Shown: positions 1-64,000 of the stretch, piece after piece
How positions within the stretch are numbered: the stretch's first letter is position 1
Layout of the letters: every line of letters begins with the position of its first letter
The notes under the pieces: generated by a model
The model's database searches: none
What the model was told of the DNA's origin: nothing
What the model saw: only the letters and a program-made list of their open reading frames with translations
From: Thermodesulfobacteriota bacterium
GTDB taxonomy: Bacteria; Desulfobacterota; Binatia; Bin18
Direction: 5' to 3'
NCBI GenBank assembly: GCA_964291405.2
Contig: OZ219926.1
Location: 640,001 to 704,000, forward strand
DNA length: 64,000 nucleotides
Translations under genes and position numbers: made by a program

Positions 1-1342
1 AAAATGCGGTCATCCCAGCAGCCGCAAGCCCGATCAGCCACAGGAACGGATGTCCACCGGAAAACGTCAGCCAGAGGATTTCGTCCTTTGAGAAAAATCC
101 GGCCAGGGGCGGGATACCAGCGATAGCAATAGTTGAGATCAAAAAGGTCCAAAAGGTGAGCGGCATTTTCTCTCTGAGCCCACCCATCTTACGCATATCC
201 TGCTCATCACCCATCGCATGGATGACGCTTCCCGAGCCCAGAAACAGGCAGGCCTTAAAAAATGCATGCGTCATCAGATGGAAGACAGCAGCGCCATACG
301 CTCCAACACCGACACCCAGCACCATATAGCCGAGTTGACTGACGGTCGAATACGCGAGCACTTTCTTAATATCAAACTGGGCGAGGCCAATAGTTGCCGC
401 AACGAGCGCAGTTAAGGCTCCGACCGTCGCCACCACACCGAGCGCAACCGGCGACAGAGAAAAGAGAAAGTGCATCCGAGCCATCATATACACGCCTGCG
501 GTCACCATGGTCGCAGCATGGATCAGTGCACTCACCGGAGTCGGTCCGGCCATCGCATCCGGCAACCACACATAGAGTGGAATTTGCGCGGACTTCCCAG
601 TCGCTCCGACGAAAAGACACAACGCTGCGAGCGTCGCCGCCGGGACGCCCCAGACCATCTGACCTTCCAGGTGATGAACCAGATGACTCAGGTCACGAAA
701 GACCGCGGTCGTCCCGTGTCCCGCTTCAAAGAGACTCCAGAAAATAATAAAAATACCCAGTGTAAAGCCGGCGTCACCAATCCGGTTGACAATAAACGCC
801 TTGTTTCCAGCAGTAGTATTCGCCTGTTCCTTATACCAAAATCCAATCAGTCCATAGGAGCACAGGCCAACACCTTCCCAGCCCACAAACATCAACACCA
901 AGTTATCAGCCAGCACCAAGGTCAGCATCGCCGCGGTAAAAAGATTGAGATAGGCAAAAAAGCGCCAGTACGCTTCGTCATCATGCATATAGCCGATTGA
1001 ATACAGGTGAATCAGACCGCCAATACCAGTGACGATCAGGATCATCAGGCCGGAGAGGGGATCGACAGCGAACGCGATATCAACCTGAAGAGCACCGATA
1101 TGTATCCAGCGCAGGAGCGTATCGAGCAGGTAGCGTTCTTCAGGCACCAAACTGGTAAGCTGAAAAAAGGCCCGTAGCGAAAAGATAAAGGCTAGACCAA
1201 CAGCCGCGCAGGCAACAACGCTGATCCCGTTCTTCCCAAAACGCGCCTGGATCTTCGCCCCGAAAACACCATTGATAACGGCACCGAGCAGGGGAAAGAG
1301 AACGATCCAGCGCAGGTAGGAGACGAGAAGCGGGTGATCCAT
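1..1342 (-). CDS. nuoL: NADH-quinone oxidoreductase subunit L (partial; runs off left edge)
   Basis: Not in the ORF track. Manual translation from ATG at 1342 gives MDHPLLVSYLRWIVLFPLLGAVING...DPLSGLMILIVTGIGGLIHLYSIGYMHDD...RFFAYLNLF...FVGWEGVGLCSYGLIGFWY (NuoL/ND5 signatures); 3 bp after the nuoK stop. Confidence 0.96.
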   Translation of the reverse strand, partial: MDHPLLVSYLRWIVLFPLLGAVINGVFGAKIQARFGKNGISVVACAAVGLAFIFSLRAFFQLTSLVPEERYLLDTLLRWIHIGALQVDIAFAVDPLSGLMILIVTGIGGLIHLYSIGYMHDDEAYWRFFAYLNLFTAAMLTLVLADNLVLMFVGWEGVGLCSYGLIGFWYKEQANTTAGNKAFIVNRIGDAGFTLGIFIIFWSLFEAGHGTTAVFRDLSHLVHHLEGQMVWGVPAATLAALCLFVGATGKSAQIPLYVWLPDAMAGPTPVSALIHAATMVTAGVYMMARMHFLFSLSPVALGVVATVGALTALVAATIGLAQFDIKKVLAYSTVSQLGYMVLGVGVGAYGAAVFHLMTHAFFKACLFLGSGSVIHAMGDEQDMRKMGGLREKMPLTFWTFLISTIAIAGIPPLAGFFSKDEILWLTFSGGHPFLWLIGLAAAGMTAF

Positions 1343-1345
1343 AGA

Positions 1346-1675
1346 CTAGCCTTGCAAGCTATCGACTGCTTCGATGTCGATCGACGAAAAATTCTGATAA
1401 ATCCCGAGCACAATGGCCAAACCAATCACCGCTTCGGCAGCCGCTAGCATAATCACGAAAATCGCAAACACCTGGCCATCGTAATTACCGGAAGAAAAAT
1501 GTGAAAAGGCAATATAGTTAATGTTTGCGGAGTTCAGGATCAACTCTACGCCCAGAAGAATCCCGATGGCATTCTTCCGGGTGAGGACACAATAGAGGCC
1601 GAGCACAAAAACAATCAGACTGACAAACAGAAAATGTCGTAGCCCTATATCGAGCAGTAGTCCATCCATAATCAT
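1346..1675 (-). CDS. nuoK: NADH-quinone oxidoreductase subunit K
   Basis: RKNAIGILLGVELILNSAN and AAAEAVIGLAI motifs; 3 TM; operon position. Confidence 0.96.
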   Translation of the reverse strand: MIMDGLLLDIGLRHFLFVSLIVFVLGLYCVLTRKNAIGILLGVELILNSANINYIAFSHFSSGNYDGQVFAIFVIMLAAAEAVIGLAIVLGIYQNFSSIDIEAVDSLQG

Positions 1676-1769
1676 TCGTAGCGTGTGGAGGGTCGTCCCG
1701 TCTTAAATGGGAGGAGGAAAAAAATCAAGGGAGGGCGTCGAGGGAGATCACCGAGCTTGGACTCGGCCA

Positions 1770-2285
1770 TTATCCGTCGGCCATGGGCCCACGCAGTTCC
1801 TTACGTGACACAACAACTGCCCCAATCAGCGCAACGAGCAATACGACTGAAGCGAGCTCGAATGGCAAGATATACGGCCCAAGAAAAGCCTCTCCAATAC
1901 CAAATGTCGTCGGCTCGACCATAGGTTCAGCATGCTGCACCCATTCGGCCGCTCCAATACAGACCCCCATGATGGTCCCGACAACGCCAAGAATCAATGC
2001 AGCGGGAATACGTCCGACCGTCCGGTTCGAGACATCGACATCAGCGATCCGATGGGTGAGCATCACCGCAAAAAGGATGAGCACGAGAATACCACCAATG
2101 TAGAGCATGACCTGAATCACCGCGACAAAGTCGGCGGCTAACAGCGCGTACAAGCCGGCCACCCCCATGAATGTCCCCAACAGAGCAAAAGCAGAATAGA
2201 CCAAGTTATGAGAGAGCGCGACGATGAGAGCCGACCCTATGGTCAAAACGGCCAGCAGATAGAAAACCAACGCTTCCAAAGGCAT
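1770..2285 (-). CDS. nuoJ: NADH-quinone oxidoreductase subunit J
   Basis: ADFVAVIQVMLYIGGILVLILFAVML and YILPFELASVVLLVALIGA motifs. Confidence 0.96.
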   Translation of the reverse strand: MPLEALVFYLLAVLTIGSALIVALSHNLVYSAFALLGTFMGVAGLYALLAADFVAVIQVMLYIGGILVLILFAVMLTHRIADVDVSNRTVGRIPAALILGVVGTIMGVCIGAAEWVQHAEPMVEPTTFGIGEAFLGPYILPFELASVVLLVALIGAVVVSRKELRGPMADG

Positions 2286-2308
2286 TGCCAGATCTCCTCA
2301 TCCGCAAC

Positions 2309-2890
2309 TTATGAGGCGGCCTCTTCCTGTTCTTTTGCATATTTCTTCATATCAACGGGCTCTGCCCATTCCGCCAAAAATTCCATGCCACGGTCCAAGA
2401 TCGGCGCAATCAACGGATCAGTCTCCTCCCCTTTCTTCGCCTTATACGCCAATACAGGGTCCTTTACGAAACGGCGGATCATACTTTCCAGTGAGTAATC
2501 CGCCCCTTCAAACTCGGTCGTATGATGGATCGATCCGGTGGGGCAAACCTCGCTGCACAGACCACAGTACATACATTTGGCGATATCGATATCAAAACGG
2601 CTCAGGAGCATCGCCCGCGTCGCTTTGTCCTTTGGCGCGTCAATCACAATACAGTCAATCGGACACGCTCGCTCGCACGCCAGACAGCCAGTACAAATCT
2701 CTAGGTCAACTTCAAGAATACCTCGATAGCGCAGGGGAAGCGTATCTTGGACGCGGACCGCAGTCCGGTCTGGATACTGAATAGTATATGGCTTGCGGAC
2801 GAAGTGAGACATAGTGACACTCATCCCTTCGAAAATCGTAGCTGCCGCATCTTTTGCGTGCTTCAGATATTGGCCAATACTATTCGCCAT
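2309..2890 (-). CDS. nuoI: NADH-quinone oxidoreductase subunit I (2x4Fe-4S)
   Basis: TIQYP, CTGCLACERACP and CMYCGLCSEVCP motifs. Confidence 0.96.
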   Translation of the reverse strand: MANSIGQYLKHAKDAAATIFEGMSVTMSHFVRKPYTIQYPDRTAVRVQDTLPLRYRGILEVDLEICTGCLACERACPIDCIVIDAPKDKATRAMLLSRFDIDIAKCMYCGLCSEVCPTGSIHHTTEFEGADYSLESMIRRFVKDPVLAYKAKKGEETDPLIAPILDRGMEFLAEWAEPVDMKKYAKEQEEAAS

Positions 2891-2913
2891 AGAGCGTTCC
2901 CCTAGCAGTCACT

Positions 2914-4104
2914 TTAGATTGCCGGATTAAAATAGAGTTCCGGCTTCGCCCGACGTAAATGGTACAGGACACGTCGGAAGAAGATGACAATAAGAGCCAG
3001 CGTACCGACAACCATGAGATACGGCACGAACGCATTGCCATCCGGCCAAATCACCATCCAGACCGCAGTCCCAACCAAATTCACAAATCCAAGCGGCACC
3101 AAATACTTCCAACACAACGACATCATCTGATCCACCCGGATACGAGGCAGGGTGGCACGTATCCACATGGCCAGGAACACCCAAAAATACGCCTTGAGGA
3201 AGAAGACCGCGAGTTGCGCGATATTCAACACAACCGTGTTATTTGTCCATCCGGTCGGGATCTGCCAGCCACCCAGGAATAACACGGCCATAATGGCACC
3301 CGTGACGTACAAGCTGCCCCACTCTGCCAAGAAGAAGAGGGCGAACCGGAAACCACTATATTCGGTCGCAAATCCAGCCACCAATTCCGATTCCGCTTCT
3401 GGAATATCAAAAGGCGTCCGGTTGGTTTCCGCCAGGGCGGAAATGTAAAAAGCAAAGGCAGCAATGAACGTAAACGGGCTATGGAAGAGGAACCAGTCCC
3501 AGGGTGCCCAGCCTTGGGCTTGGATGATTCCTTGCGTGCTCAGGGTTCCGGTCAGGAGCACAACGGGCAGCAATGCCAGTCCAGCGGGAATTTCATAACT
3601 CACGACCTGAGCAGCTGATCGAATGCCTCCCAACAGGGACCATTTATTATTCGATGCCCAGCCCGCCATGAGGACACCGACGGCAGAAAGCGCAACAATG
3701 GCCACAATATAGAGGAGCCCCACATTGAGGTCAGCAATAACGAGCGCACTGCTGAACGGAATGACAACAAAGGTCGCTAGAAATCCCCAAACCAGCAGAT
3801 AGGGCGCAAACACAAACAGCGGGCGGTCTGCGGCATCAGGAACCACGTCTTCCTTCAGGATATTTTTCACCCCATCGGCCAACCCTTGCAGGACGCCTTG
3901 AGGCCCAACTCGATTCGGCCCGACCCGCGACTGAATGCGCGACCAGACCCGCCGCTCAAGCCAGATAGTGATCGTCACCAGGGGTAAGACAAAGCCAAAG
4001 ACAACCAGGGAAGCAAACAGAAACATCATGGCGGGGTAGACCGCCTCCGCAGGGAGCCCGCCAAATACGCCGCTGGCAATTAGACCGTCAATAAAGCTCT
4101 GCAT
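2914..4104 (-). CDS. nuoH: NADH-quinone oxidoreductase subunit H
   Basis: ERRVWSRIQSRVGPNRVGP, SNNKWSLLGGIRSAAQ, AETNRTPFDIPEAESELVAG. Confidence 0.97.
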   Translation of the reverse strand: MQSFIDGLIASGVFGGLPAEAVYPAMMFLFASLVVFGFVLPLVTITIWLERRVWSRIQSRVGPNRVGPQGVLQGLADGVKNILKEDVVPDAADRPLFVFAPYLLVWGFLATFVVIPFSSALVIADLNVGLLYIVAIVALSAVGVLMAGWASNNKWSLLGGIRSAAQVVSYEIPAGLALLPVVLLTGTLSTQGIIQAQGWAPWDWFLFHSPFTFIAAFAFYISALAETNRTPFDIPEAESELVAGFATEYSGFRFALFFLAEWGSLYVTGAIMAVLFLGGWQIPTGWTNNTVVLNIAQLAVFFLKAYFWVFLAMWIRATLPRIRVDQMMSLCWKYLVPLGFVNLVGTAVWMVIWPDGNAFVPYLMVVGTLALIVIFFRRVLYHLRRAKPELYFNPAI

Positions 4105-4131
4105 AGCGCCGCACTCGTACCGTATTTCCCG

Positions 4132-5286
4132 TTACCGGTCAACTTCGGGAGCCACCACATCGAGGCTGGCAATCAGCGCAATTAAGTCAGCAATCATAAT
4201 CCCACGACTGAGTTTGTCCACTATGCTCATCGCGGAAAATGACCCGGTCCTGATTTTTGTTCGATAAGGAAACTCACTTCCGTCACTGACCACATACCAG
4301 CCCATATCCCCCCGAGAGGCTTCGACGCGGACGTGCGCATCACCAACCGGCGGTTTGAGCTTCTTGGCCACTCGCGCCAGGACCGGCCCGTCAGGAATTA
4401 TCTCTAGGCATTGGCGGACGATTTTGCAGGATTCTTTTAATTCTTTAATCCGTACCATATAGCGGTCAAAGCAATCGCCCAGGGTACCGACTTCGCCGGT
4501 CCCGACAGGCACTTCAAAATCTAATTCCGGGTAAATCGAATAGGGCTCATCCCGGCGCACATCATACTGAAAACCGCAGCCGCGCAGATTTGGTCCAACC
4601 AAGTTGTAGTTAATCGCCTCTTCTTTGCTGACCGCAGCAACATTGGCTAAGCGTTCGACATAAATCTTATTGTAGGAAATCAGGTCGTTGTATTCGTCAA
4701 TAAGGGGTTCGAACTGGTCCAGGAATGCAGTCACCTGTTCAGTGTATCCGGGCGGTAAATCCCAGGCCACGCCGCCAATACGCATATAGTTAAAAGTCAA
4801 CCGCGCACCGCACAGGTCTTCAAGCAGATTGTTCACCTTCTCCCGCTCCCGAATCGCGTGCGTAAATGGGGTCATACCACCAATATCCATGACCATGGTC
4901 CCAACCGAGAGCAGGTGACTGGCGATCCGGCCTAATTCGCAAGCAATGACCCGACAAAACTCTCCCCGCCGAGGAACTTCAATCCCGGCCGCGCGCTCAC
5001 AGACCATGGCCCAGCCTTGGTTACACTGCATGGCCGATACATAATCGACGCGATCCGTATAGGGCATAAAGCCGTGATAACCGACCTTCTCGGATATCTT
5101 TTCTATGGAGCGATGCAGATAACCAATATCAGGAAGTGCCGTCCGCATGATTTCGCCATCCGCCTTGACCACAAAACGCAACACCCCATGCGTACTCGGA
5201 TGCTGGGGACCCATATTCAGGGTCATCTCTTCTGTTGCGAGACCGTCATCACGTTGGACTTCAAACTCATACCCTGCCAGGCTCAT
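4132..5286 (-). CDS. nuoD: NADH-quinone oxidoreductase subunit D
   Basis: [29 protein letters not shown]-terminal EVDR; no NiFe CxxC motifs. Confidence 0.97.
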
Positions 5287-5361
5287 ATATGCCTCCCGCT
5301 TTGGGCTTGAAGAAAAAGGGCTAGAGAAACGACGAAGGTGGGGTAGAACACGGGTGTGAAC

Positions 5362-5856
5362 TTATTTCAGCAAGCTCTCTCGACGCGTGCTGATTCCATG
5401 GTACTCTTCAGGCTCGACAAAATCCTTGCGGAGCGGATGCCCGATCCAGTCTTCCGGCATTAATAAACGCCGCAAGTCCGGGTGTCCGGTGAAAACGACA
5501 CCAAGCAGGTCGTAGATCTCGCGTTCCAGCCAATTGGCAGCTTTCCAGATCGCTTCTACAGAAGGCATACTCGGCTCTTCGCGCGACACATTCACCTTGA
5601 TCACTATCGCGTGTCGATGGGAATAGGAATACAGGTGAAGAACCACTTGGATGTAGTCCTCTTTTAAGAAGTCCACACCAGACATATTCGTCAAACAGTC
5701 AAAGGCCAAATCCGGGTCGTCGTGAAGAAATCGACACACCTCCACGATGGAGTCCGGCTTGACGAGCATAAAAGGATCGAGGGCGTCAGCCGCAAAGGAT
5801 GTAACGGCGGCGGCGTACTGGTCTTGTAATCTTTGGTGTATCTCTGTGGGACTCAT
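5362..5856 (-). CDS. nuoC: NADH-quinone oxidoreductase subunit C
   Basis: ANWLEREIYDLLGVVFTGHPDLRRLLMPEDWIGHPLRKD. Confidence 0.97.
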   Translation of the reverse strand: MSPTEIHQRLQDQYAAAVTSFAADALDPFMLVKPDSIVEVCRFLHDDPDLAFDCLTNMSGVDFLKEDYIQVVLHLYSYSHRHAIVIKVNVSREEPSMPSVEAIWKAANWLEREIYDLLGVVFTGHPDLRRLLMPEDWIGHPLRKDFVEPEEYHGISTRRESLLK

Positions 5857-5908
5857 AGTTCACACACTGCCGTGCTCTTCCTGATGTACCACTTGTCGTC
5901 CAGAGCCT

Positions 5909-6409
5909 TTAGGCTGCGGCTTGCGCAGAAGAGCCCTTCACCAACCAGCGCTCCTGCATCATTTTTTCTTGGAGTTTGAGCAGCCCCTCAGTCAGGGCTT
6001 CGGGACGAGGCGGGCAGCCGGGAACATAGACGTCAACGGGAATCACCTTATCGACACCATCGCAGACCGAGTACGCTAGCTGAAATAGCCCACCACAATT
6101 TGAGCAACTCCCCATAGAAATCACATATTTAGGATCGGGCATTTGATCGTAAAGGACTTTCGTCCGCAGCGCCATCTTCAATGTGAGCGTCCCGGCAATA
6201 ATCATCATATCGGACTGACGCGGGGTAGCCCGAGGAGCCGCCCCGAAACGCTCCAAATCCGCTCGGGGACCGCCGGTTTGCATCAGCTCAATAGCACAGC
6301 ACGCCAGACCGAAGAGCATGTACCATACAGATGATTTCCGCGTCCAATTGAGAACCTCATCAAGCTTGGTGGTAATCACCATCTCCGGCACACTATTGAT
6401 CAATGACAT
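5909..6409 (-). CDS. nuoB: NADH-quinone oxidoreductase subunit B (copy 1, in operon order)
   Basis: [28 protein letters not shown] (N2 cluster ligands). Confidence 0.97.
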
Positions 6410-6418
6410 GCTTCCTCC

Positions 6419-6859
6419 TCAGGCGGCTTTCGGCAATTCGGATTCTTTCGCTGCGGTCTGAGCTTCGGCTGCGGCTGGTTGCAGTCGCTTGAGCCATTCA
6501 AGGTCACGCTTAGCCCAGACATAGACCAGCCCCACGACAAGAATGCCCAGAAAGATTAAGATCTCGACGAGAGCAAAGAGCCCTTGCCCATTGAGCAACC
6601 AGTCACGAAAAGCCACGGCAACCGGGAAAATAAAGGCAACCTCGATTTCAAATATTACAAACACGAGGGCGATCAGGTAGAAACGAATATTAAAATTAAT
6701 CCAGGCACCCCCGGTAGGCGGCTCTCCACATTCATACGTGGTCAGCTTCTTTGCTTCTGGATTGTGCGGACGCAGCAGCTTTCCCAGCGCGAGATGGACG
6801 GCACAGAACGCAATGGCAAGAATGGAAAAAACGAGAACATTCCCAAGATTAAACAGCAC
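6419..6859 (-). CDS. nuoA: NADH-quinone oxidoreductase subunit A
   Basis: KLTTYECGEP, RFYLIALVFVIFEIEVAFIFP. Confidence 0.97.
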   Translation of the reverse strand: MLFNLGNVLVFSILAIAFCAVHLALGKLLRPHNPEAKKLTTYECGEPPTGGAWINFNIRFYLIALVFVIFEIEVAFIFPVAVAFRDWLLNGQGLFALVEILIFLGILVVGLVYVWAKRDLEWLKRLQPAAAEAQTAAKESELPKAA

Positions 6860-6929
6860 CGTACAAGCTCCTTCTATTCAACAGGCTTCTCCCAGGTTTC
6901 CATTCTCCCGTTTGGAAAGTAGGCCACCT

Positions 6930-7418
6930 TCAGAGCGATGGCTCAACAATATGATGACGAGCAGATTCTGTATACTCTCCCTGCCCGCGATGAGCAAGCT
7001 CTTCTCGCAACCCCACCCTGTGTGCGATTTGTCCAATGGAGACATTGGCCAGATACGACCCTAGCAATCGTTGAGCCTCCCCCCACACAGAAATCTGGTT
7101 ACACACCGGATGATAGCAGCAGGCATTCCCGTCTTCGTCGAGACATTCCATCAGTAATAGCGGTCCCTCCAAACACTCATATACCGCTCGCAAGCTGATG
7201 TCAGACGCGGGCTTCTTAAGCGTAAACCCGCCACGAGCCCCCATATAGGACTCGACCAATCCTCCAGTCGCAAGCTGTTTCATGATCTTCGACAGAAAGT
7301 GTGCAGGAATATCTTGTTTTGTCTGGATCTCCCGCCTTGGGACAATCCTGTCCTGAGGCTGGGCGGCAAGATAGGTCAGCGCACGCACGGCGTAGTCCAC
7401 CCGCCGTCCGATATTCAT
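6930..7418 (-). CDS. Rrf2-family transcriptional regulator with Cys cluster (probably Fe-S binding)
   Basis: Start re-picked at ATG 7418 (MNIGRRVDYAVRAL); FLSKIMKQL...GLVESYMGARGGFTL wHTH; ECLDEDGNACCYHPVC. Confidence 0.92.
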   Translation of the reverse strand: MNIGRRVDYAVRALTYLAAQPQDRIVPRREIQTKQDIPAHFLSKIMKQLATGGLVESYMGARGGFTLKKPASDISLRAVYECLEGPLLLMECLDEDGNACCYHPVCNQISVWGEAQRLLGSYLANVSIGQIAHRVGLREELAHRGQGEYTESARHHIVEPSL

Positions 7419-7494
7419 AAGAGAGCTACGCTCGGTTGATTTTGAAGGTGCTCCGGCACCCAGACGAGAGACCATAACTATTATTCCGTGACCT

Positions 7495-8025
7495 CTACAG
7501 TTCGGCTCCGCGGAATTTCTGCTTTTGGCTTTGAATTTTTCGCTGCAAAGCCATGAGGGCGTCCAAGACATTCTCAGGACGGGGCGGACAGCCCGGCACA
7601 TACACGTCAACAGGCACAATATGGTCGATACCCGCGACGGTGGTGTAGTTATCGTAAAATCCGCCGGTCGAAGCACAAGCCCCAAAAGCCATCACCCAAT
7701 TCGGCTCTGCCATCTGCTCGTATACACGTTTCAGGATGGGAGCCTGGCGGCATGTCACCGTTCCGATCACCATCAGTAAATCAGCTTGTCTAGGACTAAA
7801 CCGGGGCAGTAAAGCCCCAAAACGATCGATATCATACGGCGTCATCGACAGCGCCATATACTCCATGGCACAACACGCGGTTGCAAATGGATAAGGAAAA
7901 ATCGAATACTTCCGAGCCCAACCAATGGCTTTATCTAACTGGGTCAGAACAACCGCATCGCCCAGCAAGGCTTCTTCTCCGCCCTGGAGCCGTGTGGCTG
8001 TTACTTGCGTTGCGTTGTTTTCCAT
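7495..8025 (-). CDS. nuoB: Second NuoB paralog (NADH-quinone oxidoreductase subunit B family)
   Basis: [34 protein letters not shown]. Confidence 0.93.
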   Translation of the reverse strand: MENNATQVTATRLQGGEEALLGDAVVLTQLDKAIGWARKYSIFPYPFATACCAMEYMALSMTPYDIDRFGALLPRFSPRQADLLMVIGTVTCRQAPILKRVYEQMAEPNWVMAFGACASTGGFYDNYTTVAGIDHIVPVDVYVPGCPPRPENVLDALMALQRKIQSQKQKFRGAEL

Positions 8026-8064
8026 ATCTTCCCCGTCTCGGTCCCGGTCTCGTTGCGCCCTTGT

Positions 8065-8466
8065 CTAGGCGGCATCCTTCTTGGTGGCGCCCTGGCCCCG
8101 CCAGTCCGCCACCGCTGCCTTGATCGCATCCTCCGCTAACACCGAACAGTGTATCTTCACCGGCGGTAACGCCAACTCCTCTACGATCTGGGTGTTCTTG
8201 ATCTCCCCTGCCTCCGCCACGGTCTTCCCCTTCACCAACTCCGTCACATAACTCGATGACGCGATCGCCGACCCACACCCAAAGGTCTTGAACTTCGCAT
8301 CTTCGATCACTTCGGTCTGCGGGTTGATCTTCAACTGCAACTTCATCACGTCCCCGCACTCCGGGGCGCCGACCACGCCGGTGCCCACGTTCGCTTCCTC
8401 GGCCTCGAAACTCCCCACGTTCCGCGGCCGCTCGTAATGCTCTATCACTCGCTCGGTGTATGCCAT
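8065..8466 (-). CDS. iscU: Fe-S cluster assembly scaffold IscU
   Basis: HYERPRNVG, GAPECGDVMKLQ, KTFGCGSAIASSS, LPPVKIHC. Confidence 0.97.
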   Translation of the reverse strand: MAYTERVIEHYERPRNVGSFEAEEANVGTGVVGAPECGDVMKLQLKINPQTEVIEDAKFKTFGCGSAIASSSYVTELVKGKTVAEAGEIKNTQIVEELALPPVKIHCSVLAEDAIKAAVADWRGQGATKKDAA

Positions 8467-8531
8467 CGCTCGCTTCTCCTTGTAAATAAAAAGCCGTTAT
8501 ACAGGAAGTCTCTCGATCATTGGTCGCCCTG

Positions 8532-8561
8532 ATGATAGAGTTCTAGAGTCCAACTTGTCAA
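8532..8561 (-). promoter_or_regulatory. Sigma70-type promoter for iscU-nuoB2-rrf2-nuo, overlapped by a degenerate Rrf2-type operator
   Basis: Minus strand TTGACA (8556-8561), 18 bp spacer, TATCAT (8532-8537); spacer holds GAGT-N5-AGTC on the plus strand (8538-8550). Confidence 0.6.
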
Positions 8562-8624
8562 CCGTTCCGCTGTGAGAAGAATGCCGTACAGCTTCTTTTC
8601 CGACAATAGCTCAATGCCATGGCT

Positions 8625-9344
8625 CTACCATTTTTCATATTTCACCGCCTGACGCTCGTATCCGGCTCCACGGAGGAGGTCTCTCAATAGCAGAACGGGC
8701 CGCCCTATCCCGCAGATATAAAACCGTCGGCTGTACTGTCTCACCTCTTTTACAAAATGCTGCTCGACGTAAGGCAAAAGCCCCTTCTCTATTGAATACT
8801 CCTCCGGTTCACATGCGGCGACGAGCGGCCGAAAGGAAAAATGAGCGCACTGGCGCTCCCACCCGTGCCACTCGGCAGCGTACAGCAAGTCTCCTGCCCG
8901 TGGCGCAGCATACAGCAAGCGGGCGGTGAGCTTCCCCCTCGCAGTCAGGAGGCGGGTAATCATAGGCCGAAAAGGCACGACGCCAACCCGGTCGGCAATA
9001 AAAATGTATTCGGCGTCCGTTGGCTGGTCGAGGACAAAGTTTCCCCATGGGCCGGTAAAGCAAAGGACGTCAGCTTCTTTCCGGCTGAAGAGATAGGATG
9101 AACCGGGACCACCATCAATCTGATTCAAACAAATCTCAAAACATTCCTCTTCCTCTGGCAGGGAAGCAATCGTGTATGCCCGGGTGAGCGTCTCGCCACC
9201 GACCGGGAGCAAAAACGAGAGGAATTGGCCCGGCAGAAATGAGAGTTTCTGGCCACTCGCAACCCGGAGAAAAAAAGAGCGAGTGTCCGGGGTTCGTTCA
9301 ATAATCTTTTCGATAGTTGCGGTAAGGGTCGGCGAGGAAGACAT
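8625..9344 (-). CDS. FAD-binding ferredoxin reductase-like (FNR family) oxidoreductase
   Basis: FLPGQF, RAYTIAS, GPGSSYL, GPWGNF, YICG and C-terminal aromatic residue; NAD(P)-binding loop atypical. Confidence 0.85.
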   Translation of the reverse strand: MSSSPTLTATIEKIIERTPDTRSFFLRVASGQKLSFLPGQFLSFLLPVGGETLTRAYTIASLPEEEECFEICLNQIDGGPGSSYLFSRKEADVLCFTGPWGNFVLDQPTDAEYIFIADRVGVVPFRPMITRLLTARGKLTARLLYAAPRAGDLLYAAEWHGWERQCAHFSFRPLVAACEPEEYSIEKGLLPYVEQHFVKEVRQYSRRFYICGIGRPVLLLRDLLRGAGYERQAVKYEKW

Positions 9345-9362
9345 GCGCGCGGCTACTCTCCA

Positions 9363-9716
9363 TTAGACCTGTTGGTTAATGGTGTGGCGAGGAATACGGA
9401 TTTTCACTTCACCTTCAGTCATAACCGCTTGGCAGCCTAGCCGCGACGTTGACACCAAACCAGGCGCCTTGTCGAGCATATCGTCTTCTTCCTCTTCGTT
9501 CTCAGTCAAATGTGCCATACCTTGGGTGACAATCACATGGCAGGTTGTGCAGGCACAATTACCGCCGCAGGCGTGTTCGAGTTCAACACCATGGCCGAGT
9601 AAGATATCGAGGATGGAACCCGGCTCTCCGTCGTGGTGAAAAGGCGCCTGAGACGGATCAAACTCAATCACCTGTTCGGGATTCCCGTTTTCAAACGAGA
9701 CGTATAGCTTTGCCAT
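9363..9716 (-). CDS. fdx: ISC-type (adrenodoxin-like) 2Fe-2S ferredoxin
   Basis: EHACGGNCACTTCHV, EDDMLDKA, SRLGCQ. Confidence 0.93.
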   Translation of the reverse strand: MAKLYVSFENGNPEQVIEFDPSQAPFHHDGEPGSILDILLGHGVELEHACGGNCACTTCHVIVTQGMAHLTENEEEEDDMLDKAPGLVSTSRLGCQAVMTEGEVKIRIPRHTINQQV

Positions 9717-9736
9717 ACCGATGGACGGAGATTGCC

Positions 9737-10804
9737 CTATTGGAGAGTCTCAGGGCGGACCGACGGGGTTTCGACTTGCTTCAGCACCTGTTGGGCAATC
9801 TCAAGAAAAGTCTGACTTTGCGGGTGGCCAGGCTGGGCGATCACCAGCGGTATGCCCGCATCTCCTCCGGCAACAATCTCGTGGACGAGAGGAACCTGGC
9901 CGAGGAAGGGCAGGTGAAACCGTTCGGCCATTTTCACTCCGCTGCCGTGAGAAAAAATATGCGCTTCGTGCCCACAGGAACGGCAAATCAGGTAGCTCAT
10001 ATTCTCGATCACGCCTAAGACTGGAACGGAGACTTCCTCGAACATCTTGATACCGCGCCGCGCATCAAGCAGCGCCACATCCTGGGGCGTTGTCACGATA
10101 ACCCCGCCGGAGAGCGGGACCTTTTGCACCATGGTCAACTGGGCATCACCGGTGCCGGGCGGCAGGTCAACAACCAGCACGTCCAATTCTCCCCACTCGA
10201 CCTTAGTGATAAACTCGGTCAGCAGCTTGTCGATCATCGGTCCGCGCCAAATGACAGCGTGACCATCTGGAATCAGGAAGCCCATAGACATGATCTGCAT
10301 GTCGTATTTGGCAACTGGGATCAATCGTTTATCTTCCGTACTCTTGGGCTTCTCGGTAATGCCCAGCATGAGTGGGATACTCGGTCCATAAACGTCGGCG
10401 TCCATCACTCCAACCCGCTGGCCTGTTCGCGCCAGCGCGGTTGCCAGGTTCACCGAAACCGTTGATTTTCCAACCCCACCCTTGCCGCTGGCCACCGCGA
10501 TCACATGCCGCACCCCTGGGATCCCAGGCTTGGACTGGGGCGTGGGTTGTGGGGCGGCCGGCTGCTGGATGGAAATCTCTACAGGCAGTTGAACGAGCGG
10601 GCTCAGCGTTTCAATCACCCGCTGTCGAATGTTTGCGATGACCTCCGCATTGCCGGTTGAAGGGGCGAGCTCTACCGTTACCGCCGCGCCGCCGACTGCA
10701 ATGTCCTTGACCACGCCGAAGGCGACAATATCCCGGCTAAAGCCGGGATATTTGACCTGTTTGAGCGCTTCTAATAATTCCTGGGGTGTTGGTGGTGTTG
10801 ACAT
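9737..10804 (-). CDS. apbC: Mrp/ApbC/NBP35-family Fe-S carrier ATPase (copy 2)
   Basis: N-terminal DUF59-like YPGFSRDIV; ASGKGGVGKST; DADVYGPS; WRGP; DLPPGTGD; TTPQ; ENMS..CRSC. Confidence 0.95.
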   Translation of the reverse strand: MSTPPTPQELLEALKQVKYPGFSRDIVAFGVVKDIAVGGAAVTVELAPSTGNAEVIANIRQRVIETLSPLVQLPVEISIQQPAAPQPTPQSKPGIPGVRHVIAVASGKGGVGKSTVSVNLATALARTGQRVGVMDADVYGPSIPLMLGITEKPKSTEDKRLIPVAKYDMQIMSMGFLIPDGHAVIWRGPMIDKLLTEFITKVEWGELDVLVVDLPPGTGDAQLTMVQKVPLSGGVIVTTPQDVALLDARRGIKMFEEVSVPVLGVIENMSYLICRSCGHEAHIFSHGSGVKMAERFHLPFLGQVPLVHEIVAGGDAGIPLVIAQPGHPQSQTFLEIAQQVLKQVETPSVRPETLQ

Positions 10805-10814
10805 AGCTGCGCCT

Positions 10815-11141
10815 TTAGGGTGTCCCCTCGGGGTTGTTGTGGCTGTGCGGATTGTCTTGGCTCTCGCCTAAACTCCGCAGGTAGGCGAAGGTGTAAATGC
10901 CCGTTTCGTGGCCATCGCCCCAGGTCGGATTCACGGCATAGTTGCCGACCATATCGATACTCACGAGTTGGGGATTTTCCACCTCAATAAAGTGGCGTTC
11001 GCCACCATGACCCTGGCAGACCGCGCACGGACACCAGCCCCGCAGATAGGCGAAGGGATAGTCGTTCAGGGTATCGTCATCCCACAGCACCCGCAGGAGC
11101 CGATCTTCCGGGATGGGCGTTAGGAGCAGGGGAGTCGGCAT
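10815..11141 (-). CDS. DUF971 / GBBH-like N-terminal domain protein
   Basis: WDD, YLRGWCPCAVCQGH, VGNYAV..WGDGHETGIYTFAYLR. Confidence 0.9.
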   Translation of the reverse strand: MPTPLLLTPIPEDRLLRVLWDDDTLNDYPFAYLRGWCPCAVCQGHGGERHFIEVENPQLVSIDMVGNYAVNPTWGDGHETGIYTFAYLRSLGESQDNPHSHNNPEGTP

Positions 11142-11160
11142 AGCGTTACATCCTCGTTAT

Positions 11161-12249
11161 TTAGTGGATCAACTGGGGCAGTTGCATTTCCTCTGCCGCG
11201 ACGACCTGTCGTGCAATCCCAAAAAACTCCTGGGCAACCGGATGATCGGGAGCCGAGACAACCACCGGCTTGCCGGCGTCGGCACCAGCGCGGACTTCTT
11301 CAACCAGGGGAACCTCGCCCAGAACCTTCAGACCCGTTTTCCGTGCGCCGCCATGGCCGAAGATTTCTTCTTTTTCGTGGCAGACAGGACACTCGTAAAA
11401 ACTCATGTTCTCGATAACCCCGAGAAGCGGCACGTTGACCTGTTTGAACATGCTGATCCCACGCTGGACATCAAGCAGGGCGACATCTTGCGGCGTCGTC
11501 ACGACAACACCCCCATGCAGGGGCACTTCCTGAGCCAAGGTGAGGGCGATATCCCCCGTGCCAGGCGGTAGGTCCACAACTAAGTAGTCCAATTCACTCC
11601 AGATAACGTCCCGCAGAAACTGGCGGATAATGCTCATCACAATGGGTCCACGCCAGATCACCGGAGATTGGTCATCCAGAAAAAAGCCCATTGAGATGAG
11701 GCTGACCCCATACTTTTCAACCGGGTAGATCTTTTTGTCCTGCCCGGCCCGTGGCGTGGCCTCGGTCCCCATCATCAGCGGCACACTAGGCCCATAAATA
11801 TCGGCATCAAGCAGCCCAACTCTATGTCCTAACGACGCCAGTGCCAGGGTGAGGTTGACCGCAACCGTAGATTTCCCGACCCCACCTTTGCCGCTGGCCA
11901 CGGCCAGAATACGCCGCACACCAGGAATATCCGCTCGCTCTCGCACGGCTTGATTGCCCGCTTTGCCGCCCTGGTCTGGTTGCCCGGTTTGAGCGGGGAA
12001 TGCATGGATATGGACGTGCACGATCTCGGGTAAGGTCGTCAATTCTTGCGTTATGCGCCCACGCAGGTGCCGAAGCACATCTTCTTTGATACTGCTTGCC
12101 CGAATATGCACCACCGCACTGTCTGCCTGAACTTGGACCTTGCCAACGAGTCCTAACGTCACAATATCCCGCTGCGAGCCTGGATATTGAATCTGACTGA
12201 GACGCTCAGTGATACGAGTGTGGATGTCAGGGGTGTTGTGTTCGTCCAC
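11161..12249 (-). CDS. apbC: Mrp/ApbC/NBP35-family Fe-S carrier ATPase (copy 1)
   Basis: YPGSQRDIV; ASGKGGVGKST; DLPPGTGD; ENMSFYECPVC; GTG start with AGAGGA RBS. Confidence 0.95.
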   Translation of the reverse strand: MDEHNTPDIHTRITERLSQIQYPGSQRDIVTLGLVGKVQVQADSAVVHIRASSIKEDVLRHLRGRITQELTTLPEIVHVHIHAFPAQTGQPDQGGKAGNQAVRERADIPGVRRILAVASGKGGVGKSTVAVNLTLALASLGHRVGLLDADIYGPSVPLMMGTEATPRAGQDKKIYPVEKYGVSLISMGFFLDDQSPVIWRGPIVMSIIRQFLRDVIWSELDYLVVDLPPGTGDIALTLAQEVPLHGGVVVTTPQDVALLDVQRGISMFKQVNVPLLGVIENMSFYECPVCHEKEEIFGHGGARKTGLKVLGEVPLVEEVRAGADAGKPVVVSAPDHPVAQEFFGIARQVVAAEEMQLPQLIH

Positions 12250-12321
12250 TCGGTCCTCTCTTTAGCATCAAATCTGCTATCGATTTCTTCTTAATACATT
12301 GGCGACGGCAAAATACGTGCA

Positions 12322-12346
12322 AATGTAGACTTGTAAAGTCTACATT
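12322..12346. promoter_or_regulatory. Perfect 11-3-11 inverted repeat; candidate Rrf2/IscR-type operator
   Basis: AATGTAGACTT-GTA-AAGTCTACATT with GACT-N5-AGTC core, 73-97 bp upstream of the first Mrp gene. Confidence 0.75.
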
Positions 12347-12388
12347 ATCAAGCCCAGGTGATCCATTCAAGAATGGTCGTGTTGCGCT

Positions 12389-12646
12389 TTAGAAAGGCCA
12401 CGCATACGGAATGCAAATCATTGACACAAGGAACAGCAGGACCTTGAGGGGAATAACGATCTTCACAAAATCCAGGAAACGATATCCACCCGCTCCATAG
12501 ACCATAAGGTTGGTTTGGTGCCCAAGTGGAGATGCAAAGCTCGACGACGCGGCGACAGTCACAGCAATCGCAAAGGGTCTGGCATCAACCCGAGACCGGA
12601 GTGCAGCTTCGCAGGCAGTGGGAAAGACGAGTGCGACATTCGACAT
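12389..12646 (-). pseudogene. C-terminal remnant of an SLC13/DASS-type (TrkA-C associated) permease
   Basis: PFAIAVTVAASSSFASPLGHQTNLMVYGAGGYRFLDFVK...WPF is the SLC13 C-terminus, but only about 85 aa are present. Confidence 0.75.
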
Positions 12647-12733
12647 ATCACCCGCCCTGACGGTCGAACGAGCCGGCGATGAAGACGGCTCCGCTGAAGA
12701 GGTCAACGCCAATAGCAGACGCGCCGAGCCTTT

Positions 12734-13267
12734 TCAGTTGGCGTCTTCTTTTTCTTCTTTCCTTTGGGGTGGCAGAGTGGGCGTCTCCGGGGGGGTGGCT
12801 GAAACGCTCCTGAGTAAAATATACGGATCGCCACCAATACCCATTCCCCGCGTAATACCCATCGTCCCGTACTGATAGCCGATCAACGTCCCGGTAAACC
12901 AGTACGACTCGCCCTTGAGAGGGATATCTTTCACAAGAGCCCGGTCCGCATAAAACAGGAGTATCCGGTCCATGATACTCGCCTTCATGGAAACGACACC
13001 ATTACCGACAACCAAGGTCGGAAGCATCGTCATCCCATAGTATTCCACGTACTCAACCTCACCCGTCTGCCTATCTCGGATAAAATAGCGTCGTTTGTCT
13101 CGATCAGGGAAACGTCGGAAGCCACCTGTCACCGTGATCTCTTGCCCGACTTTTTGGTTTGCGAAAAAGCGTACAAATGCATCCGCCCACACCTCCGCAC
13201 TGGGGTAGAAGAACACCATTCCAAGGAAGAGAGGGAGCCAAAGCGTCGCCGTGCGACATCCCCTCAT
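12734..13267 (-). CDS. Hypothetical exported protein
   Basis: Start re-picked at MRGCRTATLWLPLFLG (signal peptide ending VWA-D; GGAG RBS); no family recognised. Confidence 0.65.
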   Translation of the reverse strand: MRGCRTATLWLPLFLGMVFFYPSAEVWADAFVRFFANQKVGQEITVTGGFRRFPDRDKRRYFIRDRQTGEVEYVEYYGMTMLPTLVVGNGVVSMKASIMDRILLFYADRALVKDIPLKGESYWFTGTLIGYQYGTMGITRGMGIGGDPYILLRSVSATPPETPTLPPQRKEEKEDAN

Positions 13268-13407
13268 CGTCTTCTCCTCTTGCCAGAAGCTTACCGCCCG
13301 CAGTCTATGTAATTTCCAGACAAAAGAAAAGGATTGCTGCCCTTGCCGCTCTCTTGCCGTCCCGCTCCTTTCAGGCCACAATAAGTGAGGATGTGCAGGA
13401 GGGTGTA

Positions 13408-14004
13408 ATGCGGCGAAACTGGCGTGCAAAACTGACTCCTTTTCAGCAGCGAATCTTTGATCGGAGCACTGCGGTCACAACGATTGAATTTGATCCGACC
13501 TCACAACTTCGAGCAGCGATCAAAGCCCTGCCCGCCGCGCTTGAGGCAGAAGAGCAAGCCCGTGTCGCAGCGCTCTCCCAAACCATTGTCAATCACATCT
13601 GCCGGCAGCTCAGGGTCCGCACGGTCCAGGTCCGCGTACACGGCACCCGTCCTTCAAACCAACAGGGGGAACTCCACGGGCTCTATACGCAATACAGCGG
13701 AGGCAGTAAAAATGATTCGATCCAAGTCTGGATGCGAACGGCAAAACGAAAACAAACCGTTGCGTTCCGAACCTTTCTTAGAACCCTGTTACATGAGGTC
13801 TGCCATCATTTAGACTATACCTACTTCCACTTCCGAGAATCCTATCATACTGAGGGGTTCTTTCAGCGCGAATCCAGCCTCTTTCACCGCTTAATGTCTC
13901 CAACGACACAACCGTCGCAGGCGGCTCAGAAGCCGTCCCAGTCCTTATCCTCTCTGGCACAGGAATTCCTCCCAAGTCAGAGGCAGACTCAGCCGGAACG
14001 CTAG
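13408..14004 (+). CDS. Putative SprT-like zinc metalloprotease-domain protein
   Basis: Start after a GGAGGG RBS; [20 protein letters not shown] (HExxH plus distal His). Confidence 0.6.
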
Positions 14005-14108
14005 CGACCACTAACCAGAACTCTTGGACATCCGACTCGGCCTCATGTCTTCCTCTTCCTTTGTGCTATAGTGCTCTTCTAAAAAACGTTCGGCAATCCA
14101 GGAAGGAA

Positions 14109-15410
14109 ATGCCTATGCCTGAGTGGGTTTATGTCAAGGATATTGCCCAATACGAAGGGCAAGAAGTCGAGCTCCGCGGCTGGTTGTACAACAAGCGCTC
14201 CAGCGGAAAGCTGCACTTTCTTCAAGTGCGCGACGGCACCGGCACGATCCAGTGTGTGGTATTCAAGGGTGACGTCTCAGCCGAGGCCTTTGCCTTAGGA
14301 CAGGATCTCACCCAGGAGTCGTCCGTTATTGTCCGGGGCACAGTCCGGGCTGATAGGCGCTCGTCGATTGGCTTCGAACTCGGCGTGAGCGGCGTACACC
14401 TCACCCAGCAGGCCCACGCCTACCCGATTACCCCCAAAGAGCATGGGGTTGCCTTTCTGCTCGACCACCGCCACCTGTGGCTTCGCTCCTCACGCCAGCA
14501 GGCGCTCTTGCGTATTCGCAGTGAAGTCATAAAAGCGTGTCGAGACTACTTCGATACGCATGGTTTTACCCTGCTCGATGCCCCGATCTTCACCCCGGCC
14601 GCCTGTGAAGGAACAACCACCCTTTTCCCGGTCGACTATTTCGATGACACCGTCTATCTCACCCAGAGCGGTCAGCTCTATATGGAAGCCGGCGCCATGG
14701 CGTTCGGCAAAGTCTACTGCTGCGGCCCGACCTTTCGTGCTGAGAAATCCAAAACGCGACGCCATCTGACTGAATTTTGGATGATTGAGCCCGAAGTGGC
14801 CTACTGCGACCTATATGGTGACATGGACTTGGCTGAAGATTTTCTGGAGGCTGTTGTCCAGCGCGTCCTGACCAACCGACAAGCGGAACTCCAGACGCTT
14901 GAGCGTGATATCGCAAAACTCACTCAGGTAAGAAAGCCGTTTCCGCGTATCAGCTACAGCGAGGCTATAGAACGCCTGCAAGCTAAGGGCGTTGATATTC
15001 AATGGGGAGACGACTTTGGCGGGGATGACGAAACCGTTTTATCCGAACAATTCGACCGTCCGGTTATCGTCCATCGCTATCCGATAAACAACAAAGCCTT
15101 CTATATGAAGACCGACCCGCAGGACGCCACCGTTGCCCTCTGCATGGACGTCTTAGCGCCAGAAGGCTATGGCGAGATCATCGGGGGCGGGCAGCGAGAA
15201 GACGACCTCGCCGTCTTACGAGGGAAGCTGGAGGCGCATGACCTGTCTGAAGAAGCCTTCTCTTGGTATCTTGACCTGAGACGCTACGGCTCCGTTCCCC
15301 ATGCAGGTTTTGGCATGGGCATTGAGCGCATGGTCACTTGGTTGTGCGGTCTGCACCACGTCCGAGAATCAATTCCATTTCCCAGAATGTTAGAACGGGT
15401 AACACCCTAA
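14109..15410 (+). CDS. asnS: Asparagine--tRNA ligase
   Basis: OB-fold [59 protein letters not shown]. Confidence 0.97.
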
Positions 15411-15414
15411 CAGA

Positions 15415-16725
15415 TCACTGGAGAGCAGAGGCGGTCTTTGGCGCGGTCTCCGGCACGCGCGGAGCTTGCTCTTCTCGGATTGCTCGCAGCAAGGCAACAT
15501 TGTCCCCATGTCCCGTCCGGTAGGCAGTCACTTTGCCGCGGATAGGTTGGCCTAAGAGGTAGAGGTCGCCAAGCAGGTCAAGAATCTTGTGGCGGACAAG
15601 TTCATCCTCAAAGCGGAGTGGCGGATTGATAATCCCTTGCTCGCCAATTACGAGGCAGTTATTCAGCCGGCCGCCATTGGCAAGACCCATCTCTTCAAGT
15701 GCTTCAATCTCCTTGAGAAAGCCGAAGGTCCGTGCCGGCGCGATCGTCCCACGATAGCTGTCCGCATCACGCTGGACGTAGTGAAACTCCTGTCTGCCAA
15801 CTGGCTCTGGATACTCTAGACAATAGTCGATCTCAAGCTGCTCCGAGGGCTCAATGCGGAGGAACTTACCCGCACTATGGTCACCGACCTGATAGGTCCG
15901 GTCTACGCTCAACGCCTCTATCTCTTCGTCTTGTTCAACGATTCCAGCACTGTCGAGCAACTGACAAAATTCCAGCGCCGATCCATCGAGAATAGGAACC
16001 TCCCCCTGCATTTTAATGAGCAGATTGGTGATGTTATAGCCGTGCAGCGCCGAGAGCAGATGTTCAACCGTTTTCACTCCCGTCCCCTCCCGATACAAGC
16101 TGGTTGCGTAGCCGGTCGATTGAACATACTCGACCGTAGCTGGAATCAGGACGTCTGAGGACAAGGGACCGAAAACAATGCCGCTGCCCGGCGGTAAAGG
16201 GTGTAAAATAATCCCCGTGCGCACCCCCGAGTGAAGCCCCCGACCATGCACGACCACACTCTGGCGAATGGTCCGGGCCGGGATTTTCTGCGTCATGTGT
16301 GCGGCGGGAAAGTCCGTATCAGCCGTAGCGGCGGCTATTTGGGCAGTGGTGGGGTGACTCGGCTCTGTTCCCAGGGCACGGTGGACCGAACGGAGTAAGG
16401 TATCCAGCGAGAAGGGCTTTTCAAGGAAATCGGCGGCTCCGAGTTTTGTGGCGCGGACGGCTGTTTCGATCGTTCCGTGACCGGAAATCACAATAATCGG
16501 CAGTTCAGGCTCCCGAGACTGGAGTTGTTCGAGCAGAGTGATCCCATCGACGTGCGGCATCCAGATGTCGAGGAGAACCAGACACGGTTGCCACGTAGCG
16601 ACCAAGTCAAGAACGTTTTCACCCGAGTCCGCCTCAAACGTACGGAACCCTTCATCTTGCAAAACGCCCCGTAACATCGTCCGGATTTTTTCTTCGTCAT
16701 CCACAATTAAGATCGGCGCTTCCAT
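15415..16725 (-). CDS. lpxC: Response-regulator receiver domain fused to UDP-3-O-acyl-GlcNAc deacetylase LpxC
   Basis: REC: LIVDDEE, LLDIWMP, ISGHG, FLEKPF. LpxC: GRGLHSG, TVEHLLSAL, EVPILDGSA, APARTFGF, HKILDLLGDL, TGH. Single ORF; alternative start at 16746. Confidence 0.95.
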   Translation of the reverse strand: MEAPILIVDDEEKIRTMLRGVLQDEGFRTFEADSGENVLDLVATWQPCLVLLDIWMPHVDGITLLEQLQSREPELPIIVISGHGTIETAVRATKLGAADFLEKPFSLDTLLRSVHRALGTEPSHPTTAQIAAATADTDFPAAHMTQKIPARTIRQSVVVHGRGLHSGVRTGIILHPLPPGSGIVFGPLSSDVLIPATVEYVQSTGYATSLYREGTGVKTVEHLLSALHGYNITNLLIKMQGEVPILDGSALEFCQLLDSAGIVEQDEEIEALSVDRTYQVGDHSAGKFLRIEPSEQLEIDYCLEYPEPVGRQEFHYVQRDADSYRGTIAPARTFGFLKEIEALEEMGLANGGRLNNCLVIGEQGIINPPLRFEDELVRHKILDLLGDLYLLGQPIRGKVTAYRTGHGDNVALLRAIREEQAPRVPETAPKTASALQ

Positions 16726-16742
16726 AGACGTCCCCCCCTGCC

Positions 16743-19022
16743 TCACGCTGCGTCTTCAATGGACGGCGACGAAGGCTTCTCACGCAGCATCTCTGTCTGA
16801 CGAGTACTGCTGCGCACAGGCATCTCAATAATGAACCGGCTGCCTCGTGGCGTATTGTCTCGTACACGGATAAAGGCCTGATGGTCCGCCACCACGGTGG
16901 CAACAATGGCCAGCCCGAGCCCGGTCCCGTCCTTTTTGGTTGAAAAATACGGCTCAAACAACCGCTCCTTTATGTCTGGCGGGATCCCACAGCCATTATC
17001 AGCGACTTCGATACGCGCAATGCCAAGCGAGCGCATATATCGAGTCGTGACTTCGATACGGCCCGGAGGTTCCTCCGGCCCTTCTCGGCAGGCGACAACA
17101 GCATTGTCTAGCAGATTACGCAGGACGCGGCGCATCCCCTCGCGGTCAAGCTCGAACAACGGTAGGGAGTGGTCCGGCATAAAGACAATGTCCAGGTCGC
17201 GGTAGGCTTCGGCGATCAGAACAATTGTCTCCTGCGCCAACGCGTTCAGGTCATGTAGACTATGCTTTCCAGCCGACAGACGGGCAAACGTGGAGAATTC
17301 GTTGACAAGTTTTTTAATCGCGTCGACTTCATGCGCAATGCTCTGCACACACTCGTCAAACACTTCGTTCCCGTCCGTAATCTGGGGACCAAACCGGCGC
17401 TGGAGGCGCTGCGCCGCAAGCTGAATCGGGGTCAGCGGATTTTTTATTTCATGCGCAATCCGACGGGCAACCTCGCGCCAGGCTTCCATACGTTCGACCT
17501 GGACGATCTGCGTTACATCCTCAAAAAAGCATAACACCCCGAGCGCATGACCACGGTCGTCAGGCAGAGAGGTGCCCGTTATTAAGAGGGAGTGGATGTG
17601 TCCATCGCGATCCAGACGGAGCTGTCCTTTCTGTTCTTGACCGGCATCGTTCCCGTTGCCGTTTTGCCCAAGAAGGAGTTCCTGAACGATGCGCTGCACT
17701 TCCTGGAACTCATTTGCGGAGAATATATCCCGATAGTCCTGTCCAATAACGCTATCGGCGTGTAAATCCAGCAATTGCTCCACCGCCCGGTTCAGGGTGG
17801 AGAGCCGGCCATCCCGATCAAACGAGACGACGCCAGCATTGATATTCCCGAGTAAGATCTCCATATAGCGACGCCGGGCCTCCAGTTCCTGGTGACTCTG
17901 CTGGAGGTCGACGGTCATCCGATTGAAGGCGGAAACGAGCGTTCCGATCTCATCCTCACCCTCTCCCTCAATCCGGTGCGCCCAGTGACCCTGAGCGACC
18001 TCCCGGGTGGCGGCCGATAATTGTTGGAGGGGAACGGTAATTTTTTTCGCCAGATAGACACCCACCCAGATCGCCGAGAAGATGACGACCAGGGTGACCA
18101 GGACCATCGTAATCACATAATTGTTTTTGATTGGCTGCTTCAATATCCTGAGCTGGCGATACTCACCCAACGCCTCAACCACCTGCAACCCTTGTCTGAC
18201 GACGTTCACGGGAACCTGGGTGCCGGCTACAACAACACCGGTCAGGTGTTCTCCAACGATGACGGGAACACCTCCGTACACCAACTCGACCTGCTCCAGC
18301 GTCACGATTTGCTGGACCTCTTCGGTTGCAGACCGGACTCGTTCCAAGAGAGTCTCGCTGAGTTGGGGAGCCGCCAGCGCTCCGCTCGTCTCCGGCGCAT
18401 TGGCCACAAGGGTGAGCGCCGCGGAGTACACGACGAGTTGGGTCAGGCCACGTTCGTGCTGCTCGCTGTTCATGCGGGATTGCAACCGCTCGTAGTGCGT
18501 CGGCTCAAGGAGTTCTTGGGCGATAATCGTCTGAGCGATTGCCCGCGCGTGCGCCAGAGTCTCATCAGCAAGACGGGCATAGACACCGTCAACGACCTCA
18601 AGCGAGCTGCTTAACGAGCGCTCAACACGCAGGGCAAACCAATTCTCGATCGATTTCGTCAGAAAACCGACCCCGATAAAGAACAAGAGTACTGCCGGGA
18701 AAAGAGAAATACCTAAAAAAGCGAGGACGAGTCGAGAGCGGAGGTGTGCACCGGGCAGCTTCCGACGGCGCTCGTAAAACAGCTTCAGCAGGTTCCGACC
18801 AACCAGGAAGACCAGCAAAACAAGCAGGATGATATTGAGATTGATCAACAGAATGAAGATAATGTTGCTGATCAGACTTTCGCCGTCGCTGAGTTGTGGC
18901 GAGCGGCTCTGAAGAAAGGCAAACAAAAAGACGCCCAGCGCTGCCGCGATGATGACAACGATCTCCCAGAACTGGCGACGTTTGTGCTCCTCCAAGCGAT
19001 TTTCGTGGACTGGGGCTTCCAT
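16743..19022 (-). CDS. ntrY: NtrY-like membrane sensor histidine kinase (HAMP-PAS-HisKA-HATPase)
   Basis: N-terminal TMs, DEIGTLVSAFNRM HAMP, PAS, AWREVARRIAHEIKNPLTPIQL H-box, NLLDNA, DNGCGI, FEPYFSTK, GTGLGL. Confidence 0.92.
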   Translation of the reverse strand: MEAPVHENRLEEHKRRQFWEIVVIIAAALGVFLFAFLQSRSPQLSDGESLISNIIFILLINLNIILLVLLVFLVGRNLLKLFYERRRKLPGAHLRSRLVLAFLGISLFPAVLLFFIGVGFLTKSIENWFALRVERSLSSSLEVVDGVYARLADETLAHARAIAQTIIAQELLEPTHYERLQSRMNSEQHERGLTQLVVYSAALTLVANAPETSGALAAPQLSETLLERVRSATEEVQQIVTLEQVELVYGGVPVIVGEHLTGVVVAGTQVPVNVVRQGLQVVEALGEYRQLRILKQPIKNNYVITMVLVTLVVIFSAIWVGVYLAKKITVPLQQLSAATREVAQGHWAHRIEGEGEDEIGTLVSAFNRMTVDLQQSHQELEARRRYMEILLGNINAGVVSFDRDGRLSTLNRAVEQLLDLHADSVIGQDYRDIFSANEFQEVQRIVQELLLGQNGNGNDAGQEQKGQLRLDRDGHIHSLLITGTSLPDDRGHALGVLCFFEDVTQIVQVERMEAWREVARRIAHEIKNPLTPIQLAAQRLQRRFGPQITDGNEVFDECVQSIAHEVDAIKKLVNEFSTFARLSAGKHSLHDLNALAQETIVLIAEAYRDLDIVFMPDHSLPLFELDREGMRRVLRNLLDNAVVACREGPEEPPGRIEVTTRYMRSLGIARIEVADNGCGIPPDIKERLFEPYFSTKKDGTGLGLAIVATVVADHQAFIRVRDNTPRGSRFIIEMPVRSSTRQTEMLREKPSSPSIEDAA

Positions 19023-19113
19023 ACTCCCTCGCCCTGCTCATATCAGCAGCAAAGACAGTGAAGATATACCATCATAATCAGAGTTCCACCATTATCCATT
19101 TGGATCGCTTTCG

Positions 19114-20241
19114 CTAGAACAAATCGCCCTGCTCTTTTTTACCAGGGTGGTCGATATGCAAATGCTGGTAGGCCTTGAGGGTGGCCAACCGCCCCCGTGG
19201 TGTGCGCTGCAAAAACCCCTCCTGCAAGAGATAGGGCTCGTATACGTCTTCGATGGTGCTCTTCTCTTCGCCAATGGCCGCGGCTATGGTCTCGACACCG
19301 ACTGGTCCACCGTTAAACTTCTCGATAATCGTTCGCAGAATCGCCAGGTCCATTTTGTCGAATCCGGCCTCATCTACTTCAACCAGCGTTAGGGCGGCAT
19401 GGGCCACTGCTTGCGTCACAACCGGCTCTTTCTTCACTTGGACATAGTCGCGTACCCGTCGGAGTAAGCGATTGGCAATCCGAGGGGTTCCCCGTGAGCG
19501 ACGCGCGATTTCTGCGGTTCCGCCCGTATCAGTCTCAATCTCAAGAATTGAAGCCGACCGACGAATGATCTGTTCCAACTCGGACACCTGGTAAAAATCC
19601 AGGCGAAAGGTTGACCCAAAACGGTCTCGGAGCGGTGAGGTCAACAGTCCAGCACGGGTGGTGGCACCAACTAGGGTGAAGTGCTTCAGGGGCAGCTTGA
19701 CCGTTCGTGCCGACGGTCCTTGGCCGACAACGAGGTCCAGTTCAAAGTCCTCCATTGCCGGATACAAAAACTCCTCAACCACGTGATTGAGTCGATGGAT
19801 CTCGTCAATGAAGAGCACGTCGCCTTCTTCCAGGTTGGTCAGAATAGCGGCCAAGTCGCCGGGCCGCTCAATTACCGGGCCGGTAGTGGCCCGAATCGTG
19901 ACATCCATTTCACGTGCGATAATATGCGCCAGGGACGTTTTTCCTAATCCGGGTGGACCACAGAAGAGCAGGTGGTCAAGAACGTCAGCCCGTTGCTTGG
20001 CCGCCTCAATGGCGATCGCAAGATTCTGCTTCGTGCCTTCCTGTCCGATATACTCTTCAAGACTGCGCGGGCGGAGCGACCCCCCGAAACGTGGCTCGTC
20101 AGGCCAGTCAGCCCCACCGTCCGACGGAGCGTCCAGCGTCGACAGATGGGGATTCAGCACGTCGCGCCCTAGACTATCCGAATTTTCGTATATTTCTTTT
20201 GGCATGTCTTTCGCGGCACGGCTCATGTACTGAGCCTCCAT
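19114..20241 (-). CDS. ruvB: Holliday junction branch migration helicase RuvB
   Basis: [46 protein letters not shown]; exact start uncertain. Confidence 0.98.
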
Positions 20242-20810
20242 AACGATTCTCGGATCACATCGGCAATAGTCGTGTGTCCATCCCGAACAACCGCGCGCAC
20301 CATCTTCTCGGCTTGCGCCTGTCGATAGCCCAGATTCACCAGAGCAGAGGTCGCTTCGGTCGAGAGTGGACTGGGCGTTGCCGTCGGAGTTCCATTCTGT
20401 ACTTCACTTGCGCCAACTTTCTCCTGGAGTTCGACAACCAAACGTTCCGCCGTCTTTTTTCCAACGCCTGGAGTCGCAACCAAGCGTGTTACATCACGCG
20501 TATGCAGCGCATTCTCCAGCTCATCAACCGGAATACCCGACAGAATATTTAAGGCCAGGCGCGGGCCGATGCCGCTCACGCCGCGAAGCAGCAGAAAATA
20601 CGACTTCTCCTTTTCTTCCAGAAAGCCGAATAGCTGGAGGGCATCTTCTCGTGCATGGGTATGGATGAGCAAGCTGACCGGCTCCCCGACTCCCGGCAGA
20701 TGATAGAAGGTTTGCAACGACACCAATACCTGATAGCCGACTCCACCAACGTCGACAATGAGCTGCTCAGGGGTCTTTTCGTGAAGCACTCCGTGGAGGC
20801 GCGCAATCAT
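20223..20810 (-). CDS. ruvA: Holliday junction branch migration protein RuvA
   Basis: [43 protein letters not shown]. Confidence 0.98.
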
Positions 20811-20831
20811 AGAAGTTGCCGTGCGAGCGTG

Positions 20832-21443
20832 TTAATCGTGCTTTTTCTGGTCTGCGGCGAGCATCTGGGCTACCGTCTGTTCCGTAAAGACATCGCGTAG
20901 AGAGCGGGCCTTCCTGCCCCCAGCACGCCGCGGCTGAGCGCCAACTTGGTGGAGCAGATCGGGCAGGCGGGCAGCGCTACAGTGACAAATGGCTGCCGCC
21001 AGCGCATCCGTCGCATCCTGGCTTGACGGAAAGACCCCCGCCTTTCCGTCTGGATGGTGCAGTTGGGAAAAGACCGCTTTTTGGACCTGCATTTTCCCTG
21101 CCCGGCCATATCCGGTCACCGCCGTCTTAATTTCCGTTGGATTATACTCGGCAATCCGTAGACCGGCTTGGGCCGCGGCTAGGAGCACGACGCCCCGCGC
21201 CTCGCCGAGGCGTAGAGCGCTCTGGACGTTATGTGCCACAAAGGCTTTTTCAAGACTCAAGGCATGAGGAGCCCAGCGGTCAATCACCGTCACAAGCTCT
21301 TCGTAGATGAGACGCAGGCGTTCAGGCAGGGAGCGGAAGCCTTTGACAGAGACGACATCTCCGGCACAAAAGGTCAACGTCCGGCGCGTCTTCTCAATGA
21401 CACCCCATCCGGTCCGTAGCGTGCCAGGGTCTATCCCCAACAC
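20832..21443 (-). CDS. ruvC: Crossover junction endodeoxyribonuclease RuvC
   Basis: LGIDPG, LEKAF, LGEARG, TGYGRAGKMQV, DATDALAAA; true start may be further upstream (see findings). Confidence 0.97.
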   Translation of the reverse strand: MLGIDPGTLRTGWGVIEKTRRTLTFCAGDVVSVKGFRSLPERLRLIYEELVTVIDRWAPHALSLEKAFVAHNVQSALRLGEARGVVLLAAAQAGLRIAEYNPTEIKTAVTGYGRAGKMQVQKAVFSQLHHPDGKAGVFPSSQDATDALAAAICHCSAARLPDLLHQVGAQPRRAGGRKARSLRDVFTEQTVAQMLAADQKKHD

Positions 21444-21490
21444 GCGCAGTGGAGTCTGAGCGTTGCGAGCGTTGATGGTCTTTCCCTCCC

Positions 21491-22243
21491 TTAGGCCGCA
21501 CTGAGTCGTTCCATCTCCTCTTCAGCAATTTCTACATTCGCGGAAACGGTTTGGACATCGTCAAGCTCCTGGAGGGCATCGAGCAGACGTAGGGTTTGTT
21601 CGGCTTCCTTGCCGGAGAGGCTGACCGTGTTTTGGGGCACCATCGTCGCCTCAACGGACATCGTCCCAATATTGGCATTTTCGAGCGCCTGCCGCACGTC
21701 TTCGAGGGCATCGGGAGCTGTCACAATCTCAAACATATCATCGCCCGTTGTGACATCTTCCGCCCCGGCGTCAAGGGCAATCTCCATGAGTTGATCTTCC
21801 TCAGCCTGGTCTTTTTCTATGGTAATAATGCCCTTGTGGGTGAACATCCACGCAACGGAGTTAGGCTGGCCTAAGCTCCCACCACTTTTGGTGAACAGAT
21901 GACGCACTTCGGAAACTGTCCGATTTTTATTGTCCGTCAGCGTCTGCAGCATAATGGCCGCTCCGCCTGGCGCATGCCCCTCGTAGGTCACCTCTTCATA
22001 GCTGACGCCCTCAAGCTCTCCAGCGCCTTTTTTCACCGCCCGGTCTATAGTATCGCCTGGCATACTGGCCGCCTTTGCCGCGGCTATGGCCGTGCGTAGG
22101 CGTGGATTTGCGGACGGATCGCTCCCGCCCATCCGGGCCGCAATCGAGAGGTCTTTAATCAATTTTGTGAACATCTTGCCCCGACGGGCATCCTTGACTG
22201 CCTTCTTATGCTTAATGGTGCTCCATTTGGAATGGCCGGACAT
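21491..22243 (-). CDS. yebC: YebC/PmpR-family protein
   Basis: MSGHSKWSTIKHKK, NPRLR, YEG, TDNKNRT; canonical position before ruvC. Confidence 0.97.
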   Translation of the reverse strand: MSGHSKWSTIKHKKAVKDARRGKMFTKLIKDLSIAARMGGSDPSANPRLRTAIAAAKAASMPGDTIDRAVKKGAGELEGVSYEEVTYEGHAPGGAAIMLQTLTDNKNRTVSEVRHLFTKSGGSLGQPNSVAWMFTHKGIITIEKDQAEEDQLMEIALDAGAEDVTTGDDMFEIVTAPDALEDVRQALENANIGTMSVEATMVPQNTVSLSGKEAEQTLRLLDALQELDDVQTVSANVEIAEEEMERLSAA

Positions 22244-22395
22244 GACCGTCTCCTCCCGGCGTAAGACTTGCGGTCATGGGTAACATACTTCTAGGGGAGA
22301 GTAAACGCACGAGCGCCCTGTTGGGACATCTGTTCCGATACAGTAAAGTCCTGCAATAACTGGGTTTTCGGCTTCTCCCACGCTAGCCGGACTCC

Positions 22396-22965
22396 ATGAG
22401 GGGAGTGGCCGGGGACGAAAAAACACGATACATCCGAGCCTCGCGGAGACTTACTCCCCTTGGGGAAAGGACATTCCGAGTGCGACTCATTACCATTCTT
22501 GCTCATACCGGGGTTGTCACCGGACTCGCAGGCTTGTTCTTTGGCGGCCTCGCCTGGATGTATAATTCTCCGTTTGGAGCCGTCATGGTTCTCGGCAGTC
22601 TCGTCCTTCTTTTCGTCAGCGGCCTGTTGGGCTGGTATTACGGTTTTAGTCCAATGTGGCGACCGTCCGGGTGGGAAGAGCAGGTCACCCACGACGATCA
22701 TCATTATGTGGTGTCAACGCAGCGCTACCCGCCCTATCTCGTTCGCCAGGCGAAGAGGCAGGGCGGTATGCAGTTTGGAACGGCCGTGTATGCCATACAC
22801 GCAGCGGACCAGGAAGTGGCCGAGGAAGCACAGGCCGTATACGGACTGCAATGGCGGGAACACCAAGAGGCACAAGAAGGGCATCAGTGGGTTGTGCACA
22901 TCTTGCGACAGGGCCGCCTGTCCGAACTGGAAGGGTTTCGGCCAGTGTCAGAGGACATGATCTAA
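22396..22965 (+). CDS. Hypothetical membrane protein (2 TM)
   Basis: Longest ORF filling the gap; two hydrophobic segments; start uncertain. Confidence 0.55.
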   Translation: MRGVAGDEKTRYIRASRRLTPLGERTFRVRLITILAHTGVVTGLAGLFFGGLAWMYNSPFGAVMVLGSLVLLFVSGLLGWYYGFSPMWRPSGWEEQVTHDDHHYVVSTQRYPPYLVRQAKRQGGMQFGTAVYAIHAADQEVAEEAQAVYGLQWREHQEAQEGHQWVVHILRQGRLSELEGFRPVSEDMI

Positions 22966-22992
22966 AGACACCCTGGTTCTACACTTTCGTTT

Positions 22993-24483
22993 TCAAACGC
23001 CGGCATCATGCTGCCGGAGGAGGCGTCCGTTGCAGGTCCCGCGGTGGCGTCCCTGCTCTATGGTGACTGTCCCGTTCACAATAACCGAGTGAATGCCGGA
23101 AGGATGACGGCGCGGCTCTTGATAGGTCCCAACATCGGCAACCGTCTGGGGATCAAAGATGACAAGGTCAGCATAGGAACCGTCACAAATGAGGCCACGG
23201 TCTCGAAGACGGAATTTTTGTGCGGGTAAGCCAGTCATCCGATGAACCGCCTCTTCTAGGGTCAGCAGCCGTGCGTCCCGGACGTATTTCCCCAGGACAC
23301 GGGCAAACGTGCCGTACAGACGAGGGTGCGGCTTACCCGCAACAGACGGAATACCATCGGAGCCGATCATGGTTGTGGGATGCGCTAGTACGCGACGGAC
23401 ATCTGCCTCATCCATCCCAAAAATAACAGCGACCGTACTTTCTCCTTCTCCGGCAATAAGCTCGGCCACAGTTTGCTGGAGGGACTTCCCAGTCAGTTGG
23501 TAAATGTCTTCTAAGGTCTTGCCTTCATACTCATGCTTGACGGGCGTTGAGGCAATCAAGACATCGCTCGGAGCAGCGCGTTCAATCACACCACCCTGGA
23601 CAAGCGCCGCCAGCGTAGTACTGCCTGCGGTATACGGATAGGCGTCAGAGGAAATATCGAGACCGCGCGCCCGCGCCTGTTCAACCAGGGCCAGAGAGTC
23701 CCGCACTTTGCCCCAATTCTTTCGGCCCATAGCTTTGTGATGGGAGATTTGGACCCCCGCGCCTGACTCTTCACCAATGCGGATCGTTTCCTGAATGGAG
23801 TCGAGCAGGTGATCAGCTTCATCGCGCATATGCGTCGCATAGACACCATTGTATTCGGCCACGACTTTTGCCAAGGCAATCACTTCTTCTGTCTGAGCAT
23901 AACGGCCGGGCGCGTAGAATAGTCCGGTTGACATGCCAGCCGCCCCGGCTTCCATCCCTTCTTGGACAAGGGCCTGCATGCGCTCGATATCCTGAGCGGC
24001 AGGCTCCCGCTCTTCACCAGATAGCACTCCGTACCGAACGGCGGCGTGAGGGATGAGACAGGCCACATTTACGGCGGCTGGTCGGGATTCGAGCGCGTGA
24101 TAAAACTCAGCCGTTGTCTCCCACGAAAAGTCGCCCATCGGACCGAACAAGAGCGGCCCAAAGCTCAGTAAGAAGTTGCGATAGGCATCATTTGCCGGGG
24201 CCGCCCCAAAGCCGCAGTTGCCTATGACCTCAGTCGTGACACCCTGCAGAATCTTGAAATCGCATAGCGGACGATCAAGCAGAGCAAAGTCATCGTGGGA
24301 GTGGACATCGATAAAACCAGGGGCAACCACATGGTCCGTTGCGTCAATCGCCTGGCCCGCATCACCACTCAGGCTGCCAACAGCGGCGATCCGATCGCCC
24401 TGGACCCCTATGTCTGCCTGCATGCCGGGTTGCCCAGTACCATCGATAATCGTTCCGTTCCGAATCACGATGTCGTAGTGCAT
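22993..24483 (-). CDS. N-acyl-D-amino-acid deacylase (D-aminoacylase) family amidohydrolase
   Basis: APGFIDVHSHDD, QGVTTEVIGNCG, THMRDE, QISHHK, AYPYTAGST, IGSDG, PHPRLYGTF. Confidence 0.93.
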   Translation of the reverse strand: MHYDIVIRNGTIIDGTGQPGMQADIGVQGDRIAAVGSLSGDAGQAIDATDHVVAPGFIDVHSHDDFALLDRPLCDFKILQGVTTEVIGNCGFGAAPANDAYRNFLLSFGPLLFGPMGDFSWETTAEFYHALESRPAAVNVACLIPHAAVRYGVLSGEEREPAAQDIERMQALVQEGMEAGAAGMSTGLFYAPGRYAQTEEVIALAKVVAEYNGVYATHMRDEADHLLDSIQETIRIGEESGAGVQISHHKAMGRKNWGKVRDSLALVEQARARGLDISSDAYPYTAGSTTLAALVQGGVIERAAPSDVLIASTPVKHEYEGKTLEDIYQLTGKSLQQTVAELIAGEGESTVAVIFGMDEADVRRVLAHPTTMIGSDGIPSVAGKPHPRLYGTFARVLGKYVRDARLLTLEEAVHRMTGLPAQKFRLRDRGLICDGSYADLVIFDPQTVADVGTYQEPRRHPSGIHSVIVNGTVTIEQGRHRGTCNGRLLRQHDAGV

Positions 24484-24498
24484 GCGCGACCTCTACAC

Positions 24499-24915
24499 TT
24501 ATGCCAGGACCGGTCGGAACTTCAGCACCGCTATGTCCTCGGACCAGTCTTCAAAAACACTTTCAACCGGCATCCCAATCGCCACCTGCTCAGGGTCACA
24601 CTCGATAATATTACTCATTAGCTGCGGACCTTCCTCCAGGGCGACAAGCGCCACGACGTAGGGCACATCCTCGGCGAACGCTTTGGTCACCGGACGATAG
24701 ACAACGGTAAACGATAGGATCGTTCCACGGCCGGACGCCCGCACCCACTCGACTTGCTCGCTCATGCAGGCCGTGCAATAGAGACGCGGGTAGAACTGGT
24801 AGTGGCCACAGACGCTACACTGCTGGATGTGCAATTCATGATTCCGACAGCCCTCCCAGAACGGTTGCGTTTCGCCAGTCGGAGCGGGTAGGGCTTTTTC
24901 TAGTGGCGTTGTCAT
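24499..24915 (-). CDS. DUF35 Zn-ribbon/OB-fold protein
   Basis: Start MTTPLEK overlaps the thiolase stop; PFWEG, CSVC..YPR..CTAC, GRGTILSFTVV, PYVVALVALEEGP. Confidence 0.93.
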   Translation of the reverse strand: MTTPLEKALPAPTGETQPFWEGCRNHELHIQQCSVCGHYQFYPRLYCTACMSEQVEWVRASGRGTILSFTVVYRPVTKAFAEDVPYVVALVALEEGPQLMSNIIECDPEQVAIGMPVESVFEDWSEDIAVLKFRPVLA

Positions 24916-26084
24916 TACACGGCCTCCTTTCCAAGAATCATGGAGCAGTGAGTGGACATGATCCCCCCCTGCGCGTGGACAAAGGCAATGTTGGCATCTT
25001 TGACCTGACGCGGTCCGCATGTGCCGCGCAGTTGGAAGACCGCTTCCGTTACCGAAAACATCGAGCCGGGATGCCCAGGGTGACAGTGCGACATCAGCCC
25101 GCCATGCGTATTCACCGGGAGCTCACCCCCTAACTCAATCCGGCCGCCCTCAACAAAACGCCCCCCTTCCCCCTTGGGACAAAAGCCCAAATCTTCCAGC
25201 TCAATGACCACGACCGGGGTAAAGCAGTCGTACAGCTCAGCCACATCAATATCTTTGGGCCCCAGCCCGGCCATGGCATAGGCACGTTCACCAGCCTCTT
25301 TTGCCGCCGAGGTAGTGAGGTTGCGGGCTTGACTGATGTGTTCGTGCGAATGCCCCTCCCCGACCCCCAGCATATAGACGGGAGGATGAGGGAAATCCTT
25401 GGCCCGTTCGGCTGAGGTAAGAAGCAGAGCCGCTCCACCGTCGGACACCAGCGAGCAGTCCAGAAGGTGTAAGGGCGAGGCAATCATCTTTGAGTTGATA
25501 ACATCGTCAACCGTAATCGGGTCGCGCATCTGCGCGGCCGGATTCATCGAGGCGTGTCTCCGACAGGCTACCGCCACCGCGGCCAATTGCTCGCTGGTGG
25601 TTCCATAGGCGTGCATATGCGCCTGGGCAATCAGCGCATAAAACGCCGGGATGGGAGGCCCGTAGGGTCGTTCAAACTGGGCGTGCCCGGCCGTTGACAT
25701 GGCTTCAATCGCCCGGTCCCGGGAGAGGCCAGACAGCATATTGTCCGCCATAGTAACGAGTACTGTGTGGCATATGCCACTGGCAATAGCCGCGGCGGCG
25801 TGATGCAAAATCGCCAGGGTCGTTCCACCTCCCGTGGCAACGTTGAGACAGTAGCGCGGGAAGATCTGCATATACTCGGCGATCATTTCCGCGTGATACA
25901 TATACGGCTCAACAAACGAATTGCAGGTGATCAACCCATCGACCTCATCCTTTGTGATGCCCGCGTCTTCCAGCGCAGACTTGGCTGCCTTGACGTAGAG
26001 TTGAGTGGCACTCAGATGCGGGACGACACCAACCTCAGTATCGGCTACCCCCACAATGGCGACTTTTCCTCGGAGCGATTCCAT
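24915..26084 (-). CDS. SCP2-type thiolase-fold protein (lipid-transfer/Ltp2-like)
   Basis: VAIVGVA, HASMNPAAQMR, PLHLLDCSLVSDGG, ELYDCFT, NTHGGLMS; start re-picked at MESLRGK. Confidence 0.92.
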   Translation of the reverse strand: MESLRGKVAIVGVADTEVGVVPHLSATQLYVKAAKSALEDAGITKDEVDGLITCNSFVEPYMYHAEMIAEYMQIFPRYCLNVATGGGTTLAILHHAAAAIASGICHTVLVTMADNMLSGLSRDRAIEAMSTAGHAQFERPYGPPIPAFYALIAQAHMHAYGTTSEQLAAVAVACRRHASMNPAAQMRDPITVDDVINSKMIASPLHLLDCSLVSDGGAALLLTSAERAKDFPHPPVYMLGVGEGHSHEHISQARNLTTSAAKEAGERAYAMAGLGPKDIDVAELYDCFTPVVVIELEDLGFCPKGEGGRFVEGGRIELGGELPVNTHGGLMSHCHPGHPGSMFSVTEAVFQLRGTCGPRQVKDANIAFVHAQGGIMSTHCSMILGKEAV

Positions 26085-26186
26085 AGCTCTCCTCCGCATG
26101 CATCTGTTTTCATCGTTCTCTTTACTTGGCATTATCTCGACCCGCAAACAAGGTACTGGGCAGGCTGCTGGGCCGGCACGCCATGT

Positions 26187-26912
26187 TTACAAATCAGGCA
26201 GGGGTTCAACCAGATCAATCCCAGGCGGCAACTCGAACTTGAAGAGATCGTCCCCCAGCGCCGTTTCCCGTTCGATATTCGTAAAGGATACCCGCGTGGT
26301 ATTGCCCAGCGGGTCAGTAATCAGAGCTTGGAGGATGTCGAACGTCTCTTTACTCACTTCAATGTCCAACAGACCGATGGCCTCAGCCGCCCGCCTGGGC
26401 GTGAGACGGAGTTGATACACGCGGCTGGTCTCCCCTTGAGGCAGGACGGAGAAATCTTCCTCCAGGCGGCCGACTCCGGTAAGAAACGATACCGGCGTCT
26501 GCGAGCTGAAAGCATGTTGAAAAGGCGTCTTCACCACTTGTCGCTCTGAGGGTTGATACAGCCAGAGTGCGCTTCCATCGGCGATCAGAAGCTGCTGCGG
26601 TTCCATAAATTCCCAACGCATCCGGCCCGGTTTCTTAAAGAACACCTGCCCACGAGACCTGAGCGTCTGTCCCAGTGTGGCCGAGGTGACCTCCTGGATA
26701 AAGTCGGCTCGGAAACCATCGGTTTCGTCGTAACGTGCTTGGAGACGGGCCACAATCGTTTCCCGCGCAGGTGTCTCGTTCGGCACTTTCGTGCCGGCAG
26801 ATCGACCCTGGAAATCCTCAGCTGGAGGAGCGGCAAAGAGAGGACCTTCAGGCAAGACGAGCAGGAGGAATAGCAGGCTGATCCTAAAAAAACGCAGAGG
26901 CCATCTTCGCAC
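26187..26912 (-). CDS. lolA: Outer-membrane lipoprotein carrier LolA
   Basis: FRADFIQ, FKKPGRMRWEF, LLIADGSALWLYQP, FKFELPPG; follows ftsK; start uncertain. Confidence 0.92.
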   Translation of the reverse strand: MRRWPLRFFRISLLFLLLVLPEGPLFAAPPAEDFQGRSAGTKVPNETPARETIVARLQARYDETDGFRADFIQEVTSATLGQTLRSRGQVFFKKPGRMRWEFMEPQQLLIADGSALWLYQPSERQVVKTPFQHAFSSQTPVSFLTGVGRLEEDFSVLPQGETSRVYQLRLTPRRAAEAIGLLDIEVSKETFDILQALITDPLGNTTRVSFTNIERETALGDDLFKFELPPGIDLVEPLPDL

Positions 26913-26937
26913 AGTGTAAGAATAAAACACGGCCGAC

Positions 26938-29397
26938 CTACTCAGCCTCAGCCTGGACCTGCACCAGGACCTCACGCGGTTTCCCGGCTTCACCGGCAGG
27001 CGCGATGAGACCTTCGCGCTCCATCCGTTCGATCATGCGCGCAGCCCGGTTATAGCCAACGCGCAAGCGACGTTGCAGCCAGGAGATAGAGGCCTGGCGA
27101 CTTTCCATCACCAGGTCACGCGCCTGCTCATACATTTCATCGTAATCCTCTTCTTCGTGCGGACCGGCCCCCTTCTGCGTTCGCGCCGATTCGAGCGCAA
27201 CGACCAACTCCTCGTCGAAAACCGGCTTGCCTTGCTTCTTAATCGCCACGGCGAACTTTCTGATCTCGGGTTCTGAGACAAAGGCACCATGGATACGTTG
27301 GGGTTTGGCGCTGCCCGGCGGAAGGAACAGCATATCGCCATCGCCCAGCAGACGCTCGGCACCAACGGCGTCCAGGATCGTCCGGGAGTCGATACGAGAG
27401 GAGACCTGAAAGGAAACACGGGCGGGAAAGTTGGCTTTAATCAACCCCGTAATCACATCAACCGACGGTCGCTGGGTTGCCAGAATCAGATGAATCCCGG
27501 CCGCTCGCCCCATCTGGGCCAACCGAGTAATCGGCTCCTCGATTTCCCGACCGACCGTCAGCATCAGATCGGCGAGTTCATCTACCAGGACAATCAAATA
27601 GGGTAAGCGTTGATGGTTGAGTTCAAGTCGGGCCTTGGACTGCAGTTGCGCGGCAGTCAGCTCGTCCTCATCGTCGTGAACGACCTCTGTCAGCTTGATA
27701 ATGCCGCTGGTGTCCGTTTCCCCGGTTTCGAGGACGCGGTTATAGGCCCCGATATTCCGCACACCTTTATCCTTGAGCAGCTTATAGCGGTATTCCATTC
27801 GCCGCACGACTTCCTGAAGGGCAACACCGGCCTCCTTGGGGTTGGTAATGACATGCGACAGCTGGTGCGGCAGACCCTCATATAAGGAGAGTTCCAGCAT
27901 TTTCGGATCAATCATAATAAAGCGCACGTCACGCGGCGTCGCCCGGGCCAGAATACTCATAATCATCACATTGAGTGATACCGACTTACCGGTCCCGGTT
28001 GCCCCCGCCACCAGCAGGTGGGGCATCCGCGCCAGGTCTGTCACTACGGGATTGCCAACCGTATCCTTACCTAAGGCCAGGGCCAGGGGCGACTCGGTCT
28101 GGTGACAGGCACCGCTGTCCAGAATCTCACGCAGACACACCTTCTCGCGCTTGGAATTAGAGACCTCAATCCCTACGACGGCTTTGCCCGGAATAGGGGC
28201 CAGGATGCGGACAGACACAGTACGTAAGGCCATTTGCAGATCATCTGCTAATGACACGACGCGATTGACCTTGACACCCGGCGCCGGTTCAAACTCATAG
28301 GTCGTAATGACCGGGCCGGGCCGCACGGCGACCACGCTGCCGGAAACACCAAAATCACTCAGCTTGTTTTCCAATATCTGAGAGCTGGCGTGCAGTGCTT
28401 CTTCATCGACCTTGACCGCTAAACGGACGGGCGGATCAAGCAGGGCCAGGGTGGGTAAGGCATACGGTCTATTGTCCGCGCCACCGGTCGGGCTTGGAGG
28501 ATGCGCTGGAGGGGCAGGCTTGTCCGCATCCGTCGCTGCGGGTGGCCGACTAATAATAATAGGCGGCTTACTCTCCTCCGATTCATCAAGAGCGGCTGGC
28601 TGCTCGGATTCAGGTGCCGGTTGGCGCATTTTCTTCTTTGGTTGCGGATTGGGCGGCGGCTCTTTTTTGAGCGTATAGACTTCGGCGGCCTCCTCTTCAC
28701 AGAAAAGCGGTTCGGATGGAGGGGCTTGTCGCTCTGTCCGCCGGGCCGTCCAACGCGTTACGAGCCGTTCGAGCCAACCTGATATCTGACCCAAAACCTG
28801 GCCGGAGAGAGCTCGCAGTCGGGACCAACCGAATCGCCCTATTACGCAACCGACTGCAACCAGCCCACTCCCCAGTTTCACCAGTGAGAGCTGCGTTGCA
28901 CCCATAAACGAGACCAGCAAGACGGGAAACAAGAGCAAGTAGGCACCGACAAGATTCCCGGCTTGGCGCAGATGGAGAGCCAAGAAGCTCCCGACCCAGC
29001 CTCCGGCTTGGAAGACCGGCCATCCATCGAACCAGAGAGCCAGAAAGGCTGAAGCCGCCAGGGTAAAGACAACAAACGAGATGCTCTGGACGAATGGGGC
29101 GGCGCACCGCAGCCAGTGAAAGCGGAGTGCCATAGCGTACAGCAAGATGACTGGAAATAGATACGCCGTCAGGCCGAGTGCTCGGCACAGAACGTGGGCA
29201 ATCAAATATCCGACCCGACCGACCTGATTACTGTCCGCAGCGTCAGGTTGATACGAAAAAAAGGCGAGTCCCAAAAAGATGATGAGCGTCACGCACAGAA
29301 CACCAATCCCCTCGCCCAGGGTGGAGCGTTCCTGAGAAACGGAGCGTTCCTGTTCGGCATCTTTGTCTTGCCGGCGTAAGTTTTTCCTGACTGCCAT
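26938..29397 (-). CDS. ftsK: DNA translocase FtsK
   Basis: N-terminal TMs, Pro-rich linker, PGPVIT, PHLLVAGATGTGKSV, VDELADLM, ATQRPS, gamma domain LQRRLRVGYNRAAR. Confidence 0.98.
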   Translation of the reverse strand: MAVRKNLRRQDKDAEQERSVSQERSTLGEGIGVLCVTLIIFLGLAFFSYQPDAADSNQVGRVGYLIAHVLCRALGLTAYLFPVILLYAMALRFHWLRCAAPFVQSISFVVFTLAASAFLALWFDGWPVFQAGGWVGSFLALHLRQAGNLVGAYLLLFPVLLVSFMGATQLSLVKLGSGLVAVGCVIGRFGWSRLRALSGQVLGQISGWLERLVTRWTARRTERQAPPSEPLFCEEEAAEVYTLKKEPPPNPQPKKKMRQPAPESEQPAALDESEESKPPIIISRPPAATDADKPAPPAHPPSPTGGADNRPYALPTLALLDPPVRLAVKVDEEALHASSQILENKLSDFGVSGSVVAVRPGPVITTYEFEPAPGVKVNRVVSLADDLQMALRTVSVRILAPIPGKAVVGIEVSNSKREKVCLREILDSGACHQTESPLALALGKDTVGNPVVTDLARMPHLLVAGATGTGKSVSLNVMIMSILARATPRDVRFIMIDPKMLELSLYEGLPHQLSHVITNPKEAGVALQEVVRRMEYRYKLLKDKGVRNIGAYNRVLETGETDTSGIIKLTEVVHDDEDELTAAQLQSKARLELNHQRLPYLIVLVDELADLMLTVGREIEEPITRLAQMGRAAGIHLILATQRPSVDVITGLIKANFPARVSFQVSSRIDSRTILDAVGAERLLGDGDMLFLPPGSAKPQRIHGAFVSEPEIRKFAVAIKKQGKPVFDEELVVALESARTQKGAGPHEEEDYDEMYEQARDLVMESRQASISWLQRRLRVGYNRAARMIERMEREGLIAPAGEAGKPREVLVQVQAEAE

Positions 29398-29413
29398 TCC
29401 ACCCTCCCCACAT

Positions 29414-31081
29414 CTACATCTCCATGACAAACGGCAAGACAACAGGCCGTCGCCCAAGTGTCTTGCGAAAATAACGCCGTAAGGCCAGCCGAACCTGCTC
29501 CTTCACGACACCACTATCAGTCCGAGACTCGGCCGGTAGCTCATCAAGCATGGCGCGGACCACCTCTTTGGCGGCTGCATAGCCGTCTCCGTTCGTTGAC
29601 GGCAGAAAGCCACGCGAGAGTAGATCGGGTCCGCTCAAGAGTGCTCCGGTCTGTTGTTCCAGGCCGACGATGGCGACCACCAGGCCGTCCTCAGCCACGT
29701 GTCGTCGGTCACGCAGGACTTCTTCTTCGATCCCGGCCAACCCATCAACAAACACCCGGCCGGCGGGAACCGACCCGGTCAGACGAGCTTCCTCGGCATG
29801 TATCTCCAATACCTGTCCATCTTCGAGCAGAAAGACATTATTGGGATCAACACCCACCTCTCGGGCCAGCTCACAATGACGCGCCAGGAAACGATATTCT
29901 CCGTGTATGGGAACAAAATATTGAGGGCGCACCAGGTTGAGCATCAAGCGCAATTCGTCCTGGGCCGCATGACCAGACACATGCACACAGGCAATGGCCT
30001 CATAATACACCTCGGCTCCCCGTCGGGAGAGATGATCAATCAGCCGCGCAATGGTCCGCTCGTTGCCTGGAATAACCCGTGACGAGAGGATAACGGTATC
30101 CTTAGCCCCTAGCTGTATTCGCTTGTGATCTCCGACCGCAATCTGGGATAGGGCCGACAGGGGCTCACCTTGTGATCCGGTGGTGAGCAAGGTCACGGTG
30201 TGCGGAGCGCGGTCCGAGACCCTCGCAACATCGATCAGCGCCTCCTGGGGCAGCGGGAGGTGCCCGGTCTCCTCAGCAATGCCAATATTGCTCACCAGCC
30301 GTCTGCCCACAACGCCGACTTGGCGACCCTGTTTGACCGACAGATCAACAACTTGGCGTATGCGGTGAATATGCGAGGCAAAGGTTGCCACCAGAACCTT
30401 GCCCTGCGCGTGGGCAATAATATCCTCAAGCGGTCGGGTGATCGTTCGTTCGGACGGGGTGGAGCCGGCGCGCTCAACATTGGTCGAGTCGGACATCAAG
30501 AGTAGCACCCCTTGCTCTCCCCATTCGGCAAAACGATTCAGGTCGGATTGGCGCCCATCTATCGGCGTCTGATCGAACCGAAAGTCTCCGGTATGAATGA
30601 TGGTCCCGAGTGGTGTGGTAATAGCCAGAGCCGAGGCATCGACAATACTGTGCGTGACATGAATCCCTTCAAGACAAAAAGGGCCAATCTCCCAGGCTTC
30701 CCGAGGCTGGAATTCGTTCAGTTGAACCTCATCGTCAAGGTGATGTTCATGAAGTTTGTCACGCACTAAGCCAAGGGTGAACGGCGTTCCATAGACCGGC
30801 ACCTGAAATTCTTTGAGCAGATGCGGCAGAGCGCCGATATGATCCTCGTGTCCGTGTGTCAATACCACAGCCTGTAGATGGTGCTGCTCGCGCAGATAGC
30901 TCAGGTCGGGGATGACGATATCTATCCCCAACATCTCCTGTTCTGGAAACATCAGCCCACAGTCTATGGCGATCGCGACGGTTTCCGCAGAGCTGGCCGG
31001 ACAGTACTCAATCAACATCAGATTAAGCCCAATCTCGCCCAGGCCGCCCAGTGGCACAATACGCAGGCGACCCTCACTCAT
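29414..31081 (-). CDS. rnj: Ribonuclease J
   Basis: PLGGLGEIG, THGHEDHIGA, HTGDF, DSTN, GSQGEP, HVSGHA, PIHGE. Confidence 0.97.
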   Translation of the reverse strand: MSEGRLRIVPLGGLGEIGLNLMLIEYCPASSAETVAIAIDCGLMFPEQEMLGIDIVIPDLSYLREQHHLQAVVLTHGHEDHIGALPHLLKEFQVPVYGTPFTLGLVRDKLHEHHLDDEVQLNEFQPREAWEIGPFCLEGIHVTHSIVDASALAITTPLGTIIHTGDFRFDQTPIDGRQSDLNRFAEWGEQGVLLLMSDSTNVERAGSTPSERTITRPLEDIIAHAQGKVLVATFASHIHRIRQVVDLSVKQGRQVGVVGRRLVSNIGIAEETGHLPLPQEALIDVARVSDRAPHTVTLLTTGSQGEPLSALSQIAVGDHKRIQLGAKDTVILSSRVIPGNERTIARLIDHLSRRGAEVYYEAIACVHVSGHAAQDELRLMLNLVRPQYFVPIHGEYRFLARHCELAREVGVDPNNVFLLEDGQVLEIHAEEARLTGSVPAGRVFVDGLAGIEEEVLRDRRHVAEDGLVVAIVGLEQQTGALLSGPDLLSRGFLPSTNGDGYAAAKEVVRAMLDELPAESRTDSGVVKEQVRLALRRYFRKTLGRRPVVLPFVMEM

Positions 31082-31902
31082 GGTGTGGCCCTATATTCGG
31101 TCTCACGGCCGTCTTGTTCACCCAGACGTTCCGGTTGTACGACTTGTGGTAGGGATGACGTCTGCTCGGCATACGTCGGTGAGGACTCGGCGGTTTTCAA
31201 CTGAGCGGCGATTGCCGCCTCAACCTGCGCCAGCAGGGCGCTACGGGCCGCCTTTCGCGGGCCGTCTCGACGAATCGGAATGGGTGTCCCAAAGATAATC
31301 TCAATTTCTCCAGAACGGACTTTCCAGTCTCCAGGAGGGAGAATCAATCGGCTGCCGTTAATCGTGATGGGGACGACCGGTACTCCCGCCTCTACCGCAG
31401 CCATAAAACCGCCAGGCTTAAACGGCAAGAGACGACCGTTCTCCCCACGCGTCCCTTCTGGGAAAAACAGGACGGAGATATGAGCACCAAGCAGCTCCTT
31501 GACTTTACGCAATGTAGCAACCGCCTGGGTCCGGCTGCCCCGGTCGACTAATATTTGATGGGTCCGATACATACACGCGCCCAAAATGGGCACTTTCCGC
31601 AGCTCGTGCTTTGCCACCCAACGCAAGGGGAAATCTTCGAGTGCGACCATCAGAGCCAGGATGTCAAACTGGCTCTGATGATTAGACATAAAAATATAGG
31701 CCGAGTGAGGATTCAGTTGACTCAGACCCTGTACACGGACGGACACGCCGCACGCCCACAGATTTCCTTTTGCCCAGAACCGGATGAGACGGGCCGCGCG
31801 CTCGGCATATGGATCAAAAAAAGAGAGGAGATAGATTGGGCCGCCCCAGAACACGGTATGCAGGACAATAAATGCCATGCGTAGTGTGGCAAGAATGATC
31901 AA
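31078..31902 (-). CDS. plsC: 1-acyl-sn-glycerol-3-phosphate acyltransferase
   Basis: NHQSQFDI (HxxxxD), VDR, FPEGTR, FKPGGF. Confidence 0.92.
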   Translation of the reverse strand: MIILATLRMAFIVLHTVFWGGPIYLLSFFDPYAERAARLIRFWAKGNLWACGVSVRVQGLSQLNPHSAYIFMSNHQSQFDILALMVALEDFPLRWVAKHELRKVPILGACMYRTHQILVDRGSRTQAVATLRKVKELLGAHISVLFFPEGTRGENGRLLPFKPGGFMAAVEAGVPVVPITINGSRLILPPGDWKVRSGEIEIIFGTPIPIRRDGPRKAARSALLAQVEAAIAAQLKTAESSPTYAEQTSSLPQVVQPERLGEQDGRETEYRATP

Positions 31903-32028
31903 AGACCGCTCCTCTTTACCCGCTCCCTCGTCTCATTCTTATTATAGTTTCTTCTCCAACTGGCCGTCAACGCAGTTGATTTTTCTCCACCTGGGCATAC
32001 AATCGCAGTGGATTGTAGGAGGTGGCGT

Positions 32029-33099
32029 GTGATTGTGGAATGCCCTTCCTGCCATACTCGCTATCGGACCGACGTGGCAGGGGTGGTTGATGAAACAACG
32101 TTTTTTGAATGTTCGCGGCCAGACTGCGGACATGTTTTCCAGTTTGCCCCGCCGCTTGTCCAAATAGACCACCTTCCAGAACAAGACGTTGATCCAGAAG
32201 TCGCACCGTCCGAGGCCCCAGCCGACGATCCTGCCTTTACATCTTCTGGCGATTTCTCCTCTTCCGACACTCTTTCGACACAGCTATCTGCTTCTGATTT
32301 GCCCACAGATCAAGACTGGTCGGATAGCCTATCCCCTGATTTGCCCCCGGATAGAGAATCGGAAGCCGCAGATTCAACCAGCTCAGTAAGGTCTGCAAAG
32401 CCGAGGACGGGCCACGTCGCGCCCACTCAGTTCACCCCGGCCACGTCGCGAGCGCTTGATACCCGTCCGTCAGCCACAGACTCTTTCTCTCACAAGGACC
32501 ACTCTGACGGAGACCGGGTTAAGCAGCCTGCCCACCCAACTCCGACCTCGTACGAGACAGTTTTTTCATCCCGGTTACCCATCCTGCTCCTTGGCCTAAT
32601 CGTCGCCGGCTATGCCGGCTTGACCTTTATCGCCTCCTCCTACATAGAGCAGACCGCAGCAGTGTTCTCCCATCTCCCGGTACTCGGCTCCTTACTCGAC
32701 GCCGAACGCCCGTCCGCGCGACATATTGCCCTCACAAAAATGCGGGGAGGCTCTTGGCTCACAAAAGACGGACACCAGGTCTTTGCTATTGCAGGCAGGG
32801 CAGTGAACCAAGCCACGGCACCTGCACAGCGCATTCAAATCGAGGGCACGCTGCTCGGCGATAGTGGTCAGGTGTTAGGCCAGCGGCTCATTTTCTGCGG
32901 AACCGAGACCGCACCAGAAGTGCTCGAAAGTCTCTCCCGTCGGCAGGTGCATATCTTGCAGAGTCTCATGCCGCCCAAGCAGTTCTGGGTCGCAGCAGGA
33001 GAAGGTGTTGATTTTCTGATTGCTTTTACCGATCCGCCCGACCGGGTCGTTGAATTTAGCAGCCGTGTTATCGCGGCTCAATTCGGGCGATCTTCTTAA
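32029..33099 (+). CDS. MJ0042-type zinc-ribbon / DUF3426 membrane protein
   Basis: GTG start after AGGAGG; CPSCHTRY...[10 protein letters not shown]; low-complexity linker; single TM; C-terminal periplasmic domain. Confidence 0.8.
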
Positions 33100-33293
33100 G
33101 ACTGTTCGTCAGTTCCTTTGCCTGATCCCTGTTCGGGCGTGACATCTATCTCATCGGGATTTTTCACGGCTTTTCGAAAGCTGCGTATGCCCTTGCCGAG
33201 TCCCTCCCCGATCTCCGGCAATTTCCCTGCCCCAAATATGATGAGGACGATAACGAGAATAATAACGAGTTCGCCAACACCGAGACCAAACAT
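33096..33293 (-). CDS. tatA: Twin-arginine translocase TatA/TatE
   Basis: [34 protein letters not shown]. Confidence 0.96.
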
Positions 33294-33373
33294 GGTGAGC
33301 CCACTATAAGCCGGCCTGCGCTGCCGGGCAAGGCATACGCGTTTCCTTGCGGCCCGTGTCCGAGACAGCTAGA

Positions 33374-34582
33374 ATGCCTCAAATGTCGGCTGCGGTCTTA
33401 ACACCTTCCCCTCCCGCACAGCGTGACCCGCTCGTGCTTTTCCTCCTGTTCTCCCTCCTTCTCCATCTGATCCTGCTCCTGTTGTGGCCTCACTTCAAAC
33501 GCGCCGAAGCACCGCCACAGGAACAATTGACTGCGGTTGAGCTGTTACCGCCGGAGGCGTTCATCCCGCCCCAAGTCGCGCAGGTTCCTCCCCAAATCCA
33601 AGAACCGGAGCCGGCCGAAGAACAGCCCAAAGAAGAACAGCAGCCACCTCCGGCAGTCCCAGAGCAACAGATCGTCAGCGTACCGGATGAGGTCAATGAC
33701 CAAGTTCCGGACAAGACCCGTTTTCTCAGCGACCGAAATACCGCGGTCGAAGAGCAGACCGTCGCAGTCGGGACGCCGCTGACCAAACCGCCCGAAGAAA
33801 AAAAGCAGCCGACGCCGGACAAGGCCGACAAAATACCGCAGCAAGAGCCGACCCAACTGGCCCTCAACACACCAGGGCGCAGTCGGAAACCGCCAGTTGA
33901 CAATCCTCTGGAACAAGCGCTGAAGGATACCAAACACAAGCGTTCACCACTGCAAGGTGACCCCAAAGCGCGCAAAGCCAAGCCCCAACTCTTTGCTCGA
34001 CCGGATGACGTATTGGCAAAAGGCTGGCTGTCAACAGACGGCGAGGCGGAAGATGAAGAAGAAGCCCAGCGCACCCCACCCTCGGGCAACGAACTCCTGG
34101 CCATGGCTCCACCACCAGCCCGCGAAAATTTCCTCACCATGCCGGGACCGCGCGGGACCCTCGACTATCTGCCCGACGTCCGTAAAGGCAATCTCACCTT
34201 TCTCAATACCAAAGCGAGTCGCTTTGCGCCGTTTGTCCGCCGGGTTGCCCAGCGCGTGTTTCAGCATCTCCTGATTCGGCAGCGACGCAATCTCCAGGTT
34301 GACGATGTCGTGGCCGCCCGCAACTACGTGCAACTCCAGGCCAAGCTGGACGACAAGGGGGTGCTGCGCGGCGTGACCCTGCATACGCGCTCAGGGAGTT
34401 ACGCCGTTGACGAGAGCCTGTTGGACGCCTGCCAGCAGGGGGCGTGGGACGAAAACCCGCCGCCGGAGGCCAAATCCGAAGACGGGTTTTATTACTTTAT
34501 TTTCCGCTCACGCATCAACGCCCGTTTCGATGCCACCGGTCTACGTGGCATACTCACCTACCTGGAAGTCGGCCTCGTCTGA
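33374..34582 (+). CDS. TonB/TolA-like energy transducer protein
   Basis: SLLLHLILL TM anchor (SxxxH), Pro/Glu-rich linker, C-terminal TonB_C-like RSGSYAVD...NPPPE. Confidence 0.75.
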   Translation: MPQMSAAVLTPSPPAQRDPLVLFLLFSLLLHLILLLLWPHFKRAEAPPQEQLTAVELLPPEAFIPPQVAQVPPQIQEPEPAEEQPKEEQQPPPAVPEQQIVSVPDEVNDQVPDKTRFLSDRNTAVEEQTVAVGTPLTKPPEEKKQPTPDKADKIPQQEPTQLALNTPGRSRKPPVDNPLEQALKDTKHKRSPLQGDPKARKAKPQLFARPDDVLAKGWLSTDGEAEDEEEAQRTPPSGNELLAMAPPPARENFLTMPGPRGTLDYLPDVRKGNLTFLNTKASRFAPFVRRVAQRVFQHLLIRQRRNLQVDDVVAARNYVQLQAKLDDKGVLRGVTLHTRSGSYAVDESLLDACQQGAWDENPPPEAKSEDGFYYFIFRSRINARFDATGLRGILTYLEVGLV

Positions 34583-34672
34583 CTTCTGAACGATGATGAG
34601 CCTGCTTGCAAAAACCGGTGGGACTGCTAGCGTTGGGAGGTTCGCAGCCGTGCACGCCAGCCGCTATTATTT

Positions 34673-34726
<54 letters not shown>

Positions 34727-34745
<19 letters not shown>

Positions 34746-35194
34746 CTTTTCCCCTCTCGCAGATAAGAACGCAACCAGCCGTCCCGGATTCCTTGGGCGA
34801 CAAAGCTGGAAACTGATTGGCCTGTAATGCGGTCGAATTCAATCACATGGCCGTGCTTGGTCTGCCGCAGACAGGCATGTTCCTGATCTTCCTCAAACCC
34901 CAACCGCGTGAGCAAGTCCTGAATTGAGGCAAAGTGCAGCATCTCAGCTTCGGACAGGCGTAATAACACCCCTGTAGGCGTATCAACGCGGACCAAGCGC
35001 GACAGGGTTTCAACGTCATACCAGCCACGGAACTGTGCCTGCTCCCATTGAATGGCCACCACGTCCATCCCGACCGAGATTTCAATCACCTCACCCGCGT
35101 CCGGCCCCTCAACCCGAAACCCTCCACCTAAATCTAGGATGGACCCTTCACGAAGAGCCACATGGTCTCCAATATCAAGAATAAAGGCTGCCAT
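34727..35194 (-). CDS. Hypothetical protein
   Basis: ORF of about 155 aa from MAAFILDIGD; 3' end overlaps the tRNA; no family recognised. Confidence 0.5.
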
Positions 35195-35358
35195 ACGCTT
35201 TGGATCGGAACCGTTCTCAGGCGGTTCTCCCCTACTTCGTGTGTTCTTACATAGCACGCTGTACTGGAACGAGAACACCGCTCCATCTTCTCCAGGTCGT
35301 AGGCCCTATGCTATGGAGAGAGATATCGAAATCGATCAGAGATAAGGAGACTCGTATT

Positions 35359-36891
35359 ATGGCAGTCAAACACCCGACCATTGATGACCTCGCAGATATT
35401 GCAACCGGCTATGGCTTGGAACTGACCGATGAAGACCTGAAATCGTTTCAGGGGCTCATGGGTGGAGTTCTGGAATCCTACGCCCGACTGGATGAGCTTA
35501 CCGAGCCGAGCCTGCCGGTCTCCTATCCGCGGACGCCGGGCTATCGGCCCCAACCGGAAGACAATCCGCTCGGGGCCTGGTACTGGCGGACGGACATAAA
35601 GGGCGCAGCCTCAGGGCCGCTGGCGGGGAAAACTCTGGCCATCAAGGACAACGTCTGTGTCGCCGGCGTCCCCATGATGAACGGTAGCAACATCCTCGAA
35701 GGCTACACCCCGGAAATCGATGCCACCATTGTGACACGCATTCTTGATGCCGGCGGACATATTGTGGGTAAGGCGGTGTGTGAGAATCTGTGCTTCTCCG
35801 GCGGCAGCCATACCAATGCCACCGGTCCGGTGCTCAACCCGCACAATCACAGCCGCACAACGGGGGGATCTTCGTGCGGTAGCGGGGCGTTGGTCGCGGC
35901 TGGCGTGGTCGATATGGCGATTGGCGGCGACCAGGGTGGCTCGATTCGCATGCCGTCCTCGTGGTGCGGCATCTATGGGCATAAACCAACCTATGGCCTG
36001 GTTCCGTATACCGGCATCATGCCGATTGAAATCACGCTTGATCATACCGGGCCGATGACGCGTAGCGTGCACGATGCGGCTCTCCTACTTGAGGTGTTGG
36101 CCGGTCCGGACGGACTAGACCCGCGCCAGCAGGCCGGGCTCCAGGGCCAAGTCTATACCCAGGCGCTCAGCGGAGATGTCAGCGGGCTGCGGATTGGCGT
36201 GGTGGAGGAAGGCTTTGGCTGGGACGTGTCAGAACCGGACGTAGACGACAGTGTCCGAGAGGCGGCTCAGGCGTTTGAGAAGCTCGGGGCTGCGGTCACA
36301 ACCGTGTCCTTGCCCTGGCACCGCGATGGCCGGCATGTCTGGAACAGCATTGCCACCGAAGGCCCGACCCTGCTGATGGTTGAAGGGGGTGGCATGGGGA
36401 CAAATTGGAAGGGGCATTATACCACTAGCCTGCTTGATGCTGCGGCACGCGGGCGGCTCACCCGCCCGAACGACCTGTCGGAAACCGTCAAAATGGTCAT
36501 CCTGCTCGGCCGCTATATGCAGGAACACTATCATGGCCATTATTATGCCAGGGCCCAGAACATGGCCCGCGCTCTGGGAGCGGCATACGATGCCGCCCTG
36601 CAAGAGCATGACCTGCTGCTCATGCCCACCCTACCGATGAAAGCCACCGAAATTCCCGGACCTGACGCCAGTCGCGAAGAGTATGTGCAGCGTGCGCTCG
36701 AAATGCTGCACAATACCTGTCCGTTTGACGTGACCGGTCACCCTGCGTTGACGGCTCCCTGTGCGGTCTCGGAAGGCTTGCCGGTAGGCATGATGCTGAT
36801 CGGCCGACACGGTGATGACGCCACCGTCTTACGCGCCGCGGACGCATTCGAGAAAAACGTGTTTGCCGCGCCCACCCCACCGCAGGCGTAA
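35359..36891 (+). CDS. Amidase signature family enzyme
   Basis: AAGGAG RBS; AIKDN, GGSSCGS, GGDQGGSIRMPSSWCG (Lys-cisSer-Ser triad). Confidence 0.95.
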   Translation: MAVKHPTIDDLADIATGYGLELTDEDLKSFQGLMGGVLESYARLDELTEPSLPVSYPRTPGYRPQPEDNPLGAWYWRTDIKGAASGPLAGKTLAIKDNVCVAGVPMMNGSNILEGYTPEIDATIVTRILDAGGHIVGKAVCENLCFSGGSHTNATGPVLNPHNHSRTTGGSSCGSGALVAAGVVDMAIGGDQGGSIRMPSSWCGIYGHKPTYGLVPYTGIMPIEITLDHTGPMTRSVHDAALLLEVLAGPDGLDPRQQAGLQGQVYTQALSGDVSGLRIGVVEEGFGWDVSEPDVDDSVREAAQAFEKLGAAVTTVSLPWHRDGRHVWNSIATEGPTLLMVEGGGMGTNWKGHYTTSLLDAAARGRLTRPNDLSETVKMVILLGRYMQEHYHGHYYARAQNMARALGAAYDAALQEHDLLLMPTLPMKATEIPGPDASREEYVQRALEMLHNTCPFDVTGHPALTAPCAVSEGLPVGMMLIGRHGDDATVLRAADAFEKNVFAAPTPPQA

Positions 36892-36893
36892 AA

Positions 36894-37706
36894 ATGCTTA
36901 CAGTGGCCGCGCTCTATATCTATCCCGTGAAGTCGTGCGCGGGGGTCCGCTGTGCGCAGGCCACGCTCGACGCGCGCGGACTCCGGCACGACCGCGGCTG
37001 GATGATCGTTGATGGACACGATGAGTTCGTGACCCAGCGCGAGCATCCCCGCTTGGCCCTGATCACCCCCCAGCTTGAGGCCGACACATTGCACCTCTCA
37101 ACCCCCGATGGACAGGCTGTCTCGGTACCAACGACAGGTGTCGTCGGGCCAACGCGCCGTGTGCGGGTATGGCGAGATTGGTGTGAAGCGGTCGATCAAG
37201 GCGACACAGCGGCCCAGTTTTTCTCCGACTGGTTGGATGAATCCGTCCGGTTGGTCAAAATGACCGACTCCTTCGAGCGCCACGTGGACTCGCGCTATAC
37301 AAAAACCCCGGCACTCACCGGCTTCTCCGATGGCTATCCGCTGCTGCTGGTCTCGCAAGCGTCCTTGGACGACCTCAACACCCGGCTCGACACGCCGCTG
37401 CCCATGAACCGTTTCCGTCCCAACTTGGTGGTCACCGGCTGCGACCGGTATGCCGAGGACGGTTGGCAGCAGGTACAGATCAACGCCATCACCTTTGACA
37501 TCGCAAAACCGTGTGAGCGGTGTACGGTCACCACCACCGACCAAGCGACGGGCGAACGCAGCGTCGAACCGCTACGTACCCTGGCGACCTATCGGCGGTT
37601 CGGTACAAAAGTCTATTTTGGGCAGAACATCATTCACAGGACGGCAGGCACTCTTGCGGTGGGGGAGTCAGTCAAGGTTATGCTCAGAGAACAACCACGT
37701 TCGTGA
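36894..37706 (+). CDS. MOSC-domain protein (YcbX/mARC-like)
   Basis: IYPVKS, DRGWMIVD, FSDGYP, RFRPNLVV, EDGW, CERC. Confidence 0.93.
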   Translation: MLTVAALYIYPVKSCAGVRCAQATLDARGLRHDRGWMIVDGHDEFVTQREHPRLALITPQLEADTLHLSTPDGQAVSVPTTGVVGPTRRVRVWRDWCEAVDQGDTAAQFFSDWLDESVRLVKMTDSFERHVDSRYTKTPALTGFSDGYPLLLVSQASLDDLNTRLDTPLPMNRFRPNLVVTGCDRYAEDGWQQVQINAITFDIAKPCERCTVTTTDQATGERSVEPLRTLATYRRFGTKVYFGQNIIHRTAGTLAVGESVKVMLREQPRS

Positions 37707-37721
37707 CGGGGGGAGGACTCC

Positions 37722-38669
37722 ATGCTCGTAGACGGCAAATGGGAAGATGACTGGCAGATGAAAAAACGCACGGACACTCAGGGCCGCTTTGTCCGTCAGG
37801 AATCGACGTTTCGGCACTGGGTCACCCCGGACGGTGCGCCCGGTCCGACCGGAGACGGCGGCTTTCGGGCGGAGCCGGGCCGCTATCACCTGTATATTGC
37901 CTACAATTGCCCGTGGGCCTGCCGGGCTCTGCTCTACCGTAAGCTGAAGAAACTGGAGGATGTCATCTCCCTGTCGGTCGCTATCCCGGAATTCACCGAC
38001 CAGGGCTATAGCTTTGGGAAATACCCGGACTCCATTCCCGACCCGCTTTTCAATATCCGCTACGTCCACGAACTCTATACCCGCGCCGACCCCCATTTTA
38101 CCGGCCGTCCGACCGTTCCGGTGCTGTGGGATAAGCAGCGGAACACAATGGTCAATAATGAATCGGCTGACATTATCCGCATGTTCAACGCCGCCTTTGA
38201 CGCCTATGGGGACGCCTCAGTCGATTTTTATCCTGTAGACTTACGGCCCGAGATTGACGCCCTGAACGAGCGGATATACGAGGGCCTCAACAACGGCGTC
38301 TACCGGACCGGATTTGCCGTGAGCCAAGCGGCGTATGAGTCGGCCGTGACCGATGTGTTCACCTGCTTGGACGAACTGGAGCAACGGCTGGAGGGGCAGC
38401 CCTATCTCCTTGGCGAGCGGCTCACCGAAACGGATTGGCGGGCGTTTGTGACCCTGGTTCGCTTTGACATCGCCTACCACGGCCTCTTCAAGTGCAACCT
38501 CCGCCGCATTATCGACTACCCCAATCTATCGGCCTATCTCAAACGGCTGTACGACCTGCCCGGCGTAGCCGAGACAGTGAATTTCGAGCACATCAAACGG
38601 ACATATTATACCATTCGGAGAGTGAACCCCAGCGGCATTATCCCCAAAGGGCCGGAGCGGGTGTTTTAG
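37722..38669 (+). CDS. Glutathionyl-hydroquinone reductase (GST Xi/omega-like, YqjG family)
   Basis: GRYHLY..CPWA, TVPVLWD, NNESADI, NNGVY. Confidence 0.93.
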   Translation: MLVDGKWEDDWQMKKRTDTQGRFVRQESTFRHWVTPDGAPGPTGDGGFRAEPGRYHLYIAYNCPWACRALLYRKLKKLEDVISLSVAIPEFTDQGYSFGKYPDSIPDPLFNIRYVHELYTRADPHFTGRPTVPVLWDKQRNTMVNNESADIIRMFNAAFDAYGDASVDFYPVDLRPEIDALNERIYEGLNNGVYRTGFAVSQAAYESAVTDVFTCLDELEQRLEGQPYLLGERLTETDWRAFVTLVRFDIAYHGLFKCNLRRIIDYPNLSAYLKRLYDLPGVAETVNFEHIKRTYYTIRRVNPSGIIPKGPERVF

Positions 38670-38675
38670 GAAGAA

Positions 38676-38714
38676 GGGATTAGGTACTGGGAATTGGGGG
38701 TTAGCCCTAATCCC
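38676..38714. terminator. Possible hairpin between convergent genes
   Basis: GGGATTAGG (38676-38684) pairs with CCTAATCCC (38706-38714); 21-nt loop; no clear U-tract. Confidence 0.3.
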
Positions 38715-38715
38715 C

Positions 38716-39753
38716 TTACACTCGTTCCAATGACGGCTCGGCAATTTTTAACAATTGCTTACCCTGATTCTTGCCTTCAAACAGCCGCAGAAACGTGCGT
38801 GGCGCGTTTTCAAATCCCTCTTGGATGTCCTCCTGAAAGGTCAACTGGCCACTGGTAATCCACTCCGTCAACTCTTGGGCCGCCTGCCCAAACCGGGCAG
38901 CATAGTCAATGACAATAAAGCCTTCCATCCGCGCCCGCTGGATCACCAGATTCATATAATTTTTCGGTCCTGGCGGCGGGGTGGCCTCGTTGTAGCGCGA
39001 AATGCCGCCACACAGCACCACGTGTGCGTTGAGCGCAATATGCGCCAGCGCCGCATCCAGGATGTCCCCACCAACATTGTCAAAATACAGATGGATGCCG
39101 TCCGGGCACAACGCGCCGAGCCGCGCTTCCACGTCTTCGGTCTTGTAATCGATGGCCGCGTCATAGCGGGCCTCTTCGGTCAGCCAGCGACATTTTTCCG
39201 GTCCACCGGCAATCCCGATGACCCGACAGCCCTTGAGCTTGGCAATCTGCCCGGCAATCGAGCCGGTTGCCCCGGCCGCGCCCGATACCACGCAGGTCTC
39301 GCCAGCTTTGGGCTGCCCGACATCTAGAATGCCAAAATACGCGGTCAGACCCGTCACCCCAAGGACACCCAATGGCCAAGTTAATGAAGCGTCGACCGGA
39401 ATCTTTGTCGGCGGCATCAGACCACCCCGTTCACTGGCCGCCGCATACTCCTGCCAGCCGAAGCCGCCCTGTACGCACTCACCCGTCCGAAAATTCGGAT
39501 GGCGCGACTCAACGACCTGGCCCACACTCAGAGCCCGCATGACCTCACCAATCTGTACCGGCGGGATATAGCTCTTGCGGTCTTCGATCCAGCCGCGCAT
39601 GGCCGGCTCGAAGGCGAGGTACAGATTACGGACCAGAAACTGACCGTCCTCAAGCTGGGGCATCTCGGCTTCGTGATAGGCAAAGTCCGCTTCCTTGACC
39701 ATGCCCTGCGGACGGCAGGCCAAACGCCACTGTCGATTGATATGCTGGCTCAC
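38716..39753 (-). CDS. NADP-dependent oxidoreductase (MDR; prostaglandin reductase/CurA-like)
   Basis: NRQWRLA.RP, GLTAYFG, VSGAAGATGS, GIAGGPEKC, YFDNVGG, GKQL; start re-picked at GTG 39753. Confidence 0.92.
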   Translation of the reverse strand: MSQHINRQWRLACRPQGMVKEADFAYHEAEMPQLEDGQFLVRNLYLAFEPAMRGWIEDRKSYIPPVQIGEVMRALSVGQVVESRHPNFRTGECVQGGFGWQEYAAASERGGLMPPTKIPVDASLTWPLGVLGVTGLTAYFGILDVGQPKAGETCVVSGAAGATGSIAGQIAKLKGCRVIGIAGGPEKCRWLTEEARYDAAIDYKTEDVEARLGALCPDGIHLYFDNVGGDILDAALAHIALNAHVVLCGGISRYNEATPPPGPKNYMNLVIQRARMEGFIVIDYAARFGQAAQELTEWITSGQLTFQEDIQEGFENAPRTFLRLFEGKNQGKQLLKIAEPSLERV

Positions 39754-39975
39754 GAATACTCTCCTTCCAGACTCATCATCTTCCTGCCACACCATAGCAT
39801 TACGGTCATGGACCCGGCTATGGCGGGACGATAAAGTCCCAGGCGTACCCGCCGACAGACCGAGTTGTCCCCCTGCTCGACTTGGCTTACAATCGGGACA
39901 ATGCCTCCACCACTCTACGAGACGGAGGAGTGGAAACATGGAGCGAAAACCGATTGCAAACAGAAACGAGAAAGG

Positions 39976-40878
39976 ATGATGCGCATGGTTGTGCTTTATG
40001 TGTGTCTCTCGCTATTCCTCCTGAGTCTGCCGGCATGCAGTAAGAGCCTTATTCCAAAACTCTCAGGCTCAGACAAATCGGCTTCAACCACACCACTCGC
40101 AGAAGAGGGGAAGGTCGATGCGGACTCTCAGACCGCCCACTTTTCAGTGCCGCCGCAACAACTGGCGGCCCTGTTGATTAAGACGGCCAAGGACGAGGGT
40201 TGGGCGCCCAAGCAAAAGGCGGTTGAAAACGATGAGCGCTGGGTGGTAACCATTCGCGACCCGGACAAACCGCTCGGCAAGTCAGAACAGAACGTCTTTA
40301 TTGAAAGCAATTCCGATAGTGGCAGCATCATTCGGGTTGGCTCCGGCATGGCGTCGCTACCCGAGCGCTTACTGACACCGCTCAAAGCTAACGTGACGAC
40401 CTATTATGAGCCACCCAAACAGGTGGCGCAGACACCAGCGGCGACGGGGGAGCGGGACTATTCCGATAGAAAGTCTGCGGCCGATGTGGTGGTCACGGCC
40501 GGGACGCCAATGCGGCCCTACCGGAAACTCGGGAAAGTCCGGTCAAGCGTGCAGCGTAATGAGAAAACCCTCTCCCAGAAAATCTGGGACGCGCCGATGT
40601 CTCTGATTCGAGACGCCGACGAGGAGAGCACCAGCAAGACTCGTCTGTTCAATAAACTCAGTTCCAATGCGATACGCAAATACGGCAGCCAGGTCGATGC
40701 CATCATCAAAGCTCGCTACAAAGCACGCACGGACGGCAGTGCCTTTGCGTCGGGACTGGCGGTGCAGTACGTCGCAACTGAAGAGCGCTTGGAAGAGATC
40801 GAACGGCTGCATGAAAAAGGCTACCTGACCGACGCCGAGTACGAGGACAAACGGGCGAAAATTCTGCAAGGGCTCTAA
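39976..40878 (+). CDS. Putative lipoprotein with C-terminal SHOCT domain
   Basis: Lipobox LPAC; C-terminal ERLEEIERLHEKGYLTDAEYEDKRAKIL. Confidence 0.75.
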   Translation: MMRMVVLYVCLSLFLLSLPACSKSLIPKLSGSDKSASTTPLAEEGKVDADSQTAHFSVPPQQLAALLIKTAKDEGWAPKQKAVENDERWVVTIRDPDKPLGKSEQNVFIESNSDSGSIIRVGSGMASLPERLLTPLKANVTTYYEPPKQVAQTPAATGERDYSDRKSAADVVVTAGTPMRPYRKLGKVRSSVQRNEKTLSQKIWDAPMSLIRDADEESTSKTRLFNKLSSNAIRKYGSQVDAIIKARYKARTDGSAFASGLAVQYVATEERLEEIERLHEKGYLTDAEYEDKRAKILQGL

Positions 40879-40919
40879 ATCCTGCTCCGGGAGTGCGGGC
40901 GTCTCGACCGCGTCCGTCT

Positions 40920-41912
40920 TCACTTCACCACAATGGGATTAATCGGCGAGCCGGCAGCGCCGACAATCTTGAGCGGCGTACAGGCGTAGAGAAAAGCATA
41001 CTGTCCGTCTTCCGCACAATCGGCGGCCAGATCTTCGAGCCAGTTGATTTCGCTGAACAGGACACCGAGATTGCGCATGAGTGCTCCGTGGAGCGGTACA
41101 AAGCAGCCAGACTCGGGGTGAGACGTTTGCTCGCTTGCCAGGGTATCACTACCCAGGCTGGGGATTTCCATCTCGTGAAACCAGTTCACCAGTTCGGGAC
41201 TGTACGCAATCCCCGGTTCACTCATGGCCTGGACAGCCGTATCGGGCGAGTCGTCTGTCGCGTTTTCACCGTAATAGGCCGCCGGTCCTTCGGTAAAAAA
41301 GCGATTCAGCCAGCCGGTCCGAATCAGGAGAACATCGTGTTTTTCTATGGTCAACTTTTGATGTTCGGCCGTCTGCCGCAACTCGTCTAAACTGATACCA
41401 TACCCGGCAGGTAGATGGGGTAAGTCTTTGTAGCGAGCCACATCGAGCAATACACCACGACCGACCACGCCGCGTTCCGCCACGGGTAGAATGCTGTCTT
41501 TACTGAGTCCGCCACCCATGGTCGTTCTGGCGTCATAGCCGTTATAGAGTTTATCATCGAACCAGACGTGGCCCAGTGCATCATACTGCGTCGTGGCCTG
41601 GAGATTGGTCATCATGACGTCATCGGCGTACTCGATCCCACCCGGGAACGGCTGGGCCTTTCCACTCAGATAGTGGCCCTTGTCCATGACCATCATCCGG
41701 CTCGGCTGGCTGCGGCCCTTGTAGCCGGGGTCGCCGTCGGGATGGCACATCCGCACCTGGAGGGTAAAGACTTTGCCGCTTTGAACAGCTTTCACCCCGC
41801 GCAATACTTCCGCTTGGGTCAGAAAATTCAGAGAACCGAGTTCATCGTCGGCACCCCAGCGTCCCCAGTTTTTGGGCGCGTCTTTTAAGAGTTCTGTCAG
41901 CGTTTGAGCCAT
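40920..41912 (-). CDS. Cyclase family (kynurenine formamidase-like) metal-dependent hydrolase
   Basis: NWGRWGADDELGSLN, QATTQYDALGH, GRGVLLD, LIRTGW, GSPINP. Confidence 0.92.
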   Translation of the reverse strand: MAQTLTELLKDAPKNWGRWGADDELGSLNFLTQAEVLRGVKAVQSGKVFTLQVRMCHPDGDPGYKGRSQPSRMMVMDKGHYLSGKAQPFPGGIEYADDVMMTNLQATTQYDALGHVWFDDKLYNGYDARTTMGGGLSKDSILPVAERGVVGRGVLLDVARYKDLPHLPAGYGISLDELRQTAEHQKLTIEKHDVLLIRTGWLNRFFTEGPAAYYGENATDDSPDTAVQAMSEPGIAYSPELVNWFHEMEIPSLGSDTLASEQTSHPESGCFVPLHGALMRNLGVLFSEINWLEDLAADCAEDGQYAFLYACTPLKIVGAAGSPINPIVVK

Positions 41913-42095
41913 GCCTGCCTCCTTCTGAAAGAATTGAAGGGACGGATAACAAACCTCAGATACTCAGACAAGTATTGATTCGACCCGTACCGCCTTATCC
42001 GCCGGTCGCGTCTTTCTATCCGTATCGTCCCCGCTGGAACGTCGCTGCCGTTCCTGGCAAAAAGGAGGTAAGAATACCGAAACGGTTTCAGACAC

Positions 42096-42740
42096 GTGAC
42101 TCATAGACCGAACATCTGTCGATTGCGGGCCCTGTTTTTTTCTCTTGTTATTGGCGTGGCACTCTGTAGCAGTCCCGATGCTGCCGCCGAGTCAGACGGT
42201 TCGCCAGCACCCAGCCAGGAGAGCTTTAGCCTCGTGGACGAGGGCGGCAATTCGCCGAGCGACCTGGGTCTGGACCCGCATATCGACCCGCCCCAAGTCG
42301 GCCTCGACCCAACGGCTATAGTCACCGCCCACAACGTTCTCGGACTAGTGTTTCAGCAGTCAGCCGCCACCCGACAACTCTGGTTCCTCTTTGCCGGAGT
42401 TGGGTTGGGACTGCTGATTTTTTCTACCGTCCTCGTCCGGCTTGCTGATCGAACCTGGACCGTCACCGTTCTCTTGGCGTCCTGGGCACTGGCCTTCAGC
42501 GTGTTCGCCTATCTACACTGGACCGCCCTGGACACGGTTCAGCAGCAGCACCTCCTCCTGATACGGCTGGTCCAGTATGCGGCGGACCAGGCTTCCGCGC
42601 CGGACTTTCTTGTCCCTCTGGCGGCCACAATCCAACCCCTTTCCCGAGAGCTGTTGGCTGCCGCGCATCTCTGCCTGGACATCCTGGTCTTGGGGACAAT
42701 GCTGCTCCTGTGGCGAAACGGGAGACCGGACAGCCCATAA
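42096..42740 (+). CDS. Hypothetical membrane protein with signal peptide
   Basis: Signal-like N-terminus and about 3 TM segments; no family recognised. Confidence 0.55.
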   Translation: MTHRPNICRLRALFFSLVIGVALCSSPDAAAESDGSPAPSQESFSLVDEGGNSPSDLGLDPHIDPPQVGLDPTAIVTAHNVLGLVFQQSAATRQLWFLFAGVGLGLLIFSTVLVRLADRTWTVTVLLASWALAFSVFAYLHWTALDTVQQQHLLLIRLVQYAADQASAPDFLVPLAATIQPLSRELLAAAHLCLDILVLGTMLLLWRNGRPDSP

Positions 42741-42755
42741 TCGATTCGTTGGGAC

Positions 42756-43988
42756 TCACAACGCCGGGTTATCCAAAGGCAGTCCGACCCGGACCCGACC
42801 GTGGGTCGCGCCGTTCACGTCCCAGACATGGGTAAAATGGCGAGTTGCCGTACAGATATCGCGATAGGCGCGCGCAATGGGGTTATTCATATAAACCCCA
42901 CGCCCACCGCCGGCATCCCAGATCAGGTTCGCGGCCTGAAGGGCCAACTTGCCAGCGTAAGCACCTGCGGCTCGATATTTTGTCCGCTGCTCGGGCGACG
43001 GCAGGTCACCCGCTTCGAGGATTTGCATGATCTCGTCGCAGTTTCTGTACAGCAGGGCTTTGGCGGCTTCGACCGCCAGCGTCGCTTCCGAAATTTTCGT
43101 ATGCTGTAACGCCTGCTCGTGCAGGCTCTGGCCGGACATGAGCGCGACCCGGCTTTTGACCTGCTCGATATAGTCACGCACAATACCCTCGGCGATCCCA
43201 ACCGACGCGCTGGAGATAAGAATGCCGAACGTCATATAGCTGGGCGAGCGGTAGAGCGGGGCACGATTGACCTTGCGCCCCGGACTCGTCTCTCCGCCTT
43301 TCAGGTGCCGCAGCGGCAGCGTCATATGGGTCGGGATAAACACGCGGTCGGCTTTGACATCGTGACTGGCCGAGCCCCGTAGTCCGATGGCGTCCCAGGT
43401 ATCGAGAATCTCAAACGCGCCCTGGGGCAGGATGAAATAGCGTTCTTCGGGCTTCCCGCCTGGGCCGTTTTCCACCATAGCGGCAAACAGGCACCAGTCG
43501 CAGCTCGTGACACCACTCACAAACGGAAACTGCCCGGACAGTTCATATCCACCCCGGACCTTTCGGGCCTTGCCTAAAAGGGGGATAAGAATACCGCTCA
43601 ATAGATTTTGCGGACTCGCGCCCCAGACCGTTTCTTGAGCACGTTCCGGCCACTGTGCAACCATGAAGTTATGGCCGATGTATTGGGCTAGACACCAGGC
43701 GGTTGAACCACAGCCACTGCCGACCGTCGTCAGAATATCGACCATACCGGATAAGTGGGCCTCACAGCCCCCATAGTGCGCCGGCTGGAGAATCCGGGCG
43801 AGACCAGCCGTCCGCAGTTCCTGGCGAGTTTCATCGGGCAGGTGACGGATGTCATCGGTGTACGGCGCGCGTTGGCGCAGGACGGGCGCCAGCGCCTGGG
43901 CGCGGCGGACGAGTTCCTCGTGTGAGCCAACCCGGTGGTAACGCCGCCGGCGTGGGGCTGGGTGAGCTGTTACTCTCTGCTTGCTCAT
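42756..43988 (-). CDS. Flavin-dependent monooxygenase oxygenase subunit (HsaA/C2-like, acyl-CoA dehydrogenase fold)
   Basis: QPAHYGG, GCGSTAW, FVSGVTSCDW, DTWDAIGLRGSAS, RAYRD..TATRH. Confidence 0.88.
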   Translation of the reverse strand: MSKQRVTAHPAPRRRRYHRVGSHEELVRRAQALAPVLRQRAPYTDDIRHLPDETRQELRTAGLARILQPAHYGGCEAHLSGMVDILTTVGSGCGSTAWCLAQYIGHNFMVAQWPERAQETVWGASPQNLLSGILIPLLGKARKVRGGYELSGQFPFVSGVTSCDWCLFAAMVENGPGGKPEERYFILPQGAFEILDTWDAIGLRGSASHDVKADRVFIPTHMTLPLRHLKGGETSPGRKVNRAPLYRSPSYMTFGILISSASVGIAEGIVRDYIEQVKSRVALMSGQSLHEQALQHTKISEATLAVEAAKALLYRNCDEIMQILEAGDLPSPEQRTKYRAAGAYAGKLALQAANLIWDAGGGRGVYMNNPIARAYRDICTATRHFTHVWDVNGATHGRVRVGLPLDNPAL

Positions 43989-44137
43989 ACTATCCTCCTC
44001 CTGTTGTGTATGCCCCGTAGAGCGGTTAGCGGCAAGGGTGAGCGGTCCGGTTCGACGTGCAGCGTCGCTCCTCCCTTGCAGGGATGCCAGCGGATAGGCT
44101 AGGTTCGAGCCGCGACCACGAAGACAGGAGTATCCGT

Positions 44138-44755
44138 ATGGCGATTACCACCCTCGCCCATTATTTTGATTATAAGAGTCCGTATGCCTACCTTGCCCAG
44201 GAGGAAACTTTTCAGCTCGAAGACGAGTTCGATGTGACGGTAGACTTTCTGCCGCTGACCTTGGACATTCCCAAATTTCTGGGTTCTGCCGAGGTCGATG
44301 GCGCGGGCAAGGTCGTTGCCGAGGAGCGGAATGCCCATCAGTGGCGGCGGGTGAAATACAGCTATATGGACTGCCGCCGCGAGGCCACCCGGCGCGGTCT
44401 GACGATTCGAGGACCCCGCCATATTTTCGACTCTTCGCTGAGCCATATCGGCATGCTGTACGCCAAACAGCAGGGGGATTTTCGGCCCTACCACCATCTC
44501 GTGTATGAACGCTTTTGGAAACGCGAACTCGCTATTGAAGACCCTCAGGTGCTGAAGAAAGCGCTGGAAGAGGTCGGCATCGATACCCAAGGATTTCTCG
44601 ATTACCTGAACGGCGACGGTCGCCGCGAGTTGGAACGTATACAAACCGAGGCCGAAAAGGTGGGCGTGTTTGGCGTCCCAAGTTATGTGGTCAACGGCGA
44701 GCTGTTCTGGGGAGCTGAGCGTCTGGTCCGTGTGCGCGAGCGACTGGCAGCCTAG
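44138..44755 (+). CDS. 2-hydroxychromene-2-carboxylate isomerase / GST-kappa (DsbA family)
   Basis: AGGAG RBS; YFDYKSPYAYL, GVFGVPSY..GELFWGAER. Confidence 0.9.
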   Translation: MAITTLAHYFDYKSPYAYLAQEETFQLEDEFDVTVDFLPLTLDIPKFLGSAEVDGAGKVVAEERNAHQWRRVKYSYMDCRREATRRGLTIRGPRHIFDSSLSHIGMLYAKQQGDFRPYHHLVYERFWKRELAIEDPQVLKKALEEVGIDTQGFLDYLNGDGRRELERIQTEAEKVGVFGVPSYVVNGELFWGAERLVRVRERLAA

Positions 44756-44795
44756 CACCCTGGTGCGAAGGCCGAGAAAGGATTCCATCGCCATT

Positions 44796-45302
44796 ATGGG
44801 CGTCCTTCTCGTTACACTCTTGACGATCCTGGTCCTTTTCTACGTCTGGTCCCGGGGACGTGGACGGGCTCAGAGCGTCCCTTCCTATTTCTTCAATGCG
44901 GTGAAAGTCTATGCGTTGCTGGGCGAAGAGGACGCCAAAGTCGCAGCCCGAGCCGCTGGCAAGATGGCCACACCCCGTCAGCGGACCATGATGCTGGATT
45001 ATCTGAACAAACGGACGTCAGAACTGCTGCTGGAAACAGTGGAACAGAACGCCGGTCAGAATCCGCTGGTGGTCGTCGATCGCCTCTTACAACTCAAACA
45101 GGAGATGAGCCTCCAAGCCGAGCCCACGGACGAGCGAGCGCTTGACCTCATTCCCGAAAAACAATGGTTGCAGGACCATAATCAGGCATATCTGCGAGCG
45201 CTGGGGCGAGGCGACCCCAGCGTGTTTGTTGCCCAACATCCGGATCTCTTCTCCTCTCAGACCACCAAGCCGGCCACGGCCAAAAACGATGAAGCAGTCT
45301 GA
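44796..45302 (+). CDS. Hypothetical protein with N-terminal membrane anchor
   Basis: MGVLLVTLLTILVLFYVW; overlaps the MFS start. Confidence 0.55.
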   Translation: MGVLLVTLLTILVLFYVWSRGRGRAQSVPSYFFNAVKVYALLGEEDAKVAARAAGKMATPRQRTMMLDYLNKRTSELLLETVEQNAGQNPLVVVDRLLQLKQEMSLQAEPTDERALDLIPEKQWLQDHNQAYLRALGRGDPSVFVAQHPDLFSSQTTKPATAKNDEAV

Positions 45303-46569
45303 TTCCTCCCAGACACGCCCAGACCTGTCCGCCCTTTCTCAAGCTGGGGTCACGCTTTCCGCTTCACCCCCAGCTGCGGCACCCACTCGTGCCGCCCGGG
45401 TGGTGCGGCCGCGCTGGCTGCTACTCGGCCTGGCGGTGGCCATTATTTTTACCGATGCCGTGGGCTATACGGTTATCATCCCGGCGCTGCCAAGTTTTGC
45501 GGCGGAATTGGGCCTGGGAGAAACCCGCACGGGTACGTTGTACGCCTCATACGGCTTGATTTCTCTTCTGCTCTACCTCCCCTTTGGTCTGCTGGTTGAC
45601 CGCTGGGGCGAACGACGGTGGCTAACAGTCGGTATGCTGGCCCTGGGACTCGCCTCGCTCGGATTCTGGCAGGCAGACGGGTTCTGGTCTCTACTCGGCT
45701 GTCGCGTCACGCAAGGGGTCGCAGCGTCCGCAACCTGGGCTGCGGCCCTCCCCCTCGCGGCCCGGCTGGCGACCACGGAGCGACGTGGCGTGGAAATGAG
45801 CGTCCTGATGATGGCCTTCAGCATTGGTGTGGTTGCCGGGCCGGCCCTCGGCAGTCTGGGTCAGGTGCGTGACCCCTTCCTGTATTTTGCTGGTGTGCCG
45901 TTTGGCTTGGCCATCTGCGTCTTTGTCCTGCTGCCGCGGCATGCGACGCCCTCCACCCAGGCGGTTGTTCCTGCCGCCGCTGCGGCGCCAGCCTTTTTTC
46001 GAGACGGGCTGCGACGTGAACTCGTATGCGCCTGCCTGGTGATTCTCGTCACCTGCGCCACGCTGGGGGCGATTGAGATACTGCTGCCGCTCCAATTCTC
46101 CCGGCTGGGCTGGACGCGCCAGCACATCGGGCTGTTTTTTTCGGGCTGGGGTCTGGCTATGCTGATTATCCAGCCGCTCATCGGTTGGTGGTCGGACCGG
46201 CGCGGTCGACGGGAACCCATCCAATTCGGCCTGCTCGCCGCGGCGGTCCTCACGCCTAGCCTGTTTTCCGCTCTTGATTCGGTCTGGCTGTTCCCCCTCG
46301 CCCTGGGAACAATTCTTGCCCTGTCAGCCGCCCTTGTCCCCACCCTGCCCCTGATGGCGGACTATCTCACCGACGGGCAGTCCGGCAGAGCCTTTGGGTT
46401 TTATAATATGGCGTTCAGTCTTGGCATCGTGGTAGGACCCTGGTCAGGAGGCTATATCACCGAGCACCTCGATGTGCTCTGGGCCGCGGTCCTGGTCAGT
46501 CTTCCCCTGCTGGTTATGGTGCCGCTTGTTCCCTATCTGTTACGCCAGCCGCATCCACGAAAGGTATAG
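45289..46569 (+). CDS. MFS transporter (DHA1/SLC18-like)
   Basis: About 12 TM; motif A GLLVDRWGER and GWWSDRRGRR; TM1 Asp (FTDAVGY); RVTQG. Confidence 0.9.
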   Translation: MKQSDSSQTRPDLSALSQAGVTLSASPPAAAPTRAARVVRPRWLLLGLAVAIIFTDAVGYTVIIPALPSFAAELGLGETRTGTLYASYGLISLLLYLPFGLLVDRWGERRWLTVGMLALGLASLGFWQADGFWSLLGCRVTQGVAASATWAAALPLAARLATTERRGVEMSVLMMAFSIGVVAGPALGSLGQVRDPFLYFAGVPFGLAICVFVLLPRHATPSTQAVVPAAAAAPAFFRDGLRRELVCACLVILVTCATLGAIEILLPLQFSRLGWTRQHIGLFFSGWGLAMLIIQPLIGWWSDRRGRREPIQFGLLAAAVLTPSLFSALDSVWLFPLALGTILALSAALVPTLPLMADYLTDGQSGRAFGFYNMAFSLGIVVGPWSGGYITEHLDVLWAAVLVSLPLLVMVPLVPYLLRQPHPRKV

Positions 46570-46572
46570 CCA

Positions 46573-47613
46573 GTGGCGCAATTACAGTCCCCAACTTACG
46601 ATCTTGCCGATGTTGTCGCCGTCAATGATATGTATCACCAGCGCGGCTGGACAGACGGTCTGCCCATTCTTCCCCCCACCGAGGAGTTGGTTCAGGTCTG
46701 TCTCGACGCGACCGGCCTGGCACCAGACGCCGTTGTTGGCGTCGAGTCCGTCCGCCAACGTCCGATTACCGCAGAGAAGGTCGCCATCAATGCGGTGATG
46801 GCGGGCTGTCTGCCGGCCTATATGCCCGTGGTCGTCACTGTAATCAAAGCCATGTGCCAGACAGAGTTCAATCTGCACGGCAGCACGGCGAGCACTGGTG
46901 GCAGTGCCCAGTTTATTGTGGTCAACGGACCCATTCGACAGCGGGTCGGGCTGAACGCCACCCATAATGTCCTGGCTAATCACAGCCGGGCCAATGCCAG
47001 TATTGGCCGTGCCATCCGCCTCGTGCTCATTAACGTACTGGGCTGTGTCCCCGGACAGCTCGACCGCTCTACCCTGGGCCATCCAGGCAAATTCACCTTC
47101 TGTATTTCCGAGGACGAAGAAGACAGTCCCTGGATACCCCTAGCGCAACAGCGTGGCATTCCTGCCGGTGTGTCGGCGGTCACGATTATGGCGGGAGAGT
47201 CACCGCACCAAACCATGAACGAGTGGACCCGCGACCCGGAAGAAATCGCTGAGACCTTTGCGGCGGAGCTCCGTCACAATATGTTGACCTATTCGATCTG
47301 GGCCGGGAATTATGCCTTGATCGTTCCCAAACAACTGCGCGATCTCATTACGGCTGCGGGGTGGCAAAAGCGTGATATCCAGGAGTACGTCTATCGCTCT
47401 GCTCGGGTTGTGCGCCGCGACTGGGCTACGGTGGGGAAAAAGCAGATCGTCAACCTGGGCAAGGGAGCCGACCAGCGCTTCAGCGCCTTACGCTCACCCG
47501 ACGATTTACTGGTGGTTGCCGCCGGTGGTCCGGCAGGTGGGTTTGGGGCGATTGTACCGCCGTGGTTAGGCTCCCGGTCGCAGGCCGTGACGCAGATCAT
47601 CGAAACCCCATAA
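46573..47613 (+). CDS. Conserved hypothetical protein typically found next to UGSC-family (seleno)proteins
   Basis: RGWTDGLPILPPT, EKVAINAVMAGC, VVNGP, RANASIGRA, LGHPGK, VVAAGG. Confidence 0.85.
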   Translation: MAQLQSPTYDLADVVAVNDMYHQRGWTDGLPILPPTEELVQVCLDATGLAPDAVVGVESVRQRPITAEKVAINAVMAGCLPAYMPVVVTVIKAMCQTEFNLHGSTASTGGSAQFIVVNGPIRQRVGLNATHNVLANHSRANASIGRAIRLVLINVLGCVPGQLDRSTLGHPGKFTFCISEDEEDSPWIPLAQQRGIPAGVSAVTIMAGESPHQTMNEWTRDPEEIAETFAAELRHNMLTYSIWAGNYALIVPKQLRDLITAAGWQKRDIQEYVYRSARVVRRDWATVGKKQIVNLGKGADQRFSALRSPDDLLVVAAGGPAGGFGAIVPPWLGSRSQAVTQIIETP

Positions 47614-47625
47614 AGGAGCCAGGCT

Positions 47626-48168
47626 ATGACACTACGCGTTCTTGATCCAACTTTTGACGGCGGCCAGGCGACCCAGACCACCGTCTCCCGCCTGTCCTCT
47701 CTGGCCGGACGGACGGTCGGTCTGCTCGACAACGGCAAGCTTAATGTAGACACCTTGCTCAATCACGTCGAAACACTCCTGCGTTCACAACACGGCGTCA
47801 GTACCGTCATCCGCCTGCACAAACCGGATGCCAGCCGTCCGGCTCCTGAGGGTGTCGCAAAAGAGTTCGCAGCGTGTGATGCGGTTATTTCCGCGGTCGG
47901 TGATTGAGGTAGTTGTTCATCGTGCAGTTTGCACGATGCCCTGACTGCCGAAAAGGCCGGCGTAGCGGCCACCGCCATTATTACTGATCGTTTTGTCCCA
48001 ACGGCTAAAGCCATGGCCACGGTCCAGGGTATGTCGGACTATCCCTTTGCCGTTATCCCCCATCCCATTGCCAGCAATACCGAGCAGACCCTACGTGAAA
48101 AGGCAGCGGATGCCGTGCGGCAATGCGTTAAAATTCTGTTGCAAGGCGAGCCACATGCCGATGCATAG
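47626..48168 (+). CDS. UGSC-family selenoprotein (Sec at TGA 47905-47907), 180 aa
   Basis: ORFs 47626-47907 and 47929-48168 share a frame; read-through gives AVGD-U-GSCSSCSLHD; SECIS-like hairpin follows. Confidence 0.9.
47918..47938 (+). promoter_or_regulatory. Bacterial SECIS element
   Basis: CATCGTGCA-GTT-TGCACGATG: 9-bp perfect stem starting 10 nt after UGA; apical loop begins with G. Confidence 0.8.
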
Positions 48169-49603
48169 CGACGGAGTAGCGGAGGCTTTCCCGCTTGAGC
48201 CCTCGGCTGGCGAGATGCGTCACCTGGTTGACCAGGCGATGCAGTATATTACCGCCCATATTGAGTCGTTAGCGGACCAGCCGGCAGCCAATGCCGAAGG
48301 CGGAGCCGAACTAGCCCGCAGCTTGCGAGAGCCCCTGCCTGAGCATGGACAGACCTATGCCGAGCTTTTGCACACGCTCTTCCATACGGCCATTCCGCGC
48401 AGTTTCAACTGTGCTGGACCAGGATATTTGGCCTATGTCCCCGGTGGCGGCATTTTTCATGCCGCCGTGGCGGACCTGATTAGTGATGCGGTGAATCGCT
48501 ACGTCGGCGTCTGGGCCGCGTCCCCCGGTCTGGCCCAGCTTGAAGCCAATGTTGTGCGCTGGTTCTGCGATATTATCGGCTATCCAGCTTCCGCCGGTGG
48601 TTTTCTGACCACAGGAGGTTCACTAGCGAACTTCTCGGCCATTTTTACCGCCCGCCGCGAGCGGCTACCCGAGAATTTTCTGGCCGGCAGCATGTATACG
48701 TCCAGCCAGACCCACCACTCAGTACAAAAGGCGGCCCTCCTGGCCGGATTCCCTGCCCACAACGTTCGGGAGATTCCAACGGACGAACAGTTCCGCATCC
48801 GGCTCGATGCCTTACAGCAACACATCGAAGCGGACCGGCAGGCGGGTCTTACACCATTTCTCATCATCGGGAACGCAGGCACGACCAATACGGGTGCGGT
48901 AGACGATCTCACCACCCTGGCCGATATTGCTTACCAACACGGGCTCTGGCTTCATGTTGACGCGGCCTACGGCGGCTTCTTTATGCTAACCCAGCGTGGT
49001 CGGGCTCGATTAGGTGGAATTGAGCGAGCGGATTCGATCACCCTTGACCCGCATAAGGGCCTCTTCCTCCCCTTTGGCACCGGGTCTCTTCTCGTGCGAG
49101 AGCGTGAGGCCCTCAAACGGGCGCATCAAGGTGAGGCAGCCGCCTATCTACCGACCATGCAGGATGATCCCGATTGCGTAGATTTTTGCCAGATTTCGCC
49201 AGAACTCTCGCGCGACTTTCGCGGGCTACGTGTCTGGCTGCCCCTCAAGATGCACGGCATTCAGCCCTTTCGTCAGGCCCTGGACGAAAAACTCGATCTA
49301 GCCGCTTGGGCGACCGCAGAACTCAAAAAAATCCCGGAGGTTGGAATCGTTGCCGAGCCACAATTATCCATTGTCGCCTTTCGGCTGAACCGACCCGGCT
49401 TGAATACGCGAGCTCTCAACGCGCTGAATCACACCTGGCTTCAAGCTATCAATGCCCGCAAACGAGTCCTGCTGACCGGCACGATGCTGGGCGACCGGTT
49501 TGCCATCCGTATCTGTGCGTTATGTTTTCGGACGCACCAGGATCGTCTGGAGATGTGCCTGGAAGATATTCGAGCGGCGTGCCAAGCGATGTCAAACGCA
49601 TAA
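48155..49603 (+). CDS. Group II PLP-dependent amino acid decarboxylase (aromatic L-amino acid decarboxylase-like)
   Basis: TGGSLANF, THHSVQKA, AGTTNTGAVDD, WLHVDAAYGG, DSITLDPHK (PLP Lys), ELSRDFRGL. Confidence 0.92.
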   Translation: MPMHSDGVAEAFPLEPSAGEMRHLVDQAMQYITAHIESLADQPAANAEGGAELARSLREPLPEHGQTYAELLHTLFHTAIPRSFNCAGPGYLAYVPGGGIFHAAVADLISDAVNRYVGVWAASPGLAQLEANVVRWFCDIIGYPASAGGFLTTGGSLANFSAIFTARRERLPENFLAGSMYTSSQTHHSVQKAALLAGFPAHNVREIPTDEQFRIRLDALQQHIEADRQAGLTPFLIIGNAGTTNTGAVDDLTTLADIAYQHGLWLHVDAAYGGFFMLTQRGRARLGGIERADSITLDPHKGLFLPFGTGSLLVREREALKRAHQGEAAAYLPTMQDDPDCVDFCQISPELSRDFRGLRVWLPLKMHGIQPFRQALDEKLDLAAWATAELKKIPEVGIVAEPQLSIVAFRLNRPGLNTRALNALNHTWLQAINARKRVLLTGTMLGDRFAIRICALCFRTHQDRLEMCLEDIRAACQAMSNA

Positions 49604-49697
49604 GCAGGTCGCGCCCTTGCCCTAGGCTTGATCCAGGCTTGACGTCGTCTCCTCTCGTATGAGAGGAGGACAGATATGGGCTAAAAGGAGGGACGCC

Positions 49698-49871
49698 ATG
49701 AAGGGGACAGCCATCGGACTCGTGGTCGGCAGTTTTCTGTGTTTTCTGCAGAGCGTTGATTATCTGCGGCAGAGCGACCTCAAGGGCCTTGTCTTGTTAG
49801 GCATCGGCGGCGTGTTTCTGTACTTAGCCAAAATGGCCTGGGAGAAGCCGCTAGGCGACCCCGATGACTAA
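49698..49871 (+). CDS. Small hypothetical membrane protein (2 TM)
   Basis: AGGAGGG RBS before MKGTAIGLVVG; two hydrophobic segments. Confidence 0.55.
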   Translation: MKGTAIGLVVGSFLCFLQSVDYLRQSDLKGLVLLGIGGVFLYLAKMAWEKPLGDPDD

Positions 49872-52800
49872 GGCGCAGAGGATATGTTTTGCGGCGACGG
49901 TTTTCCCTCCTCCATCACCCGACAAAACAGATTCACCTGTTCCATGTGGGTCAGGGTCTGACAGCGGGTACGGGCCAGGGCCGGGCTGGCAACAACGATG
50001 GCCAGACTCTGGGCACGTGAGAGGGCGACGTTGAGTCGATTTTTGTGAAATAGAAAGTCGATCCCGCGCGGAGACGTATCGCCCCGGCTGGCACACATGG
50101 ACAGAATGACGACCGGCGCTTCCTGACCCTGAAATTTATCGACCGTACCGACCCTGGCATCCGGCCCCAAAGCGGTCTGGAGTTTACGGACCTGCATATT
50201 GTACGGAGCAACACATAGGATGTCGGACAGCTGTAATGGACGCAGCCGTTGTCCGCTGGTATCCGTGATGTCCCGGCCAAGCAGTTCGCCAACCACCTCG
50301 CGGACGGCCTGTACCTCCTCGTCACTGGCCTGTGTGTTGCCCTCGTGTGGCACGGAGACGAAAACCAGACCGGCTTCCCGAGTAATGATTCGACCTCCTG
50401 TTTGGGAAAGGCAGACGCGCCGCTGGGCCGTTTGGGGGGCGGCATGGAGGCGACCTTCGTATACCGCGTCAGAGAGAAAATGACAGAGCTCAGGATGCAG
50501 CCGCCAGGTTGTGGCTAAGAATACACCCATATCGGGCGGTATGGTCGCCTTCCCCTGGAGCAGGTATTCAAGAATGGACAGTCCGCTCTCTCCGGGATGA
50601 GCGCCCTGTACCGGTTGACCCAACTGCATCTGATCGCCGCACAGGACGATATTCTCCGTGGCCGCGGCCATACCCATGAGGTTAGCCACCGACACCTGAC
50701 CGGCCTCGTCTACAAAGAGATAGTCCAGCTTGCCTCGCAACCCAGGATCGCTCAGCGCCCAAGCCGTTCCTCCGAGCAGCCGGAACTGCTCCAGGCGTGG
50801 AATTGCGTCTCGCACGCGCTGAACATAGGCCGCTTCGGGACACAACTCAAAAAACCGCTCCTCGGCCGGACCGCCTATTTTGAGGCACTCCAGCCGCCCC
50901 TGCCGTAGCTCTTTGCACTTGCGCATGAGGTTAAGAATGGCGGCATGGCTGTTGGCGGTGATGCCCACGCGCTTGCCTCGATCCAGCAGGGACAGAATCA
51001 TCCCGGCGCCCAGCGTGGTCTTGCCACTGCCCGGCGGGCCTTGCAGGCATAGGGTTGAGTGGTCGAGGGATTCGACGAGCCGCAGGACGGCACGGGAGAG
51101 GTCTGTAGGGTCTGTGGGGTCGGACCCAATCGACTCAACCGACTCAAAGGACCCAACCCGCGGGGGCCGACGTAGAAGAAAGTCGTGCAAGGCGGGCGGG
51201 AGTTGGTTCTCTTTCTGCCAGGTTTGGGCGATATCCCGGACAGCGTTCTCAATCACCTGGGCAGAGACGTATTCATCCGGAATCAGGGAAAGCGAGTCAG
51301 GAGGTAGCCCATTCGGAAGCTGTTTCAGCCGTCGTGTACTGAATTTGAGACAAATACGTCCCCACTCCTGGTCCATAGCATGGATGGGTATCTTCATCTC
51401 AAGATCGTGGGCAAAATAGCACTGGGCGCCGACATCCAGCTTGGTATCCTGATCGGGATCAAAGCCATACCAAAAGCCATGAGAGCGTTTGATTGGCTCC
51501 GGTGGCTGGGAGAGCCGCCTTAAACCACCGAGGCAGTTCATATCTTGCACAAGCTCTTCTTCAGTCATGGCGTGACGGTCAAACATCGCCCACCACATCG
51601 GTTTCGCCTCTCGACGGTGAAATTCAACCATCTGTCCAAGCAGTTCCTGCGCCTGCCAACGCGCAGCCTGTGTGCGTCGCTGCGGGGCGGGTGGGATCTC
51701 CGCGAGCAGCGTTTGAGCCAAGGCTTGGGGAGAGGCAGGGTCGGCGAGGGGATCTGGCTCTTCCGGGGATTCTAGGGGTACATCCTGTTTCGGTATCCAG
51801 GCAATCCCGGCTTCCTGCTGACGCTCCCAAAGCCAACAGGTCAACTGCCAGGTTGATTCACAGTCGTCTCGGTTATAGGCACGAATCGCCTGGAGGAGTG
51901 GAGAGGCTGTCCAGTCTTGGGCCTCGCCACTCGCCAGCCAGCGTTCGTAGACCGCAATGGAGTCAACCGCGCTGGTTACCTCGCCGACCCGTACGGGCCG
52001 GTATAAACGTTCGAGGTTTTTAATCGAATAGTGCGGCTCGCCGACCCGCACACCGTGCCGAACAACGGCATACAAATCAATAAAAACTTCGTGACGCAGA
52101 AGCGAGTCAACCTCGGCTTCTCGACTCCCATGCCGGCCCATCAGCCGCCGTAGCGCCGCCACCTCGTAGTTGGCGTAGTGATAGATGTGCATAGTGGGAT
52201 CGGCCTGCCAACGAGCGTAGACCCAATCGATGAAATCACAAAAGGCCCGCCGTTCCTGATCGATGTCATGCGCCCACCAGTCGTGGAACATGCGCTGATC
52301 GTCATCAAGCGTAAACGCACCAAAGAGATATTCCAGTCCGCCTTTCACCAGCGGATAGCCCTCCATGTCAAAAAAGATGTCACCCGGAGAGGCTGGAGGC
52401 AGCAGGGCTAAGCCACGCCGCTGGGCCGGCTGGTCAGGAGTAAGAATCCGATAGGCCGGCTGGTCGGCCCCGACTGAGGCGGCTTGCAGTTGCGCCTGCT
52501 CCTTGAGCCGGGCAAACACAGTGTCCTCAATTCTTGGGACATGCGTCAGCGTAGACTCTGCCAGGGAGGTAAGCGTAGTGATACCGGCCGCGTTGAGTTT
52601 CTGAATCTGGCTCACGGAGATACTGGCCACGCGGCTCAGATGGTCGGCTGTCTCAAGTATCCGGGTCGCCTGCACAGTCCAGCGGCCGTAATCCCCGCCA
52701 AGCTCCGGACTGGGTTGTACCGCTGGATCAAAGTGCTGCATGTAAGCCAGAAAGGCCTGTTTCAGGGTAAGATAGTAGTAGATGAAGTCGGCGGTCCGAA

Positions 52801-53350
52801 AATGGCGACGTTCACCGGAGCCGAGCCATAGCAGCATCGAGTCCGGCCGTTGCCCCTGAACGGCCTGAAGCAGGTCGGCAGAGCAGCAGAGTTGAATCAG
52901 ATGAGCCGGACCCGACTGCGTGGCGAGGGTGGCATCCCACACCTCATAGCCATAGTTGCCCAGAGCGGACGCCCCCGCAGTCTGCACCAGAAAGTCGGGT
53001 CGGCCGAAAAAATACTCGGGTCGAACATCTTGGACCGCACTGCTTTGTAACCAGCCTTGATAGATGACTTCGTGGCCGGCCTGCATAGCCGTTATGGTCG
53101 CCTCCATTCGGTCCACGCCCGCAGGTAGCATATAGATCTCACGACCCTCTTGTCGGAGTTGGGTCAGACACGCCTGTTCATGCCGGCGTCCCCGTTCGGT
53201 GAGCGTGGTTAGGGAGAGCGGTTCGGGGTCGGGCTGAGCCTGACCGGGAGAGTCCAGGGCATAGCGCGACATCCATGTCGCAAATGGCGAGGCAAGAAAT
53301 TCGTTCAGGTCTGTCGGGCCGTAGTAATACCGTCCGTTGTCCTTCTGCAT
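49868..53350 (-). CDS. TM0106-family RecB-like nuclease / RNase H-like / SF1 helicase fusion
   Basis: GRPDFL; FFDMEG..YHYANYE..YSIKNLE..YNRDDC; QGPPGSGKT, VDEAGQ, GDQMQL, TVDKFQGQE, NVALSRA. Confidence 0.92.
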   Translation of the reverse strand: MQKDNGRYYYGPTDLNEFLASPFATWMSRYALDSPGQAQPDPEPLSLTTLTERGRRHEQACLTQLRQEGREIYMLPAGVDRMEATITAMQAGHEVIYQGWLQSSAVQDVRPEYFFGRPDFLVQTAGASALGNYGYEVWDATLATQSGPAHLIQLCCSADLLQAVQGQRPDSMLLWLGSGERRHFRTADFIYYYLTLKQAFLAYMQHFDPAVQPSPELGGDYGRWTVQATRILETADHLSRVASISVSQIQKLNAAGITTLTSLAESTLTHVPRIEDTVFARLKEQAQLQAASVGADQPAYRILTPDQPAQRRGLALLPPASPGDIFFDMEGYPLVKGGLEYLFGAFTLDDDQRMFHDWWAHDIDQERRAFCDFIDWVYARWQADPTMHIYHYANYEVAALRRLMGRHGSREAEVDSLLRHEVFIDLYAVVRHGVRVGEPHYSIKNLERLYRPVRVGEVTSAVDSIAVYERWLASGEAQDWTASPLLQAIRAYNRDDCESTWQLTCWLWERQQEAGIAWIPKQDVPLESPEEPDPLADPASPQALAQTLLAEIPPAPQRRTQAARWQAQELLGQMVEFHRREAKPMWWAMFDRHAMTEEELVQDMNCLGGLRRLSQPPEPIKRSHGFWYGFDPDQDTKLDVGAQCYFAHDLEMKIPIHAMDQEWGRICLKFSTRRLKQLPNGLPPDSLSLIPDEYVSAQVIENAVRDIAQTWQKENQLPPALHDFLLRRPPRVGSFESVESIGSDPTDPTDLSRAVLRLVESLDHSTLCLQGPPGSGKTTLGAGMILSLLDRGKRVGITANSHAAILNLMRKCKELRQGRLECLKIGGPAEERFFELCPEAAYVQRVRDAIPRLEQFRLLGGTAWALSDPGLRGKLDYLFVDEAGQVSVANLMGMAAATENIVLCGDQMQLGQPVQGAHPGESGLSILEYLLQGKATIPPDMGVFLATTWRLHPELCHFLSDAVYEGRLHAAPQTAQRRVCLSQTGGRIITREAGLVFVSVPHEGNTQASDEEVQAVREVVGELLGRDITDTSGQRLRPLQLSDILCVAPYNMQVRKLQTALGPDARVGTVDKFQGQEAPVVILSMCASRGDTSPRGIDFLFHKNRLNVALSRAQSLAIVVASPALARTRCQTLTHMEQVNLFCRVMEEGKPSPQNISSAP
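51098..51158. repeat. 9-bp-period GGGTC/GACCC repeat with inverted arms, in frame within the helicase gene
   Basis: About 3 x (n)GGGTCTGT followed by 4 x GACYCAAnn. Confidence 0.5.
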
Positions 53351-53370
53351 ACGGCAGCCCTTCCCCACCG

Positions 53371-53949
53371 CTATTCCAAAACGGCGCCGCGAAAGGATGG
53401 CAGCGTCGCTCCTCCTATCGGTGTCCGTGTGGCCAGCAGCTGAGAGAAGGAAAACCGTGCATCAAACTCGGCTTTGGCCCGTTCAAACTCCAGCGTATTT
53501 ACCGGTTGCTGAGAGACGGCACGTCCAGTCTGGTTCAGCAGCAGACGGACACGATATCGCTCTTCCATCGACCATACCCGCTCTTGGCCCACCCCACCGC
53601 TCAGCGACATATTTAGAAAGACAAAAACAAAACGCTCCTGGAGGGCGAGATGTTGCAGGAGAACAGCGTCCTGGTTTTGCAGGGGGTTAAGGTATACTTG
53701 GCCGGCAATGTGTCGCTCAGATTCCGCACCGAGCTGAAAGGCGAGGGCCACGACCCAGACCCCGCCCTTCGCCTGATAGCCAACACAATTCAATAAAAAC
53801 GGCTGGAGGGGCCGGCGATACGAGAAGACTTCCTCTACGCGCATAGCTAGGGCGGTCTCACGGCCACCCCTCAACTCGACCATAGTAGGCGAGTCTGGGG
53901 CGGTTGTCTGGAGCCGTTGGTGAGACCTTGAATCGAGCTCAACTTTCAT
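53371..53949 (-). CDS. Hypothetical protein
   Basis: 192-aa ORF with AGGGG RBS, co-oriented and adjacent to the TM0106 gene. Confidence 0.6.
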   Translation of the reverse strand: MKVELDSRSHQRLQTTAPDSPTMVELRGGRETALAMRVEEVFSYRRPLQPFLLNCVGYQAKGGVWVVALAFQLGAESERHIAGQVYLNPLQNQDAVLLQHLALQERFVFVFLNMSLSGGVGQERVWSMEERYRVRLLLNQTGRAVSQQPVNTLEFERAKAEFDARFSFSQLLATRTPIGGATLPSFRGAVLE

Positions 53950-54081
53950 TGCCCCTGAGTCTTATCGCGTGTGAGGATGTTCAGCTACCTGAGCGATAAC
54001 AGAGGGACGATATCTCCTCGCCTCGGGCAAGCCATGGGCTATGCATTCGACCACTGCTGCTACAAGAAGCACAGACCGCGC

Positions 54082-55094
54082 TCACGAGCGGAACGCATCG
54101 AGCCGCCCGGCCAGAACCTGGGCAACCGGAGCCATGGGTTCGAGCCGCTCGAACAGAATCTTCAGGATGGCGGTCATTGGGGTGGCCAGCAACATACCAA
54201 CAACGCCCCACAGCATGCCCCACACGATCAGGGCCATGAGAATGACGATCGGGTGCAGGTCAAGAGCTTCCCCCATGACCTTGGGTTCAATGATATTACC
54301 GATAATGATTTGAATCAGACTTGGCAACAGGATAGCCAGGATCGCAGTTGTGGTCGAGATATCCGGGCTGACGACAACAACCGGTAAGGGAAGCAAGGTC
54401 GCGATAATCGACCCGACGCTGGGAATGAAATTGAGCAGGAAGGCGAGCAGGCCAAAGACCAGCGCCAGATCGACACCGAGGACGGCCAGGGTGAGGCCAA
54501 CCAGAACGCCGGTGGCCAGAGAGATCAGGGCCTTGGTCACAATGTAGTGTTCGATCCGCGTCTCAATCTCCGCCCAGACACCACCAGCTTTTTGCCGTGC
54601 GCCACCAAGCAGCAGGTACAGAACAAAGATCAGGACCAGTAAGCCTTGGGAGAGCAGGCCGACTATGGCATTCGTCGTCTGTAGCAGCACACCGCTGATG
54701 TTGCCGAGGGGCAGTTGGGCGAACGGGTTCCCTTCGGCGCGGAACGTGCCGGCTGGAGAAGAACCGACACCTTTGCACCGAGCAGCTCAATCTGCTGCTG
54801 GTAGGCAGCGGCATTCGCTTGTAACTGACTCACGGAGGTTGAGATGAGCAGGCCCAGACTACCGAGAATCAGTACGCCGATAACCAGGGTTGAAGCCACG
54901 GCGACGAGGTAGGGCAAGCGGAGTCGGTGGACCTGGAATTCAACCAGCGGCAGCAGCCCGTAGGCAATAAAAACGGCCAGGACAAAAGGAACCAGAACGG
55001 GTTGCAGCCAATACAGAGCGGCCGCTACCGCTACTGTGCTGACAATCAGTAGGCAGATCGTTTGAATACGGTATTCGTGCCGGGTGGGATCCAA
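54082..55094 (-). pseudogene. AI-2E family transporter, frameshifted (pseudogene or sequencing error)
   Basis: N-half LQPVLVPFVLAVFIAYGLLP and C-half FLLNFIPSVGS..GNIIEPKVMG..LHPIV..WGVVGMLLATP lie in different frames; shift near 54755. Confidence 0.85.
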
Positions 55095-55105
55095 TTGTTC
55101 GGATA

Positions 55106-55612
55106 TTACCCTTGCGGCTGGGCATCTTTGAGGAGCCCGACGATTTCGGGATAGCCTCTGCCCATCGCGACTGCCTCAGGCGTCCAGCCATCTCCGCTGC
55201 CGCCTCGTACGTCGGCCCCTTTGGCTAAGAGGGCCTCAACGATCTCTCTATGGCCATTGTATGCCGCATAGCGCAACGGTGTGAAGCCATCCTTATCTTC
55301 AATATTGACATCCGCACCAGCTTCGAGCAGCACATTGACAATGTCGGTCTTACCAGTGGACGCGGCGTACCGGAGGGCTGTTTCTCCGTGCGCTCCAGCG
55401 ACATTCGGGTCCATACCGGCTTCGAGCATGAGTTGAATCGATTTCAGATCACCCACCTGCGCCCGGCTCCGAAACATCTTTTCACTATATTTCACGTTCC
55501 GGGCCTTCAATTGAGCCCGAGGGTCTTCCGCCGGCGCAGGCGCGCAGCCAGCGGCACACACAAGCAGCACGAGGACACTGTAAACGACTGACGTGAAACG
55601 GCGCTGTGACAT
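55106..55612 (-). CDS. Ankyrin-repeat lipoprotein
   Basis: Lipobox CAAGC; repeats GETALRYAASTG, GFTPLRYAAYNGH, GWTP..VAMGRG. Confidence 0.88.
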   Translation of the reverse strand: MSQRRFTSVVYSVLVLLVCAAGCAPAPAEDPRAQLKARNVKYSEKMFRSRAQVGDLKSIQLMLEAGMDPNVAGAHGETALRYAASTGKTDIVNVLLEAGADVNIEDKDGFTPLRYAAYNGHREIVEALLAKGADVRGGSGDGWTPEAVAMGRGYPEIVGLLKDAQPQG

Positions 55613-55847
55613 TCCTTCCCCTTTTCGACATACACTCCAGACTCTATATCCCATGCCATAAGTATTAGGATGTACAAGGGCTGAAAGAGTCGTCATATTT
55701 CCCCTATCAATTACCAGTCCTGCCAGGACGGGCAAGACCCCTAAGACCCTAGTGCAGACCCTCAATGCTTGAACTACAGACTCCCGTTCTTCTACCGTCT
55801 CGCGGAGGCCGGGCTTTAAAGAACGAAAAACGCACACCCTGAGAGGA

Positions 55848-56345
55848 CTATCTCTGTCGCTGCATCATTACGAGTGAATACGGCTCAAACGTACCCGCCC
55901 CAAAATCGACCTCAAGCCGCTCCTCAAAGCCGCTTTCGTGCGGACTCAGTATCTTCCGTGCGCGTTTCGCTTTGGGCTGATGTCCAGGAGGGCGGTCCGG
56001 AAAAGAGAGACTCTGTCCATCGTAGCTCAGTTGGTAGTCAATCAGCCCTCCCCCATCGGTGTAGGCACGGGCTTCGAGTTGCTGGCTAGTGGCGTTACAG
56101 CCGAGCATCACGCAGGCTTCATGCACGTCCAAGAGCGCGTCCTTCAGCGGATAGACGACACGCATGCGCAAGGACAGAAATTGGCCGCCCGCCTCCCACA
56201 CTCCGACCACCTGCTTGTGAAATCGCCGCCGGCCTTTCGCGTAGCTCCCGTCTCCATGAAAACGTCCCACGAGAAATTCGAGCTTCTGGAGCAGTTGCGG
56301 TTTAGGCGGGTGGGCGAGTTTGTCAGACGGCAGTGGGTCCAGCAT
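55848..56345 (-). CDS. Hypothetical protein (possibly DUF1579-like beta-barrel)
   Basis: GGAGGA RBS; LEFLVGRFHGDG N-terminal motif resembles that family. Confidence 0.55.
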   Translation of the reverse strand: MLDPLPSDKLAHPPKPQLLQKLEFLVGRFHGDGSYAKGRRRFHKQVVGVWEAGGQFLSLRMRVVYPLKDALLDVHEACVMLGCNATSQQLEARAYTDGGGLIDYQLSYDGQSLSFPDRPPGHQPKAKRARKILSPHESGFEERLEVDFGAGTFEPYSLVMMQRQR

Positions 56346-56544
56346 GTATCCTCCTCACGAACACTGGCGTTGTGCCCCCGTAATTTTATCCCGACGGCCA
56401 AAGCTCTGGCCCTTGTCCAAGATATACCCGACTCCCCTTTTGCCGCCATCCCGAATCCGATAGCCAGAAAATAAGGAATGTCTCTCAGACTCGCCGCGGC
56501 ATGCTTTTAGCGATGGGAGTCCCAGTACGGAATTCGACACGCCC

Positions 56545-57078
56545 ATGAGTACAATCGAACCTTCTTTTGGTATTACCCTGGTACTCGGCGGTGCGCGCTC
56601 GGGCAAGAGTACCTTCGCCGAGAGCCTGGCGCGCTGCCATAACCAGCGGGTCTATATCGCGACTGCCGAGTGTGTTGACGACGAGATGGCACATCGCATC
56701 GAGACGCACCGCCGCCAGCGCGGGGCTGACTGGCGCACGGTAGAAGCACCGCTTGAGCTTGCAGAGGCCATTCGGCAGGAGGGTGCACCCAACGTCTGCC
56801 TGCTGGTCGATTGCCTGACGGTGTGGCTTGGCAACCTCATGCATTATGGTTGGGAAATCGACGCTGCCCAGGACGCGCTACTCGATACGCTCACCGAGGC
56901 ATCCGGGCCAATAGTATTGGTCGCCAATGAAGTCGGCCTGGGCATCGTGCCGGACAACGCCGTGACGCGCGCCTTCCGCGACCACGCCGGCCGGCTCAAC
57001 CAGGCCGTCGCCCGGTTGGCGGAGCGTGTCTATTTTGTGGCCGCGGGCCTACCCGTCCTGCTCAAAGGTCCCGAGTAA
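56545..57078 (+). CDS. cobU: Adenosylcobinamide kinase / adenosylcobinamide-phosphate guanylyltransferase
   Basis: GGARSGKS, YIATA, RIETHR, LVDCLTVW, NEVGLGIVP, FRDHAGRLNQ. Confidence 0.97.
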   Translation: MSTIEPSFGITLVLGGARSGKSTFAESLARCHNQRVYIATAECVDDEMAHRIETHRRQRGADWRTVEAPLELAEAIRQEGAPNVCLLVDCLTVWLGNLMHYGWEIDAAQDALLDTLTEASGPIVLVANEVGLGIVPDNAVTRAFRDHAGRLNQAVARLAERVYFVAAGLPVLLKGPE

Positions 57079-57098
57079 ACATCTCTGGCGCACGGCCG

Positions 57099-57866
57099 TC
57101 ACGGCGACGACATCACCCCGACGACTCCGAGATACATCCCCAGCTCGCTCGTTTGCTGTACGCCACCGAGACAGTCTCCGGTATATCCACCCAGCCTGCG
57201 CTCATACATGCCCCGCATGGCGAGATGCCCGGCGGCAAGCCCTATTAGACCGACGGGAATGACGGCCTGCACACCCGTTACACCTAATCCACACACCGCG
57301 ACCCCACCGGTTGCCAGGGCGAATAGAAGGCCGCCAGGACGCAGCGTCTCGGCGACCGGTGTGGCCATACCGGCGTCCCGTACGTAATGGCTCGTCGCGA
57401 TCACAAGCACGACGGATGACCGGCTCGCGGCGTGCGTGGCGATCAGTAGCCACGGGATAATATGGGGCGGCAGCGCGGCGAGGGCCAGGAATTTCGTCGC
57501 AAGCATAAGCCCGAGCCCGGCAGCGCCATAGGTTCCGAGCCGGCTGTCGTGCATGATGGCAAGCGTTTTCTCCCGGTCCGCACCGCCGAACCCGTCGCAG
57601 ACATCCGCGAATCCGTCCTCGTGCAGGGCACCGGTCGTGAGCAACGAGGCTGCGATGGAGAGGACCACTGCCAGACTCATCGGAAAAGCCAGATGGGCGA
57701 GCCAGAATACGCCACCCGCAAACACGCCGATCAAGGCGCCGACGAGCGGGTAATAACGGACCATGGCAGACAGTCTCTCCTCAGAGAAGACACCCGACAC
57801 CCGTACCGGCCAGCGAGTCAGGAACTGGACGGCAAGCAGTAATGCGTCGAGTTCCCGACGGGCCAC
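57099..57866 (-). CDS. cobS: Adenosylcobinamide-GDP ribazoletransferase (cobalamin synthase)
   Basis: QFLTRWP, TGALHEDGFADVCDGFGG, IMHDSRLGTYG, GGYTGDCLG. Confidence 0.97.
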   Translation of the reverse strand: MARRELDALLLAVQFLTRWPVRVSGVFSEERLSAMVRYYPLVGALIGVFAGGVFWLAHLAFPMSLAVVLSIAASLLTTGALHEDGFADVCDGFGGADREKTLAIMHDSRLGTYGAAGLGLMLATKFLALAALPPHIIPWLLIATHAASRSSVVLVIATSHYVRDAGMATPVAETLRPGGLLFALATGGVAVCGLGVTGVQAVIPVGLIGLAAGHLAMRGMYERRLGGYTGDCLGGVQQTSELGMYLGVVGVMSSP

Positions 57867-57868
57867 GT

Positions 57869-58894
57869 TCACTCTCCCGCTCCGCTGATTCCGGCAGTCT
57901 CGAAAGTTGCCATGTCCGAAAGCATGGCCGCGGCGCATTTGAGGATTGGCCAGGCCAGCAGTGCACCTGTGCCTTCGCCGAGACGCATCTCCAGGTCAAG
58001 CACCGGACGGGCGGACAGGGACTCAAGCACCACGTGGTGGCCTGGTTCGGCAGAACGATGGGCGAAGACGAGGTATTCCCGTAGCGGCGGGGCAAGCTCA
58101 ACCGCGGCGAGCGCCGCGGCGCTCGCGATAAACCCATCGACCAGCACAACCGCTCCGGCCTGTGCCGCACCGATAAACGCCCCGACCATCATCACTACTT
58201 CGAACCCACCGTACTCGCGGAGCGCCTCACACGCATCGAGCCGTGCCGGGGTACGGGCCGTGGCGCGCGCGAGAACCACACGCTTACGCGCCAGCCCGGC
58301 GGCGTCAAGTCCAGTGCCACAGCCGATCAGCACGTCGAGTTCAACACCAGTGAGCTTGTGGACGATCAGGCTTGCGGACGAGGTGTTGGCTATCCCCATT
58401 TCACCGAACGCTACGACCTCCGCGGTGATGTTCTGACCAATCTCACGACCACTGCCAAGCGCGGTCTCACACTGTTCCGACGTCATGGCAGCCTCCACGG
58501 CACTGTTTCGGGTGCCGGCAGCGATCCGCCGCGAGGTGAGTCCGGGGACCTGGACCGCAGCGCCAGAGACGCCAGCATCAACGACGTGCAGGTCTACACC
58601 GTTCACGCGCGCAAAGATATTTGCCGCAGCGCCGCCGGTGAGAAAATTGGCGAGCATCTGCCGCGTCACCTCTTGCGGATAAGCAGATACTCCCTCAGCC
58701 GCTATCCCGTGGTCGCCCGCAAAAATGATCAGGCGGCAACGGTCCAGACGCGGCGTGAGCGTATCCTGGATGCGGGCGATCTGTGCGGCCAGTGTCTCGA
58801 TGGCTCCCAACGCACCGAGCGGCTTGGTTTTGGTGTCGATGGCGTGCTGGATCGCGGTATCCCGTGCGTGGGAGACGGGCCGAATATCAAACAT
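57869..58894 (-). CDS. cobT: Nicotinate-nucleotide--dimethylbenzimidazole phosphoribosyltransferase
   Basis: KTKPLGALG, FAGDHG, VSAYPQEVT, GEMGIANT, VDGFI, MRLGEGTG; start re-picked at MFDIRP. Confidence 0.97.
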   Translation of the reverse strand: MFDIRPVSHARDTAIQHAIDTKTKPLGALGAIETLAAQIARIQDTLTPRLDRCRLIIFAGDHGIAAEGVSAYPQEVTRQMLANFLTGGAAANIFARVNGVDLHVVDAGVSGAAVQVPGLTSRRIAAGTRNSAVEAAMTSEQCETALGSGREIGQNITAEVVAFGEMGIANTSSASLIVHKLTGVELDVLIGCGTGLDAAGLARKRVVLARATARTPARLDACEALREYGGFEVVMMVGAFIGAAQAGAVVLVDGFIASAAALAAVELAPPLREYLVFAHRSAEPGHHVVLESLSARPVLDLEMRLGEGTGALLAWPILKCAAAMLSDMATFETAGISGAGE

Positions 58895-59119
58895 GAACAG
58901 ATTTCCTCGGCTGGCCTCAGTCGTCTCGTGGCCAAGCCGTATGCATTTCGTGTGCGGCGGCGCGCTGTCAACGTTTCGGGACCCTAGCATGGAGCGGGGG
59001 TAGCGGCTAGCCACAGGAAACGAGGATCGGTGAGGGTGCAGAACTATGTGTGACACTAAGAGCGCTACCCTTGACTTCGGCTGGATGGTTTGTATGTATG
59101 TGGCCTGCATTCAAAGCCC

Positions 59120-59722
59120 ATGGACACTCCCGCCACGCATAAGGAAAAGATGAAGGCCCTACAGGCTGAGCACCGCCGTAAGGTGAGTGCCGCCCGCCAT
59201 CCGGGGCGAGGCCTAGTCCTGGTCTATACCGGCGACGGCAAAGGTAAGTCGAGTTCAGCCTTTGGTGTGATTGCGCGGGCACTCGGCTGGGGCCAGCGGG
59301 TCGGCGTCGTCCAGTTCATCAAGGGCAAGTGGATGACCGGCGAGCGGAAATTCTTCGCCGGATTTCCCGACCAACTCGTCTGGCACTGCATGGGAGATGG
59401 TTTCACCTGGAACACTCAGGACCGCGACCGTGACACCGAGGCCGCTGTGGCGGCCTTTGCCAAGGCACGAGGGCTGCTGGAGAGCGGTGACTACGATCTG
59501 GTCGTGCTGGATGAAATCAATATTGCGCTCCGTTACGACTATCTGTCCGTCGAGGCCGTGCTTGAGGGCCTTAAAGCCCGCTCGACCCGGACAAGTGTCA
59601 TTCTGACGGGACGCGACGCCAAACCGGAGCTTCAGGACTATGCCGACCTCGTCAGCGAGATGCGTGAGGTGAAGCATCCTTTCAAAGCCGGTATCAAAGC
59701 CCAGCATGGGATCGATTTCTGA
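59120..59722 (+). CDS. cobO: Cob(I)yrinic acid a,c-diamide adenosyltransferase (CobO/BtuR)
   Basis: YTGDGKGKSS, VQFIKG, GDGFTW, LDEIN, TGR, KHPF. Confidence 0.97.
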   Translation: MDTPATHKEKMKALQAEHRRKVSAARHPGRGLVLVYTGDGKGKSSSAFGVIARALGWGQRVGVVQFIKGKWMTGERKFFAGFPDQLVWHCMGDGFTWNTQDRDRDTEAAVAAFAKARGLLESGDYDLVVLDEINIALRYDYLSVEAVLEGLKARSTRTSVILTGRDAKPELQDYADLVSEMREVKHPFKAGIKAQHGIDF

Positions 59723-60557
59723 GGCGGTGTTCCGGCTGGTCGCCTGGACCGTTCTCGGCGTGTTGGCCGCGTGCAGCCCCGCTGAGCAGCCAACACGCTT
59801 AGGCCAGCCGACACGCATCGTGAGTCTTGACTACTGCGCCGATCAGTACATCCTCAAGCTGGCACCGCGCGAGCGCATCCTGGCAGTCTCGCCCGACGCC
59901 GAGAAAACCTTCTCCTATATGCGTGGCCACGCCAAGGGGCTCAGACAGGTTCGCCCCCGGGCCGAAGACGTTCTCGTCCTGCAACCCGATTTGGTGGTTC
60001 GCTCCTACGGCGGTGGGCCGAACGTCACCGCGTTTGTCGAGCGCATGGGCACACCTGTGCTGCAGATCGGCTTTACCAGCGACCTCGACGACGTCAGAGA
60101 CACGATCACAGCAGTGGCAGAAGGGCTTGGCCAGCGGGATCGCGGCACAGCAATAATCGCCGAGATGGATACGCGGCTGGCGGCTCTGCGCGCCCTACCG
60201 GACGCGTCGTCGGCGCTGTATATGACGCCGGCTGGTGTGACGAGCGGGCCCGGAACCTTGGTCCACGAGATGCTGAACGCCGCGGGCTTGGCCAACTTTC
60301 AGCAGGAGCCCGGCTGGCGGTCCCTGCCACTCGAGCGTTTAGCCCGTGAACAACCTGACCTCGTGGCGGCCGTCATCTGGGGAGCCACGAATCACGATGA
60401 CAATTGGAGCGCAGCCCGCCACCCCATCGCCCGCCAACAGCTTCGCGAGCGGCCCGTCGTTTCGCTTGAGGGAGCCTGGATTGCCTGTGGCGGATGGTTT
60501 CTGCTCGATGCCATTGAGGCACTGGCGCTGACAGGCGGCGGAGAGACCGCGCAGTGA
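59706..60557 (+). CDS. Cobalamin/iron-type ABC transporter substrate-binding lipoprotein (BtuF-like)
   Basis: Lipobox LAAC; RIVSLDYCADQ; EDVLVLQPDLVV; cob context. Confidence 0.85.
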   Translation: MGSISEAVFRLVAWTVLGVLAACSPAEQPTRLGQPTRIVSLDYCADQYILKLAPRERILAVSPDAEKTFSYMRGHAKGLRQVRPRAEDVLVLQPDLVVRSYGGGPNVTAFVERMGTPVLQIGFTSDLDDVRDTITAVAEGLGQRDRGTAIIAEMDTRLAALRALPDASSALYMTPAGVTSGPGTLVHEMLNAAGLANFQQEPGWRSLPLERLAREQPDLVAAVIWGATNHDDNWSAARHPIARQQLRERPVVSLEGAWIACGGWFLLDAIEALALTGGGETAQ

Positions 60558-61543
60558 CCGCGAGTGGGCTCAATCTTGCCCTGGCCACGACGGCTGTCGC
60601 GGCGCTGGCGGCCGCCTGTTTTCTCGGGACAACCCCCATGGGCGCACCCCGCGTACTGGCAGCATTCCTGGGGCAGGCTCCGGTCGGCGACAGTCTGGTC
60701 GTCTGGCATATCCGCTTGCCGCGTGCGATGGCCGCGTTCGTGGTCGGCGCCGCGCTGGGGGCAAGTGGCGCCGCAATGCAGGGTCTGCTGCGCAACCCGC
60801 TTGCGGAGCCTGGGGTCTTGGGCGTATCGGCGTCAGCCTCTCTGGGTGCGACGTTTGTGCTGTACTACGGTTTCGCAGATGCCTGGGGGTATAGCGTGCC
60901 GGTGGCCGCCATCACAGGTGCGTCCGCAGCGTCGGCCCTCATCGCCCTAGTCGCGGTTCACACCTCATCGGTGGTCACGCTCATCCTGGTCGGCGTCGGC
61001 CTGTCAAGCTTCGCGGGGGCGGCCATGTCGCTACTGATGAATCTTGCCCCCAACCCGTTCTCACTGGCAGATATGGTGAACTGGATGCTGGGCTCCGTCG
61101 CCAACCGGAGCATTGACGACCTGGCACTCGCTGCCCCATTCATGGCTATCGGCCTGGCCATACTCTTCGCGACCCGCCGGGGCCTGTCGGCGCTCACGCT
61201 GGGGGAGGAAGCCGCCGTCGGCGTGGGCCTCAATCTCCGTCGCCAGCGCCTCGCGGTTGTGCTAGGTACCGGGCTGGCTACCGGCGCGGCAGTTGCGGTC
61301 GCAGGCGCTATAGGTTTTGTCGGTATCATCGCGCCACATATTGTGCGCCCGCGCGTCGGTCACGACCCGGCGCGCAGCCTGCTACCGTCAGCACTACTCG
61401 CCGGGCTCGTCCTCGTACTTGCCGACATCGCGGTCCGTCTGTTGCCGACCAGTTCGGAGTTGAAGCTGGGCGTGGTCGCCGCTTTTATCGGCGCGCCCGT
61501 CTTTGTCTGGATCACTCTACAGCGGAGGGCAGTCCGTGACTGA
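60554..61543 (+). CDS. FecCD/BtuC-family ABC permease
   Basis: IRLPR, QGLLRNPLAEPGVLGVS, GAIGFVG..APH. Confidence 0.92.
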   Translation: MTASGLNLALATTAVAALAAACFLGTTPMGAPRVLAAFLGQAPVGDSLVVWHIRLPRAMAAFVVGAALGASGAAMQGLLRNPLAEPGVLGVSASASLGATFVLYYGFADAWGYSVPVAAITGASAASALIALVAVHTSSVVTLILVGVGLSSFAGAAMSLLMNLAPNPFSLADMVNWMLGSVANRSIDDLALAAPFMAIGLAILFATRRGLSALTLGEEAAVGVGLNLRRQRLAVVLGTGLATGAAVAVAGAIGFVGIIAPHIVRPRVGHDPARSLLPSALLAGLVLVLADIAVRLLPTSSELKLGVVAAFIGAPVFVWITLQRRAVRD

Positions 61544-62309
61544 ACTCTGCGCAAAGAACGTGACGGTCAGAGTCGGTCGAGCGACGCTCGTGGAGGCGGC
61601 GTCCTTCAGCCTGCGATCCGGTGAGTTGGTCGCTCTGCTCGGACCTAATGGTGCGGGCAAGACCACCTTGCTACGCGCCACGCTGGGTCTCGGACATCTT
61701 TCCGCAGGATCGGCGACGCTAGACGGCACGACCACAGCGCGACTCTCGTCCGTGGAACGGGCGCGCCGCGTAGGCTATCTTCCTCAAGTACGCCCGCTTG
61801 CTTGGCCCAATACCGTGCGTGACGTGGTCGCGCTCGGACGGTTCGCCTACGGCGCGGCACTCGGACGACTGCGTGCCAAGGATGCCGAAGCGGTCGATCG
61901 GGCGGTGGTTGCGTGCGACCTTGCTGACCTCGCACACCGTCGAACCGATACCTTGTCCGGCGGAGAACTCGCCCGTGTTCACTGTGCCCGAGCCTTTGCC
62001 ACCGAGGCTCCGCTGCTGATTGCCGACGAGCCGACCGCGGCCCTTGACCTGCGCCACCAGTTCCAGGTCATGGATCTCCTGCGGCGTTTTGTGGATGCGG
62101 GTGGCGGTGTGTTGGTCGTCCTGCACGACGTGGGGCTTGCCGTCCGCTTTGTCGACCGGCTCATTTGGATGAAAGGCGGGACAATCCTTGCGGACGGTCC
62201 GCCTGAAGAGACCCTGACCACGGACCGGATACGGGCGGTCTACGGTATGCACGCGCGGGTTGAGCGGCAGGGCACCGAGTGGAGCGTACAGATCGAAGGG
62301 GTGGCCTGA
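61536..62309 (+). CDS. ABC transporter ATP-binding protein (BtuD/FecE-like)
   Basis: GPNGAGKT, LSGGE, ADEPT, VLHD. Confidence 0.93.
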   Translation: MTELCAKNVTVRVGRATLVEAASFSLRSGELVALLGPNGAGKTTLLRATLGLGHLSAGSATLDGTTTARLSSVERARRVGYLPQVRPLAWPNTVRDVVALGRFAYGAALGRLRAKDAEAVDRAVVACDLADLAHRRTDTLSGGELARVHCARAFATEAPLLIADEPTAALDLRHQFQVMDLLRRFVDAGGGVLVVLHDVGLAVRFVDRLIWMKGGTILADGPPEETLTTDRIRAVYGMHARVERQGTEWSVQIEGVA

Positions 62310-62311
62310 GC

Positions 62312-63262
62312 GTGTCGTCGGCCATGCTCATGTTGGGTGCATTCTTGGTCGAAGCCGTCTGCGGCTGGCCTGACTGGCTCTACCGCCGTATCCGTCACCC
62401 GGTGGTCTGGATCGGCAGCCTGATCTCCGCGCTCGAAGCAACGTTGAATCTGGACCATTTCACCCTCACCGTGCGCCGCGCGCTCGGGATGCTGACGGCG
62501 CTCGTTGTCGTTACCGTGGCCACGCTGGTCGCTTACCTGCTCGTTGTCCTCCTGCCAGAAACGCCGGTCGGTTTCGCTGTGGAAGTGGTAGCGGCTTCCA
62601 GCCTCCTGGCAGGTCGTAGTCTGTATTGCCACGTCCTGCGTGTCACCCAGCATCTGGAACACGGCGATCTGGAAGAGGCACGGCAGGCTGTCGGTCATAT
62701 TGTCAGCCGCGACCCCGCCGAACTCGACACCGGAGGCGTTGCGCGAGCGAATCTGGAGAGTCTGGCCGAGAACGCTTCCGACGGCGTTATCGCACCCCTC
62801 TTCTGGGGCAGCCTGCTCGGCTTGCCAGGACTAACAGCCTATAAGACCATCAATACGCTGGATTCCATGCTCGGCTACCGAACCGATCGTCTGTGGTCGT
62901 TCGGCGGCTTTGCCGCCCGGCTCGACGACGCGGCCAACCTCATTCCGGCTCGACTTACGGGCAGTCTCATTGTGCTGGCGAGTTTCAGACCCGCCGCCGT
63001 TCGCGTCATGCTCCGCGACGCCCGAAACCACCGCTCGCCCAATGCGGGCTGGCCGGAGAGCGCCATGGCCGGGGCGCTCGACATTCGGCTGGGTGGCCCG
63101 CGCGTGTATGCAGGTTCTGAGACGGTTGACCCCTGGTTGAATGCAACCGCCCCCGACCCCAGACCAAGTGACGCGCGGCGCGGGCTGCATCTCTACGTGC
63201 GGACCATGCTGCTGGCTGCGCTGCTACTGCTCGCCCTAGCGGTCGGGGGAACTCAGCCATGA
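62312..63262 (+). CDS. cbiB: Adenosylcobinamide-phosphate synthase CbiB
   Basis: HPVVWIG, IVSRD, ESLAENASDGVIAPLFW, YKTINTLDSMLGY, SPNAGWPE. Confidence 0.96.
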   Translation: MSSAMLMLGAFLVEAVCGWPDWLYRRIRHPVVWIGSLISALEATLNLDHFTLTVRRALGMLTALVVVTVATLVAYLLVVLLPETPVGFAVEVVAASSLLAGRSLYCHVLRVTQHLEHGDLEEARQAVGHIVSRDPAELDTGGVARANLESLAENASDGVIAPLFWGSLLGLPGLTAYKTINTLDSMLGYRTDRLWSFGGFAARLDDAANLIPARLTGSLIVLASFRPAAVRVMLRDARNHRSPNAGWPESAMAGALDIRLGGPRVYAGSETVDPWLNATAPDPRPSDARRGLHLYVRTMLLAALLLLALAVGGTQP

Positions 63263-64000
63263 GAATGGACGAGTGCGGCCACGGAGGGGCGCTTGACCTC
63301 ATGCGTGCCCGTTTCCCTCAGGCGCCAGAGCCCTGGATTGATCTGTCCACCGGAATCAACCCCTGGCCGTATCCGCTGGACAGTTCGCAGCCGGAGACCC
63401 TCCAGCGTTTACCGACCGCCACCGCAACAGCAACTTGTAGGAACGCAATGGCGGAGACATTTGGAGCGCCGGCCGAGTGCGTCTTGCCTATTCCAGGCAG
63501 CGAGTTGCTCATCCGTCTCCTGCCGACCCTGCTCCGGCCTCGGCGCGGGACACGGGTGGCCATTACGCGGCCGACCTTTGCCGACCATGCCAAGGTCTGG
63601 CGAGCAGCGGGATGTCGGGTCATCGAAACACCGGACCCCTTGGATGCCCTTGCCTCGACCGATTTCGTCGTCCTGTGTAACCCCAACAATCCAGACGGCC
63701 GTGTCTGGAACCCGGACCGGCTTGAGGCGGCGCGGACGGTACTGGCCGAAAGGGGCGGCTGGCTAATCGTTGATGAAGCCTATGCCGATGTCCGGCCGGA
63801 CCTGTCCATGGCAGCAGGCGGCGGGCGGGCGGGTCTCATCCTCCTGCGCTCGTTCGGCAAATTCTTCGGTCTGCCCGGACTCCGGCTTGGGGCACTGATG
63901 GCGCCGTGGGACACCCTGGAAACAGTCCGGCAGTGTCTGGGCGTCTGGAGCGTATCCGGCCCGGCACTAGCCGCGGGAGCACAGGCATACCGAGACCGCG
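63259..64000 (+). CDS. Threonine-phosphate decarboxylase (CobD/CobC type), partial; runs off right edge
   Basis: Not in the ORF track. ATGA overlap with cbiB; MRMDECGHGG..WIDLSTGINPWPYP..CNPNNPDG..VDEAYAD..LRSFGKFFGLPGLRLG. Confidence 0.93.
   Translation, partial: MRMDECGHGGALDLMRARFPQAPEPWIDLSTGINPWPYPLDSSQPETLQRLPTATATATCRNAMAETFGAPAECVLPIPGSELLIRLLPTLLRPRRGTRVAITRPTFADHAKVWRAAGCRVIETPDPLDALASTDFVVLCNPNNPDGRVWNPDRLEAARTVLAERGGWLIVDEAYADVRPDLSMAAGGGRAGLILLRSFGKFFGLPGLRLGALMAPWDTLETVRQCLGVWSVSGPALAAGAQAYRDR

Follow-up and report, generated by a model that had tools for sequence, protein, structure and literature searches.

A receiver domain fused to LpxC behind an NtrY-like kinase in Candidatus Binatia: a candidate phosphorylation switch on lipid A synthesis

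The window, a stretch of 64,000 nucleotides of DNA from a Candidatus Binatia genome that is 97.5% complete, encodes a sensor histidine kinase followed on the same strand by a gene that joins a response-regulator receiver (REC) domain to the lipid A enzyme LpxC (Table 1). LpxC is the control point of LPS synthesis, the committed enzyme of the lipid A pathway and a long-standing antibiotic target. Two starts were considered for the fusion gene, the GTG that opens the longest frame and the ATG at 16725. The ATG is likely the true start as it lies 17 nt past the kinase TGA, is preceded at 5 nt by a G-rich run resembling a Shine-Dalgarno site, and gives a product that agrees with the length of homologues in the database (433-436 aa).

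Table 1. Coordinates of the features at the locus, as positions in the window
Feature	Position	Strand	Basis and remarks
Match to a sigma-70-like promoter, between ruvB and the kinase	19071..19098	(-)	Consensus scan, 9/12 positions; pattern match only
NtrY-like sensor histidine kinase, 759 aa	16743..19022	(-)	Pfam domains
Gap from kinase stop to fusion ATG, 17 nt	16726..16742	(-)	G-rich ribosome-binding-like run
Longest fusion ORF, GTG start at 16746	15415..16746	(-)	443 aa, uninterrupted
REC-LpxC fusion gene	15415..16725	(-)	436 aa from the ATG at 16725; both domains matched
Receiver (REC) domain	16384..16713	(-)	PF00072, 108 bits
Linker, ~36 aa, Ala/Pro/Thr-rich	16276..16383	(-)	Sequence and length variable across the family (alignment)
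LpxC deacetylase domain (putative activity)	15478..16275	(-)	PF03331, TIGR00325, Aquifex alignment

A first-pass annotation of this DNA had described a receiver and a complete LpxC in one uninterrupted reading frame, and the ORF list, Pfam and NCBIfam all bore this out. Response_reg (PF00072) matched residues 12-121 at 108 bits against a cut-off of 30.2, LpxC (PF03331) matched residues 158-423 at 289 bits against a cut-off of 27, and the lpxC equivalog model TIGR00325 scored 266 bits with its cut-off at 187. Numbered from the ATG, the receiver carries the acidic pair D9/D10, the phospho-acceptor D53, S81, F100 and K103-P104; the acidic pair, acceptor Asp, Ser/Thr switch and Lys are the canonical receiver positions. 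The LpxC part contains E221-H222, T333-F334, H379-K380-D383-D387 and H406, and its VEH, ARTF, RHKxxDxxGD and GH motifs lined up with the solved Aquifex LpxC chains, the zinc-ligand and catalytic Glu/His/Thr/Asp roles being presumed by analogy with the E. coli and Aquifex work. Every motif named at first pass (DD, LLDIWMP, the S/T switch, KPF, VEH, HKILD and GH) was found and is conserved in the family. The linker, predicted at about 30 aa, was present with a length of about 36 aa, and the gap between REC and LpxC in other short forms ranges from 9 to 65 aa. The proposed likeness of the receiver to NtrX also stood, as its best solved relatives were the receiver-containing entries 4d6x (2.4e-30) and 5m7n and its top NCBIfam receiver model was NtrX. 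The domain search detected no AAA+ or HTH domain in the window fusion protein, so that it lacks a REC-AAA+-HTH architecture. The protein reached 131 bits against the NtrX equivalog NF051870, over the receiver part only and with the cut-off at 600, and is therefore not an NtrX.

Assembly error was raised at first pass as one way in which the fusion could be spurious. A 10.5-kb contig from run X3 spans 15200-19200 free of gaps, a contig from X4 (16051-17448) crosses the fusion junction, and both Pfam domains were present in all of the 120 homologues listed. These independent assemblies and two-domain homologues rule out a chimera. The same annotation had asked whether this is the only lpxC present: the fusion is the sole LpxC of the window genome, which also has lpxB, and of 73 further genomes with a fusion, 70 likewise have it as their only PF03331 match. 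Given this single-copy status and the score above the equivalog cut-off, the fused protein would have to be the working enzyme. Frames of 1290-1423 aa in two genomes (G110 and G143) looked like a kinase-REC-LpxC triple fusion and were rejected, as the kinase lies in a different frame and the long frames are a GC-rich open-frame artefact.

It is barely tenable that translation begins inside the gene, at the Met of HMTQK, to yield a free LpxC, leaving the fusion to exist at the level of annotation. The linker does contain an in-frame ATG, but in the alignment even relatives with 90% identity do not conserve this Met, and no Shine-Dalgarno-like run was seen before it. The sole promoter-like match within the gene (9/12) lies far downstream, inside the LpxC part (16037-16010). 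In addition, the frame is continuous in 80/80 fused genes, and the lone locus with a frameshift (L139) belongs to a genome that is fragmented and 78% complete.

The kinase was laid out by Pfam as an N-terminal membrane/NtrY_N region, HAMP, PAS, HisKA (H-box AHEIKNPL) and HATPase_c. Its earlier description as NtrY-type held for the order of the domains, with NtrY_N followed by HAMP, PAS, HisKA and HATPase_c, and held only barely for NtrY_N itself (23.4 bits against a cut-off of 23.2). No NtrY model appeared among the best 25 NCBIfam matches of the kinase, and the label, drawn from domain architecture and this narrow score, is a marginal one. The gap between kinase and fusion is an operon-type junction as read from the DNA. 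Contigs from RNA libraries were available from two runs of one study (X17 and X18), in which the libraries may contain DNA; one X17 contig (record 3, 16714-16914) crosses the kinase-fusion junction and counts as weak evidence. Parts of the operon were without cover in the RNA contigs of both runs, which carries no weight for or against the operon.

REC-LpxC fusions were found in 76 of 301 sampled genomes of the window's phylum and in 24 of 151 Spirochaetota, cultured Brachyspira among them, and constitute an old family. In all 80 fused genes examined from the two phyla the receiver residues D9, D10, D53, S/T81 and K103 were kept, as were E221, H222, H379, K380, D383, D387 and H406 of the LpxC part, along with its VEH, ARTF, RHKxxDxxGD and GH motifs. 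Linkage to the kinase, which was looked for as a conserved feature at the suggestion of the first-pass annotation, was present at every Binatia locus with enough flank, whereas across the whole family it was not general. All 26 Binatia-type loci with the kinase have it immediately before the fusion (L002-L028 and L032, minus L011 and L025, which are cut, yet still show the kinase), and so do 10/10 class-level genomes. Where 2300 nt or more of sequence was available upstream of the fusion, which was the case for 61 loci, the kinase was adjacent in 18 and not adjacent in 43. The Spirochaetota genomes searched, Brachyspira (5/5) included, yielded generic kinase-core matches and no NtrY-type kinase, so that their fusions would need a different kinase, or acetyl phosphate, as phosphodonor. 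Across the window's phylum the kinase orthologue gave one match in 272/301 genomes, whatever the form of LpxC; its presence therefore does not mark out the fused genomes and phyletic co-occurrence is uninformative.

Relatives with a plain LpxC carry the order (ruvB)-lpxC-DUF4390-kinase-REC-AAA+-HTH sigma54 regulator. In 36 of 81 plain genomes lpxC preceded the kinase at a distance of 1.5 kb or less, a tally made by hand from the listed coordinates that left out genomes without a listed LpxC or kinase row and scored lpxC and kinase on different contigs as not adjacent. The regulator that follows the orthologous kinase in these relatives has NtrX as its best match, with the unfused neighbouring regulators scoring 507-520 bits against that model. 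NtrX was also the best match, across the whole profile, of the fused long forms REC-AAA+-HTH_8-LpxC (296-344 bits). The relatives offer a series of architectures from REC-AAA+-HTH_8-LpxC through REC-HTH_8-LpxC to the REC-LpxC of the window, in agreement with the first-pass proposal that LpxC occupies the place of the AAA+ and HTH domains. Regex scans detected GAFTGA in 0/19 fused long forms as compared to 10/10 unfused regulators and a canonical Walker B in 10/10 unfused regulators as compared to at most 4/19 loose matches (LFLDDI, FVDDL and MMDEM twice) in the fused long forms. The fused long forms therefore lack the GAFTGA loop and Walker B combination of a sigma54 enhancer-binding protein. 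GAFTGA, ESELFG and Walker A/B are used here as conventional motif names, and GAFTGA is not known to occur in NtrX.

For the tree, 34 of 167 rows were dropped because their LpxC domains were partial, and the long forms were taken to include AAA-LpxC fragments cut at the N-terminus as well as a 681-aa protein whose middle part is long. In this tree 60/60 fused LpxC domains were grouped by a branch with an SH-aLRT of 100 and, on that placement, are a single clade. The AAA+ module was deleted repeatedly after fusion, for example in the P0134/P0132 sister pair. The architectures of the relatives show that LpxC was joined to an entire regulator of the NtrX/NtrC type, whose middle part disappeared afterwards. 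Decay and deletion of AAA+ with retention of REC is as expected if REC acts directly on LpxC. Conversely, the receiver could be a leftover of the fusion, acting as a phosphate sink, a kinase docking site or a dimerisation handle on an LpxC that is constitutive. That AAA+ and HTH decayed demonstrates that parts of a fused protein can become functionless, and loss of the kinase linkage at the 43 loci above is in keeping with a relic. However, a relic would not hold all five phospho-acceptor positions in every one of the 80 genes in two phyla while neighbouring domains were deleted several times, and the tree revealed no clearly REC-less lineage inside the fused clade, where five LpxC-only rows are database entries of 283-402 aa that may be truncated. 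We regard the leftover explanation as quite improbable.

Together these data suggest a response regulator with LpxC as its output, and we think it probable that the state of REC, set by the kinase, governs LpxC activity and with it the supply of lipid A. Our reading is that a two-component system that formerly controlled lpxC transcription would now act on the LpxC enzyme. The NtrY-like kinase would sense a signal, probably envelope- or redox-related, and would phosphorylate or dephosphorylate Asp53 of the receiver, whose state would then set the LpxC activity of the cell and hence the flux into lipid A. In CheB, PleD/WspR and RpfG a flexible linker tethers a receiver to the catalytic part and phosphorylation switches the enzyme, and in CheB receiver phosphorylation relieves occlusion of the active site. 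The window differs from these proteins in that its output is another enzyme in another pathway. The detail we favour is CheB-like, with the unphosphorylated receiver restraining the tethered LpxC and phosphorylation freeing it. The sign of this switch, in which phosphorylation would raise LpxC activity, is taken by analogy only; as the ancestral regulator was a sigma54 activator, phosphorylation would originally have meant more lpxC expression. To our knowledge the solved LpxC enzymes are monomers with no known allosteric site, which counts against an allosteric reading.

The receiver may instead govern the stability of LpxC, its phosphorylation state deciding whether a protease such as FtsH, Lon or Clp has access to the protein, which would be a phospho-gated form of the known proteolytic control of LpxC in E. 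coli. As summarised in passages of a 2025 review (PMC12444477), proteolysis determines how much LpxC is present in E. coli, and Lon perhaps does so in some Alphaproteobacteria. A gene for a Lon substrate-binding domain lies just upstream of the fusion in 2/7 Spirochaetota loci (L029 and L168), but it is missing from the window and from the other 5/7. Matches of the receiver to RssB-type adaptor models in NCBIfam (71-96 bits, far under the cut-offs) reflect generic receiver similarity, and the tail C-terminal of LpxC is variable in the family alignment. A LapB zinc-ribbon match was absent from the window genome, implying that a different gate would be needed, although the model is unspecific as its control matched unrelated genomes. 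The FtsH/LapB/YejM route of E. coli also differs from the window in that degradation of LpxC is regulated through separate proteins. Overall, we find control through stability unlikely.

Direct action of the receiver on LpxC, the preferred reading, has relatives that work on the transcript. NtrY/NtrX of Alphaproteobacteria is alike in kinase architecture (membrane N-terminal region, HAMP, PAS, HisKA and HATPase) and in its receiver, with 4d6x, 5m7n and the NtrX model nearest to that of the window. Passages of PMC7240162 and of the review PMC12444477 report that loss of NtrYX in R. sphaeroides raised lpxC mRNA 8.8-fold and increased LPS. There the link to lpxC operates on the transcript, is reportedly indirect and belongs to a regulon of dozens of genes, whereas in the window the receiver is covalently attached to LpxC and is without a DNA-binding or AAA+ part. 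According to passages of PMC3333781, lpxC is the single mapped target of the D. vulgaris sigma54 regulator DVU2934, and in Syntrophobacter lpxC lies directly upstream of an operon orthologous to DVU2931/DVU2934, which fits the lpxC-DUF4390-kinase-regulator order of the plain-LpxC relatives. Compared by description, DVU2931/DVU2934 is likewise a kinase with a REC-AAA+-HTH sigma54 regulator dedicated to lpxC, but regulator and LpxC are separate proteins and control is transcriptional. By analogy, NtrYX and DVU2934 would be a precedent for the same logic at the transcript level. A natural LpxC fusion, LpxC/FabZ, is described in Bacteroidota, Chlorobiota and Verrucomicrobiota (passages of PMC3087551; NCBIfam NF009667), and places a metabolic enzyme C-terminal of LpxC as compared to the N-terminal signalling domain of the window.

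A broader proposal, for which we judge the chances to be even, is that sensing of lipid A homeostasis is the basic role of a widespread NtrY/NtrX-type system (with DUF4390) that in several phyla, cultured Brachyspira included, was rerouted from transcriptional to covalent, allosteric control of LpxC, with the REC-AAA+-HTH-LpxC and REC-HTH-LpxC intermediates recording each step. A search for DUF4390 gave no match in the window genome, and its search control likewise matched nowhere.

No description of a receiver-LpxC fusion was found in the matching passages of the literature searched, consistent with the first-pass view that this mode of regulation was not known to be described. The words fusion, fused and receiver each had 0 occurrences in a word count of the 2025 review PMC12444477, in passages of which LpxC control is attributed to proteolysis, protein partners and transcription. 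The evidence points to a direct phospho-switch on outer-membrane synthesis that is seemingly undescribed. If true, REC-LpxC would be an enzyme-output response regulator with LpxC as the output, a new mode of LpxC control and the first direct two-component control of the LpxC step. The fusion would also serve as a Rosetta stone that independently links NtrY/NtrX-type systems to lipid A control, a tie that would explain why alphaproteobacterial ntrYX mutants have lpxC phenotypes. REC-LpxC would offer a simple test system of one protein, one Asp and one assay, and its occurrence in cultured Brachyspira makes genetics and biochemistry feasible. The intermediate series is an unusually complete record of the passage from a sigma54 transcription factor to the regulatory domain of an enzyme.

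Downstream of ruvB, the window carried two closely spaced genes, an NtrY-like sensor histidine kinase followed by a gene encoding a receiver domain (REC), a linker and a complete LpxC. The first-pass annotation had described this arrangement by eye, and every element it had observed was confirmed by the reading frame, Pfam, NCBIfam and structure alignments. The receiver scored 108 bits in Pfam, and the LpxC part scored 289 bits in Pfam and 266 bits against the NCBIfam equivalog TIGR00325 (cut-off 187). Solved LpxC chains of Aquifex, Pseudomonas and E. coli aligned across the full LpxC part with the VEH, ARTF, RHKxxDxxGD and GH motifs all in place. The nearest solved receivers were entries 4d6x and 5m7n, NtrX was the top NCBIfam receiver match, and about 36 aa of linker separated the receiver from LpxC. 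The N-terminal membrane region of the kinase barely reached the Pfam cut-off for NtrY_N (23.4 bits vs 23.2). The probable true start of the fusion, an ATG, lay 17 nt past the kinase TGA and was preceded by a G-rich ribosome-binding-like run; fusion homologues in the database were 433-436 aa long.

Features of the kinase and fusion locus and its surroundings
Feature	Position	Strand	Remarks
281-aa ORF	13159-14004	+	HEVCHH string, resembles zinc-peptidase motif
Class II aminoacyl-tRNA synthetase	14061-15410	+	tRNA-synt_2 and anticodon OB fold (Pfam); converges on fusion gene, 4 nt between the two stop codons
Fusion gene, single unbroken frame	15415-16746	-	start probably ATG at 16725
Terminator-like hairpin	15448-15464	+	within 3' end of fusion ORF
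Sensor histidine kinase, 759 aa	16743-19022	-	N-terminal membrane region, HAMP, PAS, HisKA, HATPase_c (Pfam)
Stretch with ruvB	19114-22243	-	ruvB (Pfam) immediately upstream of kinase; ORFs preceding it resemble ruvA, ruvC and a YebC-family protein (by appearance of sequence)

An assembly chimera had been raised as one way in which the fusion could be false. Both Pfam domains were present in 120 of the 120 homologues listed, a 10.5 kb contig from public sequencing run X3 covered 15200-19200 without gaps, and a contig from run X4 crossed the receiver-LpxC junction, bearing out the fusion. Separate translation of a free LpxC from the internal linker Met (HMTQK) found no support, as this Met was unconserved even in close relatives and no ribosome-binding-like run was seen before it. 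The genome of the window (97.5% complete, three contigs) contained exactly one LpxC-family match, the fusion gene itself, which settled the question of a second lpxC raised at first pass; lpxB was present elsewhere in the genome. Contigs of two RNA libraries from one study fell on the LpxC part and over the kinase/receiver boundary, a weak sign of expression because such libraries can contain DNA. Sixteen public runs each contained half or more of the words sampled from 15415-19022; 7 of the 16 were labelled sponge metagenome, and four metatranscriptome runs contained small shares of this stretch.

An exhaustive scan of 1.84 billion representative proteins yielded the fusion in dozens of clusters at 50% identity; source names of fusion proteins included Binatia, Methylomirabilota, Nitrospinota and 'Deltaproteobacteria' MAGs. 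A domain-architecture search (receiver plus LpxC) had been proposed at first pass; fused-type LpxC was present in 76 of 301 sampled genomes of the window's phylum and full-length REC-LpxC in 24 of 151 sampled Spirochaetota genomes. Loci were retrieved for 73 of the 76 and encoded REC-LpxC (49) or a longer form (24); the fused gene was the sole LpxC-family match in 70 of these 73 genomes. Exact-sequence look-up demonstrated that Brachyspira proteins annotated plainly as LpxC (429-435 aa) are REC-LpxC, the carriers being B. hyodysenteriae (including strain WA1), B. intermedia, B. hampsonii, B. aalborgi, B. murdochii, B. innocens, B. pulli and B. suanatina. Conservation was scored in 80 copies taken from genomes, of which the window's phylum supplied 73 and Spirochaetota 7. 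The receiver acidic pair, phospho-acceptor Asp, Ser/Thr and Lys were kept in 80/80 copies, as were the LpxC Glu-His, His-Lys-x-x-Asp-x-x-x-Asp and final His, while linker sequence and length differed across the family. In view of this conservation, it is unlikely that the receiver is a functionless relic. Pfam LpxC scores across the phylum were bimodal (plain LpxC, with no regulator part, about 1e-100 to 1e-112; fused clade about 1e-75 to 1e-91), indicating that the fused clade has measurably diverged from the family profile with its catalytic residues still kept. Among the seven Spirochaetota loci, RecN lay downstream of REC-LpxC in four (L029, L166, L167 and L168) and a Lon substrate-binding-domain protein lay upstream in two; at the Brachyspira loci L164 and L165 a sigma-70-family sigma factor gene (287-292 aa) lay directly downstream on the same strand.

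The longer form consisted of REC, a sigma54-activator-type AAA+ module including its lid, a Fis-type HTH and LpxC, in that order. Its top NCBIfam match was NtrX across the whole 452-position profile (296-344 bits, below the 600-bit cut-off), and these proteins were named NtrX by JGI and LpxC by NCBI. Two sister proteins, P0134 (735 aa) and P0132 (491 aa), were 73-78% identical over their two common parts; residues ~128-394 of P0134, the AAA+ module, were missing from P0132 and the HTH was kept, leaving REC-HTH-LpxC. At the protein level this pair displays directly what would be the next step, AAA+ loss after fusion. In a maximum-likelihood tree of 133 LpxC domains, one branch (SH-aLRT 100) set apart 35/35 REC-LpxC and 25/25 long-form rows, together with 5 short, perhaps truncated entries, from 68 plain LpxC, and on the fused side the two forms interchanged at least 4-7 times. 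Plain-LpxC genomes of the same phylum had the order (ruvB)-lpxC-DUF4390-kinase-regulator, presumably the starting point of the fusion. The kinase at these loci was orthologous to that of the window (37-42% identity, aligned residues ~76-738), and the receiver of the regulator was 48-55% identical to the window's receiver. Judged by its scores (Sigma54_activat 239-253 bits, HTH_8 33 bits, top match NtrX 507-520 bits), this regulator is a full-strength sigma54 activator. By a hand tally from listed coordinates, 36 of 81 plain genomes, spread over at least 18 families, had lpxC on the same strand as the kinase and at most 1.5 kb upstream of it. All unfused regulators (10/10) contained Walker A, G[AS]FTGA, ESELFG and Walker B; fused long forms kept Walker A in 18/19, GAFTGA in 0/19 and few Walker-B-like strings at most. 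Because the tree, long forms, sister pair, plain loci and motif losses all fit, we propose an ordered series in which a kinase/sigma54-regulator pair encoded next to lpxC would have had its regulator fused to LpxC, the ATPase and sigma54 contact would then have decayed, and first the AAA+ module and later the HTH would have been repeatedly deleted, with the receiver kept throughout. The ruvB-kinase-REC-LpxC arrangement of the window is the predicted end state of this series. At three plain-LpxC relatives (L178, L179 and L182) lpxC-DUF4390-kinase-regulator followed ruvB, and the window locus looks like the same locus without lpxC and DUF4390 at the old place.

Response regulators whose output domain is an enzyme are an established type, and in CheB an inhibitory contact of the receiver with the enzyme part is relieved. 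As far as sequence comparison can establish it, this organism's working LpxC bears a phospho-acceptor domain that is intact and conserved, its gene accompanies that of a sensor kinase, and it derives from a regulator encoded with lpxC. The kinase would set the phosphorylation state of Asp53 of the receiver, and this state would in turn set LpxC output. We favor direct control of catalysis in which, by analogy with CheB, an inhibitory receiver-LpxC contact would be relieved, and phosphorylation would mean more lipid A since the ancestor acted as an obligate activator of transcription. The main rival is that the receiver state controls LpxC stability and not catalysis. The candidate switch put forward at first pass, from kinase to receiver to LpxC, is supported as far as computation goes. 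REC-LpxC would be an enzyme-output response regulator giving a new mode of LpxC control, with an unusually clear evolutionary path and with cultured carriers. Passages of two papers describe NtrYX as lowering lpxC mRNA in R. sphaeroides (8.8-fold) and Caulobacter, an effect characterized there as indirect and pleiotropic (PMC7240162, PMC12444477). Passages of a third give lpxC as the single target of the D. vulgaris sigma54 regulator DVU2934 and report that in Syntrophobacter the orthologous operon has lpxC upstream of it (PMC3333781). Both, as described in these passages, are two-component control of lpxC at the transcript level. An LpxC-FabZ fusion is on record (PMC3087551). No mention of a receiver-LpxC fusion was found in the literature searched: 'fusion', 'fused' and 'receiver' each had 0 occurrences in a 2025 review of lipid A regulation (PMC12444477), and the matching passages of a Brachyspira genome paper and a lipid A evolution paper left it unmentioned. 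The combination was visible in precomputed Pfam tables, and the fusion is apparently known to databases yet not described or studied.

Conservation of the kinase linkage, a check proposed at first pass, held close to the window but not phylum-wide. The kinase lay directly upstream of the fusion in the window, at all Binatia-type loci examined and in 10/10 class-level genomes, and adjacency persisted in ~50%-identical relatives whose ruvB no longer adjoins. Among the 73 phylum loci, counting only those with 2300 nt or more of sequence upstream, the kinase was adjacent at only 10/44 short-form and 8/17 long-form loci. In each of five genomes whose fusion is unlinked, one full-length kinase match lay elsewhere with no receiver gene alongside, consistent with a pair that has come apart in the genome yet is still cognate. 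No NtrX-type regulator above the cut-off was found in the window's genome (best 364 bits vs 600), which leaves the fusion as the one evident partner of the kinase. No NtrY-type kinase was found in the Spirochaetota genomes searched, and the fusion there must therefore be served otherwise. In relatives, a DUF4390 gene lay directly upstream of the NtrY-like kinase at L095, L096, L097, L178, L179 and L184, and DUF4390 is a conserved, uncharacterised predicted third component of the kinase system in these relatives; a search of the window's genome gave no DUF4390 match, with the positive control likewise giving no match. At two loci of one family the kinase lay between an upstream lpxC and a downstream waaA-type Kdo transferase (L177, genome G201) or lpxK (L186, genome G034), with no regulator beside it. 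Genome G034 also carried a separate REC-LpxC at L087, giving it two LpxC genes.
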